Shown here: positions 1 through 64,000 of the stretch, one piece after another
How the letters are laid out: every line of letters starts with the position of its first letter
Position numbering within the stretch: the first letter of the stretch is position 1
Sequence record: LR597647
Length of the DNA stretch: 64,000 nucleotides
Direction: 5' to 3' (one strand)
Source of the DNA: Escherichia phage rV5_ev147
The notes under the pieces: generated by a model
The model's input: only the letters and a program-made list of their open reading frames with translations
The model's database searches: none
What the model was told of the DNA's origin: nothing
Translations under genes and position numbers: made by a program

Positions 1-231
1 GTCGGACTGATAGCGTTGTGCCCAGATTGTCACACATCTGTGCATCCTGGGTTAGCAAATATCCGTGGAAAGTATGCTCAGGCAGTTAGTCAGTTGGCTA
101 AGGTGAATAAGATCACCAAGGGTATGGCAGAGGCGTATTACCGAGACTGCTTTGCAGAGTGGCGTGAGCTTAGTAAAGTTCCAGAATGGAAGACTGACTT
201 TTCGTGGATAGAGGGTTACCTTGATGGCTAA
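1..231 (+). CDS. hypothetical protein, possibly 5'-truncated by window edge (CPDCH Cys motif)
   Basis: ORF frame open to position 1; first ATG at 16. Confidence 0.3.
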   Translation, partial: VGLIALCPDCHTSVHPGLANIRGKYAQAVSQLAKVNKITKGMAEAYYRDCFAEWRELSKVPEWKTDFSWIEGYLDG

Positions 232-514
232 GAAACCTTTAAAAGAGAAATTTGATAAGACAGCTTTTGTATTCGATACACCTCTGGACGACATCATCAG
301 AGGTATGCAATCCTTGTATCGGAAGGCTGAATCTGAGCAGTTGTCTGAATCAGAACTTTACTGGCTTGGTTGGTGGGAGTTAAACCTGCCTAAAGCTGAA
401 AGTTCTTGTCTGAGAACTGTTAAAACGTGCGCCCAAGAAAACGCTGCACTTGGAATCTACCACAAAAGGAAAAGATCAACAAAAAGCTCTCCAAGAAAGA
501 CCAAAAAGTCTTGA
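221..514 (+). CDS. hypothetical protein with basic C-terminus
   Basis: ORF collinear with neighbours; Lys/Arg-rich tail. Confidence 0.35.
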   Translation: MMAKKPLKEKFDKTAFVFDTPLDDIIRGMQSLYRKAESEQLSESELYWLGWWELNLPKAESSCLRTVKTCAQENAALGIYHKRKRSTKSSPRKTKKS

Positions 515-540
515 CAAAAGTGTTATTAATCTGATATTAT
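511..540 (+). promoter_or_regulatory. sigma70-like promoter (TTGACA-18 bp-TATTAT)
   Basis: consensus -35 at 511-516, -10 at 535-540, RBS aggag before ATG 574. Confidence 0.5.
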
Positions 541-573
541 CGGTCAGATATCTATAAACTAGGAGAACTAGAT

Positions 574-882
574 ATGCTTAAAATTTTTATTGTTGAAGAT
601 AAAGATATTGTCCAGTTGTATGCAAACGAGAATCATAAAGGTATGATTCTGAAGAAGGCAAGCAACCTTCATGAAAACACAATTCAACCTGGCGATGTAA
701 TTAAGATCTGTGGTTATATGATATCAGACTCCTTGATGAAAATAACCCACCACTGGGGGTCTAATCCGTTCCTTTTTGAAAAGTATTGGGATGTTGAGTC
801 ACTTATTGCAGAGAGTGATGATGCATTCCATTACAGCATCCAACCATCTTGCAGAATAACTAACAGGAGGGTCTTTGAGTAG
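574..882 (+). CDS. hypothetical protein
   Basis: ORF with upstream promoter and RBS. Confidence 0.45.
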   Translation: MLKIFIVEDKDIVQLYANENHKGMILKKASNLHENTIQPGDVIKICGYMISDSLMKITHHWGSNPFLFEKYWDVESLIAESDDAFHYSIQPSCRITNRRVFE

Positions 883-2014
883 AGAATATCCACTTATTGA
901 GTCCATAGATTGTCTGGCTGATCTTCTTGAACCTGACGCTATAGTTTATTATGACTTCGATCAGGTTGCATATCAAGCTGCAGCAAGTTGTGAAAAAAGG
1001 ACAATTGAGGTAACACACAAAGCCTCCGGACGTAAGAAGATGTTTAAAACACGAACAGAGTTCTGGGGGCGGCAGAAGAACACCGTTGGTGGTTGGTTAA
1101 AAGCTGAGAATACCAACCGTGAAGCTGCATGTAAAAAGGCTGGCAAGGAGTTTATTCCGTGGACACGAGAAGATTTCGATGTCTTGGATATCCAAACCCC
1201 TGATCCTGTAGAGAACTGCTTGCACACAATTAAGTGTAAAGCTAATGCAGTCCTTAATTATCTCGGTATTCCGGAAGATCGGTGCGTGGGGGTACTTGGA
1301 GGCACAGGTAATTTCAGACTAGATCTTCCCATGCCGGAAAGATATAAAGCCAACCGTAACAATACTCTTCGACCACTGCTGCTTGGAGATGCAAGACAGT
1401 ATCTCCAAAAGCAGTATAATGCTCAAGTGATCAACGGTATCGAGGCTGACGACTGGTTAGCTATCCAGCAATTTGAAGGTTGGAACCACTACCAAAAAAC
1501 AGGTAAGTTCAACAAGTTTATTATCTCTATTGATAAGGACCAAAGAACACTACCGGGGCTTGTGTTCGATCCCATGCGAAACGATAAGGGAGATTTTGTA
1601 AGAGAAACCCCTATGCTGATCGATAACGGTATGGGGAACATCTTCATGAAGCCTAATGGAGAGGTTGGTGGTTACGGAATGCTGTTCTTCGGATACCAAA
1701 TGCTGTGTGGTGACTCTGCTGACAACATTAAGCCGTATCAAGGACTTATCGGTAAGGGTAAGTTCGGAGATGCCTCAGCATTCTACCTACTGTCTCAGTG
1801 CAGCACTCCAAAGGAGATGTGGGTGGCTATTATTGATCAGTACAAGAAGTGGTTCCCAAAAGGTGTTGTTAAGTATACTGACTTCAATGGTATTGATCGT
1901 AGAATTTCCGTAGGTCAGTGGATGAGTATAATTTTTGACTGTTTGTATATGAAGCGAACATTCAATGATCAAACAAAACTTGTTAACGTTCTTAGAAATG
2001 TTGGAGCAATTTGA
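875..2014 (+). CDS. 5'-3' exonuclease / flap endonuclease (FEN family)
   Basis: motifs GIEADDWLA and LCGDSADNIKPYQGLIGKGKF match the 5'-nuclease signature (EADD, GDxxDNIPG..GIG.KTA). Confidence 0.75.
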   Translation: MSREYPLIESIDCLADLLEPDAIVYYDFDQVAYQAAASCEKRTIEVTHKASGRKKMFKTRTEFWGRQKNTVGGWLKAENTNREAACKKAGKEFIPWTREDFDVLDIQTPDPVENCLHTIKCKANAVLNYLGIPEDRCVGVLGGTGNFRLDLPMPERYKANRNNTLRPLLLGDARQYLQKQYNAQVINGIEADDWLAIQQFEGWNHYQKTGKFNKFIISIDKDQRTLPGLVFDPMRNDKGDFVRETPMLIDNGMGNIFMKPNGEVGGYGMLFFGYQMLCGDSADNIKPYQGLIGKGKFGDASAFYLLSQCSTPKEMWVAIIDQYKKWFPKGVVKYTDFNGIDRRISVGQWMSIIFDCLYMKRTFNDQTKLVNVLRNVGAI

Positions 2015-2346
2015 TGACTAAAAATTCTGTAGATAACGCAATTATGGAAGCTGTTTTTGAGGATGATCACACAACAGGGACACTTAAAACAAAAAATACA
2101 TTCGTTGTTGCCACAGGTATGTGGCGGTTGTATGAAGATGACACCATTTCATACATCCTGTACACGGATGATTACGCAGATGACCGTGTATGGTCTGCTG
2201 TTTTAAAAGAGGATTGTGAGCTGATTGAGGGCGAGCGGTTATGCATGTTCACCAGTGTGGAAACAGATGTTAAGCTTTGCTCTCTCGTATTGTTCAAAGA
2301 TAAGGCTTATGCTCCTGATGAAGGAGAGGAGGATGAGGAAGCATGA
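2011..2346 (+). CDS. hypothetical acidic protein
   Basis: ORF, overlapping stop/start with neighbours. Confidence 0.4.
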   Translation: MMTKNSVDNAIMEAVFEDDHTTGTLKTKNTFVVATGMWRLYEDDTISYILYTDDYADDRVWSAVLKEDCELIEGERLCMFTSVETDVKLCSLVLFKDKAYAPDEGEEDEEA

Positions 2347-2972
2347 GAGAGCGTCTATTATCCATAGACCAGTCGTTGACACACACAGCTTGCGTTGTAT
2401 GGGACGATGGAAAGCCTGTTCATAAGGTTGTGTTACGAACTCAAAGCTCATCTGCAAAAGAGAAGAAACCAGGGACGGTTTCTTTTGCAACAGCTGCTGA
2501 GCGTATTGACTGGATCTGCAAACAGGTCAGATATTATATCCACACGCACGGCGTTGACACTGTAGTTATGGAAGGGCTTTCCTTTGGATCACGCGGGGAT
2601 GCCACACGTGAACTGGCTGGGTTGTTTTACGGTCTTGAAGTTATGCTTTGGGATGCCTTAGCTGATTGTGAAAATGACGGCCTGTTTAAGGTCCACACAG
2701 TGACACCAACAACTGCCAAAAAGTTTGCTCGTGGTCATCTTCCTGAGGAACTTGCTTTCGAGGAGAAGAAAAAGCTTGACAAAAAGACAGGTAAAGAGCA
2801 TACTGTGAAGAAACCTGTTACGATGGATAAAAAGTTGATGGTTAAGGCCTGCGAAGTATCTGAACCTGGGTTCCTAGATGGGATCAATTTGGTACAAGGT
2901 AAGGCCGATCTCGCAGATGCTTATTGGATAGGCAGGGCGCATCTGGAGGGATTATCGCAAAGCGTAAAATAA
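2343..2972 (+). CDS. RuvC-like Holliday junction resolvase (putative)
   Basis: IDQS...VVMEG...ATRELAGLFYGLEV pattern resembling RuvC catalytic D/E layout. Confidence 0.5.
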   Translation: MRERLLSIDQSLTHTACVVWDDGKPVHKVVLRTQSSSAKEKKPGTVSFATAAERIDWICKQVRYYIHTHGVDTVVMEGLSFGSRGDATRELAGLFYGLEVMLWDALADCENDGLFKVHTVTPTTAKKFARGHLPEELAFEEKKKLDKKTGKEHTVKKPVTMDKKLMVKACEVSEPGFLDGINLVQGKADLADAYWIGRAHLEGLSQSVK

Positions 2973-3529
2973 GAAAGAAAGCTGTCAAAGCCCCCGTTCA
3001 TAACGGGTGGTTAAAAGATTCTAAGGACATAGCCAACTTTCGAAAAGAATTGTCAGAGGAGCAGGATGGTCTTGATCCTATCTTGTGCGAGCCACTTCGT
3101 AAGCCTTGTTTGGATCATGACCATCTGACTGGTCGTTGCAGGGGTGTTTTGTCCCAATGCACTAATACCTTTGAGGGGTATGTGCTTAAATACTGGATGA
3201 AATACTGTAACGAGTATACAGATTGCAGTTTATCAGAGGCGTTGCGCCGGATGGCTGACTATTTGGAGAAAGACTACAGCGACTCCCCGCTCCACAAAAA
3301 CTACAGAGATGATATGACAAAGTTCTTGAGGAGATGCTCTAAAGCTACGATCATTGCACGAGCAGAATCAGATCTCAATCTTGTCATTAATCCGGAGTGC
3401 ACCAAGCATGAGGCTATTGAGTTCTACATGCAGGAGTTTATAAAGAAAACTGAGGAGAGAGATTTCTATGGGGATGAAAAAGGTATTCAATCCTTGCGAT
3501 TCAGTTCTGATCAGGATGAAATACCGTAA
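2924..3529 (+). CDS. endonuclease VII-like (HNH-type) recombination endonuclease
   Basis: CLDHDHLTGRCRGVLSQCTN matches T4 endo VII core (LDHDH..G..RG.LC..CN); start codon uncertain. Confidence 0.7.
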   Translation: MDRQGASGGIIAKRKIRKKAVKAPVHNGWLKDSKDIANFRKELSEEQDGLDPILCEPLRKPCLDHDHLTGRCRGVLSQCTNTFEGYVLKYWMKYCNEYTDCSLSEALRRMADYLEKDYSDSPLHKNYRDDMTKFLRRCSKATIIARAESDLNLVINPECTKHEAIEFYMQEFIKKTEERDFYGDEKGIQSLRFSSDQDEIP

Positions 3530-3689
3530 CTGGAAAGGTGTTGTTGCAGATCGCTGCGTTACTGAACCTAATTTATGGTTTGGCTCTACAGAGTATCATA
3601 AAGAAGAGCAGTGGTTGATGCGTGCCTTCGATGTAGACAAGGGCGAATATCGTGACTTCGCTTTAAAAGACATTCTTCAGTTTTACTAA
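3468..3689 (+). CDS. hypothetical protein
   Basis: ORF; start uncertain (overlap with upstream gene). Confidence 0.35.
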   Translation: MGMKKVFNPCDSVLIRMKYRNWKGVVADRCVTEPNLWFGSTEYHKEEQWLMRAFDVDKGEYRDFALKDILQFY

Positions 3690-3701
3690 GGAATCTTAAC
3701 G

Positions 3702-4685
3702 ATGATGACAAAGTTAACTCTTGAGCAAATTTTAACACTAAAGCAACAGGGATACACTAATAGACAAATTGCTCGTGAATTTTTAGGCCGTGAGTCACGT
3801 GAGAGCTGGATCCGACTACAGCTTAAACGTGCACAAGAGAATATGTCAGAGATTGTAGGAGAAGCAACGGAGCGCTTCCTTGAAGAGCACAAAGGTGCTA
3901 AAGTTTGGGTGTATGATACAGAGACATCTCCAACAAACGGCTGGTTCTTTGGGCACTATAAGACCAACATTCAAACCTGCGGTATTGAAATTATGCCCTA
4001 CATGCTAACTTTCGCAGGTAAGTGGTTAGACAGTCCTAGTGTGGTTGACTGCGCTCTTCCTGATTACAAAATGTGGGATGAGGATATTCACAATGATCTC
4101 GAATTGATTCAGGATTTGTGGTATTATCTGGATAAATGTGATGTCGCAGTAGCCCACAATTCAGGTTTTGACTGTGGGTGGGCCAACCAACGATTTGCAT
4201 TTCACGGATTGCCTCCAACAAGCCCCTACAAAGAGGTTGACACCCTTAAAATGATCAAGAAGGCATTCCGTTTGAATGCAAACACTTTGGAGTATGCATG
4301 CAAATACTTCCAACTTGCCCGACAGAAACTGATTGACCACACATTTGAAATGTGGATCAAGTGTGTTCACGGTGATCTTGAGGCGTTTAAACAGATGCGG
4401 GAGTACAATGTTGGCGATATCCTATCTCTGGAAGGCCTGTATTTGCTGGCTCGCCCGTTTGCTAAGCAGCACCCCAACATGTCATTGTACTACCAGGATG
4501 AGGAGCCAAAAGTTCGTTGCCCACGCTGTGGTGGAGAACACCTTCACGAGGAAGAAGCTTTGGCGTATACTCAACTGAGTGCATTTAAAACATACCGCTG
4601 CGAAGGTTGTGGATCTGTTGTTCGTGACCGTAACAACATCCGCACCAGAGAAGAAATGAAAAATACCCTGATTCAGATAATCTAA
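3702..4685 (+). CDS. DnaQ-like 3'-5' exonuclease with N-terminal HTH and C-terminal zinc ribbon
   Basis: Exo motifs VYDTETS and AHNSGFDCGW; HTH TNRQIAREF; CPRCGG...CEGCG. Confidence 0.65.
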   Translation: MMTKLTLEQILTLKQQGYTNRQIAREFLGRESRESWIRLQLKRAQENMSEIVGEATERFLEEHKGAKVWVYDTETSPTNGWFFGHYKTNIQTCGIEIMPYMLTFAGKWLDSPSVVDCALPDYKMWDEDIHNDLELIQDLWYYLDKCDVAVAHNSGFDCGWANQRFAFHGLPPTSPYKEVDTLKMIKKAFRLNANTLEYACKYFQLARQKLIDHTFEMWIKCVHGDLEAFKQMREYNVGDILSLEGLYLLARPFAKQHPNMSLYYQDEEPKVRCPRCGGEHLHEEEALAYTQLSAFKTYRCEGCGSVVRDRNNIRTREEMKNTLIQII

Positions 4686-4693
4686 CAATTATA

Positions 4694-4720
4694 GGGAGGC
4701 TTGCGCCTCCCTTTTCCTTT
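4694..4720 (+). terminator. rho-independent terminator
   Basis: hairpin GGGAGGC-ttgc-GCCTCCC followed by TTTTCCTTT. Confidence 0.6.
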
Positions 4721-4730
4721 TGGAGGCACT

Positions 4731-5549
4731 TTGAGCAAGAAAGAGTCCAACGACAAATACTACACAAACCCTGAGTATGCAGAATATCTTGTTGGTAAAG
4801 TAAAAGATAAGTATGGGAATTGTGCATACGTTGAGCCTTCTGCTGGAAGGGGTTCTTTTTCAAAACTATTTTCAGAGATACTGTCGTACGATTTAGTACC
4901 AGATCCTGAATTTGAAGGACCAACACCGTGCATTCAGGCAAACTTCTTGGAGGTGCATCCCAAGGCAGATGTCTTCATAGGTAACCCACCATTTGGCAAG
5001 AATTCATCCTTAGCTTGCAAATTCTTTAACCATTGTGCATCATTGCTAGAGCTTGGAGGGGCTATAGCCTTCATCTTGCCACGGACATTTGAAAAAATAT
5101 TTTTTGCAAACAAACTGGACATGTCGATGCACCTTGTCTACAGCGAAAGGTGCCCTAAGAATTCGTTTTTACTTAATGGCAAACCTTATGACGTGCCATG
5201 TGTTTTCCAAATTTGGGAGAAAAAGGCGTGCAATAGGGATCCTGTAGAGATTGGAGAGAATAAGTTATTTTCTTTTAGCACACCAGATGACTACGACTTC
5301 TGTGTAAGACGTGTTGGGTATAATGCTGGAAAAGTATTGGGGGATGATGACCCAAAATCTGAAGAATCAACATATTTCATAAAATCTTTAGTTAACGGTG
5401 TTGACAGAGTGTTTGCTGAATGCTATTCTTCTTTTCAAGAAGAAGCAGGTAAGACTGCTGGAATGAAGAGTATAGGTAAGAAAGAACTACAATACATTTT
5501 GGAGACCAGGTATGATCAAAAGCATAGACTTGACCAAAGAACTTACTGA
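4731..5549 (+). CDS. DNA N6-adenine methyltransferase (TTG start)
   Basis: AdoMet motif VEPSAGRGSF and catalytic IGNPPFG; GGAGG RBS 5 nt before TTG 4731. Confidence 0.7.
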   Translation: MSKKESNDKYYTNPEYAEYLVGKVKDKYGNCAYVEPSAGRGSFSKLFSEILSYDLVPDPEFEGPTPCIQANFLEVHPKADVFIGNPPFGKNSSLACKFFNHCASLLELGGAIAFILPRTFEKIFFANKLDMSMHLVYSERCPKNSFLLNGKPYDVPCVFQIWEKKACNRDPVEIGENKLFSFSTPDDYDFCVRRVGYNAGKVLGDDDPKSEESTYFIKSLVNGVDRVFAECYSSFQEEAGKTAGMKSIGKKELQYILETRYDQKHRLDQRTY

Positions 5550-5970
5550 TGCAAAAGCTTTTGGTGAGACAGCGGTACAAAGAGGACAGGCGATGGGACT
5601 GGCACTACCTTTCGTCTTAAAAGAGCACTTTACAGATTTTCAACTTATCAAAGGTGATAAGGGAATGCTTATCCTGGAGCATAAGTTGAGTAAGAAACGC
5701 TATAAAGTCGTTTTTAATTCTAAAGCTCCAACAAAACTGGGATTCAGAACTTACAATCTTAACCCATCCTACACTAAGGGTGTTGGAAGGGTAGAACAAC
5801 AGCATTTCAGTGCCAGAGCTTCTTTAGCCCCTTTGATGCTAAATTTCTCAGGGGTGGCTTTAGGATACCTTGATAAGAAAAGGGTTCTTCATGTTCGTTT
5901 CACAGACTTTGTAACGCTTTTAGCTAACAACGAGGTTGATGAGAAGGGACGTGTAAAAACAAACTTCTAA
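5512..5970 (+). CDS. hypothetical protein
   Basis: ORF collinear. Confidence 0.4.
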   Translation: MIKSIDLTKELTDAKAFGETAVQRGQAMGLALPFVLKEHFTDFQLIKGDKGMLILEHKLSKKRYKVVFNSKAPTKLGFRTYNLNPSYTKGVGRVEQQHFSARASLAPLMLNFSGVALGYLDKKRVLHVRFTDFVTLLANNEVDEKGRVKTNF

Positions 5971-5985
5971 TAACGCATAGTATGA

Positions 5986-6189
5986 TTGGAGACCGAAATG
6001 ACACTAGAGTTAACAATTCCAGACAGCTTTTCAGAAAACTTTATCCCAGAAATGATGAGTAAGATGCGATCATTGCTTGATCAGATTGAGGAGGTTGTTT
6101 GGGAAGACGATGCTGTAGTGGCTAACGAGCTGGTAGATAAGTGTAAAAGTATTATTGATGCAGTTGAAGAATACCACGGAGGTTTTTAA
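5986..6189 (+). CDS. hypothetical acidic protein
   Basis: ORF with RBS. Confidence 0.4.
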   Translation: METEMTLELTIPDSFSENFIPEMMSKMRSLLDQIEEVVWEDDAVVANELVDKCKSIIDAVEEYHGGF

Positions 6190-6803
6190 TGGATATTATT
6201 GTTCTTAACGCCCCACCCAGCAGTGGTAAGGATCACATTGCAGATCTCTTGTTGGAAGCTATTCCTAACTCACACCACCGTGAGGTTAAGGAAATGCTCT
6301 TCAGTGTGGCAATTAAGGCAGCTGGTGTAACTCCTCAACTCTGGAATGCACTTTATGACCGCCACTACAAAGAAGAGCCTTGCCCTTTCTTAATGATAGA
6401 CGGCAAGCATGTTTCTCCGCGAGAATGGATGATCCATTGTAGTGAAAATCTGATTAAACCTATCTTTGGTGAAGATGCTTTCGGTAAAGCCGCAGTCGCA
6501 TCTTTGAAGAAAGATTTCCCTGAAGGTAAAGGGGTTATTGTTTACTCCGATGGGGGATTCAAAGAGGAGCTGGCATGCCTTAGCGAGTACGCATACAGCA
6601 CAGGTGGAGATCTGTTGTTGTTCCGTATTCACCGTGTAGGATATGACTGGGGAAATGATTCCAGAACCTATCTAAGTCTGGAAAAGAACGGAATAAAAGG
6701 GGTTGAGTTTGATGTTGTAAACCCTGAAGGTGCACCTTGGGAGTGTGCATCGGAGATTGTGTGCAAGTATATTGATGCTAAAGAGGCCCAAGAAGAATGT
6801 TAA
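6189..6803 (+). CDS. deoxynucleoside monophosphate kinase-like P-loop protein
   Basis: N-terminal IIVLNAPPSSGKDHIADLL resembles phage dNMP kinase P-loop. Confidence 0.55.
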   Translation: MDIIVLNAPPSSGKDHIADLLLEAIPNSHHREVKEMLFSVAIKAAGVTPQLWNALYDRHYKEEPCPFLMIDGKHVSPREWMIHCSENLIKPIFGEDAFGKAAVASLKKDFPEGKGVIVYSDGGFKEELACLSEYAYSTGGDLLLFRIHRVGYDWGNDSRTYLSLEKNGIKGVEFDVVNPEGAPWECASEIVCKYIDAKEAQEEC

Positions 6804-7390
6804 TCGGAATTGATGTAGATCTGACACTGGTAGATTCAGGAACAGCATGGTGGGAGTGGTTGGAGCGTTTGTATGGTCCAGCCAGTAAGACAGTAGCTAA
6901 ACCTTCTAATGGGCTAATGTATTACGATCTGTCAAAGTATTGGCCTGATCGTCCCAAAGAAAACATCATAGGACCTTTTGATTTCTGGAGTGATCCGTTC
7001 CTCTACGACTTCCTTAAGCCTGAAGAGGGGGCTATTGAGGTTATGAAAGATTTGGTGGCTCGTGGTCACAAGCTTGCATTTATCTCGGTATGCAAGAAAG
7101 GTCACCTTGCATCTAAATCAAGGTTCTTAAAGCGTTGGACCAGTGATTTTATGGATCTGGACGATCACACCCAGGGCCACGGCTTCTACGCCACACATTT
7201 CAAAGGGAATGTGGCTGTAGATGTTATAATTGACGACAGGCATGAATACCTGAACCAATTCGCTTCACGACCTGAAGTTATTAAAATCCTAAAAGATACG
7301 CCTTATGAGCAATTCGAGGAGTTAAAGGTCAGTGTTGACTATACCGCTAATAGCTGGTATAAAATAGGAAAATTTTTAGAAGGTATTTGA
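6797..7390 (+). CDS. HAD-family 5'(3')-deoxyribonucleotidase
   Basis: N-terminal IGIDVDLTLVDS (DxD HAD motif I) and later VIIDD. Confidence 0.55.
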   Translation: MLIGIDVDLTLVDSGTAWWEWLERLYGPASKTVAKPSNGLMYYDLSKYWPDRPKENIIGPFDFWSDPFLYDFLKPEEGAIEVMKDLVARGHKLAFISVCKKGHLASKSRFLKRWTSDFMDLDDHTQGHGFYATHFKGNVAVDVIIDDRHEYLNQFASRPEVIKILKDTPYEQFEELKVSVDYTANSWYKIGKFLEGI

Positions 7391-7391
7391 A

Positions 7392-7592
7392 ATGGGCAGA
7401 TGTTCTAAAGGTGGCGATCCTGTAGTCAGATACGGTGACTGGCTAGAGGTGTATGATCTAGGAGGTAAGCTAGTGTATGCCTCTAGGATCACCCAAGATA
7501 TGTGCTCTGACATGTTCAACAGATACCTTGCATTTAAGGCCAACATAAACCCAGACGAAATTTCCAAAATTAAAACAAGGAGAGCTAAATAA
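7392..7592 (+). CDS. hypothetical protein
   Basis: ORF. Confidence 0.4.
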   Translation: MGRCSKGGDPVVRYGDWLEVYDLGGKLVYASRITQDMCSDMFNRYLAFKANINPDEISKIKTRRAK

Positions 7593-8575
7593 TGCTAAAA
7601 CTGTGCACTGCAAAGATTATTGCTGACAGCATTTCCGAGAAAGGTAAGCGTATCACCACTTTTGAACTAGAGTATCCTCGAATTATTCACTCAGAGCTTA
7701 TGACGCACCGAGTGTTCAGCCGAAACGCCATGTCTTCCCGTGCAGTACCTGTCGGCAAGATGCTGCAACAGATTGTGGAGAATCCGGCAATGCCAGTTCG
7801 CTTCGGTGTAAATAAGCGAGGAATGGAAGATGGTGGGGAACACGATCAAAAGATCCGTGTAGAGTACACTGACATGGAGCTAACTCCTGAAGAGTTTTGG
7901 AAAGAAGCTGCAAAAAACGCCGCTTGGCATGCAGAGAAGTTCGCCCTTGCTGGTTACCATAAGCAAGTATGTAACCGCTTAGTGGAGCCGTTCCAGCGCA
8001 TGAAAACAGTTGTAACAAGCACCGAGTGGAATAATTTTTTCCACCTCCGTTGCTGGCACGATGCGGATCCTACGATTCAGATGTTAGCTAATTGTATGTG
8101 GGAGGCTCTTGAGAATAGCACTCCTGAAATCCTTAAACCGGGTCAATGGCACACCCCATATGTAGAGCACGTTTATTTGGACGGAGAGTTTAACTACGCT
8201 GTACGTGACACAGAAGGAAAGCTCTGCATTCTCGATACTAAAGAAGCTCTGTCTATCAGTGCTAGTTGCTGTGCACAAGTATCTTATCGAAATATTGACA
8301 GCACGTTTGAAAAGGCAGATAGTGTGGCTAAAAAATTGATTGGTGGGGATCGTATTCATGCAAGCCCTTACGAGCACCAGGCAACACCTATGGATCACGA
8401 TAACGCAATGGAACGTTTAAACTACTACCTGTCTTCATGTGAAATCACACAAGACATCAGTACTTGGCAGGAAGGTGTAACCCATCAAGACCGTGATGGT
8501 AAATTCTGGTCTGCCAACTTTTGTGGGTGGGTTCAGCACAGACAACTGCTTAATAACCACTTCGTGAAAGGTTAA
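7592..8575 (+). CDS. thyX: flavin-dependent thymidylate synthase ThyX-like
   Basis: THR-x7-SSR resembles ThyX signature RHR-x7-SxR; sits in nucleotide metabolism module. Confidence 0.5.
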   Translation: MLKLCTAKIIADSISEKGKRITTFELEYPRIIHSELMTHRVFSRNAMSSRAVPVGKMLQQIVENPAMPVRFGVNKRGMEDGGEHDQKIRVEYTDMELTPEEFWKEAAKNAAWHAEKFALAGYHKQVCNRLVEPFQRMKTVVTSTEWNNFFHLRCWHDADPTIQMLANCMWEALENSTPEILKPGQWHTPYVEHVYLDGEFNYAVRDTEGKLCILDTKEALSISASCCAQVSYRNIDSTFEKADSVAKKLIGGDRIHASPYEHQATPMDHDNAMERLNYYLSSCEITQDISTWQEGVTHQDRDGKFWSANFCGWVQHRQLLNNHFVKG

Positions 8576-8604
8576 TCCTATCACAGCGATAGGTAACTTT
8601 TGTG

Positions 8605-8633
8605 TTGACTAATAGTATTAGATAATCTATAAT
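8605..8633 (+). promoter_or_regulatory. sigma70-like promoter (TTGACT-17-TATAAT)
   Basis: consensus hexamers, 17 bp spacer. Confidence 0.55.
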
Positions 8634-8634
8634 A

Positions 8635-9135
8635 ATGGCTCACTTTGTTGGTGAGCCAGAAATGGAGACAGATATGAGTAATGTTATGATTCCTAAAAAG
8701 ACATTTATTTCAGTTACTTTAGATTTTCTATCTACCGTCCCCGGGTTTAACGTTCGCACACGAAACGGTCTCCGAGCTGCACTCTTTGCCGTAGGGTTTG
8801 ATTTAAAAAGTATTGATGTTCTTCGTGGAAAAAACGTTCGATGCAAAAATAAGCCAACACATTATCGAAAGGCAGATGTATTTGCTGGTGTCATGCGTGC
8901 AGACTTTAGATACCCACAAATGTATAACGGTGTAGATATTTTAGATGTAGATAAAGCACCTGGTGAGGCAATGCTTGTTCAAGATCTCCCGTATGATATC
9001 CCTGTAGAGGATCGTGTTAATGTAAGAAAGTATACAAAACAATCTGAAAAGGCTGAAGATATTCATATTGTTGATGAACCTTTCAATTTTGAAGATCTGC
9101 ATCGCCTGGAAAAATTATTCGGTATTGAAAGCTAA
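8635..9135 (+). CDS. hypothetical protein (start uncertain)
   Basis: ORF; first ATG lies inside promoter footprint so true start probably downstream. Confidence 0.4.
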   Translation: MAHFVGEPEMETDMSNVMIPKKTFISVTLDFLSTVPGFNVRTRNGLRAALFAVGFDLKSIDVLRGKNVRCKNKPTHYRKADVFAGVMRADFRYPQMYNGVDILDVDKAPGEAMLVQDLPYDIPVEDRVNVRKYTKQSEKAEDIHIVDEPFNFEDLHRLEKLFGIES

Positions 9136-9145
9136 GGTGGTGAAG

Positions 9146-9376
9146 ATGAGTCATAACTCCAAGTGGAAGGATCTTGGTTTTGCAAGTCGGGCAGAGTATG
9201 TTGGTTGGCTTTGGTTCAATGGCCTGACAAACGATATTAAAATGTATGATGATGTCTATTATGACGAGTATACAGGTAAAATTATAAATATCTCTGTAGA
9301 AGAGGATACTTTTATCCAGCAAGATACTGATACCTGCCTTGATAAATACGTTAGTGAAGTGGAGGAAGCAAATTGA
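9146..9376 (+). CDS. hypothetical protein
   Basis: RBS aaggtggtgaag before ATG 9146. Confidence 0.4.
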   Translation: MSHNSKWKDLGFASRAEYVGWLWFNGLTNDIKMYDDVYYDEYTGKIINISVEEDTFIQQDTDTCLDKYVSEVEEAN

Positions 9377-11688
9377 TCACCAAGGTAATTAAAAGCAACG
9401 GATGTGAAGTGGCATTCGATCCAGAACGTTTAAATAAGGCAGCTATTTTCGGTGACGATGGTAACGGCAATTGGTCACATATTGCACTGGATGCCTACAA
9501 GCGGTTGTATGATGGATGTACAACCAAAGAAGTTAACCAAGCTATTATAGACTCTTGTGTTAGCCGTAAAGACGAAGCACATTCCCGTATGGCTGGTCGT
9601 GTTCTTATTGGTCAGATCTATAAAGAGGCTTTTGGAGGGTTTACAAAGATCCCTTCCTTACCATCATTTTACAATGACATGGTTGAGAAAGGTTATTGGG
9701 AGGATATGGGTTATAGCTTTACCGAGCTAAACACTTTAGACGCTGTTATTGACCACAGTAAAGATCTCGGTTATGGCTATGCAGTCCTTAAACAGTTTCG
9801 CGACAAATACGGGATCAAGGATACTCTTAAAGACACCTTGTTTGAATCTCCCCAGATGATGTTTATGGGGATAGCAATGGCTGTCATGAAGAATATGCCG
9901 AAAGAACGTCGTATCAACGATGTTGTAAAATTATACACTTATCTGTCCGACTTAAAGATCAATGCCCCAACACCGTACTTAAACGGGCTGCGCACAGGTA
10001 AGACAGGGTATGCATCTTGTTGTGTAATAAAAGCTGACGATACAGCAAAATCTATTGGTGTGGCACGTGAAGTTGCGTACACAATGACGGTTAACCAAGC
10101 AGGTATCGGCTACTACTTATCCTCAAGATCTGCAGGCGATGGTGTTCGTGGTAACACTATTAAACATATGGGTAAGATTCCATATTATCGAGGTATTGAT
10201 GCTGGGGTTAAGGAGAACAGACAACAATCACGTGGTGGTTCTGCAACAGTATCATTCCTTGCACTGGACCCGCAGATTGATGAGCTAATCCGTTTGAGAA
10301 ACCCTATGACTGTTGCTTCAAAAAGAATCAACACCATGGACTACTCCATCGGTATTAATAGGTCGTTTATCAACCGTGTGGCTAAGAATTTAGATTGGAT
10401 GCTTGTTTCTTATAAGCACGCGCCTCAACTGCATGAGGGTATCTTCACCATGTCTATGGAGGAGTTTGATGCAGAGGTTGATCGTATTGCTAAAGATGAC
10501 AGTATTCCTAAAACATGGATCCGAGCTAGAGATCTTGCTGTTGAACTGATCACGCAGCGCACTGAGGTGGGAAGGCTGTACGTATACTGGACAGATGAGA
10601 TGAATAGACATACACCTTTTAAAGATGTGATCTATTCAAGTAACCTGTGTGCAGAAATAGCCCTCCCGACAAAAGGCTATTCAGATATGCGTAATATCTT
10701 CAAGTACGATGCTGATGATGGAGAGGTTGCATTGTGCTTCCTGTCATCTCTTGTAGCTGGAAGGGTTACTCCAGAGGAGTATGAGGATGTTGCATACTAC
10801 ACGGTGCTTATGATTGACAATGTTATGGAAATCATGACATATCCGTATGAAAATATGGAAAGCACAGTTAAAAAACGCAGATCCATCGGGGTTGGCCTTA
10901 CCAATGTTGCACATTTTATTGCCAGCCACAAGGTTACTTACGGGTCTCCTGAAAGTAAACAGCTCGTTCACGATCTTGCAGAACTTCACAGCTACAGCTT
11001 GCATAAGGCAAGTTTACGGTTGGCAAAAGAGCGTGGTGTCTGCGAGTGGATGCATAAAACAAAATATCCAGAAGGTTGGTTACCAATCGACACCTATAAC
11101 AAAGAGGTCGATAGCGTGGTGAAAGATCCTTCTCTTAAACAGGATTGGGAAGGGTTACGTAAAGAAATCATTGAGAATGGTGGGCTACGTAATAGCGTTC
11201 TTGAAGCATATATGCCTAATGAAAGCTCTTCGCTGGCAACAAACACCACTAACGGGGTTTATCCTGTCCGTGAGCACATTATCTTTAAAAAGTCGCCACA
11301 AGGGCAGGTGCTGTTTATCGTTCCTGACTATGATGAGTTGAAAGAGTATTACACCTCGGCTTGGGACGTTGATACTAACGACATGATCGATATGTATGCC
11401 GTGATTCAAAAATTCACAGGTCAGGCAATCAGCGCGGATTTATACATAGACTACACCAAGTTGAAAGATGGTAAAATTTCAATGAAGGAGCAGTTAGGGT
11501 ACCTTATCCGTGCCACTAAATTCGGGATGAAGACATGGTATTATTTAAACTCTAGGGTTGGTGCTGGTGACTCCTTGGCAGAGGAACTTCATGCCAAGAA
11601 ACAGGCTGAAGATGAAACCAGAAAGAACTATCCTTTGATTGCAGATAGTTCAGTTGAAGATCCGTATTGCGAAAGCTGTGCACTATAA
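9373..11688 (+). CDS. nrdA: ribonucleotide reductase class Ia large subunit NrdA (TTG start)
   Basis: N-terminal ATP-cone, catalytic SNLCAEI motif, C-terminal CESC pair; GGAGG RBS. Confidence 0.9.
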   Translation: MITKVIKSNGCEVAFDPERLNKAAIFGDDGNGNWSHIALDAYKRLYDGCTTKEVNQAIIDSCVSRKDEAHSRMAGRVLIGQIYKEAFGGFTKIPSLPSFYNDMVEKGYWEDMGYSFTELNTLDAVIDHSKDLGYGYAVLKQFRDKYGIKDTLKDTLFESPQMMFMGIAMAVMKNMPKERRINDVVKLYTYLSDLKINAPTPYLNGLRTGKTGYASCCVIKADDTAKSIGVAREVAYTMTVNQAGIGYYLSSRSAGDGVRGNTIKHMGKIPYYRGIDAGVKENRQQSRGGSATVSFLALDPQIDELIRLRNPMTVASKRINTMDYSIGINRSFINRVAKNLDWMLVSYKHAPQLHEGIFTMSMEEFDAEVDRIAKDDSIPKTWIRARDLAVELITQRTEVGRLYVYWTDEMNRHTPFKDVIYSSNLCAEIALPTKGYSDMRNIFKYDADDGEVALCFLSSLVAGRVTPEEYEDVAYYTVLMIDNVMEIMTYPYENMESTVKKRRSIGVGLTNVAHFIASHKVTYGSPESKQLVHDLAELHSYSLHKASLRLAKERGVCEWMHKTKYPEGWLPIDTYNKEVDSVVKDPSLKQDWEGLRKEIIENGGLRNSVLEAYMPNESSSLATNTTNGVYPVREHIIFKKSPQGQVLFIVPDYDELKEYYTSAWDVDTNDMIDMYAVIQKFTGQAISADLYIDYTKLKDGKISMKEQLGYLIRATKFGMKTWYYLNSRVGAGDSLAEELHAKKQAEDETRKNYPLIADSSVEDPYCESCAL

Positions 11689-11695
11689 TTTTAAA

Positions 11696-11716
11696 GGGGC
11701 TTCGGCCCCATTTTAG
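11696..11716 (+). terminator. hairpin with T-run between nrdA and nrdB (attenuator/partial terminator)
   Basis: GGGGC-ttcg-GCCCC followed by ATTTTAG. Confidence 0.45.
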
Positions 11717-11726
11717 AGGTAGAATA

Positions 11727-12815
11727 ATGGCTGTATTTAATGCTGAGAACACCGCTCATAAAACTGGTGACTATCCGCTGTTTCTGGGACAGCAAATGGG
11801 TATGTACGACTCTATCAACAAAAAATATCCACAACTGTTTGAACTATACAAAAAACAAAAAGAGCAAGATTGGGCAGAGGATGAAGTGGATTTGTCGCAA
11901 TCTATTTCAGATTTTGTAACATGCTCAAAGTCAACTTATGACGTGATGGTGCAGACCTTGATGTGGCAATGGGAGGCTGATAGCGTTGCGGCAAGATCGA
12001 TCATCTGCCTCTTTTCACCATTCATCACTAATAGTGAGCTTTTCACTTTATTGATGAAACAGTCAGAGATTGAAGTTCTTCACGCACTAACTTACTCAGA
12101 GATTGTTAGACAATGCCTCCCCAATGCCCGTGAGATTATAGAAGAGATTCAGGAAAACCAAAACGTTCTGAGCAGATCCGGCGTTATTGTCAAATACATG
12201 CAAGAGCTTGAGGTTATTGGTGCAAAATACCGCCTGGATCCTTCTAGTGTTGAAGAAGATATTGTGCGGAAATGCATTCTTAGAGCGCTTTTTGCGCTTT
12301 TAGCTCTGGAAAGTATTGAGTTTATTGCAAGTTTTGCATGCACTTTCGCAGTAGCTGAACAGGGTATCTTTGTTCAGGTGGCGCAGCTTGTTCAAAAAAT
12401 CATGCTTGACGAAATGCTACATTCGAAAGGTGATTTTGCCATCATTGATATCTTGCTTAATGATCCCGCATGGGAGAAAAGCTTCCTTGAGATAAAGGGG
12501 GAGTTAAAAGAGATTCTTGATGAAGTACGAACCAAAGAGTACGGTTGGAGTGACTATATTTTCAGCGAAGGAAGAGCGATTATAGGTCTTAACTCACCGT
12601 TGCTTAAAGAGTGGGTTGACTATAACTGCTCACCGATTTATGATTACTACGACATCGACAAAGACTTTGTGCCGCCAACAAAGGACCCGCTACCGTTTAT
12701 GCAGGTGTGGATGAAACCTTCATTACAACAGACGGCGAACCAAGAAATGTCGAACACTGACTACCGCGTCAACACAACTGTTAACGACGCTGAAGAAGAA
12801 ATTTGGGAGTTTTAA
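11727..12815 (+). CDS. nrdB: ribonucleotide reductase small subunit NrdB
   Basis: di-iron ligand-like E/H motifs, position after nrdA. Confidence 0.8.
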   Translation: MAVFNAENTAHKTGDYPLFLGQQMGMYDSINKKYPQLFELYKKQKEQDWAEDEVDLSQSISDFVTCSKSTYDVMVQTLMWQWEADSVAARSIICLFSPFITNSELFTLLMKQSEIEVLHALTYSEIVRQCLPNAREIIEEIQENQNVLSRSGVIVKYMQELEVIGAKYRLDPSSVEEDIVRKCILRALFALLALESIEFIASFACTFAVAEQGIFVQVAQLVQKIMLDEMLHSKGDFAIIDILLNDPAWEKSFLEIKGELKEILDEVRTKEYGWSDYIFSEGRAIIGLNSPLLKEWVDYNCSPIYDYYDIDKDFVPPTKDPLPFMQVWMKPSLQQTANQEMSNTDYRVNTTVNDAEEEIWEF

Positions 12816-12818
12816 TAT

Positions 12819-13097
12819 ATGAGCTGCGAAAAATCTTTTTTCATCATCATTTACGGTAAGGATAACTGCCCACATTGTGTCAGAGCAAAAGAATTTGCAA
12901 TCAGCAAAGGTCTGCCTTTTGTATATAAGACACTTGGCGAGGGCTACACAAAAGAAGAGCTTATTGAGAAGTGCAGTCCAATTGTCCCCAGAACGTTGCC
13001 GCAGATCTTCTTAGAAAGCGATCTTGACAGTGTCCATATAGGCGGTGCCGACGATTTCATCTCTTTTGTTAAGAATGGTTTTGGAGAGAAAAAGTGA
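12819..13097 (+). CDS. glutaredoxin/NrdH-like redoxin
   Basis: CPHC active site in first 20 residues, 92 aa. Confidence 0.7.
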   Translation: MSCEKSFFIIIYGKDNCPHCVRAKEFAISKGLPFVYKTLGEGYTKEELIEKCSPIVPRTLPQIFLESDLDSVHIGGADDFISFVKNGFGEKK

Positions 13098-15217
13098 AAG
13101 TTGTAAAACGGGACGGTAGAGAAGAGTTCTATAACGGAATTAAGGTGATCAAGGCGGCAGAGTCCGCCTTACTTGAGTCTGGACATACTGAAGAAGAAGC
13201 TTACCGGATCGCCTGCGCGGTTAATGAAGTTGTTGCTAACAATCTACCAACCGACCAGTGCACGATCTCTGTAAAAAATATCCATATCCTTGTTGAAGAT
13301 GCTCTTATGGATATGGGTTTAAAATGTGCAGCCAGAGAATACATCCAGTATAGACAGACAAGAGATAATAACAGAGAGGCAGGTGGAAAACTGCTTGCAG
13401 ATATTAGTGGCTTCTTGGATCGAACTTGTGATGAATTTACAAAAGAAAACGCAAATAAGCCTACTAATCATGTACACACTCATCGCGACCTGCTTGCAGG
13501 TATTCTTAGCAAACACCTTGCATCAACACAGATCCTGCCAGACCGTGTCTCCGAAGAGCACAATAAAGGATTCATCCATGTGCATGATCTTGACTACTTG
13601 ATCAGTCCGTTAACAAACTGTTGTTTGGTAAATTATCCAGATATGTTGGAAAACGGATTCAACATTGGTAACGCCCATGTCAGTAAGCCGAAGTCAATAG
13701 GGGTTGCAACAACAATCCTTAGCCAAATCTCTAGTGCGGTAGCTAGTGCTCAATATGGTGGTCAGACTATGAGCCATATTGATCATTATCTGGCACAGTA
13801 TGCTGAAGCAACCTATGAGAAGAACCTTAAATTTTGCCAGGAACATTGGTTGCCGGATGCTGAAACTGTTGCAATGCAAATGACAGATAAAGACGTATTT
13901 GACAGCATGCAGACTTTGCTCTATCAAATCAACACGTTAACTTCTGTCAACGGGCAAACTCCATTCATCACATTGAGTTTAGGACTGGATACCTCGGTCT
14001 TTGGTAGAATGATTACCAAAAACTACCTGAAAGTCCACAAAATGGGTCTTGGTGAAGAACGTATCACACCTGTGTTCCCTAAAGTGCTGTTCTTCCTGGA
14101 AGAGGGTGTCAACATGAACCCTGGGGATCCTAACTATGATTTGAAACGATTAGCTCTGGAATGCTGTGCAGAACGTATCTATCCTGACTTCGTATCTGTA
14201 CCACTAAATAGAAAAGTGACAGGCTCGACAGATGGCAAAGTAACTAGCATGGGTTGCAGGAGTTTTCTTAGCAAATACAATGACTTGGAAACAGGCGAGG
14301 AGAAATACCTTGGCAGATTTAACTTAGGCGTTGTTAGCCTTAACCTGCCAATGATTGCGGCAAAAGCCAAGACGGAAGGTGTTGATTTCTTTGCAGTTCT
14401 TGACGAATACTTGGATCTTGCATACGAGGCTCACCTTGTAAGGGTTAATCGTCTAAAAGGAACAAAGGCAGGGCAGAACCCCATCATGTGGTGTGAAGGC
14501 GCTCTTGCTCGCCTGGATCCTGAAGAGAGTATTGATAAACTCTTCTATGACGGGTACGCTTCCATCAGTATTGGGTATATCGGTGTGTATGAAACCTGTC
14601 AGATTTTGGGCAGAGAGGGTGACAAGGCTTTAGCTCTTGGAATCCTTCAGCACATGAGAGATGCTTGTGAGCGATACAAGAAGGAAAGTAGACTAGCATT
14701 TAGCTTGTACGGCACTCCTTCTGAGAGTCTATGCTATAAAGCTGCAACCTGTCTGGATCGTGAATATCCGGAAGTGTTGAAGCACGAGCATGAATATCTC
14801 ACCAACAGTTTCCATCAGCCAGTATGGATAAATAGCTCTCCTTTTGATAAGTGGGAGTATGAGGAAGGTTTTGCTATGATCTCCTCTGGTGGCAACATCG
14901 GATACGTAGAAACACCTAACCTGAAAAACAACCTAGATGCTTTAGAGGCTCTTGTTGACTTCGGGTATAAACACATTATGTATTTTGGTATTAACCAACC
15001 TGTGGATAAATGTCTCAAGTGTGGTTTCTCTGGTGAGTTCAGTGCAACAGCTAAAGGCTTTGTATGCCCAGAGTGTGGAAACCATGAAGAGGGAACGATC
15101 AGTGTAATTCGACGTGTGTCTGGATACCTTTCCAGTCCTAACTCCCGTCCTTACAATAAAGGTAAGCAAGCGGAAGTTATCGAGCGAGTTAAGCACTACG
15201 GAAGTTGTGGTTGCTGA
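13094..15217 (+). CDS. nrdD: anaerobic ribonucleotide reductase NrdD (class III), GTG start
   Basis: ATP-cone VVKRDGREE, C-terminal CxxC...CxxC and glycyl-radical motif RVSGY. Confidence 0.85.
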   Translation: MKVVKRDGREEFYNGIKVIKAAESALLESGHTEEEAYRIACAVNEVVANNLPTDQCTISVKNIHILVEDALMDMGLKCAAREYIQYRQTRDNNREAGGKLLADISGFLDRTCDEFTKENANKPTNHVHTHRDLLAGILSKHLASTQILPDRVSEEHNKGFIHVHDLDYLISPLTNCCLVNYPDMLENGFNIGNAHVSKPKSIGVATTILSQISSAVASAQYGGQTMSHIDHYLAQYAEATYEKNLKFCQEHWLPDAETVAMQMTDKDVFDSMQTLLYQINTLTSVNGQTPFITLSLGLDTSVFGRMITKNYLKVHKMGLGEERITPVFPKVLFFLEEGVNMNPGDPNYDLKRLALECCAERIYPDFVSVPLNRKVTGSTDGKVTSMGCRSFLSKYNDLETGEEKYLGRFNLGVVSLNLPMIAAKAKTEGVDFFAVLDEYLDLAYEAHLVRVNRLKGTKAGQNPIMWCEGALARLDPEESIDKLFYDGYASISIGYIGVYETCQILGREGDKALALGILQHMRDACERYKKESRLAFSLYGTPSESLCYKAATCLDREYPEVLKHEHEYLTNSFHQPVWINSSPFDKWEYEEGFAMISSGGNIGYVETPNLKNNLDALEALVDFGYKHIMYFGINQPVDKCLKCGFSGEFSATAKGFVCPECGNHEEGTISVIRRVSGYLSSPNSRPYNKGKQAEVIERVKHYGSCGC

Positions 15218-15220
15218 TTC

Positions 15221-15251
15221 TTGACAAAAGCCACAAGGATGTGGCATATTA
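15221..15251 (+). promoter_or_regulatory. sigma70-like promoter with palindrome GCCACAAGGATGTGGC in spacer
   Basis: TTGACA at 15221; palindrome 15230-15245; -10-like ATATTA. Confidence 0.45.
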
Positions 15252-15280
15252 TTGACACACAGTGAGCTAGGAGGTGCAGT

Positions 15281-15397
15281 ATGTCATCAGGTATTTATAA
15301 AATTTGCAAGTGCGGCTGTAGTTGTAATCTTCGTTGGTGCAAGGCACTAGACGATTTTATTTGGCATTGCCCTAAATGTGATGCGGAGTATCTATGA
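15281..15397 (+). CDS. 38-aa Cys-rich zinc-ribbon-like micro-protein
   Basis: AGGAGG RBS; CKCGCSC...CPKC; ATGA overlap with nrdG start. Confidence 0.4.
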   Translation: MSSGIYKICKCGCSCNLRWCKALDDFIWHCPKCDAEYL

Positions 15398-15867
15398 ACA
15401 TTGCTGGATACACAGAAATATCTTACACCGAAGGACCAGGTATTAGAACTGCCTTGTGGGTATCTGGGTGCCCACACGCTTGCCCTGGTTGCTTTAATCA
15501 GGCATTTTGGTCAAAAGATAAGGGGAGGAAGTTCACTGAAGAAGACTTGCAAAAAATCTTGTCAGATTTAGATAACCCGTCTGTGTGCGGTATCTCTCTA
15601 CTGGGTGGAGAACCCTTAGCATACTATAATGAGCCAGATATTATTAGCCTGATGGAGAAAATTAAGGAAAAATTTGGTGACAAGAAAACTATTCTTGTAT
15701 ATACTGGGTTCACATTTGACCATATCTCTAGTGATGTTCTTAAACTGGCTGATATCATCATTGACGGTAAGTATGTAAAAGATTTACCAACCAAGAAACC
15801 GTTCCGAGGCAGTGATAACCAAAGAATGTTTAAAAAAGTATCAGGCGGTTGGGTTCAGGTAGACTAG
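15394..15867 (+). CDS. nrdG: anaerobic RNR activating enzyme NrdG (radical SAM)
   Basis: CPHACPGC radical-SAM cluster motif. Confidence 0.8.
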   Translation: MNIAGYTEISYTEGPGIRTALWVSGCPHACPGCFNQAFWSKDKGRKFTEEDLQKILSDLDNPSVCGISLLGGEPLAYYNEPDIISLMEKIKEKFGDKKTILVYTGFTFDHISSDVLKLADIIIDGKYVKDLPTKKPFRGSDNQRMFKKVSGGWVQVD

Positions 15868-15870
15868 TTG

Positions 15871-15900
15871 TTGACAAAGCTTTGTTGAGTTGGTTATAAT
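15871..15900 (+). promoter_or_regulatory. sigma70-like promoter (TTGACA-18-TATAAT)
   Basis: consensus hexamers. Confidence 0.55.
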
Positions 15901-15929
15901 TGCCGTAATGAAAGCAGAGGAGGTGCCAA

Positions 15930-16043
15930 ATGGCTAAAAAAGCCTTGAAGAAGGCGTACAAGAAAGAGATTGCGCTTGAGCTTAAGAAAAAACACAAGCG
16001 TGAAAAGAAACATCATGAAGATGAAGAGGGGGTGCAACAGTGA
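15930..16043 (+). CDS. 37-aa highly basic peptide
   Basis: strong RBS agaggaggt; Lys-rich; stop overlaps GTG start of next ORF. Confidence 0.35.
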   Translation: MAKKALKKAYKKEIALELKKKHKREKKHHEDEEGVQQ

Positions 16044-16390
16044 CACAAGAACGTATCGATTTGGCTAATAAGTTTGTAGATCTCATTTTGCCACGGTTAG
16101 TTACTCAACATGCAGATGCTATTTCTACTAATCTTGATGGCTTACGCCTAATGCTGAATCGCACAGATGACCCTCGTATTCGGGCTGATTTAGAAGCCTC
16201 TGCCAACAAACTGGAAAAGTTCTTGCAAGTAGACACGCAAGAAGCCTTGCACAAGATTATGGTGGAAGGTTTCTCTAAAGAATTTACCATTAAAGAGCTT
16301 AAGGAGCTGATCCACCAAGAAGAGATGAATATCCGAGTTCAGGCTGTTGCAAGCAGCATGGAAGCGGCTATTGAAAAACTGTTGCAGTAA
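16040..16390 (+). CDS. hypothetical protein
   Basis: ORF. Confidence 0.4.
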   Translation: MTQERIDLANKFVDLILPRLVTQHADAISTNLDGLRLMLNRTDDPRIRADLEASANKLEKFLQVDTQEALHKIMVEGFSKEFTIKELKELIHQEEMNIRVQAVASSMEAAIEKLLQ

Positions 16391-16428
16391 AAGTACTTGG
16401 CACATCTCAATCTGAAAGGAGTCCCAAC

Positions 16429-17217
16429 ATGGGTCGAGCTAAAGAAACAAAACGCATGCGTGATGAAGCTAGAGAGGCTCGCAAATCTGATCGCCTGCGT
16501 AAGGCTGCTGAGAAATTTGCTGACGAAAGAGAGCACACCGCTCCAGCTCTCCGACCAATGAATAAGAAGCAGCAAAAGTATCTTGATTATCTAGGGTCAC
16601 GTAAGATTATTATTGTAAACGGTGTGTTTGGATCCGGTAAGACATTCATGGCATCTGCATATGCAGGTGATCTTCTGCGTAAGAACGAGATTGATAAGAT
16701 TATTGTTGCACGTCCTTACGTTCAGACAGGAAAGACTTCAGGATTTAAACCTGGAAATGCAATGCAGAAACTGTGGCCCTATCTTCGAAGCATGATGGAC
16801 ACGATTTGTCGTCGTGTTGGCAAAGGTGCTTTTGCCGCAATGCTGGGAGACGGTCAGAACAGCCGTATCGAGATTTGTGAAGTTGAAAGCATTCGTGGTC
16901 GTAGTTTCGATGAGCGATGCTTTGTCCTGATTGACGAGGCACAGCAAACTAACCCTGAAGAAATGTTGTCAATTATCACAAGGATCTCTGATCAAGCCAC
17001 CCTTGTAATTATGGGTGATAATAGCCAACGTGACATCCCTGGTAAATCTGGCCTTGCATGGGTGACGGATTTCTTTACTCGTCATCCAGATCCTGAGGTT
17101 GGAATGATCAGCTTTGATAGTCCAGACGATGTCGTTCGTTCTGGGTTGGGTCGTCAGATCGCACTCAATCTTATTGAGGATCGTGCAAATCATATTTGGA
17201 CCCCTGTTTCCGAGTAA
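16429..17217 (+). CDS. phoH: PhoH-like ATPase
   Basis: Walker A GVFGSGKTF and PhoH-like IIVARPYVQTGK...GFKPG. Confidence 0.75.
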   Translation: MGRAKETKRMRDEAREARKSDRLRKAAEKFADEREHTAPALRPMNKKQQKYLDYLGSRKIIIVNGVFGSGKTFMASAYAGDLLRKNEIDKIIVARPYVQTGKTSGFKPGNAMQKLWPYLRSMMDTICRRVGKGAFAAMLGDGQNSRIEICEVESIRGRSFDERCFVLIDEAQQTNPEEMLSIITRISDQATLVIMGDNSQRDIPGKSGLAWVTDFFTRHPDPEVGMISFDSPDDVVRSGLGRQIALNLIEDRANHIWTPVSE

Positions 17218-17261
17218 TACAGAAGGGTGGTTATTCCACCCTTAAATATCTAAAACAGTTG

Positions 17262-17290
17262 TTGACAAATAGGTAAGCTTTAGATATTAT
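17262..17290 (+). promoter_or_regulatory. sigma70-like promoter (TTGACA-17-TATTAT)
   Basis: consensus hexamers; preceded by hairpin GGGTGG-ttatt-CCACCC. Confidence 0.55.
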
Positions 17291-17318
17291 TATCGGACAA
17301 AACAGAGAGAAGGACAGT

Positions 17319-17630
17319 ATGGCTACAATACAAGAGAAACTGAATAAAATATACTGCCTGTTTGTCTATAACGGCGAGACAATTTTGGCAAATAAGGGAT
17401 CCAAGAATGTGTGGACCAAGGACAGCGGTGGTAATATAATTAACTTAGCGTTGCTACGTGAGCGCCGACACAGATTCTTTATCGAGTCTCGAATTATTGA
17501 AAGCAGCACTTGCTACAGAACAGGCGATAAAGTAATTGTTGACAATGATACGTGGTATGTGGTAGACTGGCAATCATCGAGTTGTGATGCTTCTGACAAT
17601 CGTAAGTATTCCATAGTGATTGCTAAATAA
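17319..17630 (+). CDS. hypothetical protein
   Basis: ORF downstream of promoter. Confidence 0.45.
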   Translation: MATIQEKLNKIYCLFVYNGETILANKGSKNVWTKDSGGNIINLALLRERRHRFFIESRIIESSTCYRTGDKVIVDNDTWYVVDWQSSSCDASDNRKYSIVIAK

Positions 17631-17690
17631 AGGTAAATGTGAATCAGGTTTAAATAAATAGCTTTCAACTTCCAATATTAAGGATTTCTC

Positions 17691-18740
17691 ATGAATTTAA
17701 CACCTCGCAGAACCATGGTACACGGCATGAAAGAAAAACAGAACGGTTTCGAACCTATGAGTAATAAAATGTTTGGTATGCCGGGCGGTATCATGGAAAC
17801 ATACAGCTACCCAACACCTGTTGTTGACCACGTTCTTTATATCGACGATTTGGAAGACTTACAAGATCATATGTCTCGTCTGCAGACGATCCGTATGGCT
17901 CAGCCGGAAGAAAGCATTCGGGTGATCATCAATAGCCCTGGGGGTTGCGTGCACATTGCAATGGCTTATCTGCAGGCATTCCGAGAGTCTCAGGCAAGCG
18001 TTGTTGCACATGCTGAAGGGATGTGCTGCTCTGCTGGAACAATCTTATGGCTTGGTTGTAAAGAACGTACTGTGGCTCCGGACACAGAGTTTATGTTCCA
18101 CTACTATCAAGGTGGCACTTATGGTAACGGTGTGAACATGAATACTCAGGTCAGCTACTGGAAAAAACGTTTTGAACGCCTGATCGAAAAATACTACGGT
18201 GGGGTGCTGACAGAAGATGAGATCGCATCCATCACAGCTGGTGGCGAAGTGTGGTTGGACGGAGAAGAGCTGGCAGCACGCACTGGAGCTATTATTCTGG
18301 ATGAAGGCAACATACAACGCATCCAGAACGGACAAAAACCGAAAAAGCTTCTGGCAAAAGGTGATGAAGAAGGCGTGTTAGGTGAAGCAGGTCTTCCGGA
18401 GATTCACCAGTGCACATCTTTAGATGAGTTAGTTCATGCTGTTGAATCTGCAAAAGCGGGTGGTTCGAAAGGTGATGTTCACACTGTGTTCCTGAATCTG
18501 CAGATGGAAAGTGGCGAGACCGTCAGAATTGCCCTGAGTGAGATTACTTCAGAAGATCTGCAGAGATTCTCTGTCGTTGAACTTCAGGATATTCTGTCTC
18601 AATTGAAGACTACTCTGAACGGCGGTGAAGAGGTTAAGGTGAAAGATAAGACTCGCAAGCGTCTGGTGGACAATATTATTAAAACAGCAAAAGAGCTCAA
18701 TGAAAAAATCCTGGGTGCAGGAATTGTCGAAGAAGCTTAA
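17691..18740 (+). CDS. ClpP-like serine peptidase with C-terminal extension
   Basis: INSPGG and GMCCSAG motifs resembling ClpP/S49; 349 aa. Confidence 0.55.
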   Translation: MNLTPRRTMVHGMKEKQNGFEPMSNKMFGMPGGIMETYSYPTPVVDHVLYIDDLEDLQDHMSRLQTIRMAQPEESIRVIINSPGGCVHIAMAYLQAFRESQASVVAHAEGMCCSAGTILWLGCKERTVAPDTEFMFHYYQGGTYGNGVNMNTQVSYWKKRFERLIEKYYGGVLTEDEIASITAGGEVWLDGEELAARTGAIILDEGNIQRIQNGQKPKKLLAKGDEEGVLGEAGLPEIHQCTSLDELVHAVESAKAGGSKGDVHTVFLNLQMESGETVRIALSEITSEDLQRFSVVELQDILSQLKTTLNGGEEVKVKDKTRKRLVDNIIKTAKELNEKILGAGIVEEA

Positions 18741-18752
18741 ACATTAATTCTA

Positions 18753-18777
18753 AAGCCCTCTTCGGAGGGCTTTTATG
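18753..18777 (+). terminator. rho-independent terminator
   Basis: AAGCCCTC-ttcg-GAGGGCTT followed by TTTAT. Confidence 0.6.
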
Positions 18778-18791
18778 ATCTGGAGATTTGC

Positions 18792-19325
18792 ATGACTTGT
18801 GCTAGAAAACCTGATGAACAACGTAACGCCTACGATGAGTATGTGACACCGGAGTGGTGTGCAGAAGGGCTGTATGACCTTATTCCGTTCCCAGAAGACT
18901 GGACCTACTTAGAGCCTTGCAGGAATAGTGCCTCAGGTGTGTTCTACTCCCGTATGCCGTTAGGATCTGCATGGGGAGAAATACAAGAAGGTGTTGACTA
19001 TCTGAATACAGAATACAACCATGTTGACTGTATTATCACCAACCCACCATACAGCCTGGCTCGTGAGTTTGTAGACAAGGCGTTGAAAGATGCTGACGTA
19101 GTTATTATGCTTTTGCGTCTTAATTTTCTGGAAAGCAAAGCCAGATTTGAATGGTGGCTTGATAATGCACCTACTACTGTGATCACAATATCTAAGCGTC
19201 CATCATTTCAATCAAACGGCAGAACTGACGGGCAAGCATATGCATATTTTGTGTGGGATAAGAAAAACCGTTTAGACTTGCCGCCGTTTATGTGGTTGGC
19301 ACCCCCAGAGGTAGACCTGAAATGA
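18792..19325 (+). CDS. phage Dam-type DNA N6-adenine methyltransferase
   Basis: CIITNPPYS catalytic motif, about 170 aa. Confidence 0.75.
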   Translation: MTCARKPDEQRNAYDEYVTPEWCAEGLYDLIPFPEDWTYLEPCRNSASGVFYSRMPLGSAWGEIQEGVDYLNTEYNHVDCIITNPPYSLAREFVDKALKDADVVIMLLRLNFLESKARFEWWLDNAPTTVITISKRPSFQSNGRTDGQAYAYFVWDKKNRLDLPPFMWLAPPEVDLK

Positions 19326-19606
19326 AAATGAGTGCTAAGGACAAATTACACCAGCTAGCGCTAAAACGCCCTGTAACGCTCCCTGACGAGCTTAACTCCA
19401 TTTATGATGCGATTGTAGGGGAGATACAAAATAAAGCGTTAGCAGGCTTTCTGGGGTGCGGATTTTCGATAAATCTACCCTCGCATCTCTCAGATTACTT
19501 CCCGCACATTGTTGGAGATTTAAGGGCAGGAGGTCTGCAGGTAGATGTTGTTGGCATCTCCCCAGAGAAAAATAATACGGTTGCCTACTTGACAGTAACC
19601 TGGTAG
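19322..19606 (+). CDS. hypothetical protein
   Basis: ATGA overlap with upstream stop. Confidence 0.4.
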   Translation: MKMSAKDKLHQLALKRPVTLPDELNSIYDAIVGEIQNKALAGFLGCGFSINLPSHLSDYFPHIVGDLRAGGLQVDVVGISPEKNNTVAYLTVTW

Positions 19607-19642
19607 TTGTGTATTGTTGTTTTCAACAAGAGGGGGTCATTT

Positions 19643-19882
19643 ATGTACAAGTCATTTTCAATCTACTCAAGACAGGCGAAACACTGCACAGAGATCCTGA
19701 TCACTCAGAAAAAATCTGTGGAAGGTGAGTGGGAATATCACCATAAAATGTTGCGTCCAGACTGGGTTTTTGATAGACTTATTGCTATGATCCCTCTCGG
19801 AGAAGTATACCCTCTGACAGCCCATCGCGATGCTTGGGATTTAATTGATTACATAGATTCATTTAAGGAGCCTAGATTATGA
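19643..19882 (+). CDS. hypothetical protein
   Basis: RBS agggggt before ATG 19643; promoter-like TTGACA 19589. Confidence 0.4.
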   Translation: MYKSFSIYSRQAKHCTEILITQKKSVEGEWEYHHKMLRPDWVFDRLIAMIPLGEVYPLTAHRDAWDLIDYIDSFKEPRL

Positions 19883-20277
19883 AGATTGAGATTACTAAAG
19901 AAGGTAAGAAAGTGTCCGGCAACTATGCAACAGTAATTCGGGATTTAATGTTTGAAGCCACCAAGATCGGTACATCTAAAGTTGGTCAAACTGTTAGTGT
20001 GAAAAGTAATATCTCCACAGGAGAGAAGGTATTCATTGTGGTCAAAGGGCAGGATCCCGTGGAAGGAACAGTGGGCCGAGGTGGCTACCTGTGCATTTCT
20101 GAAGAGCCGCGTATGTTAGTGGCTGACGCTACTATGGGTGGGAAACGTGTGTGCGAGGCGGATGAGGTAATGATTATCCAACCTGTTGATCCAGATGACC
20201 CAGCAACTTGGGTGGTAGGAAATGAAATCTTCTCTTTAGAAGAGTTATCCTTCCCAGCACCGCGCTCTGTTCAGTAA
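19879..20277 (+). CDS. hypothetical protein (possible distant member of small-protein family 1)
   Basis: MKIEIT N-terminus. Confidence 0.4.
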   Translation: MKIEITKEGKKVSGNYATVIRDLMFEATKIGTSKVGQTVSVKSNISTGEKVFIVVKGQDPVEGTVGRGGYLCISEEPRMLVADATMGGKRVCEADEVMIIQPVDPDDPATWVVGNEIFSLEELSFPAPRSVQ

Positions 20278-20314
20278 TAATTTATCTTACCAGGGACGGT
20301 AGGTAGGAGGTAGC

Positions 20315-20548
20315 ATGAAAGTTAAATTTCTTACAGATTTAGGGTACCCTTCCTTGGTTGACTGTGTTGGTAAAATTGTGGAAGCAAAACGGCTATCTGC
20401 AAACGAGAATGTTGTCCTGGTTAAAGGGAAGGATTTACTAGCTGCAGGTGCAGAGTCTGGCAGGATCTCTCCTGATTATATGTATTACCTATCTTTAAGT
20501 AATCTGCCAGAGCGAGGCGGTAAAGGCCTTGAAGTTGTGGAGGAGTGA
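20315..20548 (+). CDS. small acidic protein, paralog family 1
   Basis: MKVKF..GKDLLAAGA..EVVEE. Confidence 0.5.
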   Translation: MKVKFLTDLGYPSLVDCVGKIVEAKRLSANENVVLVKGKDLLAAGAESGRISPDYMYYLSLSNLPERGGKGLEVVEE

Positions 20549-21078
20549 CAGGTATGCTTCTGATTAACTGGGAAGACCTCTATGGGGACAAAGACCCTGT
20601 TGCGTTTGTTGATCGTAGGTGGAGATACACTGAAGAACAACTGGCGGCAAAAAATTTAACTGCAAAACGCAGAAAGATCATCCAGTGCAAGTACAAATAC
20701 GCACAGTTTGCTGCAAAAGTGTCTCCACAAATCGAGAACTTTGTGCTTAAATTGTATGACGAGTACCTCAAATTCAAATTGGATTTTGTGCAGGTGTACC
20801 GTGCACAGGTACGACCAGATACCAACATATGTAGATGGAAGGTTGTTTGTGAAGGTAAAGATTTGCCGCTCAGCTTGACAATTGAGTGGCGTTATGGGTA
20901 TCATGAGTGTGGTCTGTATGATATTTGGGATGTCATTGTAGATCCTGCTAAGCATCTGAACACAGAGGAGCTGGAATATATCAATAAGGTTATTCTCGAT
21001 ATGTTTTTCAGCTACACACATGAAAACTCTGAGAAAGAACGGGATAATTTTCTTGACACCCTCAGCGACCATTTGTAG
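20545..21078 (+). CDS. hypothetical protein
   Basis: ORF. Confidence 0.45.
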   Translation: MTGMLLINWEDLYGDKDPVAFVDRRWRYTEEQLAAKNLTAKRRKIIQCKYKYAQFAAKVSPQIENFVLKLYDEYLKFKLDFVQVYRAQVRPDTNICRWKVVCEGKDLPLSLTIEWRYGYHECGLYDIWDVIVDPAKHLNTEELEYINKVILDMFFSYTHENSEKERDNFLDTLSDHL

Positions 21079-21108
21079 TATACAATTTAACCTACAAAGG
21101 GAGGACCA

Positions 21109-21336
21109 ATGAGTATAAATGTTGTGCTAATAGGTTACCTGGTAATGTCCGTTATAACAGCGGTATTCTTGACAGGTGTATGCATCGTGTCCAGACGAAG
21201 GGTGAAGTTTGATGATTTTATCACCATCATCACTGCTGCACCTTTTTGGCCTGTTGTTATCTTCATCGTAATAATGTGCCTAGTTGATTACTACAAGAAT
21301 ATCAGGAAGGAGAGTAGGGATGGAGACCGCACCTAA
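21109..21336 (+). CDS. small membrane protein
   Basis: two hydrophobic segments; RBS aagggagg. Confidence 0.45.
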   Translation: MSINVVLIGYLVMSVITAVFLTGVCIVSRRRVKFDDFITIITAAPFWPVVIFIVIMCLVDYYKNIRKESRDGDRT

Positions 21337-21472
21337 AACTATCTATACTGTTCTTAAAGAGATTGCGTTCTACGCAGATCTTAGCCAGGCACCTTTATGG
21401 GAAAAGAGCATGTATTTAAAATGGTGCGTTAATTTAGGGAGACCTTCCAGTGTTTCAAGCCATGTTTATTGA
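21320..21472 (+). CDS. hypothetical small protein
   Basis: RBS aggaaggag before ATG 21320. Confidence 0.3.
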   Translation: METAPKTIYTVLKEIAFYADLSQAPLWEKSMYLKWCVNLGRPSSVSSHVY

Positions 21473-21555
21473 GATGCTATCTGGGATATTGTTACTGGTA
21501 GCCATCTTAGGTGGTGCAGTTCTGATGTATAACTATCTTGAAAAAGGAGACAGCA

Positions 21556-21741
21556 ATGGTAAAAAATAAATCTTTAGAGCAGGCTGAAAACCTTCTCCAC
21601 GAGCTGGTAAAGGAGTGGAAAGTTGAATACTCAGATTTTAATGCACGAGAGGGTGAAGATTATTGGCCTACGGAGCGCTCAGAGGGCGAATGGTATCAAG
21701 ATTTTATAGAGTGGTTATATCAGACGTGCGATGAGGGGTGA
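21556..21741 (+). CDS. hypothetical acidic protein
   Basis: RBS aaaggaga before ATG 21556. Confidence 0.4.
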   Translation: MVKNKSLEQAENLLHELVKEWKVEYSDFNAREGEDYWPTERSEGEWYQDFIEWLYQTCDEG

Positions 21742-22208
21742 CGATGTTTGTTAAATATGTAAAAACGTGCCTCAACAGTCTTGGCAGAGAGCATTGGTAC
21801 ACCTTGCTTGAAAAAGGGGAAATTTTAACAAAATCTGGAAAGATAACTTTGATACCTCTTGATAGTAAAGGTAAAGACCCGTCACGACTTGTTATAGATG
21901 ATTACGTTACAGGTGTGACGTTCGAGGTCTCTGTGGAGAGGTTAATACGCAGAGCTGGCGGCCCTTATGACCGAAGAGAGTATGTTTTCGATTCCGTTAC
22001 AGAGATGGGGGAGCATCCGTCTTTAATGTTCAGGATGGTAATCAGAGATATGAGGTCATCTATAGATAGGATCGTAAAGGACATTAAGGAACCTTTTAGA
22101 GTAAAAGTTAAGAAGTTTTTCGATTCTAAGATTAACATACTCGCCGTTGCACTAGGTGTAGTTCAACTTCTGTTAATTTTGCACTATTTTGAACTACTAT
22201 TTAAGTAG
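21738..22208 (+). CDS. hypothetical protein with C-terminal hydrophobic anchor
   Basis: ORF; C-terminal ILAVALGVVQLLLIL. Confidence 0.45.
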   Translation: MTMFVKYVKTCLNSLGREHWYTLLEKGEILTKSGKITLIPLDSKGKDPSRLVIDDYVTGVTFEVSVERLIRRAGGPYDRREYVFDSVTEMGEHPSLMFRMVIRDMRSSIDRIVKDIKEPFRVKVKKFFDSKINILAVALGVVQLLLILHYFELLFK

Positions 22209-22270
22209 TAGTTGAGATATGGCACAAAGGATGTGCCATAGTGAAATAAACTAAGAAAGAGGTAGAGAGA

Positions 22271-22618
22271 ATGCCAAAGATTAAAACGTTATTACTGTGG
22301 GTAGCTGTTTTAGCTTTTATAGGGTACTGGACTTGGGAAACTGAATTAAAAGATATCGGATATACCAGTCTTGAGAGCAAGGCGTGCATTGGCATAACCG
22401 ATGCGTTCAGGCAAAATGCTATGGATCACGAATGTGTTGATGCAGATATAGATGAGAAACTGTCTAAGGACAAAGATTTTTACCATGGGCATGCTTTACT
22501 TGATAGTGGTGACACTGTAGAGTTCTGGTCGTGGTTTCGTGAAGATGGAACAATAAAAACAGCAGTAAAGATCTCTAACAAAGAGTTAATGCTGTTGCAG
22601 CAAAAGGAGGCTCAATGA
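22271..22618 (+). CDS. hypothetical protein with N-terminal TM/signal segment
   Basis: RBS agaggtagagag; TLLLWVAVLAFIGYWTW. Confidence 0.45.
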   Translation: MPKIKTLLLWVAVLAFIGYWTWETELKDIGYTSLESKACIGITDAFRQNAMDHECVDADIDEKLSKDKDFYHGHALLDSGDTVEFWSWFREDGTIKTAVKISNKELMLLQQKEAQ

Positions 22619-22902
22619 TCTGGATATCCTATGCTGATGGCACCATGCTGTATACTGCAGGTACCAGATATGAAGTTCAGGAGAACGATAAAAAATTTAT
22701 CGTAAAAACATTTGACAAGGACGACAACCTTTTGCTAGAATTGACTTACAAAGTTGGAGAGGTATCCAATATCCAGTTGGATTGTGGTCATAAAGATAAT
22801 CCACTCAAAAAACCTGGAGTAGGTAAGGCTTCAGAAGAACGTCTGTCTCGTATTGCAGAAAGCGTTTCTCCCCAAAAATCTAAGAAGAGGACTAGAAAAT
22901 GA
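22615..22902 (+). CDS. hypothetical protein
   Basis: overlapping stop/start. Confidence 0.45.
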   Translation: MIWISYADGTMLYTAGTRYEVQENDKKFIVKTFDKDDNLLLELTYKVGEVSNIQLDCGHKDNPLKKPGVGKASEERLSRIAESVSPQKSKKRTRK

Positions 22903-23093
22903 AAAACTTACGTTTTAACACTTATTACTACAACACATTGAATGATTTGTATTATATTGTTCGAAGTAAAAGTCCTGAAACAGTCCTATTCTGCCGCGAA
23001 CCTTTCAAAGGGGAGGAAGTAGAGTCTGAGATGAATGTTAGCCAGATCACCTCTTTGTTGCTCTCAGGCGCAATGGAAGAAGCAATATTCTAA
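22899..23093 (+). CDS. hypothetical protein
   Basis: ORF. Confidence 0.4.
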   Translation: MKNLRFNTYYYNTLNDLYYIVRSKSPETVLFCREPFKGEEVESEMNVSQITSLLLSGAMEEAIF

Positions 23094-23111
23094 ACCAGGC
23101 AGGAGGGTTTT

Positions 23112-23300
23112 ATGAAGCACTATTGCCTGTCTGGTAGAATGGGTGCAGATTGTGATTGGGTTTTCTTAAAACTTGTCAGCATTCGAGAGTTCATCCCAGA
23201 GGAAGAGCAAGAAAGCGAGCTGATGTCATGGATCAACCATTACGGTAACACTTTTCGGCATGTTAAGGTAGAAGAGTTGCCAAGCGAGGCTGAATTATGA
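23112..23300 (+). CDS. hypothetical protein
   Basis: RBS aggagggt. Confidence 0.4.
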   Translation: MKHYCLSGRMGADCDWVFLKLVSIREFIPEEEQESELMSWINHYGNTFRHVKVEELPSEAEL

Positions 23301-23593
23301 AACTTTTTGAGTGGTTTAAAAAGTTTAAATATAAAGCTGTAGCCATCGTGCCGTGGTCCATTCAGTGGGTTGATGAAGGTGGTCTACCGATACCTGGTGA
23401 CAAAGATACTGGGTACTGGATTATGATGGAGAACGGGTTTGGAAAGCGAAAGTATACGTGCACAAACTCTACTCGATCTGCACTTAATAGAGTGCCTGGT
23501 TACAAACTTATGGTTGTGTGGAAAATGTCAGGCGTGCCTCCAGCCAATGCTCAATTTCTTACTGACAATCCGACCACGGTAGAGGGAGATTGA
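23297..23593 (+). CDS. hypothetical protein
   Basis: ORF. Confidence 0.45.
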   Translation: MKLFEWFKKFKYKAVAIVPWSIQWVDEGGLPIPGDKDTGYWIMMENGFGKRKYTCTNSTRSALNRVPGYKLMVVWKMSGVPPANAQFLTDNPTTVEGD

Positions 23594-23877
23594 TAATGAA
23601 AAAGATTAACAGTAGTGAAGTAGAGTTTAAACTTGTCGGAAAAGGCACTTACTGGGAAGTTCGTCAAAAGGTATATTTGTTCGGTCTTATTCCCTACTGG
23701 TCTAAATTCTACTGGGGAGCTAACGAGTTGGGAAGATACGCCACCAAATCAATGGCACTTATTGGTATAGCAGAGTACATTGCAGCCCGAGACAGGGTTG
23801 GAACCACTTATTACTACACTGCTGACGATATTCGTAACAGTGTTTACGTCCCACAACCACCTGATGGAGACCGTTGA
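23590..23877 (+). CDS. hypothetical protein
   Basis: ORF. Confidence 0.45.
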   Translation: MIMKKINSSEVEFKLVGKGTYWEVRQKVYLFGLIPYWSKFYWGANELGRYATKSMALIGIAEYIAARDRVGTTYYYTADDIRNSVYVPQPPDGDR

Positions 23878-24101
23878 TGAAAGTTAAAGTTTTAGATTCA
23901 AGCTTCTATATTGGTCAGGAGCCTTTAGTAGGAAAAGTGTTTACTGCTGTCCCTAACGAAGATTACCCTGACCTTTTAAAAATAAAAGGAGCAGATCTTA
24001 TTGCCGCTGGTGCATCTCAGGAATGCTTTGACAGTCAGTGGACCTATAACTTTGCCCTAGGTGAGGATGTAGAGGTAGTGGAGGACGATCATGAAGGTTA
24101 A
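23874..24101 (+). CDS. small acidic protein, paralog family 1
   Basis: MKVKVL..GADLIAAGA..EVVEDD. Confidence 0.5.
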   Translation: MMKVKVLDSSFYIGQEPLVGKVFTAVPNEDYPDLLKIKGADLIAAGASQECFDSQWTYNFALGEDVEVVEDDHEG

Positions 24102-24345
24102 AATTCTTGATTCTAACGTCTACTTGGGACAATCCTTCCTGAATGGAAAGGTCGTTCCTGCGGTATACTTTGAAGGGTTGCCGTGGGATGATCCTGTGCG
24201 GCAACATCACAGTTATGTAGGCCACAACGTGGTGTTTATCTTGGGATCAGACCTGATCACCGCTGGTGCACCTGAATATTATTTCGGGGAAGAGTCCTAT
24301 TATGCCTTTGGGGCAGGGTCAGATGCAGATATTGTAGAACTGTGA
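24091..24345 (+). CDS. small acidic protein, paralog family 1
   Basis: MKVKIL..GSDLITAGA..IVEL. Confidence 0.5.
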   Translation: MKVKILDSNVYLGQSFLNGKVVPAVYFEGLPWDDPVRQHHSYVGHNVVFILGSDLITAGAPEYYFGEESYYAFGAGSDADIVEL

Positions 24346-24357
24346 TGGGTAACCGTT

Positions 24358-24756
24358 GTGAAAAATAAACTATTCAAAGTTACAATGAAAATTCGCGGAG
24401 CTTGGAGCGTAAAGCAAGGGCGTATCCCAGAATTTGAGAAAGACTTCTACGTAGTCTCCACCTCGGAGGAGGCTGCATGCTGGCAGGCTGGCTATGCCTA
24501 TGCAAGAACCTGGTACGAAGGATACCAGACCGGGGGATATGACGGAGAAATTATCAGCAGGGGTGTGGAAGAAATTAATGTGTTGACAAGTGAAAAAGTT
24601 TTTGTTATAGTGCATCCAGATTCCAGAGTGAAGCATTACTGGAACGCCAGAACAAAAACTTGGACACCGTTTGCAGATTCTGCTACGCCACTTTTAAACC
24701 AGAAAGCTCTTGACTCTGCCCCAAGTTATGGGATTGTTGAAGAAAAGCTAAACTGA
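24358..24756 (+). CDS. hypothetical protein, paralog family 2 (start uncertain)
   Basis: C-terminal HPDSRVKHYWNARTKTWTP shared with ORF 26562-26957. Confidence 0.45.
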   Translation: MKNKLFKVTMKIRGAWSVKQGRIPEFEKDFYVVSTSEEAACWQAGYAYARTWYEGYQTGGYDGEIISRGVEEINVLTSEKVFVIVHPDSRVKHYWNARTKTWTPFADSATPLLNQKALDSAPSYGIVEEKLN

Positions 24757-24773
24757 AACAGTGAGGTACTAAC

Positions 24774-25064
24774 ATGATGGATTTAGTTCTGGACACGGAT
24801 AACACCGGAGAGTTTAAAAAGGATGGTGTAACAAGCGTTGACCAATCCTTCCCTGCCAAGATTGACTCAAAATGGACCTACAAGTTTGATGGAGAGATCT
24901 TCGCAAATGATGAGAAGGTTGTAGATGCTGCAGCCATTTTGAACGCTCTAGGGTACGACCCTGTGAATTCTTTGATCAAGGATCCTGTTGAGTTTGCAGA
25001 GTATGTTCGAAAAATGGCAGATCTTGCTGTGGATATTTTAAAAACTATCGACGACAAGCTGTAA
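24774..25064 (+). CDS. hypothetical acidic protein
   Basis: RBS gtgaggt. Confidence 0.45.
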   Translation: MMDLVLDTDNTGEFKKDGVTSVDQSFPAKIDSKWTYKFDGEIFANDEKVVDAAAILNALGYDPVNSLIKDPVEFAEYVRKMADLAVDILKTIDDKL

Positions 25065-25070
25065 AAACTG

Positions 25071-25099
25071 TTGACACAACGCTTCAGATTTAGTATCAT
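25071..25099 (+). promoter_or_regulatory. sigma70-like promoter (TTGACA-17-TATCAT) followed by leader hairpin
   Basis: hexamers plus hairpin AGAGGG-tttggtt-CCCTCT at 25110-25135. Confidence 0.5.
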
Positions 25100-25146
25100 T
25101 GTTTTAAAAGAGGGTTTGGTTCCCTCTTCTTTAAAAGGAACACGTT

Positions 25147-25464
25147 ATGCAAATTGAAATCACTGGCAACGTAGAAATCACTGAAGGTATGGTGTCTTTC
25201 ATTTCCCACAAAATGTCTAAGCTGGAGCGTTTGCACCCATCTGCCAACTATGCACGTGTGAGTGTAAAAGTTGAAAATGATCACCAGGAAGTTATGGCGT
25301 TCATTTTTGACAATTCTGGAAAAGAAGTTATTGCCAAGGCTAAAGGCAGTGATGCTTACGAGGCAACTGACCGTATGGTAGATGTTGCAGCACGTCAGCT
25401 GGCTAAATGCGGTGGAAAGAAAGGTAAGGGGAAAGGCAAAGTAAAGATTGACTTTGGAGAATGA
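25147..25464 (+). CDS. hpf: ribosome hibernation promoting factor / RaiA (YfiA) family homolog
   Basis: MQIEITGNVEITEGM...KLERL...VSVKVEN...G.DAYEA.DRMVDVAARQLAK follows E. coli HPF (MQLNITGNNVEITEAL...) along its length. Confidence 0.8.
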   Translation: MQIEITGNVEITEGMVSFISHKMSKLERLHPSANYARVSVKVENDHQEVMAFIFDNSGKEVIAKAKGSDAYEATDRMVDVAARQLAKCGGKKGKGKGKVKIDFGE

Positions 25465-25601
25465 GGTGCTACAATGGGTGTGATTGAGAAATTAGTCCCA
25501 AATGTAGAGATTGCATGCTTTGAAATTATGTTTGCAATCGCAGTTGTAGTTAATGTGTTAGGTTACGGCTATTAATATCAAATAATTGAGGAGACCTCTA
25601 A

Positions 25602-25871
25602 ATGAAAATTAAATTATTCAAAACTGAGCTGGCAGACAAAAATTGTGGTCTGGTTGAAGGCATGATTGTTGAAGCACAACCAGTGGACTATATGAAGGTG
25701 GTTCGTGATGCCCTGGGTGAAGGTTTTGATCTGATGGAGCCAGCCCTGCGGGAAGATGTTATCGAGATGGCTAAAAAGCACACACCTGAAGGTTTGGTGG
25801 TGTTTATTGCACCGGGTAACGGAGAAGAGTTGATTGTAACTCCTGATGTGTATGAGATTGTAGAGGAATAA
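25602..25871 (+). CDS. small acidic protein, paralog family 1
   Basis: MKIKLF..C-terminal YEIVEE. Confidence 0.5.
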   Translation: MKIKLFKTELADKNCGLVEGMIVEAQPVDYMKVVRDALGEGFDLMEPALREDVIEMAKKHTPEGLVVFIAPGNGEELIVTPDVYEIVEE

Positions 25872-25961
25872 TCCTGCTTGGATTAGCATACTTCCTCGAT
25901 AAGGAAGGTTTGTAATTATTTGTGGGAAAGGAATCCCATCTCTTACCAGAGGTGATACTAT

Positions 25962-26225
25962 ATGATTGTTTATTTTAAAACTTCAGGTGGATACCCTGAT
26001 TCTCAAAGCTTGATCGGAAAAACGTGCACAGCATACTCACCTCTTGATGAGGAGGTAAGCGATATTCTACGAAATATGTATCGGATTGATCCCCAAGAAG
26101 CTTTTGATCAAAACCTTGTATTTGTCAAGGGCTCAGACATGAAGTCTTTGGGAGCATTCCCTGAAGCAGATGATGATGCCGTTTATTCGTTCATGACCCC
26201 TTTTGAAGCTATGGTTGTTGGGTGA
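25962..26225 (+). CDS. small acidic protein, paralog family 1 (divergent)
   Basis: VFVKGSDMKSLGA segment. Confidence 0.45.
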   Translation: MIVYFKTSGGYPDSQSLIGKTCTAYSPLDEEVSDILRNMYRIDPQEAFDQNLVFVKGSDMKSLGAFPEADDDAVYSFMTPFEAMVVG

Positions 26226-26229
26226 TAAT

Positions 26230-26562
26230 ATGAAAGTACGCTTTATTGGTGAAACAATTCCTGTGCATCTCAGGTCGCCTGAAGATTCTGCGGATCTTGC
26301 ATCTCAGAAGGCGAGAGGTTATGATAAGAAAGTAATCTCAACCGATGTAGAACTTGAGGCTACTAGTCTACCTGACCCTGCTGCATTCTTTAATCATTAT
26401 GGATACTATTTCAGCAATCTGATGAATATCGGTGAGCTTGTGTTTATTAGTGGTGGAGAAATTGTTAGCAAGCTTGGCGGCGATCCGGATATCTTTCATG
26501 AAACCTGTCCTTTTGCATTTGTGGTAGGTTCAGATGTGGAAGTTATTGAGGAGGTGCGGTAA
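26230..26562 (+). CDS. small acidic protein, paralog family 1
   Basis: MKVRF..VVGSDVEVIEE. Confidence 0.45.
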   Translation: MKVRFIGETIPVHLRSPEDSADLASQKARGYDKKVISTDVELEATSLPDPAAFFNHYGYYFSNLMNIGELVFISGGEIVSKLGGDPDIFHETCPFAFVVGSDVEVIEEVR

Positions 26563-26957
26563 TGGTAAGCCTATACCGTGTTGAGTATAGCTCAGATACT
26601 GTATACAACGTAAGAAGCAAAGATCGCAGCGACAGAGTGCAAGAAATGTATGTTCTTGCCGACAGTCCGTTATCTGCAGCGTTCAAGGCAGGGGCTCTTG
26701 CATCTCGTTGGAAATTTGAAGGTGGATCTTTCTATGAAGAAACCCTTGAAGATTCTGTTGTTATTTCTTCTGTAGAGGTTTCAGATGACTACGAAGGGAA
26801 AAAGTTCGTAATGCGGCACCCACACAGCAACATTGCGTACTACTGGGATGTTCTGAACAACGAGTGGACCCCAGATCTTCAGAAGGCTACTGTGCTAACA
26901 CCGTTTTTGGCAGATAAGTTCCCACCAGAAGGTAATTTATCCGCACTGTTTCAGTAA
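26562..26957 (+). CDS. hypothetical protein, paralog family 2
   Basis: HPHSNIAYYWDVLNNEWTP shared with 24358-24756. Confidence 0.45.
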   Translation: MVSLYRVEYSSDTVYNVRSKDRSDRVQEMYVLADSPLSAAFKAGALASRWKFEGGSFYEETLEDSVVISSVEVSDDYEGKKFVMRHPHSNIAYYWDVLNNEWTPDLQKATVLTPFLADKFPPEGNLSALFQ

Positions 26958-26974
26958 TTTTCTTGCACACAGGT

Positions 26975-27004
26975 GTTGACAACGCCAACCCTGTGTGAAA
27001 TAAT
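26975..27004 (+). promoter_or_regulatory. promoter (TTGACA-18-AATAAT) bracketed by 8-bp inverted repeat CACACAGG/CCTGTGTG
   Basis: IR at 26967-26974 and 26990-26997 flanks the -35. Confidence 0.45.
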
Positions 27005-27033
27005 ACCTTCATCTTAACAAGACAGGGGACCGA

Positions 27034-27294
27034 TTGATGAAGATTAAATTGAAAAACCTTGAAACGGCAGAGATTCAGGACGGTGTTGATTTCCGTTCTA
27101 AAGATGGTGACATCTTAGAGGTAAATATTCCAACCTACGAGCTGATTAAAGGTTTTGGCAACGTTCCGGAAGAGGATATTACAGAAATTCTTATGATGTT
27201 GATTCTTGACGGAACTGTGTTTGTAGGTGAAGGTGAGAACGCTATTGCAATCCCAGGCCATTTTTATGAAGTAGTTGACGAAGAGGTGCTGTAA
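27034..27294 (+). CDS. small acidic protein, paralog family 1
   Basis: MKIKLKN..YEVVDEEVL. Confidence 0.5.
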   Translation: MMKIKLKNLETAEIQDGVDFRSKDGDILEVNIPTYELIKGFGNVPEEDITEILMMLILDGTVFVGEGENAIAIPGHFYEVVDEEVL

Positions 27295-27645
27295 ATGAAA
27301 GTAGAAATTACCGGTTTTGATGTGAATGTGGTTCCGGAAGATATTTTAGCTAAACTTCCAGAAGGTTTTGGTAACGGCGTTGTGGTGGATGCTGTTCCTC
27401 CTACCAAAGACATTCTGCTGCAGTATGGTGTAGCAGAGGAAGATGTCGATAAAGTTCTTACAATGATGGCAATCGATCGTGTTGTCGTTGTTAAAGGTCT
27501 CGATAATTTTGAGAGTGATCCCCTGATTATTCGTGGAGATGACTACAAAATCATCGATAATGAAGGCCAAGAGTTCTATGAACCTTGTGCAGAAGATATT
27601 CTTAACTTATTACTGGAAGCAGGTACCGAAGAGGAGGACGAATAA
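27295..27645 (+). CDS. small acidic protein, paralog family 1
   Basis: MKVEITG, very acidic C-terminus. Confidence 0.5.
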   Translation: MKVEITGFDVNVVPEDILAKLPEGFGNGVVVDAVPPTKDILLQYGVAEEDVDKVLTMMAIDRVVVVKGLDNFESDPLIIRGDDYKIIDNEGQEFYEPCAEDILNLLLEAGTEEEDE

Positions 27646-27974
27646 TGAAGATTGACCCGTTACTGAAGGCTCGTGCAGAAAAAGCGTACACCATTAAGTT
27701 GACCAACTTGGTTCCTACTTGTCATCCGGATGTAGGTTGGCCCGAAGGTTTGGTGGAGGGAACTGTAACAGCTGCATACCTTCCTAACATCAAATACCTC
27801 ATGGAAATCTTGGAGCTGGATGAGGAAACGGCAGAAGAGTTCCAGTTGGACATGAAACAAAGTGGGACTCTGGTTATTCACGGGTGGTACAATACTAAAG
27901 ATGCAGAAGACCCTCTGGTAACTTCTAATCTGGCATATGAAATCTTAGGGCCTTTGAACCTGGAGGAAGACTAA
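27645..27974 (+). CDS. hypothetical acidic protein
   Basis: ATGA overlap. Confidence 0.45.
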   Translation: MKIDPLLKARAEKAYTIKLTNLVPTCHPDVGWPEGLVEGTVTAAYLPNIKYLMEILELDEETAEEFQLDMKQSGTLVIHGWYNTKDAEDPLVTSNLAYEILGPLNLEED

Positions 27975-28261
27975 TGAAAGATCTGGTTAAGATTAAGATT
28001 AAAGATACCAATGGAGAACTCAGCCATTTTGGAATTAATGATGGTGACGAGCTGATCGCACACCTGCCTACCAAGGAGGTTGTAAGCAAAGCAGTTGCCG
28101 GAGAAGAAGCTGCAATGCAGGCTGCAGGTGTGGATGAAAACTATGTAGCTATGTGCATGTGCCGAGATCAGGTTGTTCTGTATAAAGCGTATCGACCAAA
28201 CGGAGCCACGGAGTGGCTTGTATTCCGACCCGAAGGATATGAAATCTTAGAGGCACTATGA
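27974..28261 (+). CDS. hypothetical protein
   Basis: ATGA overlap. Confidence 0.45.
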   Translation: MKDLVKIKIKDTNGELSHFGINDGDELIAHLPTKEVVSKAVAGEEAAMQAAGVDENYVAMCMCRDQVVLYKAYRPNGATEWLVFRPEGYEILEAL

Positions 28262-28350
28262 TAAATCTTGCCAAGGTTGCAACGGCACTGTTAATTATTT
28301 GCTGGTCAGTAACCTTAACACTGTGTCTTGTATTTCAGTGAGGTGCTTGT

Positions 28351-28614
28351 ATGAACATCCTGATGTGGGTTATAGCAGTGGCGTTTGTTGCATGTTTTTG
28401 CTGCTGGGTTGCGGTGAGGATTTCTGTAGCTACCCTTCGGAAGTTGGGGTTCTCAGAATGGGATATTAATATCCTTTCTTTTCGCAATGAAACAATCTCA
28501 GCCGCCCTGCTTTGTAAGAAATTTAAGTGGGAACCTTGTGAGGTCATGAGCTATCTAAGAACAGGCGATATCCCTGAAAGATTTAAAAAAGTTCTTGACG
28601 GCAAGGATAAATGA
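28351..28614 (+). CDS. small membrane protein
   Basis: N-terminal TM ILMWVIAVAFVACFCCWVAV. Confidence 0.45.
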   Translation: MNILMWVIAVAFVACFCCWVAVRISVATLRKLGFSEWDINILSFRNETISAALLCKKFKWEPCEVMSYLRTGDIPERFKKVLDGKDK

Positions 28615-28769
28615 CAGTATAGTGACTAACAAGAGGTGAGGGGTGACTGATTTTACTGAAGCTTTAATGATGGCCTTGTCTGTTTTAGCGCTATCGGTGT
28701 GTTTTGGGGCGTTATTCACATCTCTGGTTAAAGTTTTACATACAGTATTATTACCCAAGGAGCGCAGTA

Positions 28770-29021
28770 ATGACGAAGATTGACTTGAATGCTGGTGATC
28801 ATGTTGTTGTCAAATGCGTTGGAGATTATCTTGGATTCACAATCGGCAATACTTACGAGGCGGTAGTGGCGAAGGTTTATCATGATAAAGTCCTCAGTCT
28901 TGTATTTGACTGTGATGATGACGGAGATGACCGTTACGTCTGTGAGGTGCTGGCTCGTGACGATAGTGAAGACCAGAAATTCCTGGTTATTGAACTGAAC
29001 GGTATTTTTGTAGAACGTTAA
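28770..29021 (+). CDS. hypothetical protein
   Basis: RBS aaggagcg before ATG 28770. Confidence 0.45.
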   Translation: MTKIDLNAGDHVVVKCVGDYLGFTIGNTYEAVVAKVYHDKVLSLVFDCDDDGDDRYVCEVLARDDSEDQKFLVIELNGIFVER

Positions 29022-29049
29022 TTTAAAACAACATAAGGAGACTCTTACT

Positions 29050-29355
29050 ATGGCTAAATCTAAAGTTGAACTGTTCACCTCTCTTCCTTCTGACACTGCA
29101 GAACGTGATCGCCTTCGCAAAACAATTGAAGAACTGGTGGAACTCCAGCTTCAGATTAAAGATTTGAAAGATGCCATCAAGGATATCATTCTTGTTGAGA
29201 AGCAGGATCATCTGTATTCTCCTAAATTCATCAAATCTTTGGTGGCTACAGAGTTTGATATCCGCTACGAAGCTGAAAAACGTCGCGCTAAGATTGAAGA
29301 AGAGGTTGAGCACATGTCTGAGGCAGACATTCTGTTCAAACGCTCTGTAGAATAA
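29050..29355 (+). CDS. hypothetical coiled-coil protein
   Basis: RBS aaggagac. Confidence 0.45.
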   Translation: MAKSKVELFTSLPSDTAERDRLRKTIEELVELQLQIKDLKDAIKDIILVEKQDHLYSPKFIKSLVATEFDIRYEAEKRRAKIEEEVEHMSEADILFKRSVE

Positions 29356-29362
29356 TATGGCA

Positions 29363-29390
29363 GAGGGGCTACGGCCCCTCTTTCACTATT
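29363..29390 (+). terminator. rho-independent terminator
   Basis: AGAGGGGC-tacg-GCCCCTCT plus T-rich tail. Confidence 0.55.
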
Positions 29391-29407
29391 TGCAAAAGGA
29401 ACCAGCT

Positions 29408-29734
29408 ATGAGAATGCCAATCACTGTGAAAGAGCTAAATGAACGTGATGCAGGTGGTCTATGGCCTGCACGAAAAATCCGCTACGTCTATATGAAAGAG
29501 AATCTTGAACATCTTGATCAACAGATCAAGGTCGGTGATATTTTCGAGGTCTTCTATTCCAATCGTCGCAACTGGGAAACCATTCAGCCTTCTGGTTTTG
29601 TTCTTGCCAAACTTGACACTGGAGAAGTGATTATTCCTGGGTTGGATATTGTCTTCAAAATTATCCAGGAGTGGGATCCGGATAAGATTAGATATGAAGA
29701 GTTATTCGGTGAAGGTATTATCAAACCTGTGTGA
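29408..29734 (+). CDS. hypothetical protein
   Basis: RBS aaaggaac before ATG 29408. Confidence 0.45.
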   Translation: MRMPITVKELNERDAGGLWPARKIRYVYMKENLEHLDQQIKVGDIFEVFYSNRRNWETIQPSGFVLAKLDTGEVIIPGLDIVFKIIQEWDPDKIRYEELFGEGIIKPV

Positions 29735-30042
29735 GGTGGATTATGTCTACAAAGGCGGCTAAATACTCCTATATGCCATCAACCTCTGCAGAGGTAGACT
29801 TTAGTTTCGATGTGTTTCCACTGTTTGAGGTGGTTCTGGCATACCCAACAATACTATCTACTCCTGAATCACTTGTACCTGTTAAGTTGCAGAACGCTAT
29901 GCATTCCATGCACTACAACAACAAATGTAGGCACAGATGGTGTCAGGACGAGGAAAAAGATTTGGATAGTTTGAGAGATTTTGACAGTCACCTTTTGACA
30001 CCTTTCAGCTACTCCAACCTTGATAAGCCCTCGTGGGTATAG
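29731..30042 (+). CDS. hypothetical protein
   Basis: ORF. Confidence 0.4.
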   Translation: MRWIMSTKAAKYSYMPSTSAEVDFSFDVFPLFEVVLAYPTILSTPESLVPVKLQNAMHSMHYNNKCRHRWCQDEEKDLDSLRDFDSHLLTPFSYSNLDKPSWV

Positions 30043-30066
30043 CAAAATATCAAATTTAAGACACCT

Positions 30067-30095
30067 AGGACGCTCTGTGGCGTCCTTTTCTTTAT
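30067..30095 (+). terminator. rho-independent terminator
   Basis: AGGACGC-tctgtg-GCGTCCT followed by TTTTCTTTAT. Confidence 0.6.
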
Positions 30096-30255
30096 CTGGT
30101 GCACGATTGCATACCTTGGGTAGTTAATCTCATTACAGAGCGTTTAAGAGCTCCCTACAAACAACTCCATATTTCGAGCGTAGCGAGAACGCACGTCCGT
30201 TTTGACCCAAATCACCATACGCTCGGATTTTAACCAAACCCTCGCGGCGTTTCTG

Positions 30256-30284
30256 TTGACACATTACCGATCCAGTGATAGTAT
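30256..30284 (+). promoter_or_regulatory. sigma70-like promoter (TTGACA-17-TAGTAT)
   Basis: consensus hexamers. Confidence 0.5.
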
Positions 30285-30304
30285 CCACACATAGTTTGTA
30301 GAAT

Positions 30305-30406
30305 ATGGAGTACACAATGAGAACATTGTCCGAAGTTTTAGTGGTGATCCTGATGATCATTACGTCCATAGCGGCTGTTGCCGGAATACTCACGGGTGGA
30401 ACATGA
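30305..30406 (+). CDS. small hydrophobic peptide (29-33 aa)
   Basis: downstream of promoter; single TM-like segment; ATGA overlap with next ORF. Confidence 0.3.
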   Translation: MEYTMRTLSEVLVVILMIITSIAAVAGILTGGT

Positions 30407-30615
30407 TCAACACACATGCATCTGAAGAGACATCCGAAGGAGTGACCATCTGTCCCTTGGCCGAGCCGGGGAAAGAGGAAAACTTCGATTCTGAAGATTC
30501 TCCATCTCCGTCCCAGGTAGACCCTGAGGCTGATGACCTGACGTGGGAGGACATCGTAGACATCTGGTTCTCTATTATGCCTGAGCACGAAGAGTTCAGA
30601 GGTGGTAGACTATGA
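30403..30615 (+). CDS. hypothetical acidic protein
   Basis: ORF collinear with plus-strand arm. Confidence 0.4.
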   Translation: MINTHASEETSEGVTICPLAEPGKEENFDSEDSPSPSQVDPEADDLTWEDIVDIWFSIMPEHEEFRGGRL

Positions 30616-30736
30616 AGCACCGAGCCCACACCGGTTCCTCATGCTAAAGCATGGCCTGAAGAGGCAAACGTGTATAATTCCTGTGCATTAGAACGTATAA
30701 AACCCTGTTCACACTTTCATTCCCAGAGGAGATTTT

Positions 30737-30952
30737 ATGAAGATAGAGATATTTGGTGGAGCTGACAACACTCGTGGCCTGATTTACCTTGAATTCGATG
30801 AATCATACCTGCCAGAGGTGTTAAATATAGACTCTGTTGCTGAGGCTTTGGGAGTAAACCCTAAAGAACTCCACTCTTGTGCTGAGATCGATGGTTGGGA
30901 AGAGACCATGAACATTGATTTCAGTGAAGTAGAGGATGAACCGCTGGACTGA
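30737..30952 (+). CDS. small acidic protein (family 1-like)
   Basis: RBS agaggag; MKIEIFGG, acidic C-terminus. Confidence 0.45.
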   Translation: MKIEIFGGADNTRGLIYLEFDESYLPEVLNIDSVAEALGVNPKELHSCAEIDGWEETMNIDFSEVEDEPLD

Positions 30953-32423
30953 CACACAATTAGCTGCCCGGCTAAAGTGCTGGAAGCACCTATAACACAT
31001 CTTTCAACTAAATTTCCTACCACCACAATCACTTACCTCCCACACATGACTGTTTGCTTGTTTAGTGAGCAGTCATGCCTTGACATTCTTGCCTATCCTG
31101 ATAAAATTAAGTTCTTCTCTTTTCTTTTACCGAGTAATTCGGGTTTTCTGTTCTCTTCGGTTTGAAGGGGTATAGAGATACACCTGAGTGAACAGGGTGA
31201 ACAACCGAACCATTAGCTATGGCATTAGCATGGCGAAGCGGACGGGTGACGAAAGAGGGGCCGGAGGACACCAGTCACTGCCATATGATATATGGGTGAT
31301 AACCTGAAGAGTCTGAATAAGTGTTTAAGTACCAGTCAGAGGAAAAGGTGAATGGTAGCCGAAGGGGGGGAGGGGGGTTTCTTGTATCTTTAATTTGTAT
31401 ATTATGTATACACTTGTAAACCAATCTAATCTGAATCTGTTTACCACACAAAGCGGATAGAGACAAATATTGCCTATTAAACTTGAATTATTTATAGAAA
31501 ATACCACAACACCCCTTAAGTCTTTGATTTTACACACAAATCCTACAGATATTCAACCTCCATATTTAACATACTTGTAACATATTCCATACTCTACCTG
31601 TCTGATCAATTTCCCCAACTACATTCTCATATTTTCCCTGTCTGTACTACCCCTGCCCCGCCGGGAGTCCCGTCATATCTGGCTTTCCAGCAAATATCAC
31701 ACCCACAAATATCATTGCCTGAAGAGGGTTTCATCCCATAATACCTGCCTTACCTGAAGAGCGCTTCATACACCACGTAAATTTTTTAATTGACCTCCCC
31801 CTGCCCCGCCGGAGAGGTTGGCTTTTCCCACACAGACCTGAAGAGTCAGCCAGAAATATCTGAATAGGCCCAATTCTACCACGATTTTGACCTGACCTAC
31901 AGGGAGGCCCGAAGGGTCTAGCTTTCAGCTAGAGTCCTTGCAGGACCTACAGGAGCGCTGCCAGGCGGACGGAATGGGAATACTTCTCATTCTTATAACA
32001 ATTCTCAAATATCGAGGCAGTGAGAGAAATTAATAGGCCAGGCCGTTCACACAGTGGCACAACATTTGCAACCTATTTTGTGTGGATGAATGAGAATACC
32101 TATCATTGTGAGAACTGTTATCATTACGGGCAATTTAACATAATACCCATTATGCGCACCACTGGCGATACATACAAGGATTGATAACATGAGTTACAGT
32201 TTACGCATATAACAATCATATTTCTTACTATTTGTGTGGGATATAGTTAGCAGCCAATAGATTAGATATTGACCTGCGGACTTCCAACCGTCTAGACGTC
32301 TAAACGCCCACACAACAAGGATTATACATACATTACTGAATGTAAACAGGACCGCAAAAATGCTACCATACCAGTTTGTAAATTTTTCATGCAGCACTTG
32401 ACAAAGAGGAGGAAAACTTGTCT

Positions 32424-32475
32424 GACATAATGGTGACATAACTGACACGATTGACATAATTGACATGCCTGACTG
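32424..32475. repeat. iteron array: 5-6 direct copies of TGACA(T/C) at 9-11 bp spacing
   Basis: copies at 32424, 32435, 32444, 32452, 32461, 32470. Confidence 0.5.
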
Positions 32476-32520
32476 TTCACGCTCTCATTATTCCCGCCCT
32501 TACTATTCACGCCCTTTACT

Positions 32521-32610
32521 GCTTACATTCTTGATAGTCTACATGCTTAATGGTTTACATGACTAATAGTTTACATAGCTAACTGTTTACGCATAAACTG
32601 TTTACACAGA
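32521..32610. repeat. iteron array: about 6 copies of (G)TTTAC(A/G) at 15-16 bp spacing
   Basis: copies near 32523, 32540, 32555, 32570, 32586, 32601. Confidence 0.5.
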
Positions 32611-32618
32611 TATGATAA

Positions 32619-32910
32619 GCCATGCCATTCGTTTGCATGATAACAATAACGATCAACAACAATAAAGACTGAAATGATAACGTTGTTGATTTGACTGACT
32701 AACAATTAACAGGCTAATAATCTATGACATAATATAAAAGCAGGGCAACTATTAGCAGATCTATAGTTGCCTTGCTTGTTATGTCATGATTAACTAAATA
32801 CAAGGCAACTATGATCTGATTAATAGTTTGCAGACAAACTATCACGGGGGTGATGGTTACTGCTTTTATATTATGTCGCGACTCCGTCGCGCCATGCCAT
32901 TCGTTTGCAT
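32619..32910. repeat. 252-bp palindrome-rich segment flanked by perfect 20-bp direct repeats GCCATGCCATTCGTTTGCAT
   Basis: DR at 32619-32638 and 32891-32910; nested inverted repeats inside. Confidence 0.5.
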
Positions 32911-33571
32911 AGTTGCCTTATTGTTACAGATAAAATAATTGTATTGTTAATTATTTCTTATCTTTCTATTAGTCATCTAATGATTCCAGTTAGTATAGTA
33001 ACGTACAGTAAACATTAGACGACTAAAGATTTCTCTGATTATGATAACTTGCCGTGACAATTTCAGACTGTTTACGAAAAATGTTGACACCTGAGCTGAT
33101 TTATGTTATGCAATTTAAACGAATAATTATTTTATGCAGGTATTGACTATTCTGTTATTCTATGGTCGGAATAAATACTTAGCAGGCTATAGAATGGTGA
33201 GCGTACGTAAATTCTGAGATCTGTCGGCTATAGTTATACTCGATTTTTCACGTAGAACACGCTTTTTGGTTTGTGTAAGTGTATGACTTATAAAGATTTT
33301 TAGTTGTTGACAAGATATTGAAGATGTGCATCAGGTTAAATTTTGTGCAATAGCTGCATTACGTGCAATTTTGGAAGGAAAACGGGTAAAAATAGCACCG
33401 CTACCACACAATGAAAGGTTATGCAATAGTTATTTTACATGTATATTTGTACAGTGTGTGGGATTGATGGCTCGTCAATTATTCCACTTGCCAGGTAGGG
33501 CCGTTTATGGTAGGGAGGAAGAGCAGACAAAAAGAAAGGGACCTAAGCCCCTTGATAATTCAGTTAAAAAA

Positions 33572-33991
33572 TTATAATGATTCGTATATTTCAAAAATCC
33601 GATTTGCCAGGTCGTTACGGTACCGGAATTTTTCATCACGTTTGATCATAAGATCTTTATAGCCGTACTCTTTAAGCACTTCATTAACTTTATGGCGGCA
33701 CACCTTCATATTATCCTGAGCGTCACCAATAAACCTGTTGCTATGGTGCATGGCTTTAATTTCTTCTTCCAGGACCAGGGCAACTATGCGGACCGGATCA
33801 AGCTGATAGGCGGTAACATCCATGCGGCATTGTAAACGGCTTTTTACGTCTGCCACCGGATATACTGCAACCTCTTCCCCGTCAACATTGACAATAATTA
33901 GTTTACCATCGATTTCGAATCCTTTCGCCGCCGGACCGTGACAAAAAGCGTTATCAAAGCTATATGCCGGATTATTAGATTTAATGTTCAT
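33572..33991 (-). CDS. hypothetical protein
   Basis: first gene of minus-strand arm. Confidence 0.45.
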   Translation of the reverse strand: MNIKSNNPAYSFDNAFCHGPAAKGFEIDGKLIIVNVDGEEVAVYPVADVKSRLQCRMDVTAYQLDPVRIVALVLEEEIKAMHHSNRFIGDAQDNMKVCRHKVNEVLKEYGYKDLMIKRDEKFRYRNDLANRIFEIYESL

Positions 33992-34134
33992 GGTGTTTTT
34001 ACCTCTTAGTTAATTTTCTTACAACTTCCCTTCAAAAAAGAATATAGCAAAACTGCCGATCCCTGTCAACCAGGGATAGCATAATTTTTATGTGATCAAG
34101 GGGCTTTAAGCCCCTGACCGTGCACCTTGTTGTA

Positions 34135-34398
34135 TTATTTGTTGCTCATCCAGTTTTCCCAAGCTGCCTGATAATCTGCCTCACTACGGCGGATCTCTTC
34201 TTGCTCTTCAAGTCGGATCTCTTCTTCCAGGTACCCCAAGATGTCAGCCTTTTTGGTCTGGCGTAGCATCCAGTCATCTTTTTTGCGAGTGAAGATCTTA
34301 TAAGCTTTCTCGCAAACCTCTTTTTTGCTACCTTTCTGGACTTCAAGAACACGATAAGCCATATATTGAACTAATTTGAGCTGATCAAGGCGTTTCAT
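34135..34398 (-). CDS. hypothetical protein
   Basis: RBS aaagaggaaaaac. Confidence 0.45.
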   Translation of the reverse strand: MKRLDQLKLVQYMAYRVLEVQKGSKKEVCEKAYKIFTRKKDDWMLRQTKKADILGYLEEEIRLEEQEEIRRSEADYQAAWENWMSNK

Positions 34399-34460
34399 GA
34401 TGTTTTTCCTCTTTATGTGGTTTTTGTTTAGTGGGCCTTTTGGCCCGTGTCATTATCTTA

Positions 34461-34733
34461 TTACTTACGGCGGCAGAATTCAAGCGTTTTTAATTGATAA
34501 TCTTCCTCAGCCTGGAGTACAACCGCCTCGATCATTTCGTTGGCATTGTTGAAGCCATATCCTTTAGCGAATTCATCCGCACCACCTTCGTGATCATGTT
34601 CTGCGTTCATCGCTTCCACGAAATGGAATTCAAGATTATTGAGATAAGGGCTTGATGTTCCGTCCTCTTTTTCGATGAGATCCCAAATAGCATTGAAACG
34701 TGATTCAACTTCTTGGTTAATCCAGCTTAACAT
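34461..34733 (-). CDS. hypothetical acidic protein
   Basis: RBS agaggaaa before ATG at 34733. Confidence 0.45.
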   Translation of the reverse strand: MLSWINQEVESRFNAIWDLIEKEDGTSSPYLNNLEFHFVEAMNAEHDHEGGADEFAKGYGFNNANEMIEAVVLQAEEDYQLKTLEFCRRK

Positions 34734-34945
34734 GGCGTTTTCCTCTCTTCCGGTTGTTGTGTGGGCGCTTTTGCCCCCTTCGAGATAAATGCTACCCCAC
34801 CACCTGGCAGATGTCAACGGTTTTTATAGTTTTTATATAGCAGGCACACCCGGTGATTGTCTCCCCCCGTCGCCAGGTGCCTGCCGTGAAACAAGTATAA
34901 CAAAAAACAGGACCATTGCAAGCCCTGTTTTGTAGTTTATAAGGA

Positions 34946-35137
34946 TTATATTTTTTCGCCTATGTAGTCCGGTCGGTTTTTCTCTGTCATGCGCTTTAGC
35001 AATTCTTGCATGTTACTTATGGCTTGTAGTGTATCCCCTTCCAGGCTTGAATCGACATAATCAGGATCGTCTATGACCTTTCTATGATTATGATAACGCA
35101 GTACCGCCAATACCTTTCTAACTTGTTCGATATTCAT
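34946..35137 (-). CDS. hypothetical protein
   Basis: ORF. Confidence 0.4.
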   Translation of the reverse strand: MNIEQVRKVLAVLRYHNHRKVIDDPDYVDSSLEGDTLQAISNMQELLKRMTEKNRPDYIGEKI

Positions 35138-35286
35138 TTTTACCGCTCTTTAAAACAAGGTGCCAACCGTTTCCAATAGATCACTGACTACCAGGACAAT
35201 ACCGATCAGTACATACCTAACCATAAGGAGAAAGAGCGCCAGCGATCCCGCCACAATCCCCAAGGTGATGATTATCTTTCTCATGG

Positions 35287-35571
35287 TTAACGGTTTACGT
35301 AAGTTTTCCCGTTTACGGTGATGGGCAGATCCTCCAGGTCTGGATCTTCCTTAAGGTCGCGAGCAAGTTCACCGCACCGGACACCCTCGAATCCGTAGTA
35401 CTCTGTCGTGCCGTCCTTAAAAGTTTTAGCGGCAAGGCATAAGCGATAAGTAACCCCGATTCGATTGACGGCATGAATATCCGTTAGATTAACCTCTTTT
35501 GCCAGCTCTTTAGCCATTACAGGCGCATTAAGTCCAACAACCAGGGCAACCACTGCGATCATCTTTTTCAT
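35287..35571 (-). CDS. secreted/periplasmic small protein with signal peptide
   Basis: N-terminal MKKMIAVVALVVGLNAPVMA. Confidence 0.5.
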   Translation of the reverse strand: MKKMIAVVALVVGLNAPVMAKELAKEVNLTDIHAVNRIGVTYRLCLAAKTFKDGTTEYYGFEGVRCGELARDLKEDPDLEDLPITVNGKTYVNR

Positions 35572-35662
35572 TGTGTCTATCCTCTTTCTGCTACGTTTAA
35601 GGCGGCGGTAACCGCCTGTTTATGCTTTGTTGGTTAATTTTCGGGTATCGGTATAAATTAAA

Positions 35663-35878
35663 CTATGCTGTACGCTCAACTATAACAACGGTTTGAGGGA
35701 TCTCACCTTCCACCACTATCAAGGCCTTTTTCTGCGTGATGGATATCTTTGCCCGTTGCAGCGTGGCGGTGAAGTCTTTCATTTCGTCACGTGGTGTTTT
35801 AGTGCAATACCAGATCTCAGGCTTGCCGATCTGTAAGTTGCGTAAAAATTCCGTTTTGCCTGTTTTGTTAGTGATCAT
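35663..35878 (-). CDS. hypothetical protein
   Basis: RBS gaggt. Confidence 0.45.
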   Translation of the reverse strand: MITNKTGKTEFLRNLQIGKPEIWYCTKTPRDEMKDFTATLQRAKISITQKKALIVVEGEIPQTVVIVERTA

Positions 35879-35887
35879 TTGCCAACC

Positions 35888-35992
35888 TCACCCGATACCG
35901 TTGGAAGACAAGATCACATTAGCCATGGTTGCAATCAGGCCAATACCCAGGGCAATAACCAGGATCACCGCATCAATTAATTTCTGTTTCAT
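35888..35992 (-). CDS. 34-aa hydrophobic peptide
   Basis: RBS gaggaaaac; single TM segment. Confidence 0.35.
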   Translation of the reverse strand: MKQKLIDAVILVIALGIGLIATMANVILSSNGIG

Positions 35993-36333
35993 TTTGTTTT
36001 CCTCTTCTTGTTCCAGGTGGCGGACCATTCCACCGCCTTATGTATTATGCTTTGTAAGATGGTTGTTTGTTTTCAAACTATTTTAACGATAATCATCGTA
36101 CGCTTTATTAACCTGGCGAATATAACATTCAAAAGCCAGATCAATAGATTTATATTCACGGATATACTCACCATAGGAAACCACATACATTTCTATAGCT
36201 TCCTCATATGCGAGGAGAATAGAATCCAAGCCTACGATCTCAGTCTTTGCAATAATAGCCATGATTTTTATCCTCTTTGTGGTTGGTGGGGCTTGCCCCT
36301 TTGATTTATATACTACAGTCTTATATGGTCATG

Positions 36334-36567
36334 TCAACTATTTTCAAAAAATTTTTCTGCTGTGATATTTTTCCCGGTAGGGTTCGCTACTTTCAAAATT
36401 TTATCATGCACTGGACGCCCAAAAGAATAAGCGCCGTACACAGTACACCAATAATCGCCGTCAGGCTGTACTATTACCGCCGCATAGGGTACGCCTTTTT
36501 CGTTTTTGCTGACAAAATAGATCACGTTGCCATTAATAGCCTCGGCGCGTTTAATTTGTTCCATCAT
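36334..36567 (-). CDS. hypothetical protein
   Basis: RBS aagagagg; GC hairpin upstream. Confidence 0.45.
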   Translation of the reverse strand: MMEQIKRAEAINGNVIYFVSKNEKGVPYAAVIVQPDGDYWCTVYGAYSFGRPVHDKILKVANPTGKNITAEKFFENS

Positions 36568-36622
36568 GATGATTTGCCTCTCTTTATTTTCATAATTGGG
36601 GGCCTTTTCGGCCCCGCCAGGT

Positions 36623-36907
36623 TTATTTGTTGATAGCGTGCAGCGGGAAAGGTACGCCAGGTTGATAGATAACTTTTACAACCTCATCAGGGCAAAAGAA
36701 ATTACAAAATTCACCCTGATAAGCCTCATCCTCTTTTAATTCTTCATCAACATACTGGAAAAAGTAGTCAATGCTTGGATAATCCTGACCGGGATTATAT
36801 TCAACCATGGTTAATAACAATTCTTGATCATTCCGTATGATATGCATACCAGCTTTTAAGTATTTGGCTTCCATTTCTACTACATCGCCAACGGTAACAA
36901 TAGCCAT
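36623..36907 (-). CDS. hypothetical acidic protein
   Basis: RBS aggagtt. Confidence 0.45.
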   Translation of the reverse strand: MAIVTVGDVVEMEAKYLKAGMHIIRNDQELLLTMVEYNPGQDYPSIDYFFQYVDEELKEDEAYQGEFCNFFCPDEVVKVIYQPGVPFPLHAINK

Positions 36908-37114
36908 GGTTTTAACTCCTATCTATCCGGTTAATGATTGGAGGCCTCACCGCCCCCCCGACACCCTTTATTATCCATATTGTAGGACTTGATGCAAGTA
37001 CTTCTTTAAAAATTTTTTAAGCGCCTTGGGGGCCGCTGTAACGCCAAAATAATAAAGGCTATGCAACCGCATAGCCTTTATGTGATTATATCGCTGCAGG
37101 CCCTGCCAGGGGCC

Positions 37115-37465
37115 TTATTTTGCATTCTTTCCTATATTGCCGCTACGGTACCAGCGTTTACGGTGAAAATGGTAATAATCACCATCGGCATTAAACATCA
37201 GATGATTTTCAATAACCAGCTTACGAAGGTGGGCCGGATCTTGTTCCATTCTTGCCAGATTCTGGCGGCTGTTACGTAAGCGGATAAATTCCATATTCAG
37301 GCCGTTGATTGCAGCATGGATGTCAAAGTAACCACCTTTGAGACGTTCACGCATGGAGTTAAGCTCAACACAATATACAGATTTCTCACAAATCAAGGTA
37401 TTAGCCAGGGCGCGGACCTGGGCAAGGGGGTTAAGCTCATTAAGGTAATATAGTTTTACTTTCAT
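37115..37465 (-). CDS. hypothetical protein
   Basis: ORF. Confidence 0.45.
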   Translation of the reverse strand: MKVKLYYLNELNPLAQVRALANTLICEKSVYCVELNSMRERLKGGYFDIHAAINGLNMEFIRLRNSRQNLARMEQDPAHLRKLVIENHLMFNADGDYYHFHRKRWYRSGNIGKNAK

Positions 37466-37482
37466 AAAATCACCTGCTGAAA

Positions 37483-37788
37483 TTAGTTTGAGAAAACATC
37501 GTTCACAATAGCGATCACAATGCCGCCCACCTTGTCACGGTCAACAATGCACAAATCACCATAGATCATGTGGTAGTCTGGATGATCTTTCACGGAATAA
37601 TCAATGAGTGTTTTCTTGTCATCCAGCTTACTAACTTCCATTCTCATAACGATATGAGAATCATCAAAGGCATTATTCCGAAAAGTCATAACCTGACCGC
37701 CAGGGCACCCGGTGATTTCCACCTCCACGCCGTCTACGATCTGACCATCAAAGAAATAAAGATTATTAGCCTGGATAAACATGATCAT
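37483..37788 (-). CDS. hypothetical protein
   Basis: RBS aaaggag before ATG at 37788. Confidence 0.45.
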   Translation of the reverse strand: MIMFIQANNLYFFDGQIVDGVEVEITGCPGGQVMTFRNNAFDDSHIVMRMEVSKLDDKKTLIDYSVKDHPDYHMIYGDLCIVDRDKVGGIVIAIVNDVFSN

Positions 37789-37826
37789 TACTCCTTTTTG
37801 CACTGATTATTTTAACAGGGTTTAAA

Positions 37827-37870
37827 TTTACTTTATTGATGGCCCTGGAGTCAAGGCCATCTAAAAATAA
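37827..37870 (-). promoter_or_regulatory. conserved 44-bp element, copy 1 (palindrome GATGGCC-n10-GGCCATC with embedded TTGACT)
   Basis: identical to copies at 41566 and 42187; lies between stop of upstream gene and RBS of next. Confidence 0.5.
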
Positions 37871-37873
37871 ATT

Positions 37874-38074
37874 TTACAGGCCTACAATCTCTTTAATTCG
37901 TTTTACTGCTGCCTCAGCGCCTTGAGGGTAAAAATTATGGTAACCAATCACGCGAGTGATACTAATCGCCGTTTGATGATCTTCATAATCACCTTTAAAG
38001 ATTTCTTGACCGTCAATCAGCACGGCAATTTTTTCTTCTTTTTTGAAGTTAATAACGCGGATATTGTTGCTCAT
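37874..38074 (-). CDS. hypothetical protein
   Basis: RBS aaaggagaaac; 5' UTR hairpin GGGGAG-aca-CTCCCC. Confidence 0.45.
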   Translation of the reverse strand: MSNNIRVINFKKEEKIAVLIDGQEIFKGDYEDHQTAISITRVIGYHNFYPQGAEAAVKRIKEIVGL

Positions 38075-38169
38075 TTTGTTTCTCCTTTTGGAACTTTGTC
38101 TATGCGGTGGGGAGTGTCTCCCCGTTGATTGTTATTATCCATATTCTGGATCGGATTGCAACACTCAGG

Positions 38170-38210
38170 GAGAAAAAAATTTGAAAAGTTAGGCCCCAGG
38201 GATCGGGGCC
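38170..38210 (-). terminator. rho-independent terminator (minus strand)
   Basis: GGCCCC-gatccct-GGGGCC followed by T-runs. Confidence 0.55.
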
Positions 38211-38553
38211 GTTATCAATTACTTACAGCGATAAAATACATCCCTACGCCTAACAATATTTCAAGGGCGATGATCTCAAGCCATACCATAACACGGCGCG
38301 CCTTATCGGTGCGGGGCTTATCCTTGGGTGTCATCGTCTCCCCCTTTCCTCCTGTTAGCAGTGACGTGGTTTGCAATGGCCCCCAGGAGTATTATCACCA
38401 CGCACATTACAAGAAAAATTATCTCTGTCGTTGTTCGATCCATTGTTATAAAATTCCTTAAGATCAGGCCTGAAAATAAAGCTTTCGTTATTGAATCCAT
38501 CCCGCCAGGCGGCTGGCTTCAAATCTTCACTAAAGGGGTTAATTAACGTGGCA

Positions 38554-38925
38554 TTATTTAAACGGCTGGTCCACATATTTTCTATTCCTCTCAAATAGGC
38601 GATCCGCCTCAGTTAAACAAATCTCATGGGCGTGATCTCTGGTTTTAGCTTCATCGAAAACCTGTTGTGCAAGGCTGCAACGTAGGGAGACTGGAAGATC
38701 GCTGTAGTAGGCGTTGACAAATGTTTGAGCGTCGTACAGGTCTGAAAATACTTTACCCTTTCTATTATTCCCCTTGTCAACAATTGCAAGGATAACAAGT
38801 ACAATAGTTGCAACCACCCCCAGGAAAATAGATATAATAAACCATAAAAAAGCGGATCTACCCATCTTGCCAGCGATCCAGGCGTTGAACAAGGCAACTA
38901 CTACAGCCAAAATAATAAATTCCAT
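38554..38925 (-). CDS. membrane protein
   Basis: RBS aagagg before ATG at 38925; two TM segments. Confidence 0.45.
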   Translation of the reverse strand: MEFIILAVVVALFNAWIAGKMGRSAFLWFIISIFLGVVATIVLVILAIVDKGNNRKGKVFSDLYDAQTFVNAYYSDLPVSLRCSLAQQVFDEAKTRDHAHEICLTEADRLFERNRKYVDQPFK

Positions 38926-38989
38926 TCTATGTACCTCTTTTGCAGTTCTGTTTAACAATAAGGCGGCAAATATGCCGCCTGTTACCTGA

Positions 38990-39370
38990 TTAAAAAATAT
39001 CGCCGTAAATCTTTCCGCTTTCTGCCCACACCACCACGCGGGGCATGTTATCCCATACATCTTGTTTCAGATTTAACGCGTGCAATTCTTCGGTGGTGCT
39101 CATACCGGGCACGGGCTGATTGTATACTGCAAAACGACCGCCTGCATAATCATAGGCCAGAGTTAAATCACACTGGATCATCTTTTTGATCATGGCGTTA
39201 AGCATAGCGTTAGCCGCGTACTGGTCACGTTTTAAAGGCAACTCTTTGATTAGTTTGCGATAGTTTTCGATATGGTCGCACACTGTTTCACGTGGAAGAT
39301 CTTTCATATCTTCACGGAATGTAACCAGGTTAAACATAACGGTGTCAATAGCTTTAGTAGTGTTTTTCAT
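38990..39370 (-). CDS. hypothetical protein
   Basis: RBS aaagaggaaaac. Confidence 0.45.
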   Translation of the reverse strand: MKNTTKAIDTVMFNLVTFREDMKDLPRETVCDHIENYRKLIKELPLKRDQYAANAMLNAMIKKMIQCDLTLAYDYAGGRFAVYNQPVPGMSTTEELHALNLKQDVWDNMPRVVVWAESGKIYGDIF

Positions 39371-39460
39371 GATGTTTTCCTCTTTGTTTTGTGGGGGGCA
39401 AGTCATCTCGCCCCTTGAGTTTTTAATATAGCAGGTTTTTAGATTATTGCAACACTTTAT

Positions 39461-40084
39461 TTATGAAAAACTCATCTCCCCATATTCATCCACATCAAAC
39501 CGCCAATCATTGGCTTCAATAAGGCCGATCAGGTTTTCGGTAGTAAACTGTTCAAGATAGGCCTCCTCCAGGTCTACGTAAACCTTGCGGGATAGCTCCC
39601 GTACCGTCTCGGTGATCAGCTCTTCCAGCTCTTCAACTTTGTCCTCTTGCTTGGTGGTCAGGTCTAGCCAATTAGTATCGATGCACCCTCCTATTGTGTT
39701 TTCGTGATGATAATGGCTAAACGGGATACGTTCAACACTGGCTGATAACTCGCCATCGTGCATTGTGCCGAACAAGTGACGAATTGATCGGAACTTGGTC
39801 AGGGCCTTTACTTTACGCAAGAATTTTTCTAAATCCACGTTTTCAGCACTGATTGACGCGCCATCGCCTTGACACCAAAAGCCGGACCAACGTACTTCGG
39901 TATCTTCAAGGCCGTACTCTGGAAAGACATATTCTTTATAGTGTTCAATTACACTTTCTGCAAAAAAATTATCCCCGCTGTGTTCTTCTCTTTCGCGGAC
40001 CATTTCAATAGCTTTTTCTTTTTGTTCGTCGGTCAGCACGTCGAAAGATAAATTGTAACCTGTGGTAATGTTAACGGTGGTCAT
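39461..40084 (-). CDS. hypothetical acidic protein
   Basis: promoter, hairpin and RBS upstream. Confidence 0.45.
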   Translation of the reverse strand: MTTVNITTGYNLSFDVLTDEQKEKAIEMVREREEHSGDNFFAESVIEHYKEYVFPEYGLEDTEVRWSGFWCQGDGASISAENVDLEKFLRKVKALTKFRSIRHLFGTMHDGELSASVERIPFSHYHHENTIGGCIDTNWLDLTTKQEDKVEELEELITETVRELSRKVYVDLEEAYLEQFTTENLIGLIEANDWRFDVDEYGEMSFS

Positions 40085-40141
40085 GATATTTTCTCCTATT
40101 TTCTTTGTTAGTGGCGGGAAGTTTTCCCGCCTGTGTGTTTA

Positions 40142-40169
40142 AGTATACTTATCGAGATTTACTTGTCAA
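40142..40169 (-). promoter_or_regulatory. sigma70-consensus promoter (TTGACA-16-TATACT) with downstream 5' UTR hairpin
   Basis: hexamers at 40164-40169 and 40142-40147 (minus); hairpin GGCGGGAA-gttt-TCCCGCC at 40113-40131. Confidence 0.6.
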
Positions 40170-40419
40170 CACTATTTTTTAAATTATTGTGGCGTAAAAT
40201 GTTCAAGATCTCTTCAACGTCATCAACACGGCGGCAATTTTTAAACGCTACCAGTTGCCCCAGTATTTTAATCACTGGACGGCCTTGCCAGTGCCCTTGG
40301 AGAAAGCGAGCTTTAACTTTATCGGTGGAACTATCACGCCACCAAATGGCCTTGTTGTTGCAGTAGTAAAAATTATTCAGGACAACATCAACTTTATCAA
40401 AATTTTTTAATTTACGCAT
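40159..40419 (-). CDS. hypothetical basic protein
   Basis: ORF. Confidence 0.4.
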   Translation of the reverse strand: MRKLKNFDKVDVVLNNFYYCNNKAIWWRDSSTDKVKARFLQGHWQGRPVIKILGQLVAFKNCRRVDDVEEILNILRHNNLKNSVDK

Positions 40420-40451
40420 GGCGTTTACTCCTTTCTCTCTTTGATGTGGTT

Positions 40452-40479
40452 AGTATAGCTAACCTGTTTAAGATGTCAA
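40452..40479 (-). promoter_or_regulatory. sigma70-consensus promoter (TTGACA-16-TATACT)
   Basis: hexamers; RBS aaaggag before ATG 40419. Confidence 0.55.
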
Positions 40480-40621
40480 GCTTTAAATAAAATCACTGTC
40501 AATGATATTTTTAACGCCATAAAACGGCCCTAAGCGATGTTTTCAGGTTAAAGGGGGGGCGATTGCATAGGTGGGGCCTTTTTGGCGCTTACAGGGCCAA
40601 CCGGGGGCGCTATTCGTAGGA

Positions 40622-40659
40622 TAGAAATAAAAAGCCCCGCACAATGGCGGGGCGTTGGT
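40622..40659 (-). terminator. rho-independent terminator (minus strand)
   Basis: CGCCCCGC-cattgt-GCGGGGC followed by TTTTTATTT. Confidence 0.6.
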
Positions 40660-40661
40660 TG

Positions 40662-40859
40662 TTATTTGCCTTTGTGGCGGTATCGTTCCGCCTGTCGTTC
40701 ACGTTCCAAAAGCAGGCCCGGTAATTTGCGATCATAATGATTCCGCCAGATCTTCCCAAATCTTTTTGGCTTATTCAGTTTATTGTTGCGCTGGCGGCGT
40801 TCCGGCAGCTCTTCGGAAGCATGAGATCGCTTTACAATCTTCTCAAAATTAATCTTCAT
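40662..40859 (-). CDS. hypothetical basic protein
   Basis: RBS aggggggaa before ATG at 40859. Confidence 0.4.
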   Translation of the reverse strand: MKINFEKIVKRSHASEELPERRQRNNKLNKPKRFGKIWRNHYDRKLPGLLLERERQAERYRHKGK

Positions 40860-40913
40860 ATATTCCCCCCTTGCTAACTTCAATATTGGCCTGAATAGCC
40901 CGGATACGGCGCT

Positions 40914-41201
40914 TTATAACTTCCTGATCTGTGTGATCGTATCCCAAAAGTCTACGATTTTTGCGCCTCCAGCCTTTAGGCGGTATAGTGTTTCTTGCAT
41001 CTTGTAAGCCGGGATCGGTCGCGGTGTTACCTGGTCGCCCTTCTCATTCTTGTACTTGATAATATAGTCTTCATTGTCGTTGAATACCCAAAACGGGTAT
41101 TCTGTAAGGGCGTTGCTATCTTTTTCGTTTTTAGATTGGATCTTGTTTACAATTAAAGCCGTAGCAATAGCGCCAATAATAAAACTTGCCCCGCTGATCA
41201 T
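40914..41201 (-). CDS. small protein with N-terminal TM segment
   Basis: RBS aaaggagaaag before ATG at 41201. Confidence 0.45.
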   Translation of the reverse strand: MISGASFIIGAIATALIVNKIQSKNEKDSNALTEYPFWVFNDNEDYIIKYKNEKGDQVTPRPIPAYKMQETLYRLKAGGAKIVDFWDTITQIRKL

Positions 41202-41276
41202 GTACTTTCTCCTTTCATTGTATTGATAAACTATCTTTATAGATGGCCCTGCTACCAGGACCACCGAAAAAACAGC

Positions 41277-41522
41277 TTATTTGACGATACCGACAAAACA
41301 GATCCCGCCTTCCCCTATATAGGCAATATCGGTAATTTTATAATTTGTCAAGATCCGCGTGTTCAGATCATTAATAAAATCGGTCATCGCGTTGGTGTAG
41401 TTGTCTTCCGTGTCTAAGGCATAATCCCAGGTGTACACCTTTTTACGTCCGAAGCCTTTTACCATGATACGGGCGCTTTTGGTGTTGGTAGGGGCATAAT
41501 ATTTGGTGATTAGTGCTGCCAT
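41277..41522 (-). CDS. hypothetical protein
   Basis: RBS aggagtt; copy 2 of 44-bp element upstream. Confidence 0.45.
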   Translation of the reverse strand: MAALITKYYAPTNTKSARIMVKGFGRKKVYTWDYALDTEDNYTNAMTDFINDLNTRILTNYKITDIAYIGEGGICFVGIVK

Positions 41523-41565
41523 GGTTTTAACTCCTATGCATTAGTTCAGTGTTAACAGTATAAAG

Positions 41566-41609
41566 TTTACTTTATTGATGGCCCTGGAGTCAAGGCCATC
41601 TAAAAATAA
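41566..41609 (-). promoter_or_regulatory. conserved 44-bp element, copy 2
   Basis: TTGACT-18-TAAACT reading on minus strand, palindrome GATGGCC/GGCCATC. Confidence 0.5.
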
Positions 41610-41611
41610 TC

Positions 41612-41953
41612 TTACTCGTTTTCTTCCAGTTCTGCAAGCTCTTCTTTTGCTTCTTCTAACTCTGTCTGTAATTCCTGGTATTCTTCATCGTCCTCAATAT
41701 CCAGGCTGTCGATGTAGTCGCTAAATCCGCAGCGGTAAGCGATAGGATCTAGCTCCTTGAGGATACGCGACGGAAGAAAAGAAATGTTTCCGATCATAAT
41801 TTCGCCGTAGATCTCGTCTAACCATTCATCATAGTTTTCGTCGTACTTGTCCTCGTCGATTTCAAAGTTATCGATCTTGTTCTCAAGGTCTGCGATCTGT
41901 TTTTTCAGTGCGGCGATCTGAATAGCTTTTTCTGCGGCGGTCATAGTAGTCAT
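41612..41953 (-). CDS. acidic coiled-coil protein
   Basis: RBS aaaggagaaaac; promoter and hairpin upstream. Confidence 0.45.
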   Translation of the reverse strand: MTTMTAAEKAIQIAALKKQIADLENKIDNFEIDEDKYDENYDEWLDEIYGEIMIGNISFLPSRILKELDPIAYRCGFSDYIDSLDIEDDEEYQELQTELEEAKEELAELEENE

Positions 41954-42004
41954 GGTGTTTTCTCCTTTTGTGTGCTCTGGGAAGTTTTCCCGTTTACGTG
42001 TTTA

Positions 42005-42032
42005 AGTATATCAATCTAAGTTAGCTTGTCAA
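42005..42032 (-). promoter_or_regulatory. sigma70-consensus promoter (TTGACA-16-TATACT)
   Basis: hexamers; hairpin GGGAA-gtt-TTCCC downstream. Confidence 0.6.
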
Positions 42033-42152
42033 TTAAAAATTTAAGAAAAATTTTGCAAAACTGTTAGCGCTACTCATTAACATTTGCGCCAGGATGTAAC
42101 CGACAACGCAGGCGATAATAGTTACCTTTGTGTATTGGCGTGTAGTGCTCAT
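42024..42152 (-). CDS. 42-aa membrane peptide
   Basis: downstream of 44-bp element copy 3; hydrophobic core. Confidence 0.3.
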
Positions 42153-42186
42153 CTTAAAGCCCCCTTTTTCGCTTAGCTGAGATTAA

Positions 42187-42230
42187 TTTACTTTATTGAT
42201 GGCCCTGGAGTCAAGGCCATCTAAAAATAA
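42187..42230 (-). promoter_or_regulatory. conserved 44-bp element, copy 3
   Basis: same 44-mer. Confidence 0.5.
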
Positions 42231-42232
42231 AT

Positions 42233-42637
42233 TTAGTAAGTTTTAAGTACTTTACCGTCTAACCTGTCAAGCTGGATCTCAATAGCTGCAGAGAATCTAT
42301 TGTACACCACATCGCCCATAGAATCCAACCAGTCTATGACATTATACACTTGCTCTTTGTTCTTGCAGGTCCGGATCCGTTTCATGATGTAAGCCGGATC
42401 AATATTGGTACTCTCGTTGGTGCTCCCCTGTACCTGGTTTGCCGTATTAGTTACATCTTTAATGGCCTTTACCACCACCTGGAATGGCTTTAAGGTGCCT
42501 TTTGCGTTCATCTCACGCGCTTTTGCGGCGCGGTTGTTATATGTTACACAACGGCGGCAAATGTTGATCAAATGCATGTCAATAATTTTTTCATCGTTTG
42601 CCAGTTCATTCATGATGCGGCGTACGTTCTTATTCAT
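42233..42637 (-). CDS. hypothetical protein
   Basis: promoter, hairpin and RBS upstream. Confidence 0.45.
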   Translation of the reverse strand: MNKNVRRIMNELANDEKIIDMHLINICRRCVTYNNRAAKAREMNAKGTLKPFQVVVKAIKDVTNTANQVQGSTNESTNIDPAYIMKRIRTCKNKEQVYNVIDWLDSMGDVVYNRFSAAIEIQLDRLDGKVLKTY

Positions 42638-42685
42638 GATCTTTTTCCTTTGTGTTGGCGGGAAACATTCCCGCCTTTTGTGACT

Positions 42686-42714
42686 AGTTTACTTGAATTT
42701 TGCAGCGTGTCAAC
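42686..42714 (-). promoter_or_regulatory. sigma70-like promoter (TTGACA-17-TAAACT) with 5' UTR hairpin
   Basis: hairpin GGCGGGAA-tgtt-TCCCGCC at 42653-42675. Confidence 0.6.
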
Positions 42715-42719
42715 AATTT

Positions 42720-43118
42720 TTATTCGTGGGCGCATGTTACAATGTGCTTTTTATAGCCAAGGTGGTTAGCAAGTGCCGACAAAAACTCTTCTTCATAGAT
42801 CCAGCCGTTGGCAGTGATCCCCATAGCATTTAATGCGCTCTCAAGTGCTGCATTAGCTTTATCGTAACCGTGACCGCTCGCCTTCCCGCCAGTATAACCG
42901 TACTTATTGTTCTTGTTGTCGTGAATCCAAAAAACGCAGTATTGAGTGTTCCCGCTGGCGGCGGCATAATACCGGATCTCAGCTACTTCGTGCAAATTAT
43001 TGTCATCGTCCAGGCCAACCAGATTATAAGCCTTGTAGAATCCACGATCACGGCGGCAGTTCTTGACATCAGAAAAAGAAAAGTCCGCATTATCAAAGTT
43101 AAAGGTAGTGGTTTTCAT
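42720..43118 (-). CDS. hypothetical protein
   Basis: RBS aagaggat. Confidence 0.45.
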   Translation of the reverse strand: MKTTTFNFDNADFSFSDVKNCRRDRGFYKAYNLVGLDDDNNLHEVAEIRYYAAASGNTQYCVFWIHDNKNNKYGYTGGKASGHGYDKANAALESALNAMGITANGWIYEEEFLSALANHLGYKKHIVTCAHE

Positions 43119-43182
43119 GATTTTATCCTCTTAGTGTCTTTTGTGCTTTTAGTGTATTTGGTGTCGGACTATATGTCAATAC

Positions 43183-43380
43183 CTATTTTTTATTAAACCA
43201 GTGGTTGATCTGGCCTTTTGTCAGGGCGCAACGATTAAGCTGTTGCCGGGTATAGCTCTGACCGCGACGGAATTTATAAAGGCCTTGCCCGTTGTTGATG
43301 GTTACGTCCGCCTGGCAAACCATTTGATCGGTGACGGCCTGGCGAGTGTTGCGACGTACTTTAATTCCGTAGGCGTTCAT
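43183..43380 (-). CDS. hypothetical basic protein
   Basis: RBS agagagg. Confidence 0.4.
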   Translation of the reverse strand: MNAYGIKVRRNTRQAVTDQMVCQADVTINNGQGLYKFRRGQSYTRQQLNRCALTKGQINHWFNKK

Positions 43381-43468
43381 GATTTTTATCCTCTCTGTTA
43401 ATTAGTGTGGTGTTGTTCACCTTGCGAGGATAAGAATAACAGAACTATCCGAGCTGTCAACCATTGGT

Positions 43469-43639
43469 TAGAATTTTTTTGGTAAGAATTCTCCAGCCGC
43501 CGCCCCTGCCAGGTTAACCATCATTTTTTCGTACTCTTCTTTATGTTCCAACGCTCCCGCCATAGCCTTTTCAACCAGGGCGATAGCCTCAGCGTCATTA
43601 ATAGCTACATTTTCCAGGGGGATCATATTACCTTTCATT
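43469..43639 (-). CDS. 56-aa hypothetical protein
   Basis: strong RBS gaggagg 7 nt before ATG. Confidence 0.4.
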
Positions 43640-44165
43640 TTTGTACCTCCTCTTCAATTGTTACCTATCCTATAGCATAGGCCCACCAGGTTTGCAAGCC
43701 TTCATTCTCTCCTACCTGGTCAGTTAGGTCCTGCCAGGCTGGCCCCGCCAGGTTGCAGCGGTCAGCGCATCAGGTTAGAAAAATTTTTTTGAAAAGTGTT
43801 GACAGCGGCCCCGCCAGGTGGCACAATATACCTATCGAAAGGACGGCAGGCACCGGTGACGGGGAGACAACCACCGGGGATGGGCGCTGCATAAAATGAG
43901 AACGGTTATCATTATCGTCTAAAAATTTATGCAAAAACTTCTTGCTTTCTTTGTCCTGTGTGTTACTATAATAACAAGCCGGGGCAGTAGGGGCCGGGAG
44001 ACAATCACCGGGGGTGCCCGTTATTCTGCAAACGAGAATGATTATCATTCAAAATTCTAAATGAGAACTTTTCTCATTTCATAAATTTAGTTAGCATGCT
44101 AATTACCTACCGTGACAATTCTATATAAAATAATACCTCCTAAAATATTTCCATATACAAATTTT

Positions 44166-44365
44166 AAAAATCCATTTCCGAAAACGAAAAATCGCTTTCG
44201 TTCCCAAAAATTTTAGACCTGGTGCTGGACCAATTTCAAGAAAATCCGATTCAGAAAACGAAAAACAGATCGAGTACTGAGAAGTTTATCGAGAAAAATT
44301 TTCAGAAAATTCAATCTTTGAAACGAAAAACAGATCGAGTACCTAGAAAGCTGCACCGCAATTTC
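44166..44365. repeat. three degenerate tandem repeats of about 65 bp (AAAAT-C-ATT...GAAAACGAAAAA...ATTTCAAG)
   Basis: units starting near 44166, 44232, 44296; GAAAACGAAAAACAGATCGAGTAC duplicated. Confidence 0.45.
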
Positions 44366-44654
44366 AAGATGGTGGTTAGATTATTACCATAAAAGGTCAA
44401 GGGTGAGTGGGAAAGTTCTGGTAGAGGGGTGTGAGCATACGCGGAAAATCTAGAATGGTAGTCCGGAATATGGTGCAAACGATAGGATGAGTGGTTCAGC
44501 TCGTCGTGCCTACTCTGAAAAAATCCATTTTAGTTTTCGATCCATTTTCTGATTTTCTAACAATTTTAAAATATCTGGCCGGGTGAAATATCAAAAGGAG
44601 GAAATCCATTTTAGAAATCCTCCTTATACTTGATATGTCAGAAATTTTCAAGTA

Positions 44655-44984
44655 TCAGCTATCTTTGTTTTTAGGTTTATACATGCGGAGAGGTATAGTC
44701 TTTGTAACATTCCATTTACTCAACCCTTCCCAGCTCCAGTTGTGGGCATGGTATCCGGTTATGCATGCACTGCTGGAGTGATCGTAAGCATAAGAGAACG
44801 CTAAGCGCACCAGGTGAGGCCAGTCTTTCCACGGTTGTGGTCCGTAAGCTTTTCTCCAACACCGACACAAACTAAATGTCTCAAGAATAGGCAGGATAAC
44901 AAATCCATACACCGCCACCAGAATAGCCAGCGCAATGATTGTCAGGAATACATACCCTGCAGTTGAAACGATGATCTCTGTCAT
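44655..44984 (-). CDS. membrane protein
   Basis: N-terminal TM VFLTIIALAILVAVYGFVILPIL. Confidence 0.45.
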   Translation of the reverse strand: MTEIIVSTAGYVFLTIIALAILVAVYGFVILPILETFSLCRCWRKAYGPQPWKDWPHLVRLAFSYAYDHSSSACITGYHAHNWSWEGLSKWNVTKTIPLRMYKPKNKDS

Positions 44985-45184
44985 TTGTCGTCCCCTTTCT
45001 TACGGATATAGATGTGAGAGCCTGCCTGTATATAAATTTCTCGACCATCTTCTGCAAAGATATGAAATACACGATCACCTTCATACTCGATACGTGATAT
45101 CTTCATAATGGTCTTTCCACCTGGGATGCGGATCTCGTCCCCCACAGCGATGTTCCATGCAGATTTAAGCTTAAACATCTGCAC
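44981..45184 (-). CDS. hypothetical protein
   Basis: ATGA overlap. Confidence 0.4.
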   Translation of the reverse strand: MQMFKLKSAWNIAVGDEIRIPGGKTIMKISRIEYEGDRVFHIFAEDGREIYIQAGSHIYIRKKGDDK

Positions 45185-45416
45185 CCTCCTTTGGGAACTT
45201 AAACTCTGGCATAGCCATATACGCTACAACAGGGTTGTGATCAAAGTAGAACTGACCGTTAATTATCCCGGTTTTGTCCACATAGTTACCAGATCCTGCA
45301 AGAACAACCTCGCAAGCTCCGAAATCCACATTGCCATCCTCATCAGCCATGGCTACGATATACTTTCCAAGAGGCATGTTTTTAACGCCGTCTACAAATG
45401 TCCACCCTTTGTTCAT
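45171..45416 (-). CDS. hypothetical protein
   Basis: ORF. Confidence 0.45.
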   Translation of the reverse strand: MNKGWTFVDGVKNMPLGKYIVAMADEDGNVDFGACEVVLAGSGNYVDKTGIINGQFYFDHNPVVAYMAMPEFKFPKEGADV

Positions 45417-45436
45417 ACTTTATCTCCTGCATTCTC

Positions 45437-45769
45437 TTAAGGTAACCAGTAAACAATCTCGCCTTTCAGCTTCATGTCGTTTCCAACATAAATTTGCCAG
45501 CCATCCATCTTAGCAGCTGCAGGCCCAAAGTCATCCGCACCCCTTACCTCTTTCCAGGTCCCGTAGTCAGGTTGCCAGATGTAAAATCCACCTTCTTTGT
45601 CCCATGCTCCATACACTACGTTTAACAAGTTTCCCATTGCAACAATAGTGGGCCGTGGGAACAATGCATCTACAGATGCGCCACAATATCTGGTATCTTT
45701 TAAATTGCACTCCCAAAAGATGTCTGCCAGTGTGGCGGCGATAGCTTTACGTCTTTCTAATGTTACCAT
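45437..45769 (-). CDS. hypothetical protein
   Basis: ORF. Confidence 0.45.
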   Translation of the reverse strand: MVTLERRKAIAATLADIFWECNLKDTRYCGASVDALFPRPTIVAMGNLLNVVYGAWDKEGGFYIWQPDYGTWKEVRGADDFGPAAAKMDGWQIYVGNDMKLKGEIVYWLP

Positions 45770-45776
45770 ATCATAC

Positions 45777-45968
45777 TCACTTGTTGTTAATAAGTTCTAA
45801 AACTTTCTGTCTTACCTTATCAATATCTGTTGATTCAAAAACTGTACGATATCCCCAACTTTGCCCATAAGAATGGCTGCAATCACCATAACACCATTGC
45901 TCAATTTGATAGTATTCAAGGAACGGGTGCTGTCTAACTATGATACCGTCCCGGTTAAAAATTACCAT
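45777..45968 (-). CDS. hypothetical protein
   Basis: ORF. Confidence 0.4.
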   Translation of the reverse strand: MVIFNRDGIIVRQHPFLEYYQIEQWCYGDCSHSYGQSWGYRTVFESTDIDKVRQKVLELINNK

Positions 45969-46031
45969 AATACATCACTCTCTGTTAGTTTATGCGTATA
46001 TTATACACTGCAGTTTTCAGATGTCAACCTC

Positions 46032-46226
46032 TTACAGATTGCTCCAGTACAATCGGCATTTACATTTTGGGCAATGAGGTTCTTTTATGTAATAACCGTC
46101 AGTCTTTGGAACACTTTTTGGTGCAGTTTTAATATTGTACCTGGTAAAACATCGGAAGCAGGTTACCTCTCCAATCTGTTGATCGTTGATCCACTCGCCA
46201 GAGTAAAGTTCTTTCTTGTTCCTCAT
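46032..46226 (-). CDS. small zinc-ribbon protein
   Basis: CFRC...CPKCKC. Confidence 0.4.
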   Translation of the reverse strand: MRNKKELYSGEWINDQQIGEVTCFRCFTRYNIKTAPKSVPKTDGYYIKEPHCPKCKCRLYWSNL

Positions 46227-46462
46227 AAGCCCTCCTCAGTCCTCCAGAACAAATACCAACTCTCCGGTAAATGTTTTTGCAAAGTAATAGCCTGAACATT
46301 CATCACTTTTGTACAGCCACCACGTGTCCCAGTCAGGAAGTCGTACAAGGATATGCTAGGCCCATCTATTACTGGGTATTCTTCAAACGGCCCTTGATTA
46401 TCCGATTGCGTGGACACACATATGCAGGTTTTCATGCCAGAATCTCCAGCCAGAAAGCGCAC
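46223..46462 (-). CDS. hypothetical protein
   Basis: ATGA overlap. Confidence 0.4.
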   Translation of the reverse strand: MRFLAGDSGMKTCICVSTQSDNQGPFEEYPVIDGPSISLYDFLTGTRGGCTKVMNVQAITLQKHLPESWYLFWRTEEGL

Positions 46463-46656
46463 GGGAACACTTTGATGATTGAATCTTTACCCGGTTCGGC
46501 AGTTCTTTTTCCGTAGGGTAGGTAGAAATACCCTCCTGCAGATTCGAACACAGCCCCTTCGGTTGTATCTATCACAGCTAGAATTAAGATTTTAGTCTCC
46601 ACAGTGCTCTCCTCTCTTAGTTGTTGTGGAAACTATATCACCTCAGAAGATGGTCG

Positions 46657-47214
46657 TCAACACTTTTTGTACTCTACTACAACCACATCAATATCTGTGG
46701 TTGCAAGATTAATTACATCTTCTACATGTTCCCACTTTAGACCGCCAATACCGCATCCGATTTTAGGAATGTAGAACGGCAATGACACACCTTTGAATAC
46801 CTCGTTGACTCGCTCAAAACCTTTCATGATTGAGAAGTATTCAGCATTGGGCCCTGGGTAGAACTGGGTATACAGGTTGATTCCATATACGACCCTGTTC
46901 TTGGCAAAATGCTCCCAACAAGAAAACATACCCAGCTTGTCTAGATTCCCATAAGCAGTCTCTTTGTCGGCTGCCAGTGCTTGAGGGAACTCACGGGCAA
47001 TATCTTTCGCTATGCCTGCACCCATTGTGTGAAAGCAGTTACAACCGTGGATCATGTGGCCTGACCCTTTCTTGAAAATGGAGATTAGATCTCCCTTTAC
47101 AGTATCAATAATCACGGTATTCCAGCTCCTCTTCTGCAATTTCCAAAAACTCATCCCAACCCTGTGGCATATTTGAGTTGCCGAAGTGGCTTTCGTAGTA
47201 GAGATTTTTACCAC
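46657..47214 (-). CDS. macro-domain protein, TARG1/OARD1- and DarG-like (ADP-ribose processing)
   Basis: KGDLISIF...IHGCNCFHTMGAGIAKDI and IPKIGCGIGGLKWEHVEDVI parallel TARG1 (GDLF..HCISEDCRMGAGIA / MPRIGCGLDRLQWENV); start uncertain. Confidence 0.7.
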   Translation of the reverse strand: MVKISTTKATSATQICHRVGMSFWKLQKRSWNTVIIDTVKGDLISIFKKGSGHMIHGCNCFHTMGAGIAKDIAREFPQALAADKETAYGNLDKLGMFSCWEHFAKNRVVYGINLYTQFYPGPNAEYFSIMKGFERVNEVFKGVSLPFYIPKIGCGIGGLKWEHVEDVINLATTDIDVVVVEYKKC

Positions 47215-47530
47215 TTGGAAGGTAGAAATCTGTTACCTCATAGAATCCACAATCGTCGCACTCACCTTCTTCAAACTTGGCCTCAACCTTAATACCGAGG
47301 AAGGTGAAAAGTTTATGGATATCTTCAGTTTCGAACTCCCAGTGAATGTTGTTTTCCGCATCGGTGTAGAACTGGATCAGCAGACCATTGTCCAGTTTAC
47401 CAAAATACTCTGTGAAGTAACTTCCTTCCCAGAAATCTTTATGACAAATAATATCCATGCGTTTGCCCATAATAATGGTGTGAGCGTTTTGGGCATCGTC
47501 ACGAATCAGTTTTGGCATTTCATAGATCAT
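47105..47530 (-). CDS. hypothetical acidic protein
   Basis: ORF; 3' end overlaps macro ORF. Confidence 0.4.
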   Translation of the reverse strand: MIYEMPKLIRDDAQNAHTIIMGKRMDIICHKDFWEGSYFTEYFGKLDNGLLIQFYTDAENNIHWEFETEDIHKLFTFLGIKVEAKFEEGECDDCGFYEVTDFYLPSGKNLYYESHFGNSNMPQGWDEFLEIAEEELEYRDY

Positions 47531-47598
47531 CTTAGTTCTCCGGGTTCAACAGGTGGTGGTGCTACAGGAAGATCATAAAACATGGCTATCACAGTCTC

Positions 47599-47796
47599 TT
47601 ACACAGGAATTGCTTCAAATAGACCGTTATCTATACCGTCCTTCAGATAGAGATTATATTCTATGTCGGTATCTGTATAAAGGGCAGCATCCAGCATTCT
47701 ATCTGTGAGTCCATCCATCGGGTGGAGAAACCACCACCCACGCCAGTCAAAGTAACAGCCTGGTGCATCTTCTCTTACACGGATTCGATAAATCAT
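47599..47796 (-). CDS. hypothetical protein
   Basis: ORF. Confidence 0.4.
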   Translation of the reverse strand: MIYRIRVREDAPGCYFDWRGWWFLHPMDGLTDRMLDAALYTDTDIEYNLYLKDGIDNGLFEAIPV

Positions 47797-47892
47797 GGGC
47801 AGTGGCCTCCTGTTAGTTATACATCCCAGTTTTCTTCGTTCATCACGTCCTCCCGTTCTATGAAGTTATAATTGCACACCTTTCAACTTGTG

Positions 47893-48309
47893 TCAACAGA
47901 AAACTTCAACAAATTCTTCCACAGTTTTAATGTCGTGGGAAAAAGGTTTACGGCTATAACGGGCAATAGCACTATCAACCACCGCCCGGTACTCCAAATC
48001 TTCAGAATATTTCATGAAGCATTGCAGCGTCTCTGGGCAGATAGCTAAATAGCTCCACCACCCCTCTTCAGATTGGTAGTCGAATCCCATACTCTCCAAC
48101 CATGAAGCATATACGCCTGCACCTTCAAGCCAGTGAGTATTTTCATCCAGAAACTTGTTAATAGACATGTGAGCTTCTAAGCATTTATCCAGCTCTTTTC
48201 CGTTAACCAGCCATGCACTGACTGTGGCGCATCCGAGGTCTACAGATTGAGTTGACAGGTTGTATTGGTCATAGTTCTCAGGTTTAACAATGATATCTTC
48301 TAATGTCAT
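47893..48309 (-). CDS. hypothetical acidic protein
   Basis: ORF. Confidence 0.45.
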   Translation of the reverse strand: MTLEDIIVKPENYDQYNLSTQSVDLGCATVSAWLVNGKELDKCLEAHMSINKFLDENTHWLEGAGVYASWLESMGFDYQSEEGWWSYLAICPETLQCFMKYSEDLEYRAVVDSAIARYSRKPFSHDIKTVEEFVEVFC

Positions 48310-48371
48310 TTTTCAGATCTCCTTATACAAAAATGCCCCACCCTTTCGGGCAGGGCTATGTTAACTAGATG

Positions 48372-49598
48372 TTAGAATGGGATGTCATCATCAAAGGCGT
48401 ACTGTGCTGGATTCTGATCCATCGGGTCATCTTCCTCGTCATTTACAGGAGGAGCGTCTACAGTGTTTTGCTGTGGAGCTGCTTCCTGTTTGGCAGCTTG
48501 AGGTTCTTGATGGTCAGTGGACTCAGCACCGTTCTTGATCCAATCGTACAACGGCTCAGCCAGATTAGTCAAGACATCTTTTGCTTCTGCAGTAATTGCC
48601 GCTGCAAAATCATCAACTTTCGTTTTCTTGTCAATACGGCGACAAGCGTTCAACACCGCATTACCGACACTGGCACCTACTTCATCTTCAGTTCGGTTGG
48701 TGGCTTGAGCATACTCTTTCTTAAGCTCAATGGTGACTACGTGCAGTGTTTTAGCCACGCTTAGTGGGTCATCCACTTTAAACCCGCGATCCAGGATGAT
48801 CTGCAAAGCATTGATGCTATGCCCCGTCTCTACACCAATAGGGTCGTAAGAGGATTTACGCTTGCCACCAGAGCCTTGAGTGCCGTTCTCTGCCTTAGGT
48901 GGATAGGCTTTGAAACCACTGATAATGTTTCCGGTGTCTTTGTCAACAATGGCTGCAACACGACCACCTACTACCAGGTCTTTAAGCTGCTCATCAGTGA
49001 CAACCATAGCACCTTCGCCAATCTTGTGGTCATTAACAGTAACCACGTTGCCAACAATCTGAGTCACATCACCATAGATGCGTAAAACGTCCTGATTGGC
49101 ATTCTGCTGAGGTTTCTGCTTCTGGCCTTGTGATTGTGCACCTTGTTGCTGTTTTTGCTGTTGAGTCGCTGCTGGGGCCTCTCCTGCACCCAGCTTAACC
49201 ATTTTAGCCAGTGATCCTTTATAATAGGTCTTACCGTTATGCTCGTTTGCCTTCAAAGGGATATTTACGATCCATCCCGGCGTTACGGTTTCCCACTTGT
49301 CATCAATTTTAACAGAGACAGAGTCTTGATGACCAGGTTTAAGCAGCTTATCACCCATACTGATCCAAACTTCTTCACCACCTTGAAGCAGGTTATCAGA
49401 GGAATCCAGTTCAGAAATCAGTAAAGAGATGGTGTGGCTGGATTCAATTTTCTTACCTTGCCACACAGTGGTTTTAATACCTGTTGTAGGATCAGCACCT
49501 TTGATAGGTTTGATGCTGACACGTTTAATCATGCCGTGAGCCAGTAAAACAGTTTCACGCGGATTCATCGGGTTAGCAAATTGTTGAATAACGCTCAT
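48372..49598 (-). CDS. ssDNA-binding protein-like, with E. coli SSB-type C-terminal tail
   Basis: C-terminus ...YAFDDDIPF (E. coli SSB ends ...MDFDDDIPF); Q/G-rich low-complexity linker; next to replication genes. Confidence 0.55.
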   Translation of the reverse strand: MSVIQQFANPMNPRETVLLAHGMIKRVSIKPIKGADPTTGIKTTVWQGKKIESSHTISLLISELDSSDNLLQGGEEVWISMGDKLLKPGHQDSVSVKIDDKWETVTPGWIVNIPLKANEHNGKTYYKGSLAKMVKLGAGEAPAATQQQKQQQGAQSQGQKQKPQQNANQDVLRIYGDVTQIVGNVVTVNDHKIGEGAMVVTDEQLKDLVVGGRVAAIVDKDTGNIISGFKAYPPKAENGTQGSGGKRKSSYDPIGVETGHSINALQIILDRGFKVDDPLSVAKTLHVVTIELKKEYAQATNRTEDEVGASVGNAVLNACRRIDKKTKVDDFAAAITAEAKDVLTNLAEPLYDWIKNGAESTDHQEPQAAKQEAAPQQNTVDAPPVNDEEDDPMDQNPAQYAFDDDIPF

Positions 49599-49963
49599 TA
49601 TTTGTCTCCTTGTTCTTCGTTAGTGTTTGCCGTGTGTGCAAACCCTGCTTGAATTAATTTGTCCTGAACTTGAGCCAGCAGGCCCATTGCAAAACTTGTG
49701 GTCCCAGAGAGGGCCATCAGCATATCTCGTTGTTGAGCTACCCAACCTAAGGCATAGTCCAAACGACGATATTTTTCTTCTTCACGCAAAGCTTGGAATA
49801 ATTGTTCAGCCTCTGGCTGTTGTGTGAGCTCCTGAAGTCTTCCCATGAAAGAAGAAAGCACTAGCAGAAGAGACACTTGATCTTTACTTAACCCTAAGAA
49901 AAATTCTTGAGGTTGTTCTTGCTCGTTCATCGCAACCGACGCTTGATCGTTCATTTGTTCCAT
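49598..49963 (-). CDS. hypothetical protein
   Basis: ATGA overlap with SSB-like gene. Confidence 0.45.
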   Translation of the reverse strand: MEQMNDQASVAMNEQEQPQEFFLGLSKDQVSLLLVLSSFMGRLQELTQQPEAEQLFQALREEEKYRRLDYALGWVAQQRDMLMALSGTTSFAMGLLAQVQDKLIQAGFAHTANTNEEQGDK

Positions 49964-50046
49964 TATGGAATCTCCGATTTTATTTGAACAACATAGAAGG
50001 AGACACTATTTTAGCATCCCCTTCTGTAAATTACAATAGGTATTTG

Positions 50047-50292
50047 TTAGCCAATCACTTCGAAAGTTCCCCAATTCCCGTCCAGCAGGCAGGTGATCGG
50101 ATCTCCATCGTCGTCAAAGATTTCAAAGTTTTCAGCATCCAGGATGTGGCCCTCGAACACAATACTCTCGTCGCCACCACCAGAAATAACAGCGTATTCC
50201 TTACCTTGAGTCAAGTTTTGACACCCTTTGCCACCAAAACCTACTTCCACACAACGTACTTTCTGTCCTGCGCGAGCAACTACTTCAGCCAT
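50047..50292 (-). CDS. hypothetical acidic protein
   Basis: RBS aggagac. Confidence 0.4.
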   Translation of the reverse strand: MAEVVARAGQKVRCVEVGFGGKGCQNLTQGKEYAVISGGGDESIVFEGHILDAENFEIFDDDGDPITCLLDGNWGTFEVIG

Positions 50293-50309
50293 CTTAAGGT
50301 CTCCTGATA

Positions 50310-50630
50310 TTAATCGTCAAGTTCAAAATAGATTTTAACAGCTTCATCAAAGATTGGAATCCCGATGTTGTTGATAAGCTGCCAAACTACCATATCTTTA
50401 CCTGGATCTGGGAGAATGTCAACCTTTCTCCATGCGCTGTATATCCAGTTCGGACCACCTTCTGCACTAACTGGCAGATTTTCACCAGCTTCCTGTAGAT
50501 ACTTATACAGCAAAAGATATTCTGGATACTCTAGAACACTGTCCTCTGTAGTATATAGCAGTTCACGGTATACTTTTAAAAACCCTGCGGGGGTGATGTT
50601 TTCAGTCTTCATTTGCTGCTTCTCCTGCAT
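50310..50630 (-). CDS. hypothetical protein
   Basis: ORF. Confidence 0.45.
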   Translation of the reverse strand: MQEKQQMKTENITPAGFLKVYRELLYTTEDSVLEYPEYLLLYKYLQEAGENLPVSAEGGPNWIYSAWRKVDILPDPGKDMVVWQLINNIGIPIFDEAVKIYFELDD

Positions 50631-50994
50631 TCATCAGATCTGCCATAGCGTCACCAACGAAGAGGACAACCACATCGTTGACAGCGTCAGCATCATCTTT
50701 GTTGACGTTGCTGAATTTAGGACACACAGCAATGATCATATAGACACCGTTGCCCACCTGAACTGTCCGTGTGGTGCACATCATGGCGGTATTTGTGCCT
50801 TCTTTGAAGGCGAAGCCTTGAAGACGCTCCTCTAGAGTGTTACCGGTAGATTTCAGAAGCGCCAGCTCGTCCAAGGCATAGATGATATCTCCGGAAGTTA
50901 GTGTTGCCTTTCCATCAGACACCATAATCACTCCATCAGCACCGTCAAGCTTAGAGGCTTCAAAGATATCAATATCCCAAATATTTTTCATCAC
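50602..50994 (-). CDS. hypothetical protein
   Basis: ORF. Confidence 0.45.
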   Translation of the reverse strand: MMKNIWDIDIFEASKLDGADGVIMVSDGKATLTSGDIIYALDELALLKSTGNTLEERLQGFAFKEGTNTAMMCTTRTVQVGNGVYMIIAVCPKFSNVNKDDADAVNDVVVLFVGDAMADLMNAGEAANED

Positions 50995-51263
50995 GCTTCC
51001 TCGTCGTCTAAGTAATCATCAAGAGAGGTGAAGATTTCACCGAAGTATTCTAAGATTTCTAGCTCACGTGTGGTGCAGCAAACATAATCTCCTTGGTCGT
51101 CCTTAATAGTGGCCTCTTTACCCAGAATATCTACTTCAAGTTCATCGTTCAACAGGACGGCCCCTGTGTAAACTTTGTCAGCTGTGCAGTCCCGAAAAGC
51201 AGAGTCCTTCTCCAGATAGTCTGGCTTAACCTTGGCTTTAATTCGTTGATATTGTTTGGTCAT
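50991..51263 (-). CDS. small protein, paralog family 3
   Basis: DSAFRDCT and KDDQGDYVCCT shared with 51327-51581; RBS aagggg. Confidence 0.45.
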   Translation of the reverse strand: MTKQYQRIKAKVKPDYLEKDSAFRDCTADKVYTGAVLLNDELEVDILGKEATIKDDQGDYVCCTTRELEILEYFGEIFTSLDDYLDDEEA

Positions 51264-51326
51264 TGCTGTGGTCCCCTTTCGTTTTGATAGGGCCATTATA
51301 GTAGGCCCTATCACTGTTGTCAAGTA

Positions 51327-51581
51327 TTAATGTTCAGGTTTTACAAAAACTACTTCATTAACAGTGCACCAGACAGAGTCTCCTTCATCATCTTTAAAGG
51401 TAAGGCACTGTGCTGAGTTTTCCAGCTCATCGATCTCTTCTTGTGATAAAGGGGCCCCTTCTTCCAGGAGGGCTTTTACCAGAGGGTTCTCACAAAACTC
51501 TGCTTCATAAATTGCACCGACTGTGCAATCTTTAAAAGCTCGGTCATTTGCAACGCATTCTGACTTCAAAGTAATTTTCAT
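51327..51581 (-). CDS. small protein, paralog family 3
   Basis: DRAFKDCT and KDDEGDSVWCT. Confidence 0.45.
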   Translation of the reverse strand: MKITLKSECVANDRAFKDCTVGAIYEAEFCENPLVKALLEEGAPLSQEEIDELENSAQCLTFKDDEGDSVWCTVNEVVFVKPEH

Positions 51582-51657
51582 CTTAGCAGTCTCCTTAGTT
51601 ATTTAAAAATCAACGCTCTGTTTGTGTAAAGCATCTTATATCTAATCTTACTTCTTG

Positions 51658-52056
51658 TCAATGACTATTTTCAATCAGCCACACAGGGTCGAGGTAAATT
51701 TGTTGGCGTGTTGCCCAATGACAAACTTCATTGTACATCTGAACCTCTTTGTCCGTCAGTTCACGAATAGGCTCATCTATACCCCCATTTTTGTGGTAAT
51801 CCCAGTCGGCATCGATTTCCCACAGCCATGACTTGTTGTCACCACGCTTACGCACACAGAAGTCACCAGGACGGCCTGCCAGTGCATTTAAGAACTCGTT
51901 CTCCGCTCGCTCCTGAAGAATACTAAGGAGCAAAACGTTGGAGCATGACCGTAAAATATGCTTCAGCTCACAATCATCAATCTCAACTTCAATACGTTGT
52001 TTGACTGTGTGGGTACCTTTTACTAACATACTACCTCCTCTAAACGAACTCTGCAA
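51658..52056 (-). CDS. hypothetical protein
   Basis: ORF. Confidence 0.45.
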   Translation of the reverse strand: MQSSFRGGSMLVKGTHTVKQRIEVEIDDCELKHILRSCSNVLLLSILQERAENEFLNALAGRPGDFCVRKRGDNKSWLWEIDADWDYHKNGGIDEPIRELTDKEVQMYNEVCHWATRQQIYLDPVWLIENSH

Positions 52057-52234
52057 GAGTTGTGTTGTTCACTGCACCGCAGTAAATGGAGTATCCCAGC
52101 CCATTAGAGTGCAGAAACCACGGCGTGCCGAAATTATCTTTCACGTAGACATCACCGTTGTTTGTAAAGGGCCAATATTCTTCCCCAAGGGTAAAATACC
52201 TATTCATACCTTCAGCAAGATACTTTACTTTCAT
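52040..52234 (-). CDS. small protein, paralog family 4
   Basis: VKDNFGTPWFLHSNG aligns with 52231-52458 and 52455-52862. Confidence 0.45.
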   Translation of the reverse strand: MKVKYLAEGMNRYFTLGEEYWPFTNNGDVYVKDNFGTPWFLHSNGLGYSIYCGAVNNTTLAEFV

Positions 52235-52458
52235 AGGTCCTCTTCAACAACTACAAACTTGGCAAGCAAAGTGGTTCCGTAGATATGATACTCGCCGTTT
52301 GCCAGATGGGAGATAAACCAGGCAACCCCTTCCTCGTCTTTAATCATTTTATTTGCACGAGCTTTATCGTAATAAACCTCGTAGGTCTTTCCTTCTTTAA
52401 AGAATGACAGGTCTGTCATCTTTTCTTCTACAAAAGTAGCTTTAACCAAAGTTGTCAT
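52231..52458 (-). CDS. small protein, paralog family 4
   Basis: IKDEEGVAWFISHLANG. Confidence 0.45.
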   Translation of the reverse strand: MTTLVKATFVEEKMTDLSFFKEGKTYEVYYDKARANKMIKDEEGVAWFISHLANGEYHIYGTTLLAKFVVVEEDL

Positions 52459-52862
52459 TGATCGGTCTCCTTCTTGTTAAGTCTGAATACTGCAATAATA
52501 GCATTCCCAAGGTGCAGTGTCAAATCATTTCCAAGATACCACAGCATCCCACGGTCATCTTTAATGAAAGGGTAGCAATTTGGTGCCTTCTCTTTAATGA
52601 AAGGGTGACAATCTGGTGCCTTCCAGACATTGTACACTTTCCCAACCTGAAAGAAATCAGGCCCTGTCGGGATTTTGGTGCCTGGCCACACTTGAGATAC
52701 CTGAACACACTCCACCTGCATAATAACAGGGATAGTCATGGATGTAAATGTTTTTGTTGGCTCTACTACCATAAAAGTCTCCTCTTTGCTCAACAACACT
52801 TCCATGTGTTGATAGTTTACATTAGTGACAATCACCCCAATTACGACCACACAAGTATTCAC
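52455..52862 (-). CDS. small protein, paralog family 4 (with internal 11-aa duplication)
   Basis: IKDDRGMLWYLGNDL; KAPDCHPFIKE/KAPNCYPFIKD tandem. Confidence 0.45.
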   Translation of the reverse strand: MNTCVVVIGVIVTNVNYQHMEVLLSKEETFMVVEPTKTFTSMTIPVIMQVECVQVSQVWPGTKIPTGPDFFQVGKVYNVWKAPDCHPFIKEKAPNCYPFIKDDRGMLWYLGNDLTLHLGNAIIAVFRLNKKETDQ

Positions 52863-55599
52863 CTGTGATCTGGAACGGGACTCCCATCATTTTAGAAGCT
52901 TGCCAGAAGCAATGCACCACCATTTCACCCACAGGGCTCCAGATAAGTTCAAGCTTCCCGTCATCGTTCAGGATAGGATCGTACACCGTGTTTCCGTCTC
53001 TGTCAACCACTTCGTTTCCGTTCTCATCCTTGCGTGCCTTTTTGTACTTATGACCGTCAAACACATGAAGTTTGGCTTCCTGCTCTGCCTTAAATGCTTC
53101 CAATTCTTCAATTGTGTCGAAGGTGTACACAGTCTTATACTTAGGCGTGTCAGGGACTTGAAGTTGGTACTCATCATGGTAATAAATAATACGACGAACA
53201 CCTTCATCGTACCACCCACGCTTCACCATTTGGTGGTGCATGAGTATCCCAACTAAGTCACACAACGATGCACCGCCATTTTGTTGGTATGCATTGAGTA
53301 AAGAGTGTTTAGATCGAGTCCAGATAGCATGACCATCAAAAGAGTAGATAAACTTCTTACCCGTTGCTTCCCAGAATTTCTCCAGATCTTCTTTACGCCC
53401 CTTAAGACCCGGGTTGGCATCCCAGAGTGCATCGATTACCCTTTGTCCCAACTCTGGAGAGATATCCAGCATATCTGCAACTTTATCTTTTTGTGCCCCG
53501 TACATAACCCCATACGTGATAGGTTTACCGTCGTTACGAGATACCTCTCTGCCTGCTACTTTTGTATATGCCTCGGCGTTGTTTTGGTGTGCGTCTCCGT
53601 TACTTACAACATCATAATACAAGCCGTTGTCGAACTCAAAGGCACCCCAAGCCCCGATAAGCTGCTCTAAGTTGGACCCGTCAATACCGATCTCAAAGTA
53701 TCCCGGAGGAACACCCCACAGACTACGCATCTCTTTACCCATAACCACTTTAGGAGATGGTTTAGGCATGTTCGCACAAATACTGTGTTTCTGTCGGGAA
53801 GTGTTTGTTAACCCAGAACTTTTAGCAGGAAGCTTATGGTCAATCTTCAAACGTGGGTGATTAAGAAGACCAGTATCAACCTTATCCTCCTTGATTGGAT
53901 CAAGTACCGATCTGCGGTTTCGCAATGATAACCACAAGACGATATCTTTAGCCATCTCTCCGTTCAATTTTTCAAGATTAGGGCATAGGTGTCCAAACGT
54001 ATCTTTCAGTTGCGGAGAAGTAATAAGTGCCCTAGCTTTTCTACGTATTTTCCCGAATACTTCCTTTTTAATCCTTTCGGAGTTAGGAAAGCTTCGGAAC
54101 TTGTGCACGGTTGTCTGGAACTTAGCATCAGTTTTGTTCCAGAAGTTGATAATCAGGTCACAATACTCTGACTCTAAAAGCTCGTCCATATATGCATATA
54201 CTCGTGCATCAACATCTGCATCAGGTAGAGCTTTCTTCTTGCTGTCTTTAGTTACATCCTTAGTTCTCCACATTGTCGGAAGCCAACCAGCACTGATCAG
54301 GTATCGCTTAATGTCGTCCTGGTTGCTGATTTTCATAGGTATCTTGCAGTCCGGCATTCGCTTCTGCTGTAGATCACTTATTGCCTGATCCATTAGCTCT
54401 TTAGGTAAAGGTTGTGGTGTGGAGGTGCCCTTAATATAGCCTCTCAAGAAATCAGCCATCTTATCGGGGTCTTTGCAGCCCATCTCTTCACACCATTTTA
54501 TCCCCATCTTACTGACATCTCCTGTAGAGGTAAATGCTCGCTTAGGCGGGGCTTTGAACTCTAAAGCGCTCATATCTACAGGATAGCCAAGCTTATCTTT
54601 TAACCATTTCCAACCATTATTGGAGATTGTCCCATCTTGGTTAAACGGCTTTTCAGGGAACTTGGGCCGCTGAGACATTGACAGCTCTTTTAAAGGTAGT
54701 TGCGGTTCAACACGATCAGCGATTTCTTTCATCCACGCATCGCAACGGTCACGTAAAGCAATAGCCCCATCTATGTCAAAATACACACCCTGACGGGCCT
54801 GCAGCTCCATCAGGAAGTGCTGCAGCATGCCTCGGCGTAATGCGTTCTTCCAGGTGATCTTCTTGAACCCTTTCGGCTTCTCTTTGGCAGGATCGTACAT
54901 AAAGTTCTGCATGTCAGATTTGCCGTAGAATACACCTTTTGATTCCGCTACCAGCTCTTTCCAGAGCAGCTCCTGGATGATAACGTCCTCGAATACACGA
55001 TCCACATACTTCCACAACGGAAGATCGCGCCAGTCATCAATTTGAACTTTCTGGTTACCAAGGGCGTAGCCCCATGCCATAAGGCCGTGAGGACCGACAG
55101 GCTGCATTTTCTTAGTAACCGGGTTGAATACAGAGTCCGGACAACCTTTTGGTAAAGGGCGATCAGGCCATAAGATTCGGCTCATCGCCAACGTATCAAA
55201 CAGGTTGACCTGGTGGTCGTTGATAGTCCCCATGCATTTAGGATCACGGAACATATCAAAATGAATACCGGATAATCTTTCCATCAGCATAAAGTCATAA
55301 CTGTAGCAGTTATGGCAGTTCAAAGCTGTTGGTGACCAGTCGGAATTGCCTGTAAGCCAACCTTCTAACTCCGAAAAATCTGCTATGCGAACTTCAAAAT
55401 CTTTATAAAGAGTTTTCTTTGCCAGAATAAAGTTCTTAGCCTTCTCTATATCCTCCTCGGAGTAGTGTGTGCGGTCATTTAGAGGAAGGAACAGCATAAA
55501 ACGGTTCTTATTCAGCTCTTTAAACAGGCCGCAGTGATAATAAAGATCTGGGTCTTCCAGCAAACCGGATGACTCAAAATCGAAAGACCACATGCTCAT
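52822..55599 (-). CDS. DNA polymerase, family A, with N-terminal 3'-5' exonuclease
   Basis: Exo I FDFESSG; motif B-like KPITYGVMYGAQ; motif C YYHDEYQLQV. Confidence 0.85.
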   Translation of the reverse strand: MSMWSFDFESSGLLEDPDLYYHCGLFKELNKNRFMLFLPLNDRTHYSEEDIEKAKNFILAKKTLYKDFEVRIADFSELEGWLTGNSDWSPTALNCHNCYSYDFMLMERLSGIHFDMFRDPKCMGTINDHQVNLFDTLAMSRILWPDRPLPKGCPDSVFNPVTKKMQPVGPHGLMAWGYALGNQKVQIDDWRDLPLWKYVDRVFEDVIIQELLWKELVAESKGVFYGKSDMQNFMYDPAKEKPKGFKKITWKNALRRGMLQHFLMELQARQGVYFDIDGAIALRDRCDAWMKEIADRVEPQLPLKELSMSQRPKFPEKPFNQDGTISNNGWKWLKDKLGYPVDMSALEFKAPPKRAFTSTGDVSKMGIKWCEEMGCKDPDKMADFLRGYIKGTSTPQPLPKELMDQAISDLQQKRMPDCKIPMKISNQDDIKRYLISAGWLPTMWRTKDVTKDSKKKALPDADVDARVYAYMDELLESEYCDLIINFWNKTDAKFQTTVHKFRSFPNSERIKKEVFGKIRRKARALITSPQLKDTFGHLCPNLEKLNGEMAKDIVLWLSLRNRRSVLDPIKEDKVDTGLLNHPRLKIDHKLPAKSSGLTNTSRQKHSICANMPKPSPKVVMGKEMRSLWGVPPGYFEIGIDGSNLEQLIGAWGAFEFDNGLYYDVVSNGDAHQNNAEAYTKVAGREVSRNDGKPITYGVMYGAQKDKVADMLDISPELGQRVIDALWDANPGLKGRKEDLEKFWEATGKKFIYSFDGHAIWTRSKHSLLNAYQQNGGASLCDLVGILMHHQMVKRGWYDEGVRRIIYYHDEYQLQVPDTPKYKTVYTFDTIEELEAFKAEQEAKLHVFDGHKYKKARKDENGNEVVDRDGNTVYDPILNDDGKLELIWSPVGEMVVHCFWQASKMMGVPFQITGEYLCGRNWGDCH

Positions 55600-55657
55600 A
55601 TACAGTTCTCCTTAAAGGGGAGGCGGTTGTACTACCCCTCCCACTCTTTGTTAAACA

Positions 55658-57736
55658 TTAAAAAGGTGTTTCATCATCCTCAAAACCAGGAACATGGTCA
55701 GAGGACGGATCATCGTACTGGAGTTCTTCCTGCGTGTCAACAGGCTTAACAGTAGGAGTTACAACCTTATCAGCCACAACCTTGCCCATAGGTGTTTCTA
55801 CAACTGCATGCTCCTGATCCTCAAACATAGCCTGAGGTCTCCAAACAACCTCCCCACCTTCTCCATCTGTAAACATTTGCATTTCTTTGTCCCAGTACCA
55901 ATTACTGGCATCATGGAACTTACCTGTGTGCGGGTCCATAACCAAAGTGTCAGCAATACCTAGAGTTTTTGCTGGACGGTTTTTAAGACCTACCAGACGG
56001 ACACGTCCACGAGAACGATCCACCATTTCTTCGGCCTCGACACCTATGACTACCCAACTCAACTGTTCAAGCCCCGCCGATCCTCGCAAATTCTCTTTTC
56101 GCACAGGATACCAGAAAGGTAACGGGTTACCATCCTTGTCCTTAGGAGGCACAATCTCTGTACGTTTGAGGTGAGCGATCACCAAGATAAACACGTTAAA
56201 CTGCTTACAAAACGCAGCCAGCTGAGTCATAGCCATGTCCAGTTCTTTTCGCTCATCCTTAACATTAAGCCCTGAAATTACCATGGACAGGTGATCCAGC
56301 ACAATATAACGGCAATGGTACAGGCAAACCATTTGCTTAAGCTTGGTAATCAACTCATCCACCGGAATAGACCCGAAATGTTTGAACACCTTGATTTTTC
56401 CAGCTTTTGCCCATGATTGGTGAATCTCTGCGTGTTCTTGATCAGTTAAAAACTGGCTAGGATCTTCAACAAACTCTTTAACATCAAACCCTAACTGGTT
56501 TGCATACAAGGAGTTAATTGCTTCCTCTGGGTCCTCCTCAAGATGGATCATACATAGACGATCATCCTCTTCATAGTCATCAGCCTTCGGGCATGTCGGG
56601 TCCATTAGGTATCTTGCAATACAGTGTTCCAGTTTTTTAGCTACGGTTGTTTTACCGCCACCTGATGGACCTGTAAGCATTACGAGTGTCCCTTTGTGCA
56701 AGCCTTTTAGCATTTTTTGCAGTTTTGGGAACTCTGCGCTGATATCTACCCCGTTGGAAGTCTTTTTCCGCAAAGACTCGATAGAGAAGTCTTCTAAATC
56801 CGACACCGCATCAGGCACATATTTAACAGGATGCCGGAACATGTTGACAATATCTTCCAGCTTTTTAGCCTTCAGCATGTCTCGGATATCTTTTACACCG
56901 TCAGGGTCGTTTACTTCACCAGGGTATTCTACGTGGTAAACGTTATCAGCCATCAAAAATGCTGCGATATTGTGCGTGGCCTCAACACCTTTAATGACGT
57001 GTTTTTGCTTCTCTACCTCGTTAGCTGCATCGTTATCCATTGCCAGCACAACTGTTCCATAGCTACGGATAAACTTCTCATTGTTTGCAAAAGTATCTAC
57101 TGCGTTTGCACATCCACAGTTAATTCCAACAAAAGGCAGGCAGGGTTTTCCTGCCAGATCACCACCGTTGATAACTGCATCGATCCCGTCCTGGACCTCT
57201 TTAGCCCACTGCTTCACCTTTGCCGGGGCTTTAGCGTTGGTGAGAATCCCTTTTACTTGTATCTGATATGCAGCCTGCCATGCTGCAATAACATCACCTT
57301 CCCCCTCACAAACGTTAATTTGCTTACGGTTGTTGGAAGATGCACACAGCTTTTGCCCAAACATCTGAGAGTTAGCCTTTACTATGCCAACAACTGAGAA
57401 ATGGCCCCTTTGCTCTTTAGGAATCGTCCAGTCACGCTTTTTGAAACCGGACAGATTTCCGTAGCGGTCGTAATATGGGAAATATGTTGCAGTGACTGTC
57501 ACACCGTCTTCTTGTGACAATGCTGATCGCACACCAAAATATTGTGCAGCCATCAGACCGATATTTTGTTGTGGGACAGGGACAATTTTAGTATTTTCTA
57601 AAACAGTCTCTACAGTTTCAACTTCTTTTTCATCACGATAGTCTCGTTTCACACTTCCCCCACTTTTATACTTAGTTGCTTTCGGGTTTGGCTCACCGAA
57701 ACGGTTGTATGCAGATGCCATAAATTTACTTCCCAT
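55658..57736 (-). CDS. DNA primase-helicase (TOPRIM plus DnaB-like ATPase, T7 gp4-type)
   Basis: TOPRIM VVLAMDNDAANE; Walker A GPSGGGKTT; helicase motif VIAHLKR. Confidence 0.75.
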   Translation of the reverse strand: MGSKFMASAYNRFGEPNPKATKYKSGGSVKRDYRDEKEVETVETVLENTKIVPVPQQNIGLMAAQYFGVRSALSQEDGVTVTATYFPYYDRYGNLSGFKKRDWTIPKEQRGHFSVVGIVKANSQMFGQKLCASSNNRKQINVCEGEGDVIAAWQAAYQIQVKGILTNAKAPAKVKQWAKEVQDGIDAVINGGDLAGKPCLPFVGINCGCANAVDTFANNEKFIRSYGTVVLAMDNDAANEVEKQKHVIKGVEATHNIAAFLMADNVYHVEYPGEVNDPDGVKDIRDMLKAKKLEDIVNMFRHPVKYVPDAVSDLEDFSIESLRKKTSNGVDISAEFPKLQKMLKGLHKGTLVMLTGPSGGGKTTVAKKLEHCIARYLMDPTCPKADDYEEDDRLCMIHLEEDPEEAINSLYANQLGFDVKEFVEDPSQFLTDQEHAEIHQSWAKAGKIKVFKHFGSIPVDELITKLKQMVCLYHCRYIVLDHLSMVISGLNVKDERKELDMAMTQLAAFCKQFNVFILVIAHLKRTEIVPPKDKDGNPLPFWYPVRKENLRGSAGLEQLSWVVIGVEAEEMVDRSRGRVRLVGLKNRPAKTLGIADTLVMDPHTGKFHDASNWYWDKEMQMFTDGEGGEVVWRPQAMFEDQEHAVVETPMGKVVADKVVTPTVKPVDTQEELQYDDPSSDHVPGFEDDETPF

Positions 57737-58520
57737 TAATTCTGCTCCTTACTACAGGCTCGTTTGCCAGGAATACGGCTTTTGCCCAGCCACGTGGTGT
57801 GAGGCTTCGAATCATCTTCGTTCTTGCACTCTTTCCACCCAGCTTGGCGTGTTGCATGGAATACCCGCTAACCACGTCAACTATTTGCGGGACAGGTTTT
57901 GTGGCTGGGATTATAAATCCATTACCTATCCAGCCGCAAGTTATTTTTGGATAGGCATCACGTGGAGCTATAAATTCAGGAAACCATGGGTTTACATCAT
58001 CTTCCGGTAAATACCCGCCATAATCCGAAGGGTGAAAACGGTAATCAGGTTTGCGCCACAGTGTGGACATAACACCCACAGGATTCTCTACATGCCACGG
58101 GCAATCGTAAATCTCTCCCAGCTCTTCCGCAACCCGAGCATCCTTTACAGCATTAATTTGGATCATGGGGTCCTTAGCCAGCTTTTTCTTAAAATGTGCA
58201 GCACCTGATACCGCTAAATGCGTGCACGGAGGAAATGCAAGAATAAAATCTGGAGCCGGATACATGCAAAAAGTTTCCTGAGGGAACCACGGGTCAATCC
58301 AATAGTCCACATAGTGAATGTTGGGATGATCGGTGATCACCTCTGCATAACTGCCGTGATCAGCGCCTTCTGCATTAAAGCACAGGCACAGGTACCCAGC
58401 TTTTGCCCAGTCAATGACTGCACCACCAGACCCGTCAAATAGACTCCACACAACACCTTTGTGGTAGTGTTCTTTGTAGATAAATTTCAATTTGCTGTCT
58501 CCTAATGCAAAAAGCCCCAC
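57726..58520 (-). CDS. DNA cytosine-5 methyltransferase (compact)
   Basis: motif I LFDGSGG, motif IV FPPCTHLAVSG (PC dyad), motif VI HVENPVG. Confidence 0.65.
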   Translation of the reverse strand: MGLFALGDSKLKFIYKEHYHKGVVWSLFDGSGGAVIDWAKAGYLCLCFNAEGADHGSYAEVITDHPNIHYVDYWIDPWFPQETFCMYPAPDFILAFPPCTHLAVSGAAHFKKKLAKDPMIQINAVKDARVAEELGEIYDCPWHVENPVGVMSTLWRKPDYRFHPSDYGGYLPEDDVNPWFPEFIAPRDAYPKITCGWIGNGFIIPATKPVPQIVDVVSGYSMQHAKLGGKSARTKMIRSLTPRGWAKAVFLANEPVVRSRINGK

Positions 58521-58541
58521 CCTTTCGGGCAGGGCCTAGTG

Positions 58542-59024
58542 TTAAACCCGGATACCTATTGTATACTCGGTGGATACCAATGTCAAATCTAAATTTAAAA
58601 TTTCTTGCATCTCATAATATGCGTCCAGGGTTAGATACATTTCCCCATCCTTTTCTGCATACTTGTCCAAGTGCTTAAGGCATTTCGGATAACTATCGAG
58701 TGCAGCTTTCAGACACTCAAATTCTGTGCTGTTAATGAATCCTTCCATCTTAGCTACCCGTTCTGGAGTAACGATAGCACTGTAGTGAGATTTAGCTTCC
58801 TGAATGCAATGGGTCCAAGCATCAACTTTCTCTTCGAAAAGCCCGAAGAACTTCTTTTTGGTGAGCTTCAGATTCTTTAAGTGCTTAAGCACTCGGTTGC
58901 CGATCACAGCCACATCACGAAACTTAAGGATCACTTTGTCGATATCCTCGCGGCCTATTTTCACAAAGCAAGCCTCGCACATTTCAGGAGTGGCATAGCC
59001 TACTTTCCACATAAAATCTGACAT
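58542..59024 (-). CDS. hypothetical protein
   Basis: ORF. Confidence 0.45.
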   Translation of the reverse strand: MSDFMWKVGYATPEMCEACFVKIGREDIDKVILKFRDVAVIGNRVLKHLKNLKLTKKKFFGLFEEKVDAWTHCIQEAKSHYSAIVTPERVAKMEGFINSTEFECLKAALDSYPKCLKHLDKYAEKDGEMYLTLDAYYEMQEILNLDLTLVSTEYTIGIRV

Positions 59025-59036
59025 AACACCCTCTCC

Positions 59037-59432
59037 TTATTCCTGAAAAGCAACGATATCATATGAACTTGCAGATGATCCTGGTGAAGAATGACTCCAG
59101 TCTAGGTCATCAGAGTAGTCAGCGTACTGTGCACCACTACGTAGTTTGTATTTTACCCACTTACCTGGTGCAGGGTTTTCACCACCTTCCCATACTTCCC
59201 AGCCTTCTGGCAGGCCGTCCTGGGGGTAGTCATCCACCTCACTAATAATCTTAGGGTTTGGCACCAAGATCCCTGCAGGCTCTTCCTTCCTGATAAGTGT
59301 CCACACAGTGTAGGTGTCTGAGCAGGCGCATGATAGCAAAGTATATCCACTATTCAGAACTTCTGCAAGCTCTTTCTCAGCATCTTCCAACTTGGTTAAG
59401 TGGTATTGGACAATCTTCACATCTGTAATCAT
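59037..59432 (-). CDS. hypothetical protein
   Basis: ORF. Confidence 0.45.
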   Translation of the reverse strand: MITDVKIVQYHLTKLEDAEKELAEVLNSGYTLLSCACSDTYTVWTLIRKEEPAGILVPNPKIISEVDDYPQDGLPEGWEVWEGGENPAPGKWVKYKLRSGAQYADYSDDLDWSHSSPGSSASSYDIVAFQE

Positions 59433-59737
59433 CAGAAACCTCCCACTTCTTCGGCAAATGCAGCTGCTGTCGTCGCTGCATCAAGATAGGACTCTAGTTC
59501 ACGGGCTGCACGTTTGTAAATTGAGTGGCGCATATCGTTTGGCAGTTTGTGGAAGTCCACCTCTTCACCGTTGTGGTAAACATGCACATCAGTGATCTGT
59601 CTAAATCCATAATAGTCAACATCAGAATCACGACACTCTGGGTCTGGCAACTGGACAACTGCCTGAGCTTCCACAGTGAACATATCGTCAAGTTCAAAAT
59701 CGATTTCAAAAGTGTATGGTTTATAACGTTTCATCAT
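59432..59737 (-). CDS. hypothetical acidic protein
   Basis: ORF; start shifted to internal ATG to avoid overlap. Confidence 0.4.
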   Translation of the reverse strand: MMKRYKPYTFEIDFELDDMFTVEAQAVVQLPDPECRDSDVDYYGFRQITDVHVYHNGEEVDFHKLPNDMRHSIYKRAARELESYLDAATTAAAFAEEVGGF

Positions 59738-59750
59738 TTGATTGTACTCT

Positions 59751-61076
59751 TTATTGATCAGACTTATCTTTCGCAACTAAGGCCGGGGCAAGTTTGTAAT
59801 AACGGAAGCCACCACCACCTTGCCAGTTTACAGACTTAGAAATACCCCCTTGATCTTCGCCATCGATCACTTTTTCCAAGCGCGGAATAATATGGGTATG
59901 ACAATGATCACCTAGCTCGATTGAGATCCAGCGTCTTTTCATCTTATGAGCTACAGCAGCAGTAGTTCCCGAACCACCGAATGAATCCAATACCAAATCG
60001 CCTTCTCGCGTGCACATTTCGAAAATCCGCTTCAAAAGCGCTTCTGGTTTTTTCCCATTTTTGAAACTAACGCCGCCTTCATTTGCTATTCCATTCCAAC
60101 TAATGTCTGTCCAAACATCAGTTATTAGTTCCGCAGGTTGCATCTCACCGTCAATTTCCAAAAGCCTATTGGAGTAAAAGACCATTTGCCTACCATTTGC
60201 GATATAAAATCCTTCAACATCCTCATTTGGATGTACATAAACCTTATCCCTATCTTTCTTTGACTTCTCGATAGTTTCTTTTCTCTTTATTTTAGCACCA
60301 CCACCAATTGCAACAGATTGAAATACACGTTCTGCATTATCAATTGCGAATTGTGCTAATTCATCATCGAATGTATCAGGCAGTTTTTTCTTGGCTTCTT
60401 TTGCATCTTTATAGCCATTGGCCTTTGCAAACGCATCGGCAATACCGCACCACGTCCAATTTTTATAATGGTCATCCGGGTTTAATAGGTATTTGTTATA
60501 TCCTGTATCATACCCTTTAGGTATATAGATTTTGTTAAGCGGTTTCTGGGTGCGATCTTTTGCATATACAAGCAAAAAGTTTGCTGTGGAGAAAACTGTG
60601 GCTCCTGTTGCCTTAAATCCCGAAGGGGAATTTGTGGTCATCGATATAGTATTTAACTGATTTGCACGACCAAAAATCTCGTCCATCAAAACTTTTAAAT
60701 ACGCCATTTCGCAATCATCTAAGTGAACGAATATTACCCCATCATCACTTAGAAGATTACGAATTATTTCTAACCTATCCCTCATTAAGCCCAGCCAAAT
60801 GGAATGCTCCAGGCTATCATCGTAATGCTCAAAAGCCCTCCCGGTATTGAATGGTGGGTCTATGTAAACACACTTCACTTTGCCTGCATACTCTTGCTCT
60901 AGCGCCTTCAATGCTAATAAGTTATCTCCAAAAATCAGTTTATTATCAAAAATATCGTTTTCGGTCACTTTCTGGCTGTGGTAAGATTTGCTAGAATCTT
61001 CTAACAAAATGTGTGGCTCTAACTTTTTGCGCTCGTTTTTACCTATCCAGGTAAGTTCTAATTTGGTTTTGCTCAT
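59751..61076 (-). CDS. DNA methyltransferase, N6-adenine/N4-cytosine (beta class)
   Basis: catalytic VYIDPPFNTG then AdoMet motif DLVLDSFGGSGTTA (IV before I). Confidence 0.8.
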   Translation of the reverse strand: MSKTKLELTWIGKNERKKLEPHILLEDSSKSYHSQKVTENDIFDNKLIFGDNLLALKALEQEYAGKVKCVYIDPPFNTGRAFEHYDDSLEHSIWLGLMRDRLEIIRNLLSDDGVIFVHLDDCEMAYLKVLMDEIFGRANQLNTISMTTNSPSGFKATGATVFSTANFLLVYAKDRTQKPLNKIYIPKGYDTGYNKYLLNPDDHYKNWTWCGIADAFAKANGYKDAKEAKKKLPDTFDDELAQFAIDNAERVFQSVAIGGGAKIKRKETIEKSKKDRDKVYVHPNEDVEGFYIANGRQMVFYSNRLLEIDGEMQPAELITDVWTDISWNGIANEGGVSFKNGKKPEALLKRIFEMCTREGDLVLDSFGGSGTTAAVAHKMKRRWISIELGDHCHTHIIPRLEKVIDGEDQGGISKSVNWQGGGGFRYYKLAPALVAKDKSDQ

Positions 61077-61137
61077 CGTTTGGTGCTCTCCTTAGTTTTT
61101 TGTGGGGAGGAGGCCTCCCCTTTATACTCACATCTTA

Positions 61138-61479
61138 CTACTCAAGGTCTTCAGAGTCAAGCTCAAAAAGAATCAAACTGTGCATGCCTGCAGATAGATT
61201 AACACACCCTGCAACAATAAGGGTCTGATAGTAAGGTTCAGCACCCTCAATGTCTTCGTTAAAATCCACAACAAGGTAGTCACCTTTGTTAAAGGTGTAT
61301 TTGTCCGATGTAAACGCAAAACCTGCCCAGTCCCCTACTGCAGGGTCTTTATCAGTCACCTTTGTTAACAGTAGATCTTTTTCACGGGATCTTTTAGTAA
61401 AATCGTGAATCACAACATCCTTCTCTTCAGGAGTTGGATTGCCACACACGTAGTTAACTATATTTCTCCACAAACTCAT
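61138..61479 (-). CDS. hypothetical protein
   Basis: ATGA overlap with helicase gene. Confidence 0.45.
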   Translation of the reverse strand: MSLWRNIVNYVCGNPTPEEKDVVIHDFTKRSREKDLLLTKVTDKDPAVGDWAGFAFTSDKYTFNKGDYLVVDFNEDIEGAEPYYQTLIVAGCVNLSAGMHSLILFELDSEDLE

Positions 61480-62846
61480 ACGTCCCCCTCTTCGGCTCTG
61501 GTTTCAAAATCTTTCCTGACAATTTTGTCTAAGTCAGGGAATGTTGTATTGTAAAACTCTACGACTCGCGGGTCAACAATAATGTCAACTTCTCTTAGTG
61601 GACGCAACAAGTTTATTCCTTGTATTGTCTTAACCCGACTCAAAGCAACATACGTCATCCCAGGAGAGAAAGCTCCGTTCTTTCCAAGGTCCAGGTTGTA
61701 ACAATCTAGCGTAAGTCCTTGACTTTTATGAGATGTTACGGCATACCCAGATTTCAGAGGAAGTTGCCTGTATGACCCAATCACTACCCTCTCTATAAAC
61801 TTCTCCATCTTCCTTTCTGCAATGTTGTATCTCTGAGATGGCTTATACTCGTTATTTTCCCACAACCTCTGCTCTATGTCAACCTGTGTTCCATCTTCAA
61901 GCTCTACCACCACCGCCTTGTTCTTAAATTTAACAATTGTGGCACGTGTTCCGTTAACATAATAAGGTACTTTGTGCGTCGGGTCAACATCGTTGGCGGT
62001 TATCATAACTTTCATGCCAATTTTCAACTTCATCTCCTGCTCAACTGGCAGGGTGGAGGGAAACTTACCCTTCATTTCACCAGTGTATACCTTCTCTGGG
62101 GCGTTGATGGCATCATAGAACCTTCTGTTCACTTCCTCTGCTTGTTTGTTGGTGGCGCAAATTGTGAGAGCGTCTGTTGGTACACCGCCTTTGTAACAGC
62201 GAGCATTAAGTTCTGCTACAACCTCTTTTATGCGACGACCCTCACGAACACAGTTGAGCATTGTGGCAAATCGAATAGACTCCTGTCGGAACTGGTCTAT
62301 TAGGGCTATGTTGTGAAGGTCCAGCTCTTTCCAAGATTCGGTATAGCAACATAGGTCTGTGTGGTAGAAGTTGAAGTAGGCCTCCTTCTCCATAGAAGAG
62401 ACAACAGGAGGTGCCTGGTAAAAATCGCCAAACAATATGACCTGTATGCCTCCGAAAGGTTTGTCATTTTTTCGAAGGAAGCGGAGTTTCCTATCCATCT
62501 CTATAAACTTATCAGCACGGATCATAGAGATTTCATCGATAATTAGGATGGTAAATGCCTTGCTTTTCAAAGGCTTTGCTGTTTTTGCCCTTATTGCAGT
62601 CCAGTCAGACTCCATGCTCACACCTGCTGCAAGATCGAAGGTTCGGTGTGCTGTTGCTCCATTAACGTTTAAAGCGGCTACCCCTGTCGGGGCAACCGTT
62701 ATGCAAGAGTCTCCATACATTGACTGGATCATGTTGATGAGGTACGTCTTCCCACAACCTGCGGGTCCTGAAACGAAGACATTCTCCCCACTCATGATTG
62801 CAACAAGGGCAGCATCTGTGCCTACATCATACTGCCCTTTTTCCAT
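61476..62846 (-). CDS. SF1 helicase, Dda/RecD-like
   Basis: Walker A GPAGCGKTY, Walker B LIIDEISM, motif VTSHKSQGLTLD. Confidence 0.8.
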   Translation of the reverse strand: MEKGQYDVGTDAALVAIMSGENVFVSGPAGCGKTYLINMIQSMYGDSCITVAPTGVAALNVNGATAHRTFDLAAGVSMESDWTAIRAKTAKPLKSKAFTILIIDEISMIRADKFIEMDRKLRFLRKNDKPFGGIQVILFGDFYQAPPVVSSMEKEAYFNFYHTDLCCYTESWKELDLHNIALIDQFRQESIRFATMLNCVREGRRIKEVVAELNARCYKGGVPTDALTICATNKQAEEVNRRFYDAINAPEKVYTGEMKGKFPSTLPVEQEMKLKIGMKVMITANDVDPTHKVPYYVNGTRATIVKFKNKAVVVELEDGTQVDIEQRLWENNEYKPSQRYNIAERKMEKFIERVVIGSYRQLPLKSGYAVTSHKSQGLTLDCYNLDLGKNGAFSPGMTYVALSRVKTIQGINLLRPLREVDIIVDPRVVEFYNTTFPDLDKIVRKDFETRAEEGDV

Positions 62847-64000
62847 TACGCCTCCTCGTAAAGAATGTCGATAGTGTTACCGTCTCGGTCAACCACGTAT
62901 TCAATCGGGTCTCCGTCCTTGCGTGCTTCCGGAGCTACCACAATCTCATAGCGGCATGCACGGCACTTAGCGCTATTGTGTTGGTATGGCACACTAACCA
63001 CATCTGCAGGGTCAACCATGACAGTCATTACAGTGCCGTAGCTCTTTGCATACTCCTTGCTGGCGCAGTGTAAGCCATAGGAGCACGCAGCTTCAGGATC
63101 ATCCTCTACAAAGTTACGAGGCATGGATACAAAAGCACCCTGGTATTGTGGAACTTTACCACTGTGCCAATCCACCCACTTGCTGCCGTTAAACTGAACC
63201 CCTTTGTAGCAAATGATTCGACCATCTTCTGCAATCTGGATATCGTTGGCCTGCATAAAATCGTAGAGCATGTTTACAGATTTTGCAGAAGGATTGCGTA
63301 GCAGGCGAACGAGGAATTTCACATAGCGGTCATCCAGTGTTCCGTCTGCATAGTCTTTCTCAATTTTCTTTGCAATGGTGGATCGCATCTCTACACCGTA
63401 GTAGTAGAGCTTACCATCTTTCATGATCAGGTTGTCTGCAAGTGTGGTGAACTCATTCTTGCGTTCCAGCCAGACAAGGATTTCACCAATTGCCTCATCA
63501 TATTCCTGAACAGAGATATGGTCGAAGACTTTCTGGTAAACTTCCTCACTTTCGCTGCGGCGAATTTCAAAAATGCCTTCGTTGCAGGTGATCTGGAGGA
63601 GTTCCCCACAAATAACTACTAAAGGCTCGATGCTTCGAGTCTGTTGCTGAGACACACTGCTCACCACCTCCAGCACCGGGTCTTTGACTTCTACTAAAGG
63701 TTCTTCTGACTTGATTGCCACCCCAGTGAACCCCACACCGTGAACAACACACAGTGGGTATACCACGCCCCAACGTTTAACGGAACCTTCGCCTAAGTCT
63801 AAGATCATGGCGTACTTACCATTATCTTCCAGCCCATATCGAAATAGACGGGCCTCTTCACGGGTTTCAAAATCCTCACGGGTGTAGCAGACGCTGTCAC
63901 GGTCAGGATCGAACAACTCTGGGGCACCAACTGCCAGTGTCCAGGTTGTGTCGCCTTTCTCAATGGCACATGTGAAACCCTTCTTCTCAAGTTCTGCACG
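62846..64000 (-). CDS. hypothetical protein, 5'-partial (frame open to window edge); KxDG-containing, possible ligase-like nucleotidyltransferase
   Basis: frame stays open upstream of 63916 to 64000; IMKDGKLYYYG and GSKWVDW loosely resemble RNA ligase motifs. Confidence 0.35.
   Translation of the reverse strand, partial: RAELEKKGFTCAIEKGDTTWTLAVGAPELFDPDRDSVCYTREDFETREEARLFRYGLEDNGKYAMILDLGEGSVKRWGVVYPLCVVHGVGFTGVAIKSEEPLVEVKDPVLEVVSSVSQQQTRSIEPLVVICGELLQITCNEGIFEIRRSESEEVYQKVFDHISVQEYDEAIGEILVWLERKNEFTTLADNLIMKDGKLYYYGVEMRSTIAKKIEKDYADGTLDDRYVKFLVRLLRNPSAKSVNMLYDFMQANDIQIAEDGRIICYKGVQFNGSKWVDWHSGKVPQYQGAFVSMPRNFVEDDPEAACSYGLHCASKEYAKSYGTVMTVMVDPADVVSVPYQHNSAKCRACRYEIVVAPEARKDGDPIEYVVDRDGNTIDILYEEA

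Follow-up and report, generated by a model that had tools for sequence, protein, structure and literature searches.

A conserved gene-free island in the early gene cluster

The window analysed here was a 64,000-nt stretch of the genome of Escherichia phage rV5_ev147 (LR597647), an rV5-like coliphage (Vequintavirus). Within its minus-strand early/replication gene cluster lies a gene-free stretch of approximately 1 kb. This island is non-coding and strongly conserved; it carries functionally conserved promoters and Fur-type operators, and a terminator stands at its end. Nucleotide diversity from the first promoter (P1) to the third operator-like palindrome (F3) was the lowest of the locus (pi 0.03, nine Vequintavirus genomes being sampled for P1), compared with 0.09–0.11 in the flanking CDS and 0.165 at the third codon positions of those CDS. 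The second promoter (P2), its leader and the palindromic boxes were kept in Mydovirus, Certrevirus, Seunavirus, a Serratia phage and Phapecoctavirus. Conservation of this module thus spans the Vequintavirinae genera and Phapecoctavirus, i.e., two phage subfamilies, and no indel was found from the leader core to the box in any of them. Immediately upstream, other genera have a further element (element A), which is plausibly a structured RNA in its own right. The whole window contained no Rfam match at gathering thresholds, a permissive Rfam scan of the island yielded nothing credible, and six related loci were likewise without matches.

As had been proposed from the sequence alone, no convincing ORF is present. 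A 92-aa 'Phage protein' ORF (43770–44048, minus strand; VVA46337.1, rv5_gp193 in rV5) overlaps both twin modules described below and is annotated in several genomes, but it failed the coding tests. Its pi values by codon position (0.038/0.036/0.053) showed no third-position excess, in contrast to those of the neighbouring CDS (0.062/0.032/0.165), and its C-terminal third is in a different frame in the present isolate. Moreover, a 134-bp deletion shortens the ORF to 27 aa in AlexBoehm, and in Alma 14 aa remain; its ATG falls within a putative Fur box, and it lacks a Shine-Dalgarno sequence. ORF calls at this locus also differ between annotators from genome to genome. We conclude that the ORF is spurious and not a gene, and that it should be dropped from rV5-like genomes. 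A decayed tRNA gene was considered together with the 92-aa protein, given that a tRNA-Met feature covers the homologous spot in one Klebsiella phage record (OY978796.1). However, ARAGORN detected a tRNA neither in the window nor at the Klebsiella locus carrying the tRNA features, and the tRNA-Met, Ile and Lys features of that record were judged to be misplaced. It is therefore extremely improbable that the region encodes either product.

The end of the island is marked by tandem hairpins at 44595–44625 and 44626–44655 (−21.6 kcal/mol, z = −3.5 on the minus strand). These hairpins are real, but the accompanying suggestion that they sequester an RBS-like sequence did not hold, and the AAGGAGGA hairpin has no start codon after it. 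Instead, the hairpins start at the stop codon (44655–44657) that closes the upstream minus-strand gene and are followed on the minus strand by UUUUGAUAUUU, with a U-tract at 44585–44594, indicating that they are the intrinsic terminator of the upstream minus-strand operon and not an RBS trap. In relatives, a G·U pair is valid on the minus strand only, and two compensatory double changes were found in Mangalyan and slur16. The terminator may be bidirectional.

Twin promoter-leader modules on the plus strand

The left half of the island is occupied by two similar plus-strand elements, for which two shared motifs and preceding promoter-like sequences had been reported; both the exact motif matches and the promoter scan bore this out. 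The first motif, GGGAGACAAYCACCGGGGRTG, matched exactly at 43862–43882 and 43996–44016 (0 matches in shuffled sequences), and the second, GAGAAYGRTTATCATT, matched at 43898–43913 and 44034–44049. The repeat finder paired both twin halves at a spacing of 134–136 bp (families D3 and D4). The twins are a tandem duplication, each copy of which comprises an extended −10 sigma-70 promoter, a G+C-rich leader and 19-bp palindromes. A single copy of the module was present in one natural isolate (Bas56 AlexBoehm) and in all other genera.

P1 (43799–43827, plus strand; TTGACA-17-CACAAT with an upstream TG) scored 10/12 in the promoter scan, was invariant in the nine Vequintavirus genomes and is oriented against the flanking minus-strand genes. 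P2 (43942–43969, plus strand) was read from the sequence as TTGCTT-16-TACTAT with a TG extension, a register common to the other genera, and it aligned with functional-looking promoters of seven other genera or lineages. The perfect TATAAT pointed out by the sequence-only reading does exist and overlaps P2, but at 43967–43972, one base off the reported 43968–43973, and it is 19 nt from the −35 hexamer TTGCTT. The plus-strand host-type promoters are thus real, and their function has been kept over two phage subfamilies though the hexamers vary.

Each promoter is followed by a G+C-rich leader of 45–50 nt with the invariant core GGGAGACAAYCACCGGG. Leader 1 (43845–43890, plus strand) forms a stem-loop with the core GGGAGACAACCACCGGGG at 43862–43882 (−19.3 kcal/mol, z = −1.8), and leader 2 (43979–44022, plus strand) forms one with the core GGGAGACAATCACCGGGG at 43996–44016 (−16.5 kcal/mol, z = −0.2). 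A third promoter-plus-leader copy was found on the minus strand at 34841–34921 (TTGCAA-16-TATACT with TG, then GGCAGGCACC..GGGAGACAATCACCGGGTGTGCCTGC; −24.2 kcal/mol, z = −2.2), where GGGAGACAAYCACCGGGGRTG recurs at 34845–34865 with one mismatch. This copy is without a Fur box and is located upstream of a protein-coding early gene. The leader had no match in E. coli that could represent a host counterpart.

The twins had been suggested to be paralogous small RNAs, in which case the loop GAGACAAaCACC might act in trans, e.g., by seed pairing with host mRNAs. The strong conserved promoters, the invariant 12-nt core between G+C-rich complementary arms and the very low diversity within the twins would all fit two small regulatory RNA genes. 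In addition, the sense strand folded better than the antisense strand in 15 of 21 sequences, which is weakly informative, and element A in the other genera indicates that the locus is able to encode RNAs. However, neither twin has its own terminator, the sole strong one (44595–44655) being approximately 600 nt downstream, and AlexBoehm does without one copy. Leader folding was no better than that of shuffled sequences, as the two z-scores above illustrate, and RNAalifold on a MAFFT alignment returned 0 consensus pairs. When 5' and 3' stem halves were swapped between relatives, the cognate pairs had no advantage (−16.4 kcal/mol, vs −15.6 kcal/mol for non-cognate pairs); swapped halves cost no folding energy, indicating that there is no covariation in the leader. 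Together with the lack of an Rfam match, the structured-RNA evidence for the twins is weak, and we regard two small-RNA genes as unlikely.

Two further RNA candidates were rejected. The first was a Fur-repressed minus-strand sRNA, with the boxes serving as −35 and −10 elements and the hairpin as a terminator whose U-tail would be the P2 −10 region. It was discarded because the two promoter elements would stand 15 nt apart, because the second box is absent in PVP-SE1, and because the plus-strand hexamers vary yet remain promoter-like, a constraint that a terminator tail does not need. The second was a ToxI or phiTE pseudo-ToxI element: no match was found in the phiTE island at up to three mismatches with a manually entered ToxI repeat query, and the repeat period of the island is 65–74 nt, vs 36 nt for the tandem repeats of ToxI.

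Putative Fur operators downstream of the promoters

The 19-bp palindromes behind the leaders are probably near-consensus Fur operators of the AATGA(T/G)AATnATT(A/C)TCATT type, and the second motif shared by the twins would then be a DNA operator (a putative Fur box) and not an RNA motif. Boxes were scored as identities out of 18 to the consensus AATGATAATnATTATCATT. F1 (AATGAGAACGGTTATCATT, 43895–43913) scored 15/18 and lies at about +62 from the inferred P1 start (near 43834). F2 (AACGAGAATGATTATCATT, 44031–44049), at about +56 from the inferred P2 start (near 43976), scored 16/18, which is the best in the genome, and no other part of the island is as well conserved between subfamilies; the F2 counterpart in the other genera, GCAAATGAGAATGATTATCATT, matches the ryhB operator of E. 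coli at 20/22 positions. F3 (AATGAGAACTTTTCTCATT, 44060–44078) scored 14/18 and is a perfect 9-bp palindrome located 29 bp from F2, at about +85 from the P2 start; additional boxes follow at the F3 position in the other genera. Four more Fur-like boxes are clustered at 31973–32125, in the other gene-free island (31500–33570), and the one at 32089 scored 15/18. Only three sites of at least 15/18 occur in the 136-kb genome, all of them within its two gene-free islands, compared with 0.1 in shuffled sequences. Similarly, seven of the nine PVP-SE1 sites of at least 14/18 are inside the two islands of that phage.

The assignment to Fur draws on the bacterial contexts of the same sequences. The exact 18-mer was found in more than 120 bacterial genomes of several phyla and was nearly always intergenic. 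Among 20 flanking proteins, taken in listed order with no selection by function, approximately 11–12 were involved in iron or metal uptake or storage, including TonB receptors, siderophore or iron binding proteins, ferritin, PepSY_TM proteins, Lys/Orn oxygenases and ZnuA. A 21/23 match to the box was present in 5415 of 5426 E. coli genomes, and in the one representative genome examined this match was the ryhB Fur operator, which has been ranked among the strongest Fur sites (PMC2189734). Moreover, the G-variant of the box is identical to the Xanthomonas Fur consensus (PMC1790865). No phage-encoded Fur homologue was detected by tblastn with a manually entered E. coli Fur query.

The predicted boxes span about +56 to +103 from the inferred starts and overlap neither the −35 and −10 hexamers nor the start site; by reading, no conserved promoter overlapping the boxes was found on either strand. 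Fur clusters located downstream of a promoter have been reported to repress only weakly (PMC2189734), which counts against Fur gating here. A comparable arrangement recurs in unrelated viral contigs, in which the box often closely follows a consensus promoter (9% of box contexts vs 1% of control windows). A full-text literature search, in which not all journals were covered, returned no paper describing Fur boxes in virulent phages.

Alternatively, the boxes could be mainly a Fur sponge, the promoters and repeats being unrelated to them. Replicating genomes, each with approximately seven predicted high-affinity boxes, would bind up Fur and thereby release the iron uptake of the host from repression, and the iron would feed the iron-dependent ribonucleotide reductases of the phage. 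Multicopy plasmids with a single Fur box derepress the regulon, which is the basis of the FURTA assay and counts for such a sponge. In rV5 as well as in PVP-SE1, the boxes are concentrated in the two gene-free islands, which also agrees with a sponge, as does the presence of similar box arrays in non-coding regions of unrelated virulent phages such as the T5-like DT571/2. However, the spacing between leader and box is invariant in two subfamilies, which points to a link with the promoter module and not to free-standing decoys, and a role confined mainly to titration appears improbable to us.

Origin-like repeats and a possible iron-gated transcription unit

Downstream of the boxes, an A+T-rich spacer (44083–44157) contains the palindrome TTAGCATGCTAA at 44091–44102; 100-nt windows with 25–26% G+C together span 44050–44199. 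It is followed on the plus strand by three direct units (44158–44361; repeat family D1) starting at 44158, 44232 and 44297, each with an A/T tract, AAATCCATTT, GAAAACGAAAAA and then the core GATCGAGTAC (44268–44277 and 44333–44342), which can be summarised as G(A/G)TCGAG. Three tandem repeats of 65 bp had been described; the number of units stood, but their spacing is 74 and 65 bp rather than uniform. The units are degenerate (62% and 79% identity to the reference unit) and were missed by Tandem Repeats Finder, which reported nothing. Units 1 and 2 are highly conserved (pi 0.03–0.06). GAP31 and Kashira have three comparable units with a GATCGAG core, and GATCGAG cores are also repeated in the Klebsiella Mydovirus and phiTE. 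Beyond the repeats, a hypervariable segment (44362–44510; pi 0.27) has a strong plus-strand excess of G over C, with a GC skew of up to +0.59, and a G-skewed patch was found at the same relative position in seven of eight genera. The conserved right-hand block (44511–44594) contains AAATCCATTTT repeats, an inverted TTTTCG and two AAATATC motifs (44569 and 44586), and AAATATC repeats occur at the corresponding island end in other genera.

Direct repeats, an A+T-rich region and inward-pointing promoters (P1 and P2) are all present, and the earlier suggestion of an origin is therefore compatible with the anatomy of the island, but no origin-specific signal was found. GC skew followed gene orientation without an origin-type switch in our own computation, with which the rV5 paper agrees; inside the island, the plus-strand skew changes to the sign of the sense strand. 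Conserved DnaA boxes are absent, and the rV5 island shows no GATC excess (3 per kb vs 5.5 per kb across the window). The 2-kb island at 31500–33570 looks at least as origin-like.

The repeats might instead be a pac site or another DNA-transaction site, with the small terminase binding the G(A/G)TCGAG units. The pac site of phage P1 contains GATC hexamers, and the repeat core, which includes a GATC, is found three to five times in other genera. Furthermore, rV5-like phages package by the headful mechanism and have circularly permuted genomes, and phiTE carries out generalised transduction (PMC3475682). Against this possibility, the island is approximately 57 kb from the terminase gene, and its GATC density is below that of the window, as given above. 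Record starts were also considered: three of them start no more than 1.6 kb away from the island and carry no terminus annotation, but such starts are uninformative because records are circularised at arbitrary points. A packaging function is thus very unlikely.

Host-type promoters that run into predicted Fur sites and then into origin-like repeats suggest a part of the phage programme that is tied to host iron. Our preferred reading, to which we assign a probability of roughly 45%, is that the island may be a conserved non-coding plus-strand transcription unit or cis-acting control region that is gated by Fur and is possibly a transcription-activated replication origin. The modules would fire rightwards across the A+T-rich stretch, the three iteron-like units and the G-rich patch, and plus-strand transcription would halt at the terminator shared with the upstream minus-strand operon. 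Host Fur loaded with Fe2+ would bind the boxes and act as a roadblock to this transcription, such that transcription into the repeat region would depend on the iron status of the host. The boxes may in addition sequester Fur as copies of the phage genome accumulate. The transcription would most likely serve to activate or prime a replication origin.

More broadly, and more tentatively, several unrelated virulent lineages may keep clusters of high-affinity operators for host Fur in conserved gene-free islands, by which they would gate development or titrate Fur. The lineages in question comprise phages related to rV5, phAPEC8 and T5, together with some jumbo phages and numerous uncultured viral contigs. 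For the rV5 group, the putative operators would have a fixed place, 56 nt behind a strong early module of promoter and leader that reads into the origin-like repeats. Should Fur bind there, gating could apply to the firing of an origin or to the production of a long non-coding RNA; alternatively, titration of Fur could open the iron-uptake regulon of the host. Fur operators are textbook elements of bacterial iron regulation, and to our knowledge those on phages are known only before cargo genes of temperate phages (stx1 and sit). Iron is scarce in the gut and during infection. If the reading is true, iron availability would feed directly into the lytic programme of virulent, therapy-relevant coliphages, which would provide a handle on two blanks in rV5-like phages, namely the role of the "non-coding" islands and the site at which replication starts.

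Several known systems resemble parts of this arrangement. The boxB hairpin of lambda nut and the HK022 put sites are promoter-proximal, cis-acting RNA hairpins. The phage leader might be analogous, as it is a stem-loop with an invariant loop and variable stems directly behind early promoters, with three copies per genome; unlike nut boxB and put, it has neither sequence similarity to them nor covariation support. The primary origin of T7 consists of the tandem promoters 1.1A and 1.1B and an A+T-rich region, T4 oriF and oriG are R-loop origins, and ColE1 uses RNA II. The island shares with these origins an early/replication setting and tandem promoters directed at an A+T-rich region, behind which direct repeats and a patch rich in G on the non-template strand follow; it differs in lacking a skew switch, and the likeness is anatomical only.

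The 'injection stop signal' region of T5 is also a conserved, untranslated, repeat- and palindrome-rich island of a virulent enterobacterial phage, and in DT571/2 arrays of AAATGAGAATCATT boxes occur in the T5-type non-coding repeat region. Unlike the rV5 island, this region belongs to another phage family and has another position, in the terminal repeat. The T5 terminal-repeat region has been interpreted in terms of DnaA boxes and DNA injection, and Fur was absent from the searched text (bioRxiv 10.1101/866236).

With the ryhB operator and other Fur boxes, the phage boxes share the 19-bp palindrome, the 20/22 identity of GCAAATGAGAATGATTATCATT, and clustering as in natural Fur-regulated promoters. 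Unlike at ryhB, the predicted phage boxes are downstream of the promoter, in a virulent phage and before no gene. The stx1 promoter is an example of a Fur box on a phage. The sit operon of lambdoid prophages likewise has a Fur box (PMC6969025). In both cases host Fur is wired to a phage-borne promoter, as is predicted here; however, stx1 and sit are cargo genes of temperate phages, whereas the candidate operators described here are located in non-coding islands of virulent phages, together with a promoter-leader module and repeats.

A non-coding island within a minus-strand gene cluster

The annotated neighbours of the ORF-poor island at 43640-44654 are all on the minus strand and form the transcription unit numbered 10-1-238-164 in the rV5 paper (PMC3606486). 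That paper marks a single "non-coding" box in the genome and states that no origin emerged from its skew analysis; its text, as searched, is silent on this island. Over 1.5 kb around the island, identity to Escherichia phage rV5_ev156 (LR694165.1, Vequintavirus) is 100%, and 120 further phage records match at 80-95% identity. The window and LR694165.1 differ by one base, outside this region; at 40944 the window has one T fewer (GTATCCCAAAAG vs GTATCTCCAAAAG) within an annotated minus-strand CDS, and a frameshift is expected. Sixteen GenBank records named 'Campylobacter phage', ~93% identical to window 43400-44900, are probably mislabelled or contaminants. Record CP057073.1 (137.5 kb), filed as an E. 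coli 'plasmid', is the genome of an rV5-like phage, and tRNA features in OY978796.1 are misplaced. Short similar stretches ~307 bp apart (43466-43520 and 43773-43830; GGTTAGAAnnATTTTTTTG and GCCCCnGCCAGGT) suggest that the left edge may derive from partial duplication of the end of a 56-aa gene.

Database annotation places a 92-aa ORF at 43770-44048 (minus strand), across both twins, the two promoter, leader and box modules of the island. In an alignment of nine Vequintavirus genomes, its diversity was equal across codon positions (pi 0.038/0.036/0.053), compared with 0.062/0.032/0.165 for the gene adjoining the island. A 1-nt indel at ~43861 puts its last third in a different frame in this isolate from that of all others aligned. 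The ORF is cut to 14 aa in Alma, and recombination between the twins removed 134 bp in AlexBoehm, leaving one hybrid module and a 27-aa stub. Additionally, its ATG falls inside a palindromic box and is preceded by no Shine-Dalgarno sequence. The island is non-coding: the sequence-only reading had found no convincing ORF, and the annotated one fails the nine-genome coding test.

From the first promoter to the third box, pi is ~0.03 within Vequintavirus, against 0.09-0.11 in flanking genes. A sensitive search found ~90-150 bp around the second twin conserved beyond this genus, in Klebsiella Mydovirus, Pectobacterium Certrevirus, Seunavirus (GAP31 and PVP-SE1), a Serratia phage and Phapecoctavirus (Stephanstirmvirinae). 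In each of them it occupies a gene-poor gap within the minus-strand cluster and is oriented against the cluster genes.

Promoters, leader and predicted Fur operators

Both motifs reported as shared by the twins were located at their positions, the first having 0 matches in shuffled sequence, and both promoters before them are real. P1 (43799-43827, plus strand) reads TTGACA-17-CACAAT with TG and scores 10/12. The perfect TATAAT singled out for the second (43967-43972, plus strand) sits 19 nt from the -35, whereas the register common to relatives is TTGCTT-16-TACTAT with a TG extension (P2, plus strand). Across lineages, the -35 is TTGATC, TTGCAA, TTGACC, TTGCTT or TTGACA, and the -10, usually with TG, is TATTAT, TATATT, GATACT, TATTCT or TACTAT. 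Because the hexamers upstream of the second-twin element vary by lineage yet stay promoter-like at a fixed distance, the prediction that host RNA polymerase makes plus-strand transcripts has good support. The first motif recurs a third time (34845-34865, minus strand), in a promoter-plus-leader module without a Fur box (34841-34921, minus strand), which is directly followed by a second promoter and a protein-coding gene. Its extended -10 promoter (TTGCAA-16-TATACT) overlaps a terminator, the -35 lying inside the stem of this preceding terminator. Since this copy also follows an extended -10 promoter, the recurring unit is "promoter plus leader". Several early promoters (43799-43827, 34789-34817 and 43667-43697) share CCWGG (Dcm site) between -35 and -10, reading CCAGGTGG or CCTGGTGG.

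In the leader, G+C-rich arms able to pair flank a core that is invariant, GAGACAA(A/T/C)CACC. RNAalifold found no consensus structure, and the 5' arm folded with the 3' arms of other lineages as well as with its cognate. Folding z-scores of the three copies were -1.8, -0.2 and -2.2, the sense strand being slightly favoured over antisense, and neither an Rfam match nor an E. coli counterpart was found. The case for a selected RNA structure is weak; the leader could act in 5'-end stabilisation, in protein binding or as a DNA site. The twins, each behind a promoter, had been proposed as paralogous small RNAs; structure and covariance did not bear this out, and small RNA genes are unlikely.

The second shared motif is a predicted Fur operator. 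The three boxes (F2 at 44031, F1 at 43895 and F3 at 44060) are 19-bp palindromes, AACGAGAATGATTATCATT, AATGAGAACGGTTATCATT and AATGAGAACTTTTCTCATT, which match AATGATAATnATTATCATT at 16/18, 15/18 and 14/18 positions, respectively. At 15/18 or better, the 136-kb genome has just three sites (shuffles, 0.1), none of them outside the two gene-free islands; box-like patterns are concentrated at 31975-32125 and 43897-44076. In PVP-SE1, seven of nine sites at 14/18 or better are in its two islands, one at 17/18. Identical copies of the 18-mer in the conserved box are present in over 120 bacterial genomes, ranging from Bacillota to Cyanobacteria and Proteobacteria; nearly all are intergenic and at most 100 bp from a gene start. 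Twenty flanking proteins, taken in listed order without choice by function, included three TonB-dependent receptors, a siderophore-type periplasmic binding protein, a ferric-type solute-binding protein, a ferritin, a PepSY_TM protein, two lysine/ornithine N-monooxygenases and a ZnuA-type transporter pair. A 21/23 match is present in 5415 of 5426 E. coli genomes and, in the one K-12 representative examined, is the operator directly upstream of ryhB, which is among the strongest Fur sites (Chen et al., PMC2189734). The Fur consensus published for Xanthomonas is identical to the G-variant, AATGAgAATcATTctCATT (PMC1790865). A tblastn search with an E. coli Fur query found no Fur homologue in the phage. 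Judged by sequence, the boxes are probable high-affinity sites for host Fur.

Counted from the inferred start sites, the boxes are at ~+56 to +103 and leave the promoter uncovered; the leader-to-box spacing is invariant across subfamilies. This invariance suggests that the boxes are coupled, in a roadblock-type arrangement, and are not free decoys, and a Fur sponge seems even less probable than small RNA genes. We favour a Fur-gated non-coding transcription unit or cis-element, with a probability of about 0.45.

The box and module in other phages

The identical box was found, often clustered, in more than 120 IMG/VR contigs of 21-58% G+C. It is seven-fold enriched directly 3' of consensus promoters (9% of box contexts vs 1% of control windows) and starts 11-13 nt past the -10 in six of ten strong promoter-linked cases. 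In Escherichia phage DT571/2 (T5-like; L089, 7000-8100), AAATGAGAATCATT half-boxes, together with full boxes, form arrays of ~23-bp period in the non-coding repeat region within the terminal repeat and are predicted to be of the same Fur type in an unrelated virulent phage. A detailed analysis of the T5 non-coding repeat region through DnaA boxes (bioRxiv 10.1101/866236) does not mention Fur in the text as searched. A full-text literature search, covering part of the journals, turned up no paper that describes Fur boxes in virulent phages, and the sole phage cases it returned concern the sit operon of lambdoid prophages.

Directly upstream of the module, the other genera have a further, distinct conserved element, which has a sigma-70 promoter of its own and is absent from rV5 (loci L005 1308-1425, L003 1306-1423 and L006 1367-1480, and eight further loci). 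It is ~70 nt long and nearly invariant (CGCCACCCCACGGCGAAAAGGCGGGGCUAAC...GGAAGGUGGAUCGCCGG), with 16 pairs in RNAalifold, two of them covarying, and no Rfam match, and is a candidate undescribed phage RNA.

Downstream repeats, terminator and the origin question

The boxes are followed by an A+T-rich stretch (25-26% G+C in composition windows spanning 44050-44199), three direct units, a hypervariable patch, a conserved block and a terminator. The three tandem 65-bp repeats described earlier exist as units starting at 44158, 44232 and 44297, the identity to the reference unit being 62% and 79%; they escaped Tandem Repeats Finder. They contain A/T tracts and a core, GATCGAGTAC, which in the first unit is GGTCGAGAGCC in other Vequintaviruses, and pi for units 1-2 is 0.03-0.06 within the genus. 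The repeats are conserved in related phages: in GAP31 and Kashira, three comparable units of 70-75 bp carry GATCGAG(A/T)AC, and GATCGAG cores are repeated in the Klebsiella Mydovirus and phiTE. That they form a pac site is very improbable. The patch at 44362-44510 (pi 0.27, above the 0.165 of third codon positions in the neighbouring gene) keeps a strong plus-strand G excess in seven of eight lineages, and the conserved block comprises AAATCCATTTT and AAATATC motifs. The plus-strand skew switches to the "sense" sign inside the island, which fits rightward transcription.

Tandem hairpins at 44595-44655 (minus strand; -21.6 kcal/mol, z = -3.5) begin where the upstream gene has its stop codon and are followed by UUUUGAUAUUU. 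In most relatives, AAGGGGGA pairs with UCCUCCUU, including a G·U pair possible on the minus strand only, and Mangalyan and slur16 have two compensatory double changes. No start codon follows AAGGAGGA. Rather than sequestering an RBS, as first proposed, the hairpins serve the upstream operon as its terminator, which may work bidirectionally.

The other gene-free island (31500-33570) is an origin candidate at least as good as this one. It is 2 kb long, ORF-free and located at the plus- to minus-strand gene switch. It contains four Fur-like boxes (31973-32125), AAATATC motifs in pairs and, at 32400-32620, densely packed short TGTTTAC and TGACAT repeats. Its PVP-SE1 counterpart (116551-118820) has six Fur matches of at least 14/18 and opens with a promoter-leader-box module.

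No origin-specific skew switch, conserved DnaA boxes or GATC excess was found at 43640-44654, and origin function would take up roughly three tenths of the probability given to the Fur-gated unit. The tandem promoters would read into the A+T-rich region, the direct repeats and the G-rich non-template patch, an arrangement resembling the transcription-activated origins of T7 (primary origin), T4 (oriF/G) and ColE1.

What the first reader, a model, noticed from the sequence alone, without database searches (positions are those of the whole stretch)
46657..47214. Phage-encoded TARG1/DarG-like macro domain: candidate reverser of ADP-ribosylation defence
The ORF carries the two hallmark segments of the TARG1/OARD1 macro subfamily (GDL..., HGCNCFHTMGAGIAKDI, IPKIGCGIGGLKWEHV). 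This subfamily includes the DarG antitoxin macro domain, which removes ADP-ribose from DNA. A phage copy among early genes suggests an anti-defence enzyme against DarT-like or other ADP-ribosylating systems. The small neighbouring ORFs (46032-46462, 47105-47530) may belong to the same module.
Basis: partly seen in the sequence, partly recalled or inferred. Interest (0 to 1): 0.7.

Follow-up and report, generated by a model that had tools for sequence, protein, structure and literature searches.

The report
Phage macrodomain, T4 Tk.4/AdfM ortholog
This is a small ADP-ribose-removing (macrodomain) gene of an rV5-like E. coli phage, the counterpart of phage T4 gene tk.4 (AdfM), which was recently shown to protect T4 from the DarTG2 defence system; it is a real gene but already annotated and ordinary.

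Summary
The window is the last 64 kb of Escherichia phage rV5_ev156 (Vequintavirus). The ORF is real, but the gene is 46657..47115 (-), 152 aa with a GTG start, not 46657..47214. It is a single-domain macrodomain of the TARG1/ALC1-like class: Pfam Macro, AlphaFold pLDDT 96.5, and top Foldseek hits TARG1, Poa1p, DarG and SCO6735. It is 39% identical over its full length to T2/T4 Tk.4. Public records already call it "tk.4 / macro domain / Poa1p-like phosphatase". A 2025 preprint named T4 tk.4 AdfM because its deletion sensitises T4 to DarTG2. PhiKZ gp104, a different macrodomain lineage, removes DarT2-made ADP-ribose from DNA in vitro. Two details differ. The TARG1 Lys84/Asp125 dyad is absent; an invariant Gln84 and a Gly124 take their places. 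Gln at this position matches Gln85 of SCO6735, an active thymidine-ADP-ribose DNA hydrolase. The small neighbouring ORFs do not travel with the macro gene outside Vequintaviruses, so no module is supported. The near-identical Bas54 ortholog is dispensable in E. coli K-12, as expected for an accessory counter-defence gene. No direct assay exists for the rV5-type protein.

The parts
46657..47115 (-). Macrodomain gene (152 aa; rV5 gp204 / 'tk.4'; ortholog of T4 Tk.4 = AdfM). Key residues: D9 (adenine-contacting 'KGD'), H23-G24-C25-N26 plus M31-G32-A33-G34 (loop 1), N80-x-Y82-T83-Q84 (Gln at the TARG1 Lys84 / SCO6735 Gln85 position), P117-x-I119-G120-x-G122 (diphosphate-binding loop).
47116..47135 (-). 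Ribosome-binding region: AAGAGGAG ends 10 nt upstream of the GTG start. It lies inside the 3' end of the upstream ORF, whose stop codon overlaps the macro start (11-nt overlap, 47105-47115).
   Evidence: read directly from the sequence
47105..47530 (-). Upstream ORF (141 aa; rV5 gp205; phrog_8157, no Pfam hit), co-oriented and overlapping the macro gene. It is not a conserved partner: within 6 kb of a macro homolog it occurs only in Vequintavirus-like loci, and in L005 it sits in a different position.
46032..46602 (-). Three small downstream ORFs: 46432-46602 (56 aa, phrog_15268); 46223-46435 (70 aa, no family, absent from Bas54 and many Vequintaviruses); 46032-46226 (64 aa, Pfam Phage_zn_bind_2). 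They are listed because the finding named them. There is no evidence that they belong with the macro gene.
51295..51323 (-). Perfect sigma-70 consensus promoter (TTGACA-17-TATAAT) upstream of the co-oriented block of small genes that includes the macro gene. It corresponds to promoter P220 annotated in rV5. A terminator-like hairpin at 48335-48356 and weaker promoter-like sites at 47868-47896 and 47653-47681 lie in between, so the promoter that actually serves the macro gene is not settled.

Best explanation
The gene encodes a stand-alone, single-domain macrodomain ADP-ribosyl hydrolase of the TARG1/ALC1-like class. It is the Vequintavirus ortholog of T4 Tk.4 (AdfM). It lies in a block of small co-oriented genes behind host-type sigma-70 promoters, which fits early expression.

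Proposed role: it acts as an orphan 'antitoxin'. When a DarT2-type toxin ADP-ribosylates thymidines in single-stranded phage DNA, the enzyme binds the ADP-ribose and hydrolyses the ribose-thymine bond. This restores replicable DNA and lets the phage grow on DarTG2-carrying E. coli.

Proposed chemistry: lysine-independent, as in SCO6735. An invariant Gln84 is held by Asn26 and positions the distal ribose, and an activated water does the cleavage. This differs from the Lys-based route of TARG1 and DarG.

What is shown here: fold, family, residue equivalences, orthology to Tk.4, and dispensability of the Bas54 ortholog. What is inferred: enzymatic activity, the DNA-thymidine substrate, anti-DarTG2 function in rV5-type phages, and expression timing.
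For: Family and fold:
- Pfam Macro above the gathering score.
- AF2 model with pLDDT 96.5 and pTM 0.91.
- Foldseek PDB top hits are TARG1 (E 4e-10), Poa1p, T. aquaticus and M. tuberculosis DarG macrodomains, BT1257 and SCO6735, all at probability 1.0.
- The PADLOC DarG model scores 46.5 bits, E 8.5e-13, over its macro part only (positions 3-143 of 329).

Orthology to Tk.4:
- 39% identity and 67% positives over residues 1-150 with T2 Tk.4, E 4e-44; tblastn to T4 gives 1e-33.
- Shared motifs: HGCNCFHTMG, NLYTQ and P-x-IG-x-GIG.

Published function of relatives:
- T4 tk.4 was the only significant hit in a transposon screen on DarTG2, and a clean knockout is DarTG2-sensitive (10.1101/2025.11.20.689424).
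- PhiKZ gp104 (AdfM) removes DarT2-made ADP-ribose from DNA in vitro, and its N23A mutant is impaired (PMC13309987).

Active site:
- hhalign places Q84 on TARG1 K84 and on SCO6735 Q85. N26 aligns with PhiKZ gp104 N23; in the SCO6735 alignment it also lines up with the SCO6735 residue I numbered as N27. G120 and G122 likewise line up with SCO6735 G126 and G128.
- Q85A abolishes SCO6735 activity on thymidine-ADP-ribose DNA (PMC9411070).
- Q84, N26, G120 and G122 are invariant in 89 family members. Q84 is present in 84 of 85 loci.

Consistency checks:
- The Bas54 ortholog (150/152 identical) tolerates insertions at 31 of 31 TA sites in K-12.
- DarTG2-sensitive T5 has no family member: best hmmsearch hit 10.7 bits, against 207 and 165 bits for the controls (T5 sensitivity).
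Against: - No experiment exists on the rV5-type protein. At 39% identity to T4 Tk.4, substrate specificity could differ.
- For T4 Tk.4 itself only the genetic phenotype is published; the enzymatic mechanism is stated there as likely, not shown.
- The DarG/TARG1 catalytic lysine is absent.
- The SCO6735 features thought to aid DNA processing are also absent: the five-residue longer mobile loop with Lys89/Lys93, and Val25. Here there is a 5-residue gap and Gly24.
- The family is spread over more than 2,800 phage genomes with many hosts. That is wider than one might expect if DarT2 were the only target.
Confidence: 0.68

Rival explanations
1. It is an ADP-ribose metabolite-processing enzyme, as the legacy 'phosphatase / Poa1p-like' annotation says. 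It would be an ADP-ribose-1''-phosphate phosphatase or an O-acetyl-ADP-ribose deacetylase, cleaning up NAD-derived by-products during infection rather than repairing DNA.
For: - Poa1p structures are among the top sequence and fold matches.
- PHROG 335 and several GenBank records carry the name 'phosphatase'.
- JGI names homologs 'O-acetyl-ADP-ribose deacetylase'.
- By my own numbering of the Poa1p alignment, His23 and Thr30 fall where the Poa1p mutants H23A and S30A of PDB entries 6lfs and 6lft lie.
- Some Vibrio phage homologs sit next to a ribose-phosphate pyrophosphokinase-like gene.
Against: - The 'phosphatase' name is transferred annotation, not an assay.
- phmmer aligns Poa1p only in two short stretches, whereas TARG1, SCO6735 and DarG align end to end.
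- The only phenotype known for a family member is DarTG2 sensitivity of T4 delta-tk.4.
- Thymidine-ADP-ribose reversal is described as a unifying activity of the ALC1-like class (PMC9411070).
Confidence: 0.1
2. It reverses or intercepts a different ADP-ribose-based process. Candidates are protein or RNA ADP-ribosylation by other host defence transferases, by-products of phage or host ADP-ribosyltransferases, or ADP-ribose-derived immune signals. DarT2 would be at most one of several targets.
For: - SCO6735 and TARG1, which share the fold, also act on protein substrates; SCO6735 shares the Gln.
- The family is very widespread, in 2,826 of 50,697 phage records across many host genera.
- Authors in the field expect Adf-type factors to counter other DNA- or RNA-ADP-ribosylating defences that are still unknown (PMC11825919).
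Against: - No data for any Tk.4-family member on non-DNA substrates.
- In the T4 screens described, tk.4 scored only with DarTG2.
- No ADP-ribosyltransferase or signalling-related gene is conserved next to the macro gene.
Confidence: 0.17
3. It neutralises DarT mainly by binding the toxin (interaction-inhibition) or by sequestering ADP-ribosylated DNA, with little or no catalysis.
For: - Catalytically dead SCO6735, DarG and TARG1 still inhibit DarT in vitro, SCO6735 most strongly (PMC9411070).
- ICP1 AdfB works by binding DarT (PMC11481870).
- The canonical catalytic Lys is missing here.
Against: - All residues shown by mutagenesis to be needed for catalysis in SCO6735 or PhiKZ AdfM (Asn, Gln, the loop glycines) are invariant across the family. 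That argues for selection on enzymatic activity.
- The DarT-binding C-terminal domain of DarG is absent: the protein is 152 aa, and the PADLOC DarG model is matched only over positions 3-143 of 329.
Confidence: 0.05

Closest known systems
T4/T2 Tk.4 = AdfM (anti-DarT factor Macrodomain), Tevenvirinae (bioRxiv 10.1101/2025.11.20.689424)
   Same: - Same family and same architecture: a single macrodomain of about 152-155 aa that aligns from residue 1 to the end at 39% identity.
- Same invariant motifs (HGCNCFHTMG, NLYTQ, PxIGxGIG), including Gln at the catalytic-lysine position.
- Non-essential in the laboratory host.
- Located among small early-type genes.
   Different: - Different phage family (Vequintavirinae versus Straboviridae) and different gene neighbours: vs and tk.3 in T-even phages, gp205 and gp203 here.
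- 61% of residues differ.
- The anti-DarTG2 phenotype has been shown only for T4.
PhiKZ gp104 AdfM (chimallivirus DarG2-like macrodomain; PMC13309987)
   Same: - A phage-encoded stand-alone macrodomain of the same structural class.
- The conserved Asn (N23 in gp104, N26 here) and the Gly-rich diphosphate loop are shared.
- Proposed role identical: removal of DarT2-made ADP-ribose from DNA.
   Different: - A separate lineage: hhalign gives only 22% identity over a partial alignment.
- gp104 keeps the DarG-type catalytic Lys (PTKDNW), where the rV5/T4 family has Gln (YTQF).
- gp104 is imported into a phage nucleus, which rV5-type phages do not build.
SCO6735 (Streptomyces coelicolor ALC1-like macrodomain; PDB 5E3B; PMC9411070)
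   Same: - Best sequence match among solved structures (phmmer 7e-6; hhalign E 1e-14, 28% identity).
- Gln at the TARG1-Lys84 position. No Asp125 equivalent. The conserved Asn and loop glycines are present.
- SCO6735 hydrolyses thymidine-linked ADP-ribose on DNA and rescues DarT toxicity.
   Different: - The rV5 protein lacks the five-residue longer 'mobile loop' with Lys89/Lys93 and has Gly24 where SCO6735 has Val25. Both are features said to define the SCO6735 subclass.
- SCO6735 is a bacterial, DNA-damage-inducible chromosomal gene. It is strongly basic (pI 9.9 versus 6.5).
DarG2 antitoxin of DarTG2 toxin-antitoxin systems (PDB 5M31, 5M3E, 5M3I, 7OMU)
   Same: - Macrodomain fold and ADP-ribose-binding loops.
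- The PADLOC DarG model is matched at 46.5 bits over its macro part.
- Same proposed substrate.
   Different: - No C-terminal DarT-binding domain and no adjacent darT gene.
- The catalytic Lys80 is replaced by Gln.
Human TARG1/OARD1 (PDB 4J5R, 4J5S)
   Same: Top Foldseek hit (TM 0.75-0.81). The alignment is end to end and the size is the same (152 aa).
   Different: The Lys84/Asp125 catalytic dyad is absent (Gln84/Gly124). TARG1 is a eukaryotic protein and DNA de-ADP-ribosylase.

Membership tests
Macro domain superfamily (Pfam PF01661) | Profile match above the curated threshold and a macro alpha/beta/alpha fold | tested here: met
   26.4 bits against a cut-off of 22. AF2 pLDDT 96.5. 184 PDB macrodomain chains with Foldseek E <= 1e-3.
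TARG1/ALC1-like macrodomain class | Closest sequence and structure relatives are TARG1, DarG, SCO6735, BT1257 and Poa1p rather than MacroD- or PARG-type | tested here: met
   All significant PDB phmmer hits are of this class. Foldseek ranks 1-23 are TARG1, Poa1p, DarG, BT1257 (including designed hydrolase chains of similar fold) and SCO6735; viral MacroD-type domains follow with weaker scores.
TARG1 (OARD1) subfamily | Catalytic dyad Lys84 / Asp125 | tested here: not met
   hhalign puts Gln84 on Lys84 and Gly124 on Asp125. Across the family, position 84 is Gln in 84 of 85 loci and position 124 is Ala or Gly.
DarG2 antitoxin | Catalytic Lys80 in the macrodomain | tested here: not met
   phmmer alignment to M. 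tuberculosis DarG aligns YTQF with PTKK. The TARG1 alignment agrees, and PMC9411070 states that TARG1 Lys84 is equivalent to DarG Lys80.
DarG2 antitoxin | C-terminal DarT-binding domain and an adjacent darT toxin gene | tested here: not met
   The protein is 152 aa, macro domain only. The PADLOC DarG model is matched over positions 3-143 of 329. Flanking ORFs have no Pfam or PADLOC toxin match.
Tk.4 / AdfM(T4) phage macrodomain family | Full-length homology to T4/T2 Tk.4 with shared invariant motifs and single-domain architecture | tested here: met
   BLASTP 39% identity over residues 1-150, E 4e-44. The family profile scores the window ORF at 207 bits and T2 Tk.4 at 165 bits. Invariant residues: G24 N26 C27 M31 G34 A36 D50 N80 Y82 T83 Q84 P117 G120 G122. 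PHROG 335 at 8e-60.
Tk.4 / AdfM(T4) phage macrodomain family | Confers resistance to DarTG2 (the functional definition of an Adf) | not testable with these tools
   Shown only for T4 delta-tk.4. The Bas54 ortholog was assayed only on hosts without DarTG2, where it is non-essential.
SCO6735 subclass of ALC1-like macrodomains | Gln at the catalytic-lysine position (Gln85) | tested here: met
   hhalign aligns NLYTQ with NMIGQ, so Gln84 falls on Gln85 (the numbering offset was checked against the residues named).
SCO6735 subclass of ALC1-like macrodomains | Mobile loop five residues longer, carrying Lys89/Lys93, and Val/Ile25 | tested here: not met
   The hhalign alignment has a 5-residue gap in the rV5 family opposite SCO6735 'MKTGS'. 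Position 24 is an invariant Gly.
Poa1p (ADP-ribose 1''-phosphate phosphatase) | Appr-1''-p phosphatase activity and its active-site residues | tested here: inconclusive
   Fold match at TM 0.70. Sequence alignment covers only two short stretches. A His and a Thr fall where Poa1p His23 and Ser30 lie by my own numbering. The Poa1p structure paper is not in the library and the activity cannot be tested here.

The most novel reading that the evidence does not exclude
The Tk.4-type phage macrodomains, including this one, may form a mechanistically distinct subgroup. It combines an invariant Gln at the catalytic position with a short loop and a Gly at position 24, so it is neither DarG/TARG1-type nor SCO6735-type. 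Its substrate range could be broader than thymidine-ADP-ribose DNA, for example RNA or protein ADP-ribosylation made by other, partly unknown defence transferases. That would make it a general eraser of ADP-ribosylation-based immunity carried by thousands of phages.
Probability: 0.15. Interest if true: 0.5.

Novelty: new member of a known kind. Interest (0 to 1): 0.2.

Why it matters
The finding extends the AdfM-type counter-defence from T-even and chimallivirus phages to Vequintaviruses. These are broad-host-range E. coli phages of interest for therapy and typing, so the gene predicts that they should plate on DarTG2-carrying strains.

The practical value is mainly better annotation. The 'phosphatase / hypothetical protein' label on this gene, and on homologs in more than 2,800 phage records, can be replaced by 'Tk.4/AdfM-like macrodomain, putative DNA ADP-ribosylglycohydrolase'.

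The Gln-for-Lys active site shared with SCO6735 is a modest mechanistic point. I did not see it raised in the passages I read of the two AdfM papers.

Tried and rejected
- **Neighbour module.** tblastn of 11 flanking rV5 proteins against 80 IMG/VR loci carrying macro homologs (plus or minus 6 kb) found the flanking ORFs only in two Vequintavirus-like loci. In one of these (L005) the gp205 homolog sits elsewhere.
- **Zn-ribbon ORF 46032-46226.** It has weak hits (about 45% identity over 42 aa) 1-1.5 kb downstream of the macro gene in three further loci. The rV5 record notes similarity to the RB49 gene with the accession next to RB49 Tk.4. This is too weak and sporadic to call a partner.
- **De novo clustering of neighbours.** Clustering all ORFs within 3 kb of the macro gene gave no family present in more than 20 of 80 loci. 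I take the largest clusters to be T4-like synteny genes, without having identified them.
- **gp205 homologs.** They occur in only 176 phage records, against 2,826 for the macro gene.
- **The longer ORF start (47214, or the ATG at 47154).** Rejected in favour of the GTG at 47115.
- **Net charge as a hint of DNA binding.** Uninformative: the biochemically validated PhiKZ AdfM is acidic too.
- **Literature on plating.** I looked for data on Vequintavirus plating on DarTG2 and found none. LeRoux et al. 2022 is not held, nor is the Poa1p structure paper.
- **RNA genes.** Rfam and tRNA scans of the window found nothing.

Full report
**Source of the window and the gene model**

Megablast of 45000-49000 gives a 100% match to Escherichia phage rV5_ev156 (LR694165.1, Vequintavirus). 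It gives 92-97% matches to more than 100 rV5-like phages. Window position equals record position minus 72,385.

The gene is shorter, however. GenBank and RefSeq annotate 459 nt in rV5_ev156, rV5 (gp204) and Bas54, which corresponds to window 46657..47115. That start is a GTG preceded by AAGAGGAG 10 nt upstream. From it the protein aligns residue 1 to residue 1 with T2 Tk.4. The start overlaps the stop of the upstream ORF (47105-47530) by 11 nt.

**Family and fold**

- The 152-aa protein passes the Pfam Macro gathering score.
- It matches PHROG 335 at 8e-60.
- It matches the macro part only (positions 3-143 of 329) of the PADLOC DarG model, at 46.5 bits.
- Among solved structures, phmmer finds SCO6735 (7e-6), M. 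tuberculosis DarG macrodomain (4e-5), yeast Poa1p, human TARG1 and BT1257.
- An AlphaFold2 model built on an 89-sequence family alignment is very confident (pLDDT 96.5, pTM 0.91).
- Its best Foldseek matches in the PDB are TARG1 (E 4e-10, TM 0.75-0.81), Poa1p, T. aquaticus and M. tuberculosis DarG, BT1257, a DarTG fusion and SCO6735.

**Closest characterised relative**

Public records already label the gene 'tk.4 phosphatase', 'macro domain protein' or 'Poa1p-like'. The protein is 39% identical (67% positives) over its full length to T2 Tk.4 (E 4e-44). tblastn finds homologs in 2,826 of 50,697 phage records.

A November 2025 preprint (10.1101/2025.11.20.689424) reports three things:
- tk.4 was the single significant hit when a T4 transposon library was grown on DarTG2.
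- A clean knockout sensitises T4 to DarTG2.
- The protein resembles the DarG macrodomain, and the authors named it AdfM.

Independently, chimallivirus PhiKZ gp104 was also named AdfM. It removes DarT2-made ADP-ribose from DNA in vitro and rescues DarT2 toxicity (PMC13309987). The 'candidate reverser of an ADP-ribosylation defence' idea is thus the published function of this protein's family.

**Active site**

They are not.
- Profile-sequence alignment puts Gln84 on TARG1 Lys84 and Gly124 on Asp125.
- The same Gln aligns with Gln85 of SCO6735. I checked the chain-to-paper numbering offset against residues named in the SCO6735 paper.
- Gln84 is invariant in the 89-sequence alignment, together with Asn26, Asn80, Tyr82, Thr83, Gly120 and Gly122.
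- Gln84 is present in 84 of 85 phage loci.

According to PMC9411070:
- SCO6735 lacks the Lys/Asp residues yet is the most active thymidine-ADP-ribose DNA hydrolase of the three enzymes tested.
- Q85A abolishes its activity.
- Asn27 locks the Gln rotamer.
- Gln at this position distinguishes SCO6735/ALC1 homologs from TARG1/DarG homologs.

The rV5/T4 family does not have the SCO6735-specific longer mobile loop; hhalign shows a 5-residue gap. It has an invariant Gly where SCO6735 has Val25. PhiKZ gp104 keeps the DarG-type Lys (PTKDNW) and aligns only partially with this family (22% identity). The two proteins called 'AdfM' are therefore different lineages of the same class.

**Genomic context**

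The gene lies in a long minus-strand block of small ORFs, from 33.6 kb to the end of the window. Perfect sigma-70 consensus promoters lie at 51323-51295 and 46027-46000. They correspond to promoters annotated in rV5 and fit an early, host-RNA-polymerase-transcribed region. Expression timing is an inference.

Several tests argue against a module:
- In 80 IMG/VR loci with macro homologs, these neighbours recur only in two Vequintavirus-like loci. In one of them the gp205 homolog has moved.
- ORF 46223-46435 is missing from Bas54.
- Unbiased clustering of all ORFs within 3 kb found no family in more than 20 of 80 loci, which I attribute to synteny among related T4-like phages.

The macro gene behaves as a stand-alone gene, and the 'module' suggestion is not supported.

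**Consistency checks**

- The Bas54 ortholog (bas54_0092, 150/152 identical) tolerated transposon insertions at 31 of 31 TA sites and is classed non-essential in E. coli K-12. This is expected for an accessory counter-defence gene.
- Phage T5 is strongly restricted by DarTG2. It has no Tk.4-family ORF: the best profile hit is 10.7 bits, against 207 and 165 bits for the rV5 and T2 controls.
- T2 and T4 carry the gene and are DarTG2-resistant.
- Net charge is not informative.

**Verdict**

What remains untested is the activity and DarTG2 phenotype of the rV5-type protein itself, and the substrate range of the Gln-type phage family.

Rivals cannot be excluded computationally but have less support. 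They are Poa1p-like metabolite phosphatase activity, other ADP-ribosylated substrates, and inhibition by binding.

The gene is a new, untested member of a known and already annotated kind, and interest is low.

Noticed in passing
window 30952-33571: An ORF-poor stretch of about 2.6 kb at the switch from plus-strand to minus-strand genes. It holds a repeated 14-15-nt motif ACTGTTTACGCATA (32196, 32582, 32597, 33067), an exact 20-nt direct repeat (32619, 32891), an 18-nt perfect inverted repeat (32726/32860) and a duplicated GC-rich 18-mer (31647, 31795). The stretch is 91-96% conserved in Vequintaviruses and has no tRNA or Rfam match. It may be an origin or a regulatory region.
   Followed up: partly
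window 48310-48371, compared with rV5 NC_011041 (L001 7375-7998) and Bas54 (L085 3196-3819): rV5 and Bas54 carry a 624-nt homing-endonuclease gene (gp208 / bas54_0088) between the gp207 and gp209 homologs. This window has only a 62-nt gap there, with a terminator-like hairpin at 48335-48356. This is a presence/absence polymorphism of a mobile endonuclease.
   Followed up: no
window 46223-46435: This 70-aa ORF has no PHROG or Pfam family. It is absent from Bas54 and apparently from the many Vequintaviruses that cover only about 95% of the 4-kb query. It is a small variable insertion three genes downstream of the macro gene.
   Followed up: partly
window 46032-46226; loci L013-L015; rV5 note in L001: The Phage_zn_bind_2 Zn-ribbon protein (64 aa) has weak homologs 1-1.5 kb downstream of the macro gene in three non-Vequintavirus loci. 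The rV5 record notes similarity to the RB49 gene whose accession is adjacent to that of RB49 Tk.4. T2 has a different 'Phage_zn_bind' ORF two genes downstream of tk.4. This may be coincidental, because such small Zn-ribbon ORFs are common in these regions.
   Followed up: partly
Vibrio phage records MT448617.1 (107422-107832) and MW398869.1 (15646-16074): In these Vibrio phages the macro homolog lies next to, or overlaps, an annotated 'ribose-phosphate pyrophosphokinase' gene. This hints at a link to ADP-ribose/NAD salvage in some lineages.
   Followed up: no
phage T5 NC_005859, L088 6447-8094: T5 encodes a Sir2-family protein (T5.102), and a second ORF (T5.105) is also annotated 'Sir2'. T5.105 looks unrelated to Sir2 by eye, and T5 has no Tk.4-family macrodomain. 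The T5.105 annotation may be wrong.
   Followed up: no

Follow-up and report, generated by a model that had tools for sequence, protein, structure and literature searches.

The primase-helicase of phage T7, gp4, carries an acidic tail that ends in Phe and docks on the T7 polymerase. The tail of the T7 SSB, gp2.5, has been described as binding both the T7 polymerase and the helicase. On the bacterial side, RecO anchors the free carboxyl end of the SSB C-terminal peptide (SSB-Ct) through R132, with Pro176 and Phe177 being critical. The SSB of phage HK620, a bona fide SSB as demonstrated with the purified protein, needs its host-like C-terminal hexapeptide NDYPPF to recruit the phage annealase Sak4 (PMC5928155). 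Phage SSBs are also emerging as common triggers of defences, as with Retron-Eco8, DARNA, DRT9, and DRT10.

The closest described protein is Bas52_0087. A preprint of 30 April 2026 reported that phage Bas52 (RudolfGeigy, MZ501102) evades the DRT10 reverse-transcriptase defence via D252V or Y351C in bas52_0087, and genetics showed that Bas52_0087 is needed for full or efficient activation of DRT10 (bioRxiv 10.64898/2026.04.29.721553). Using Phold and AF2, the authors called the protein SSB-like, with two OB folds and a disordered C terminus, and noted that FDDDIPF mimics the C-tip of E. coli SSB. In their proposal, the protein interferes with ExoI (SbcB), by competition or displacement. In the same study, SbcB overexpression weakened DRT10 restriction of Bas52, and expression of Bas52_0087 alone neither affected E. 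coli viability nor triggered DRT10. The two escapers recovered carry missense changes, consistent with an essential gene. The SSB-like protein is mentioned in neither the DARNA nor the Retron-Eco2 paper.

Here, we analyzed an orthologue encoded in a stretch of Escherichia phage rV5_ev147 DNA (LR597647; the whole 64,000 nucleotides are referred to as the window). The window protein and Bas52_0087 (QXV84166.1) are of equal length, are identical at 404 of 408 positions, and have the same neighbouring genes; A401S, beside the tip, is among the four substitutions in Bas52_0087. The start-codon region of the gene in the window matches the forward cloning primer of the preprint. Since the preprint covers a 99% identical protein, the observation and its reading were already known, the latter as a prediction of an SSB for Bas52_0087. 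Full-length homology and synteny place the window protein in the same family, and its match to PHROG 4477 (E = 7e-174), whose label is "unknown function," spans all 408 residues. Both D252 and Y351 are present in the window protein. Over this region, Escherichia phage rV5_ev156 (Vequintavirus) is 100% identical and many rV5-like phages are 97 to 98% identical. The gene product is a hypothetical protein in nearly all records and a putative SSB in a few (JLBYU08); shorter relatives in Phapecoctavirus-like phages also carry an SSB annotation.

The ORF starts with ATG and lies on the minus strand (Table 1), and the same frame on the plus strand is full of stops. The protein ends in ...NPAQYAFDDDIPF (also printed as ...DQNPAQYAFDDDIPF), directly before a TAA codon at positions 48372 to 48374. 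Because this stop codon and then a terminator directly follow, IPF is the true C terminus of the window protein. We also considered a hidden read-through extension and rejected it, as the terminator lies there and neither a homologous peptide nor an in-frame continuation is encoded past the stop. In other Vequintavirus isolates, this post-stop region (approximately 48335 to 48372) is an insertion hotspot for a phrog_1035 gene. Upstream, an AAGGAG Shine-Dalgarno sequence lies within the 3′ end of a 121-aa gene, and the arrangement of the two genes suggests that they are probably cotranscribed and translationally coupled. The 121-aa product had no Pfam or NCBIfam match. A small gene occupies the matching position in distant relatives too (24% identity). 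The 121-aa product may act as a partner to the SSB-like protein. One depositor (JLBYU08) labelled the 121-aa gene "putative ssDNA-binding protein." Other small neighbours, at 46657 to 47214 and 50310 to 50630 (both minus strand), encode a macro-domain protein (Poa1p-like, ADP-ribose-binding, by the depositors' label) and a DUF7238 protein (Pfam E = 3.4e-07). The DUF7238 gene again stands beside the SSB-like gene in three loci from distant relatives (L010, L013, and L015).

TABLE 1 Features of the SSB-like locus, its genome context, and comparison loci outside the window
Feature	Position	Strand	Remarks
Whole ORF, SSB-like protein, 408 aa	48372..49598	-	Orthologue of Bas52_0087 and rv5_gp209; PHROG 4477
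N-terminal beta domain (OB1), predicted OB fold, residues 1-138	49185..49598	-	Conserved E-x-N-G-K-T-Y-Y motif, residues 119-126
Disordered Q-rich linker between beta domains, residues 139-170	49089..49184	-	pLDDT 26-36; sequence
Second small beta barrel, predicted OB2/IF1-like, residues 171-232	48903..49088	-	pLDDT 82-87
Predicted four-helix bundle, family signature domain, residues 250-357	48528..48851	-	Predicted model
Disordered linker, Pro/Gln/acidic-rich, residues 358-399	48402..48527	-	pLDDT 30-39
SSB-Ct-like acidic tip YAFDDDIPF, residues 400-408, free C terminus	48375..48401	-	Sequence; comparison with PDB 1eqq
Intrinsic terminator	48335..48356	-	Strong GC-rich hairpin and T-run directly after the SSB-like stop
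Upstream 121-aa gene, PHROG 7310	49598..49963	-	Stop overlaps SSB-like start (TAATG); function not assigned by PHROG
Sigma-70-like promoter match, TTGTAA-17-TAAAAT with TG	50008..50036	-	Precedes the 121-aa and SSB-like genes; match to the consensus only
T7-like family A DNA polymerase	52822..55599	-	Context; candidate phage client of acidic xPF tails
gp4-like primase-helicase	55658..57736	-	Context; acidic C terminus ...GFEDDETPF (55658-55690)
Cap loci outside the window	L017:1633-1680 (rV5 gp209); L016 (Bas54); L018 (Bas49); L010; L011; L007:4465-4510 (Eryne); L013; L015		
Homing-endonuclease insertion loci, for comparison	L009:1573-2151; L010:4244-4867; L016:1473-2096		

The preliminary description of this locus, made from the sequence, had claimed that the protein ends in the host SSB tip. 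Our analysis confirmed this observation of a host-type tip on an SSB-like protein: the last seven residues, FDDDIPF, are those of E. coli SSB (PDB 1eqq, ...PPMDFDDDIPF). Given the amino acid composition of the genome, DDDIPF is expected by chance with a probability of about 2e-8 at one given C terminus and about 5e-6 over approximately 220 genes. The tail is also kept in relatives that share as little as 29% identity, and P407 and F408 do not vary in our alignment (A1). The low chance expectation and this conservation in distant relatives together argue that the tip is not a chance match. Among the 150 best cluster representatives, 115 end in xPF ([IVLM]PF in 108 and another xPF in 7), preceded by net acidic residues that average 4.7 over the ten positions before PF; the exceptions to the xPF end are mostly truncated fragments. 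Many family members carry the full ...EPPMDFDDDIPF, which equals E. coli SSB over 12 residues. Residues 358 to 408 of the window protein thus have the arrangement of a bacterial-type SSB, namely, a disordered linker followed by an acidic D-D-D-[IL]-P-F tip with a free carboxyl end.

The remainder of the protein bears no such likeness in sequence. As the earlier account had noted, the body departs from the OB-fold sequence of the host protein: with E. coli SSB as the query, tblastn matched the tail only (E = 0.007), and Pfam and NCBIfam gave no match for the 408-aa protein. No Pfam domain, PF00436 included, was found in 134 homologues, and a profile link to any SSB family was not found even with these 134 sequences. 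Against PDB sequences, phmmer and two profile searches matched nothing except the tail. Similarity to T7 gp2.5 or DUF2815 was found neither in sequence nor as the closest fold. That account had also proposed structure prediction for OB folds as a check, and an AlphaFold2 model (27 homologues; mean pLDDT, 74.5) together with fold searches predicted two OB-like beta domains. The best PDB matches in the fold search were bacterial and mitochondrial SSBs, RPA, and PriB, with Stn1 and editosome OB proteins also among the matches, so that an OB-fold DNA-binding core is present as a predicted fold. Foldseek agreed weakly with this overall picture (RPA, DUF2815, and the lactococcal phage p2 SSB). It also returned IF1 and proteasome-OB matches over 65 to 71 columns with a probability of 0.98 to 0.99, and their length fits OB2, to which we would assign them. 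The Q/G-rich linker mentioned in the preliminary description is only partly borne out: a Q-rich stretch exists (13 Q in residues 140 to 169, pLDDT below 50), but it sits between the beta domains and not before the tip. According to the model, the four-helix bundle appears to be an orphan fold and holds both sites of DRT10 escape; its helices span residues 253 to 355, and disorder sets in again over residues 362 to 408. D252 is nearly invariant in A1, and G255, G259, H260, N263, G312, and L316 of the helical domain are invariant.

The extent of the family was determined with an exhaustive HMMER search that used the alignment as the query (E ≤ 0.001) and clustering at 50% identity, which yielded 244 clusters. 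The typical member has about 270 to 300 aa, in which OB1 is joined to the helical domain and the tail; OB2 is absent from these shorter proteins (a gap in P0052 to P0056 of A1), and the long form that contains it is in the minority. For most of the remote members, the best profile match covers the helical domain and the tail. The hosts given in the phage records are mainly Escherichia, Klebsiella, Salmonella, Cronobacter, Pectobacterium, Enterobacter, Erwinia, and Serratia. The label "Campylobacter phage" stands on 21 records. About 16 to 21 records so named (e.g., MG065654, MG065666, and MG065644; host C. jejuni) are 97 to 99% identical to rV5-like coliphages here, which probably reflects wrong host labels or isolation from mixed enrichments. 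In phage Gotham (MT682716, L002:9373-10586), annotation at the SSB-like 3′ end is limited to a 285-nt CDS, the next 930 nt carry none, and the numbering of the record restarts at the same place (F10B_0214 to F10B_0001). This short CDS is probably an artefact of annotation or sequence error and not a real truncation. Domain-wise mosaicism is visible in A1 when P0040, P0041, and P0043 are compared with P0007 to P0034. In some proteins, the linker and second barrel are near-identical to those of the P0007 group and OB1 is very different or the helical domain is different; a divergent OB1 lowers the overall identity with the window protein from about 80% to about 50%. This mosaicism implies recombination between domain-coding segments.

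The SSB-like gene lies approximately 3 kb downstream of a T7-like polymerase on the same strand, in a replication block that also includes the primase-helicase and a Dda-like helicase. Phage Eryne encodes its short homologue just downstream of the polymerase. We looked for another SSB and rejected this possibility: no SSB is annotated in the complete genome (136 kb), and tblastn with manually entered sequences of E. coli SSB, T7 gp2.5, and T4 gp32 found nothing beyond the tail of this ORF. The primase-helicase is the sole other ORF of the genome with an acidic stretch plus PF at its end. The locus thus combines an acidic tail with terminal Phe, a T7-like polymerase, and a gp4-like primase-helicase with its own such tail, as in T7-type systems. 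Similar helicase ends were seen in four of six relatives retrieved (...EDEDCPF, ...GDEDDMPF, ...EEDDVPF, and ...DLDEPF), although the Eryne primase-helicase has no such tail while the Eryne SSB homologue has one. The conservation of the helicase tail is drawn from few sequences, as a homologue search with the helicase C terminus returned only 9 proteins.

About 1 in 10 family members continue past IPF with a conserved peptide, e.g., ...DDIPF-APVGLQYGKSRIHAL, which we refer to as the cap. The cap has 14 to 16 aa, with the consensus A-P-[IV]-G-L-Q-Y, 2 to 4 further residues, and a hydrophobic end such as PALLNCM or GKSRIHAL. The motif (PIGLQY or PVGLQY) was not found in the literature searched. 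Capped proteins include that of the type phage rV5 (rv5_gp209, 423 aa) and those of Bas49 EmilHeitz and Bas54 MaxBurger, which have 15 extra residues after IPF and end in ...DDIPFAPVGLQYGKSRIHAL. Up to 32 of approximately 115 Vequintavirus records are capped, and four of these were verified as uninterrupted ORFs. The peptide is also present on annotated SSBs of Vibrio, Proteus, Escherichia, and Klebsiella phages. Scanning IMG/VR for PFAP[IV]GLQY returned 48 loci (L021 to L068), mostly ORFs of 160 to 250 aa such as ...EPPMDFDDDIPF-APIGLQYPALLNCM; of five cap ORFs tested, two contained the PF00436 SSB domain and three had no Pfam domain. Furthermore, an APIGLQY cap follows the ...DDDTPF end of the primase-helicase in one relative (P0205; 691-aa ORFs in L026, L046, and L066). 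Because the same cap is found after both, the SSB and helicase tails are apparently equivalent modules.

In the capped Vequintavirus alleles, an EndoVII/HNH-like homing-endonuclease gene (phrog_1035) is inserted such that its beginning overlaps the extension, with its start codon inside the cap, and the capped allele travels with that gene in this genus. We considered that the cap is a mere footprint of the homing endonuclease, that is, its 5′ overlap, and rejected this as a full explanation. Across six diverse cap copies, the ratio of synonymous to nonsynonymous differences is 73:94 in the SSB or helicase frame versus 18:161 and 7:171 in the other frames, and all 15 third positions vary. This codon bias indicates that the cap is under purifying selection in the SSB frame. 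In addition, the cap occurs with no endonuclease gene nearby (Eryne, L013, and L015), on PF00436 SSBs, and after the helicase tails. The phrog_1035 gene is present with a cap in rV5, Bas49, and Bas54 and without one in bov10K2, and it is absent from the window phage and Bas52. Capped alleles with the endonuclease gene read DFCDDIPF and not [AS]FDDDIPF, a variant that may represent a co-conversion tract.

Since R132 of RecO anchors the carboxyl end of the Phe, which the cap would bury, canonical binding of the tip is expected to be prevented for as long as the cap stays in place. Judged from its reading frame, the tip of the window phage is uncapped and exposed. Conversely, a free tip is seemingly not strictly essential, because near-identical capped phages, the type phage rV5 included, are viable. 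We tentatively entertain a broader possibility, to which we give well under even odds: the ...DDxPF tail may be a portable partner-binding module on unrelated phage replisome proteins, in which the cap buries the tip and the window phage has the uncapped, host-engaging state. Its carriers may comprise PF00436 SSBs, small SSBs without a Pfam domain, the rV5-type family, and gp4-like primase-helicases. If this is true, near-identical phages would differ in the access of their SSB to the host SSB interactome or to defences that sense SSB. The capped and uncapped laboratory phages (Bas49, Bas54, and rV5 versus Bas52 and the window phage) are a natural experiment.

Taken together, we consider it likely that the protein is the replicative SSB of rV5-like phages, from an SSB family that is an orphan by sequence and carries a host-type partner-binding tip. 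OB1, plus OB2 in the long form, would bind the ssDNA exposed by the gp4-like primase-helicase and the T7-like polymerase. The conserved four-helix bundle may serve in self-association and cooperativity or in contact with a partner. The disordered acidic tail would present YAFDDDIPF-COOH, a copy of the host SSB C-terminal peptide. As the tip copies this peptide, we propose that phage-coated ssDNA can engage the proteins that read it; candidate readers are host ExoI (SbcB), RecO, PriA, chi, and RecQ. The phage's own polymerase may also read the tip, as in T7. Host partners are favoured by the bacterial tip sequence, which is copied over 7 residues in the window protein and over as many as 12 in relatives, and by the effect of SbcB dosage, and the polymerase is favoured as a client by the acidic xPF tail of the primase-helicase.

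How these clients are weighted is the only difference from the nearest rival, which overlaps the reading as a replicative SSB: the acidic xPF tail would mainly serve the phage replisome, as in T7, and its likeness to the host tip would be secondary. We regard this as possible, at roughly one chance in three at best. The primase-helicase and its relatives also end in an acidic xPF tail (...EDDETPF here), the polymerase is T7-like, and one cap peptide follows both the SSB and the helicase tails. However, the tip is more than an acidic stretch with a terminal Phe, as bacterial SSB-Ct is copied over 7 residues, or up to 12 in relatives, whereas T7 gp2.5 ends in ...DGDF. The Eryne primase-helicase lacks such a tail despite the tailed SSB homologue, and the DRT10 phenotype is linked to the SSB-like protein and modulated by the dosage of SbcB, a host protein.

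The preliminary description had left the choice between a bona fide phage SSB and a decoy. The first option gained from the predicted OB folds, the position in the replication module, the xPF tail, the preprint, and the lack of another SSB, and a pure decoy is disfavoured. As a decoy or anti-host factor, the protein would bind little or no ssDNA, and its tip would titrate host SSB-interacting proteins such as ExoI, RecQ, or RecJ away from host SSB or phage DNA. Identity with the host tip at the last 7 residues is compatible with this, as are the suggestion of SbcB competition or displacement and the weakening of DRT10 restriction of Bas52 by SbcB overexpression (bioRxiv 10.64898/2026.04.29.721553). 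Yet a decoy would need the tail alone, while two OB-like domains and the conserved helical domain are kept across 244 clusters, and capped alleles are common. With folded domains conserved, a gene in the replication module of a genome that otherwise has no SSB candidate, and lone expression of Bas52_0087 harmless to E. coli, we judge a pure decoy unlikely. More improbable still is another OB-fold replication or recombination protein with an SSB-like tail, such as a RecO-like mediator (which combines OB and helical parts), a helicase loader, or a primosome factor. The matches cited for such a protein are no better than generic ones, and RecO and PriA read the SSB tip and do not carry it. Moreover, the same tail and optional cap occur on canonical PF00436 phage SSBs, which places the rV5-type protein in the same functional slot as these SSBs.

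The SSB-like family is widespread in large enterobacterial myoviruses and mostly "hypothetical" in the records. If the tip plugs phage ssDNA into the host SSB interactome, it would explain how host nucleases and restart factors are borrowed or blocked. A phage with its own polymerase and helicase would then still exploit host factors, and the tuning of DRT10 by ExoI dosage would be explained.

Compared with known systems, the nearest is Bas52_0087, whose treatment in the preprint consists of prediction and genetics. The preprint does not set the helical domain apart as an orphan fold, nor does it cover how far the family extends, the tail of the helicase, or the capped alleles. The value remaining beyond it lies in an uncharacterised family, its orphan helical domain, the two-tail replisome logic, and the cap polymorphism. 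Like T7 gp2.5, the window protein is a candidate phage SSB that stands beside a family A polymerase and a gp4-type primase-helicase and has an acidic tail with a terminal Phe. It resembles E. coli SSB (PF00436; PDB 1eqq) in having a predicted OB fold as the closest structural class, a disordered linker, and a tip identical over the last 7 residues. In contrast to E. coli SSB, its body has no sequence homology, a second beta barrel and a four-helix bundle are additional, and a Q-rich linker lies between domains. With the HK620 SSB it shares the combination of a phage SSB-like protein and a host-like C-terminal peptide, on a scaffold that is larger and different.
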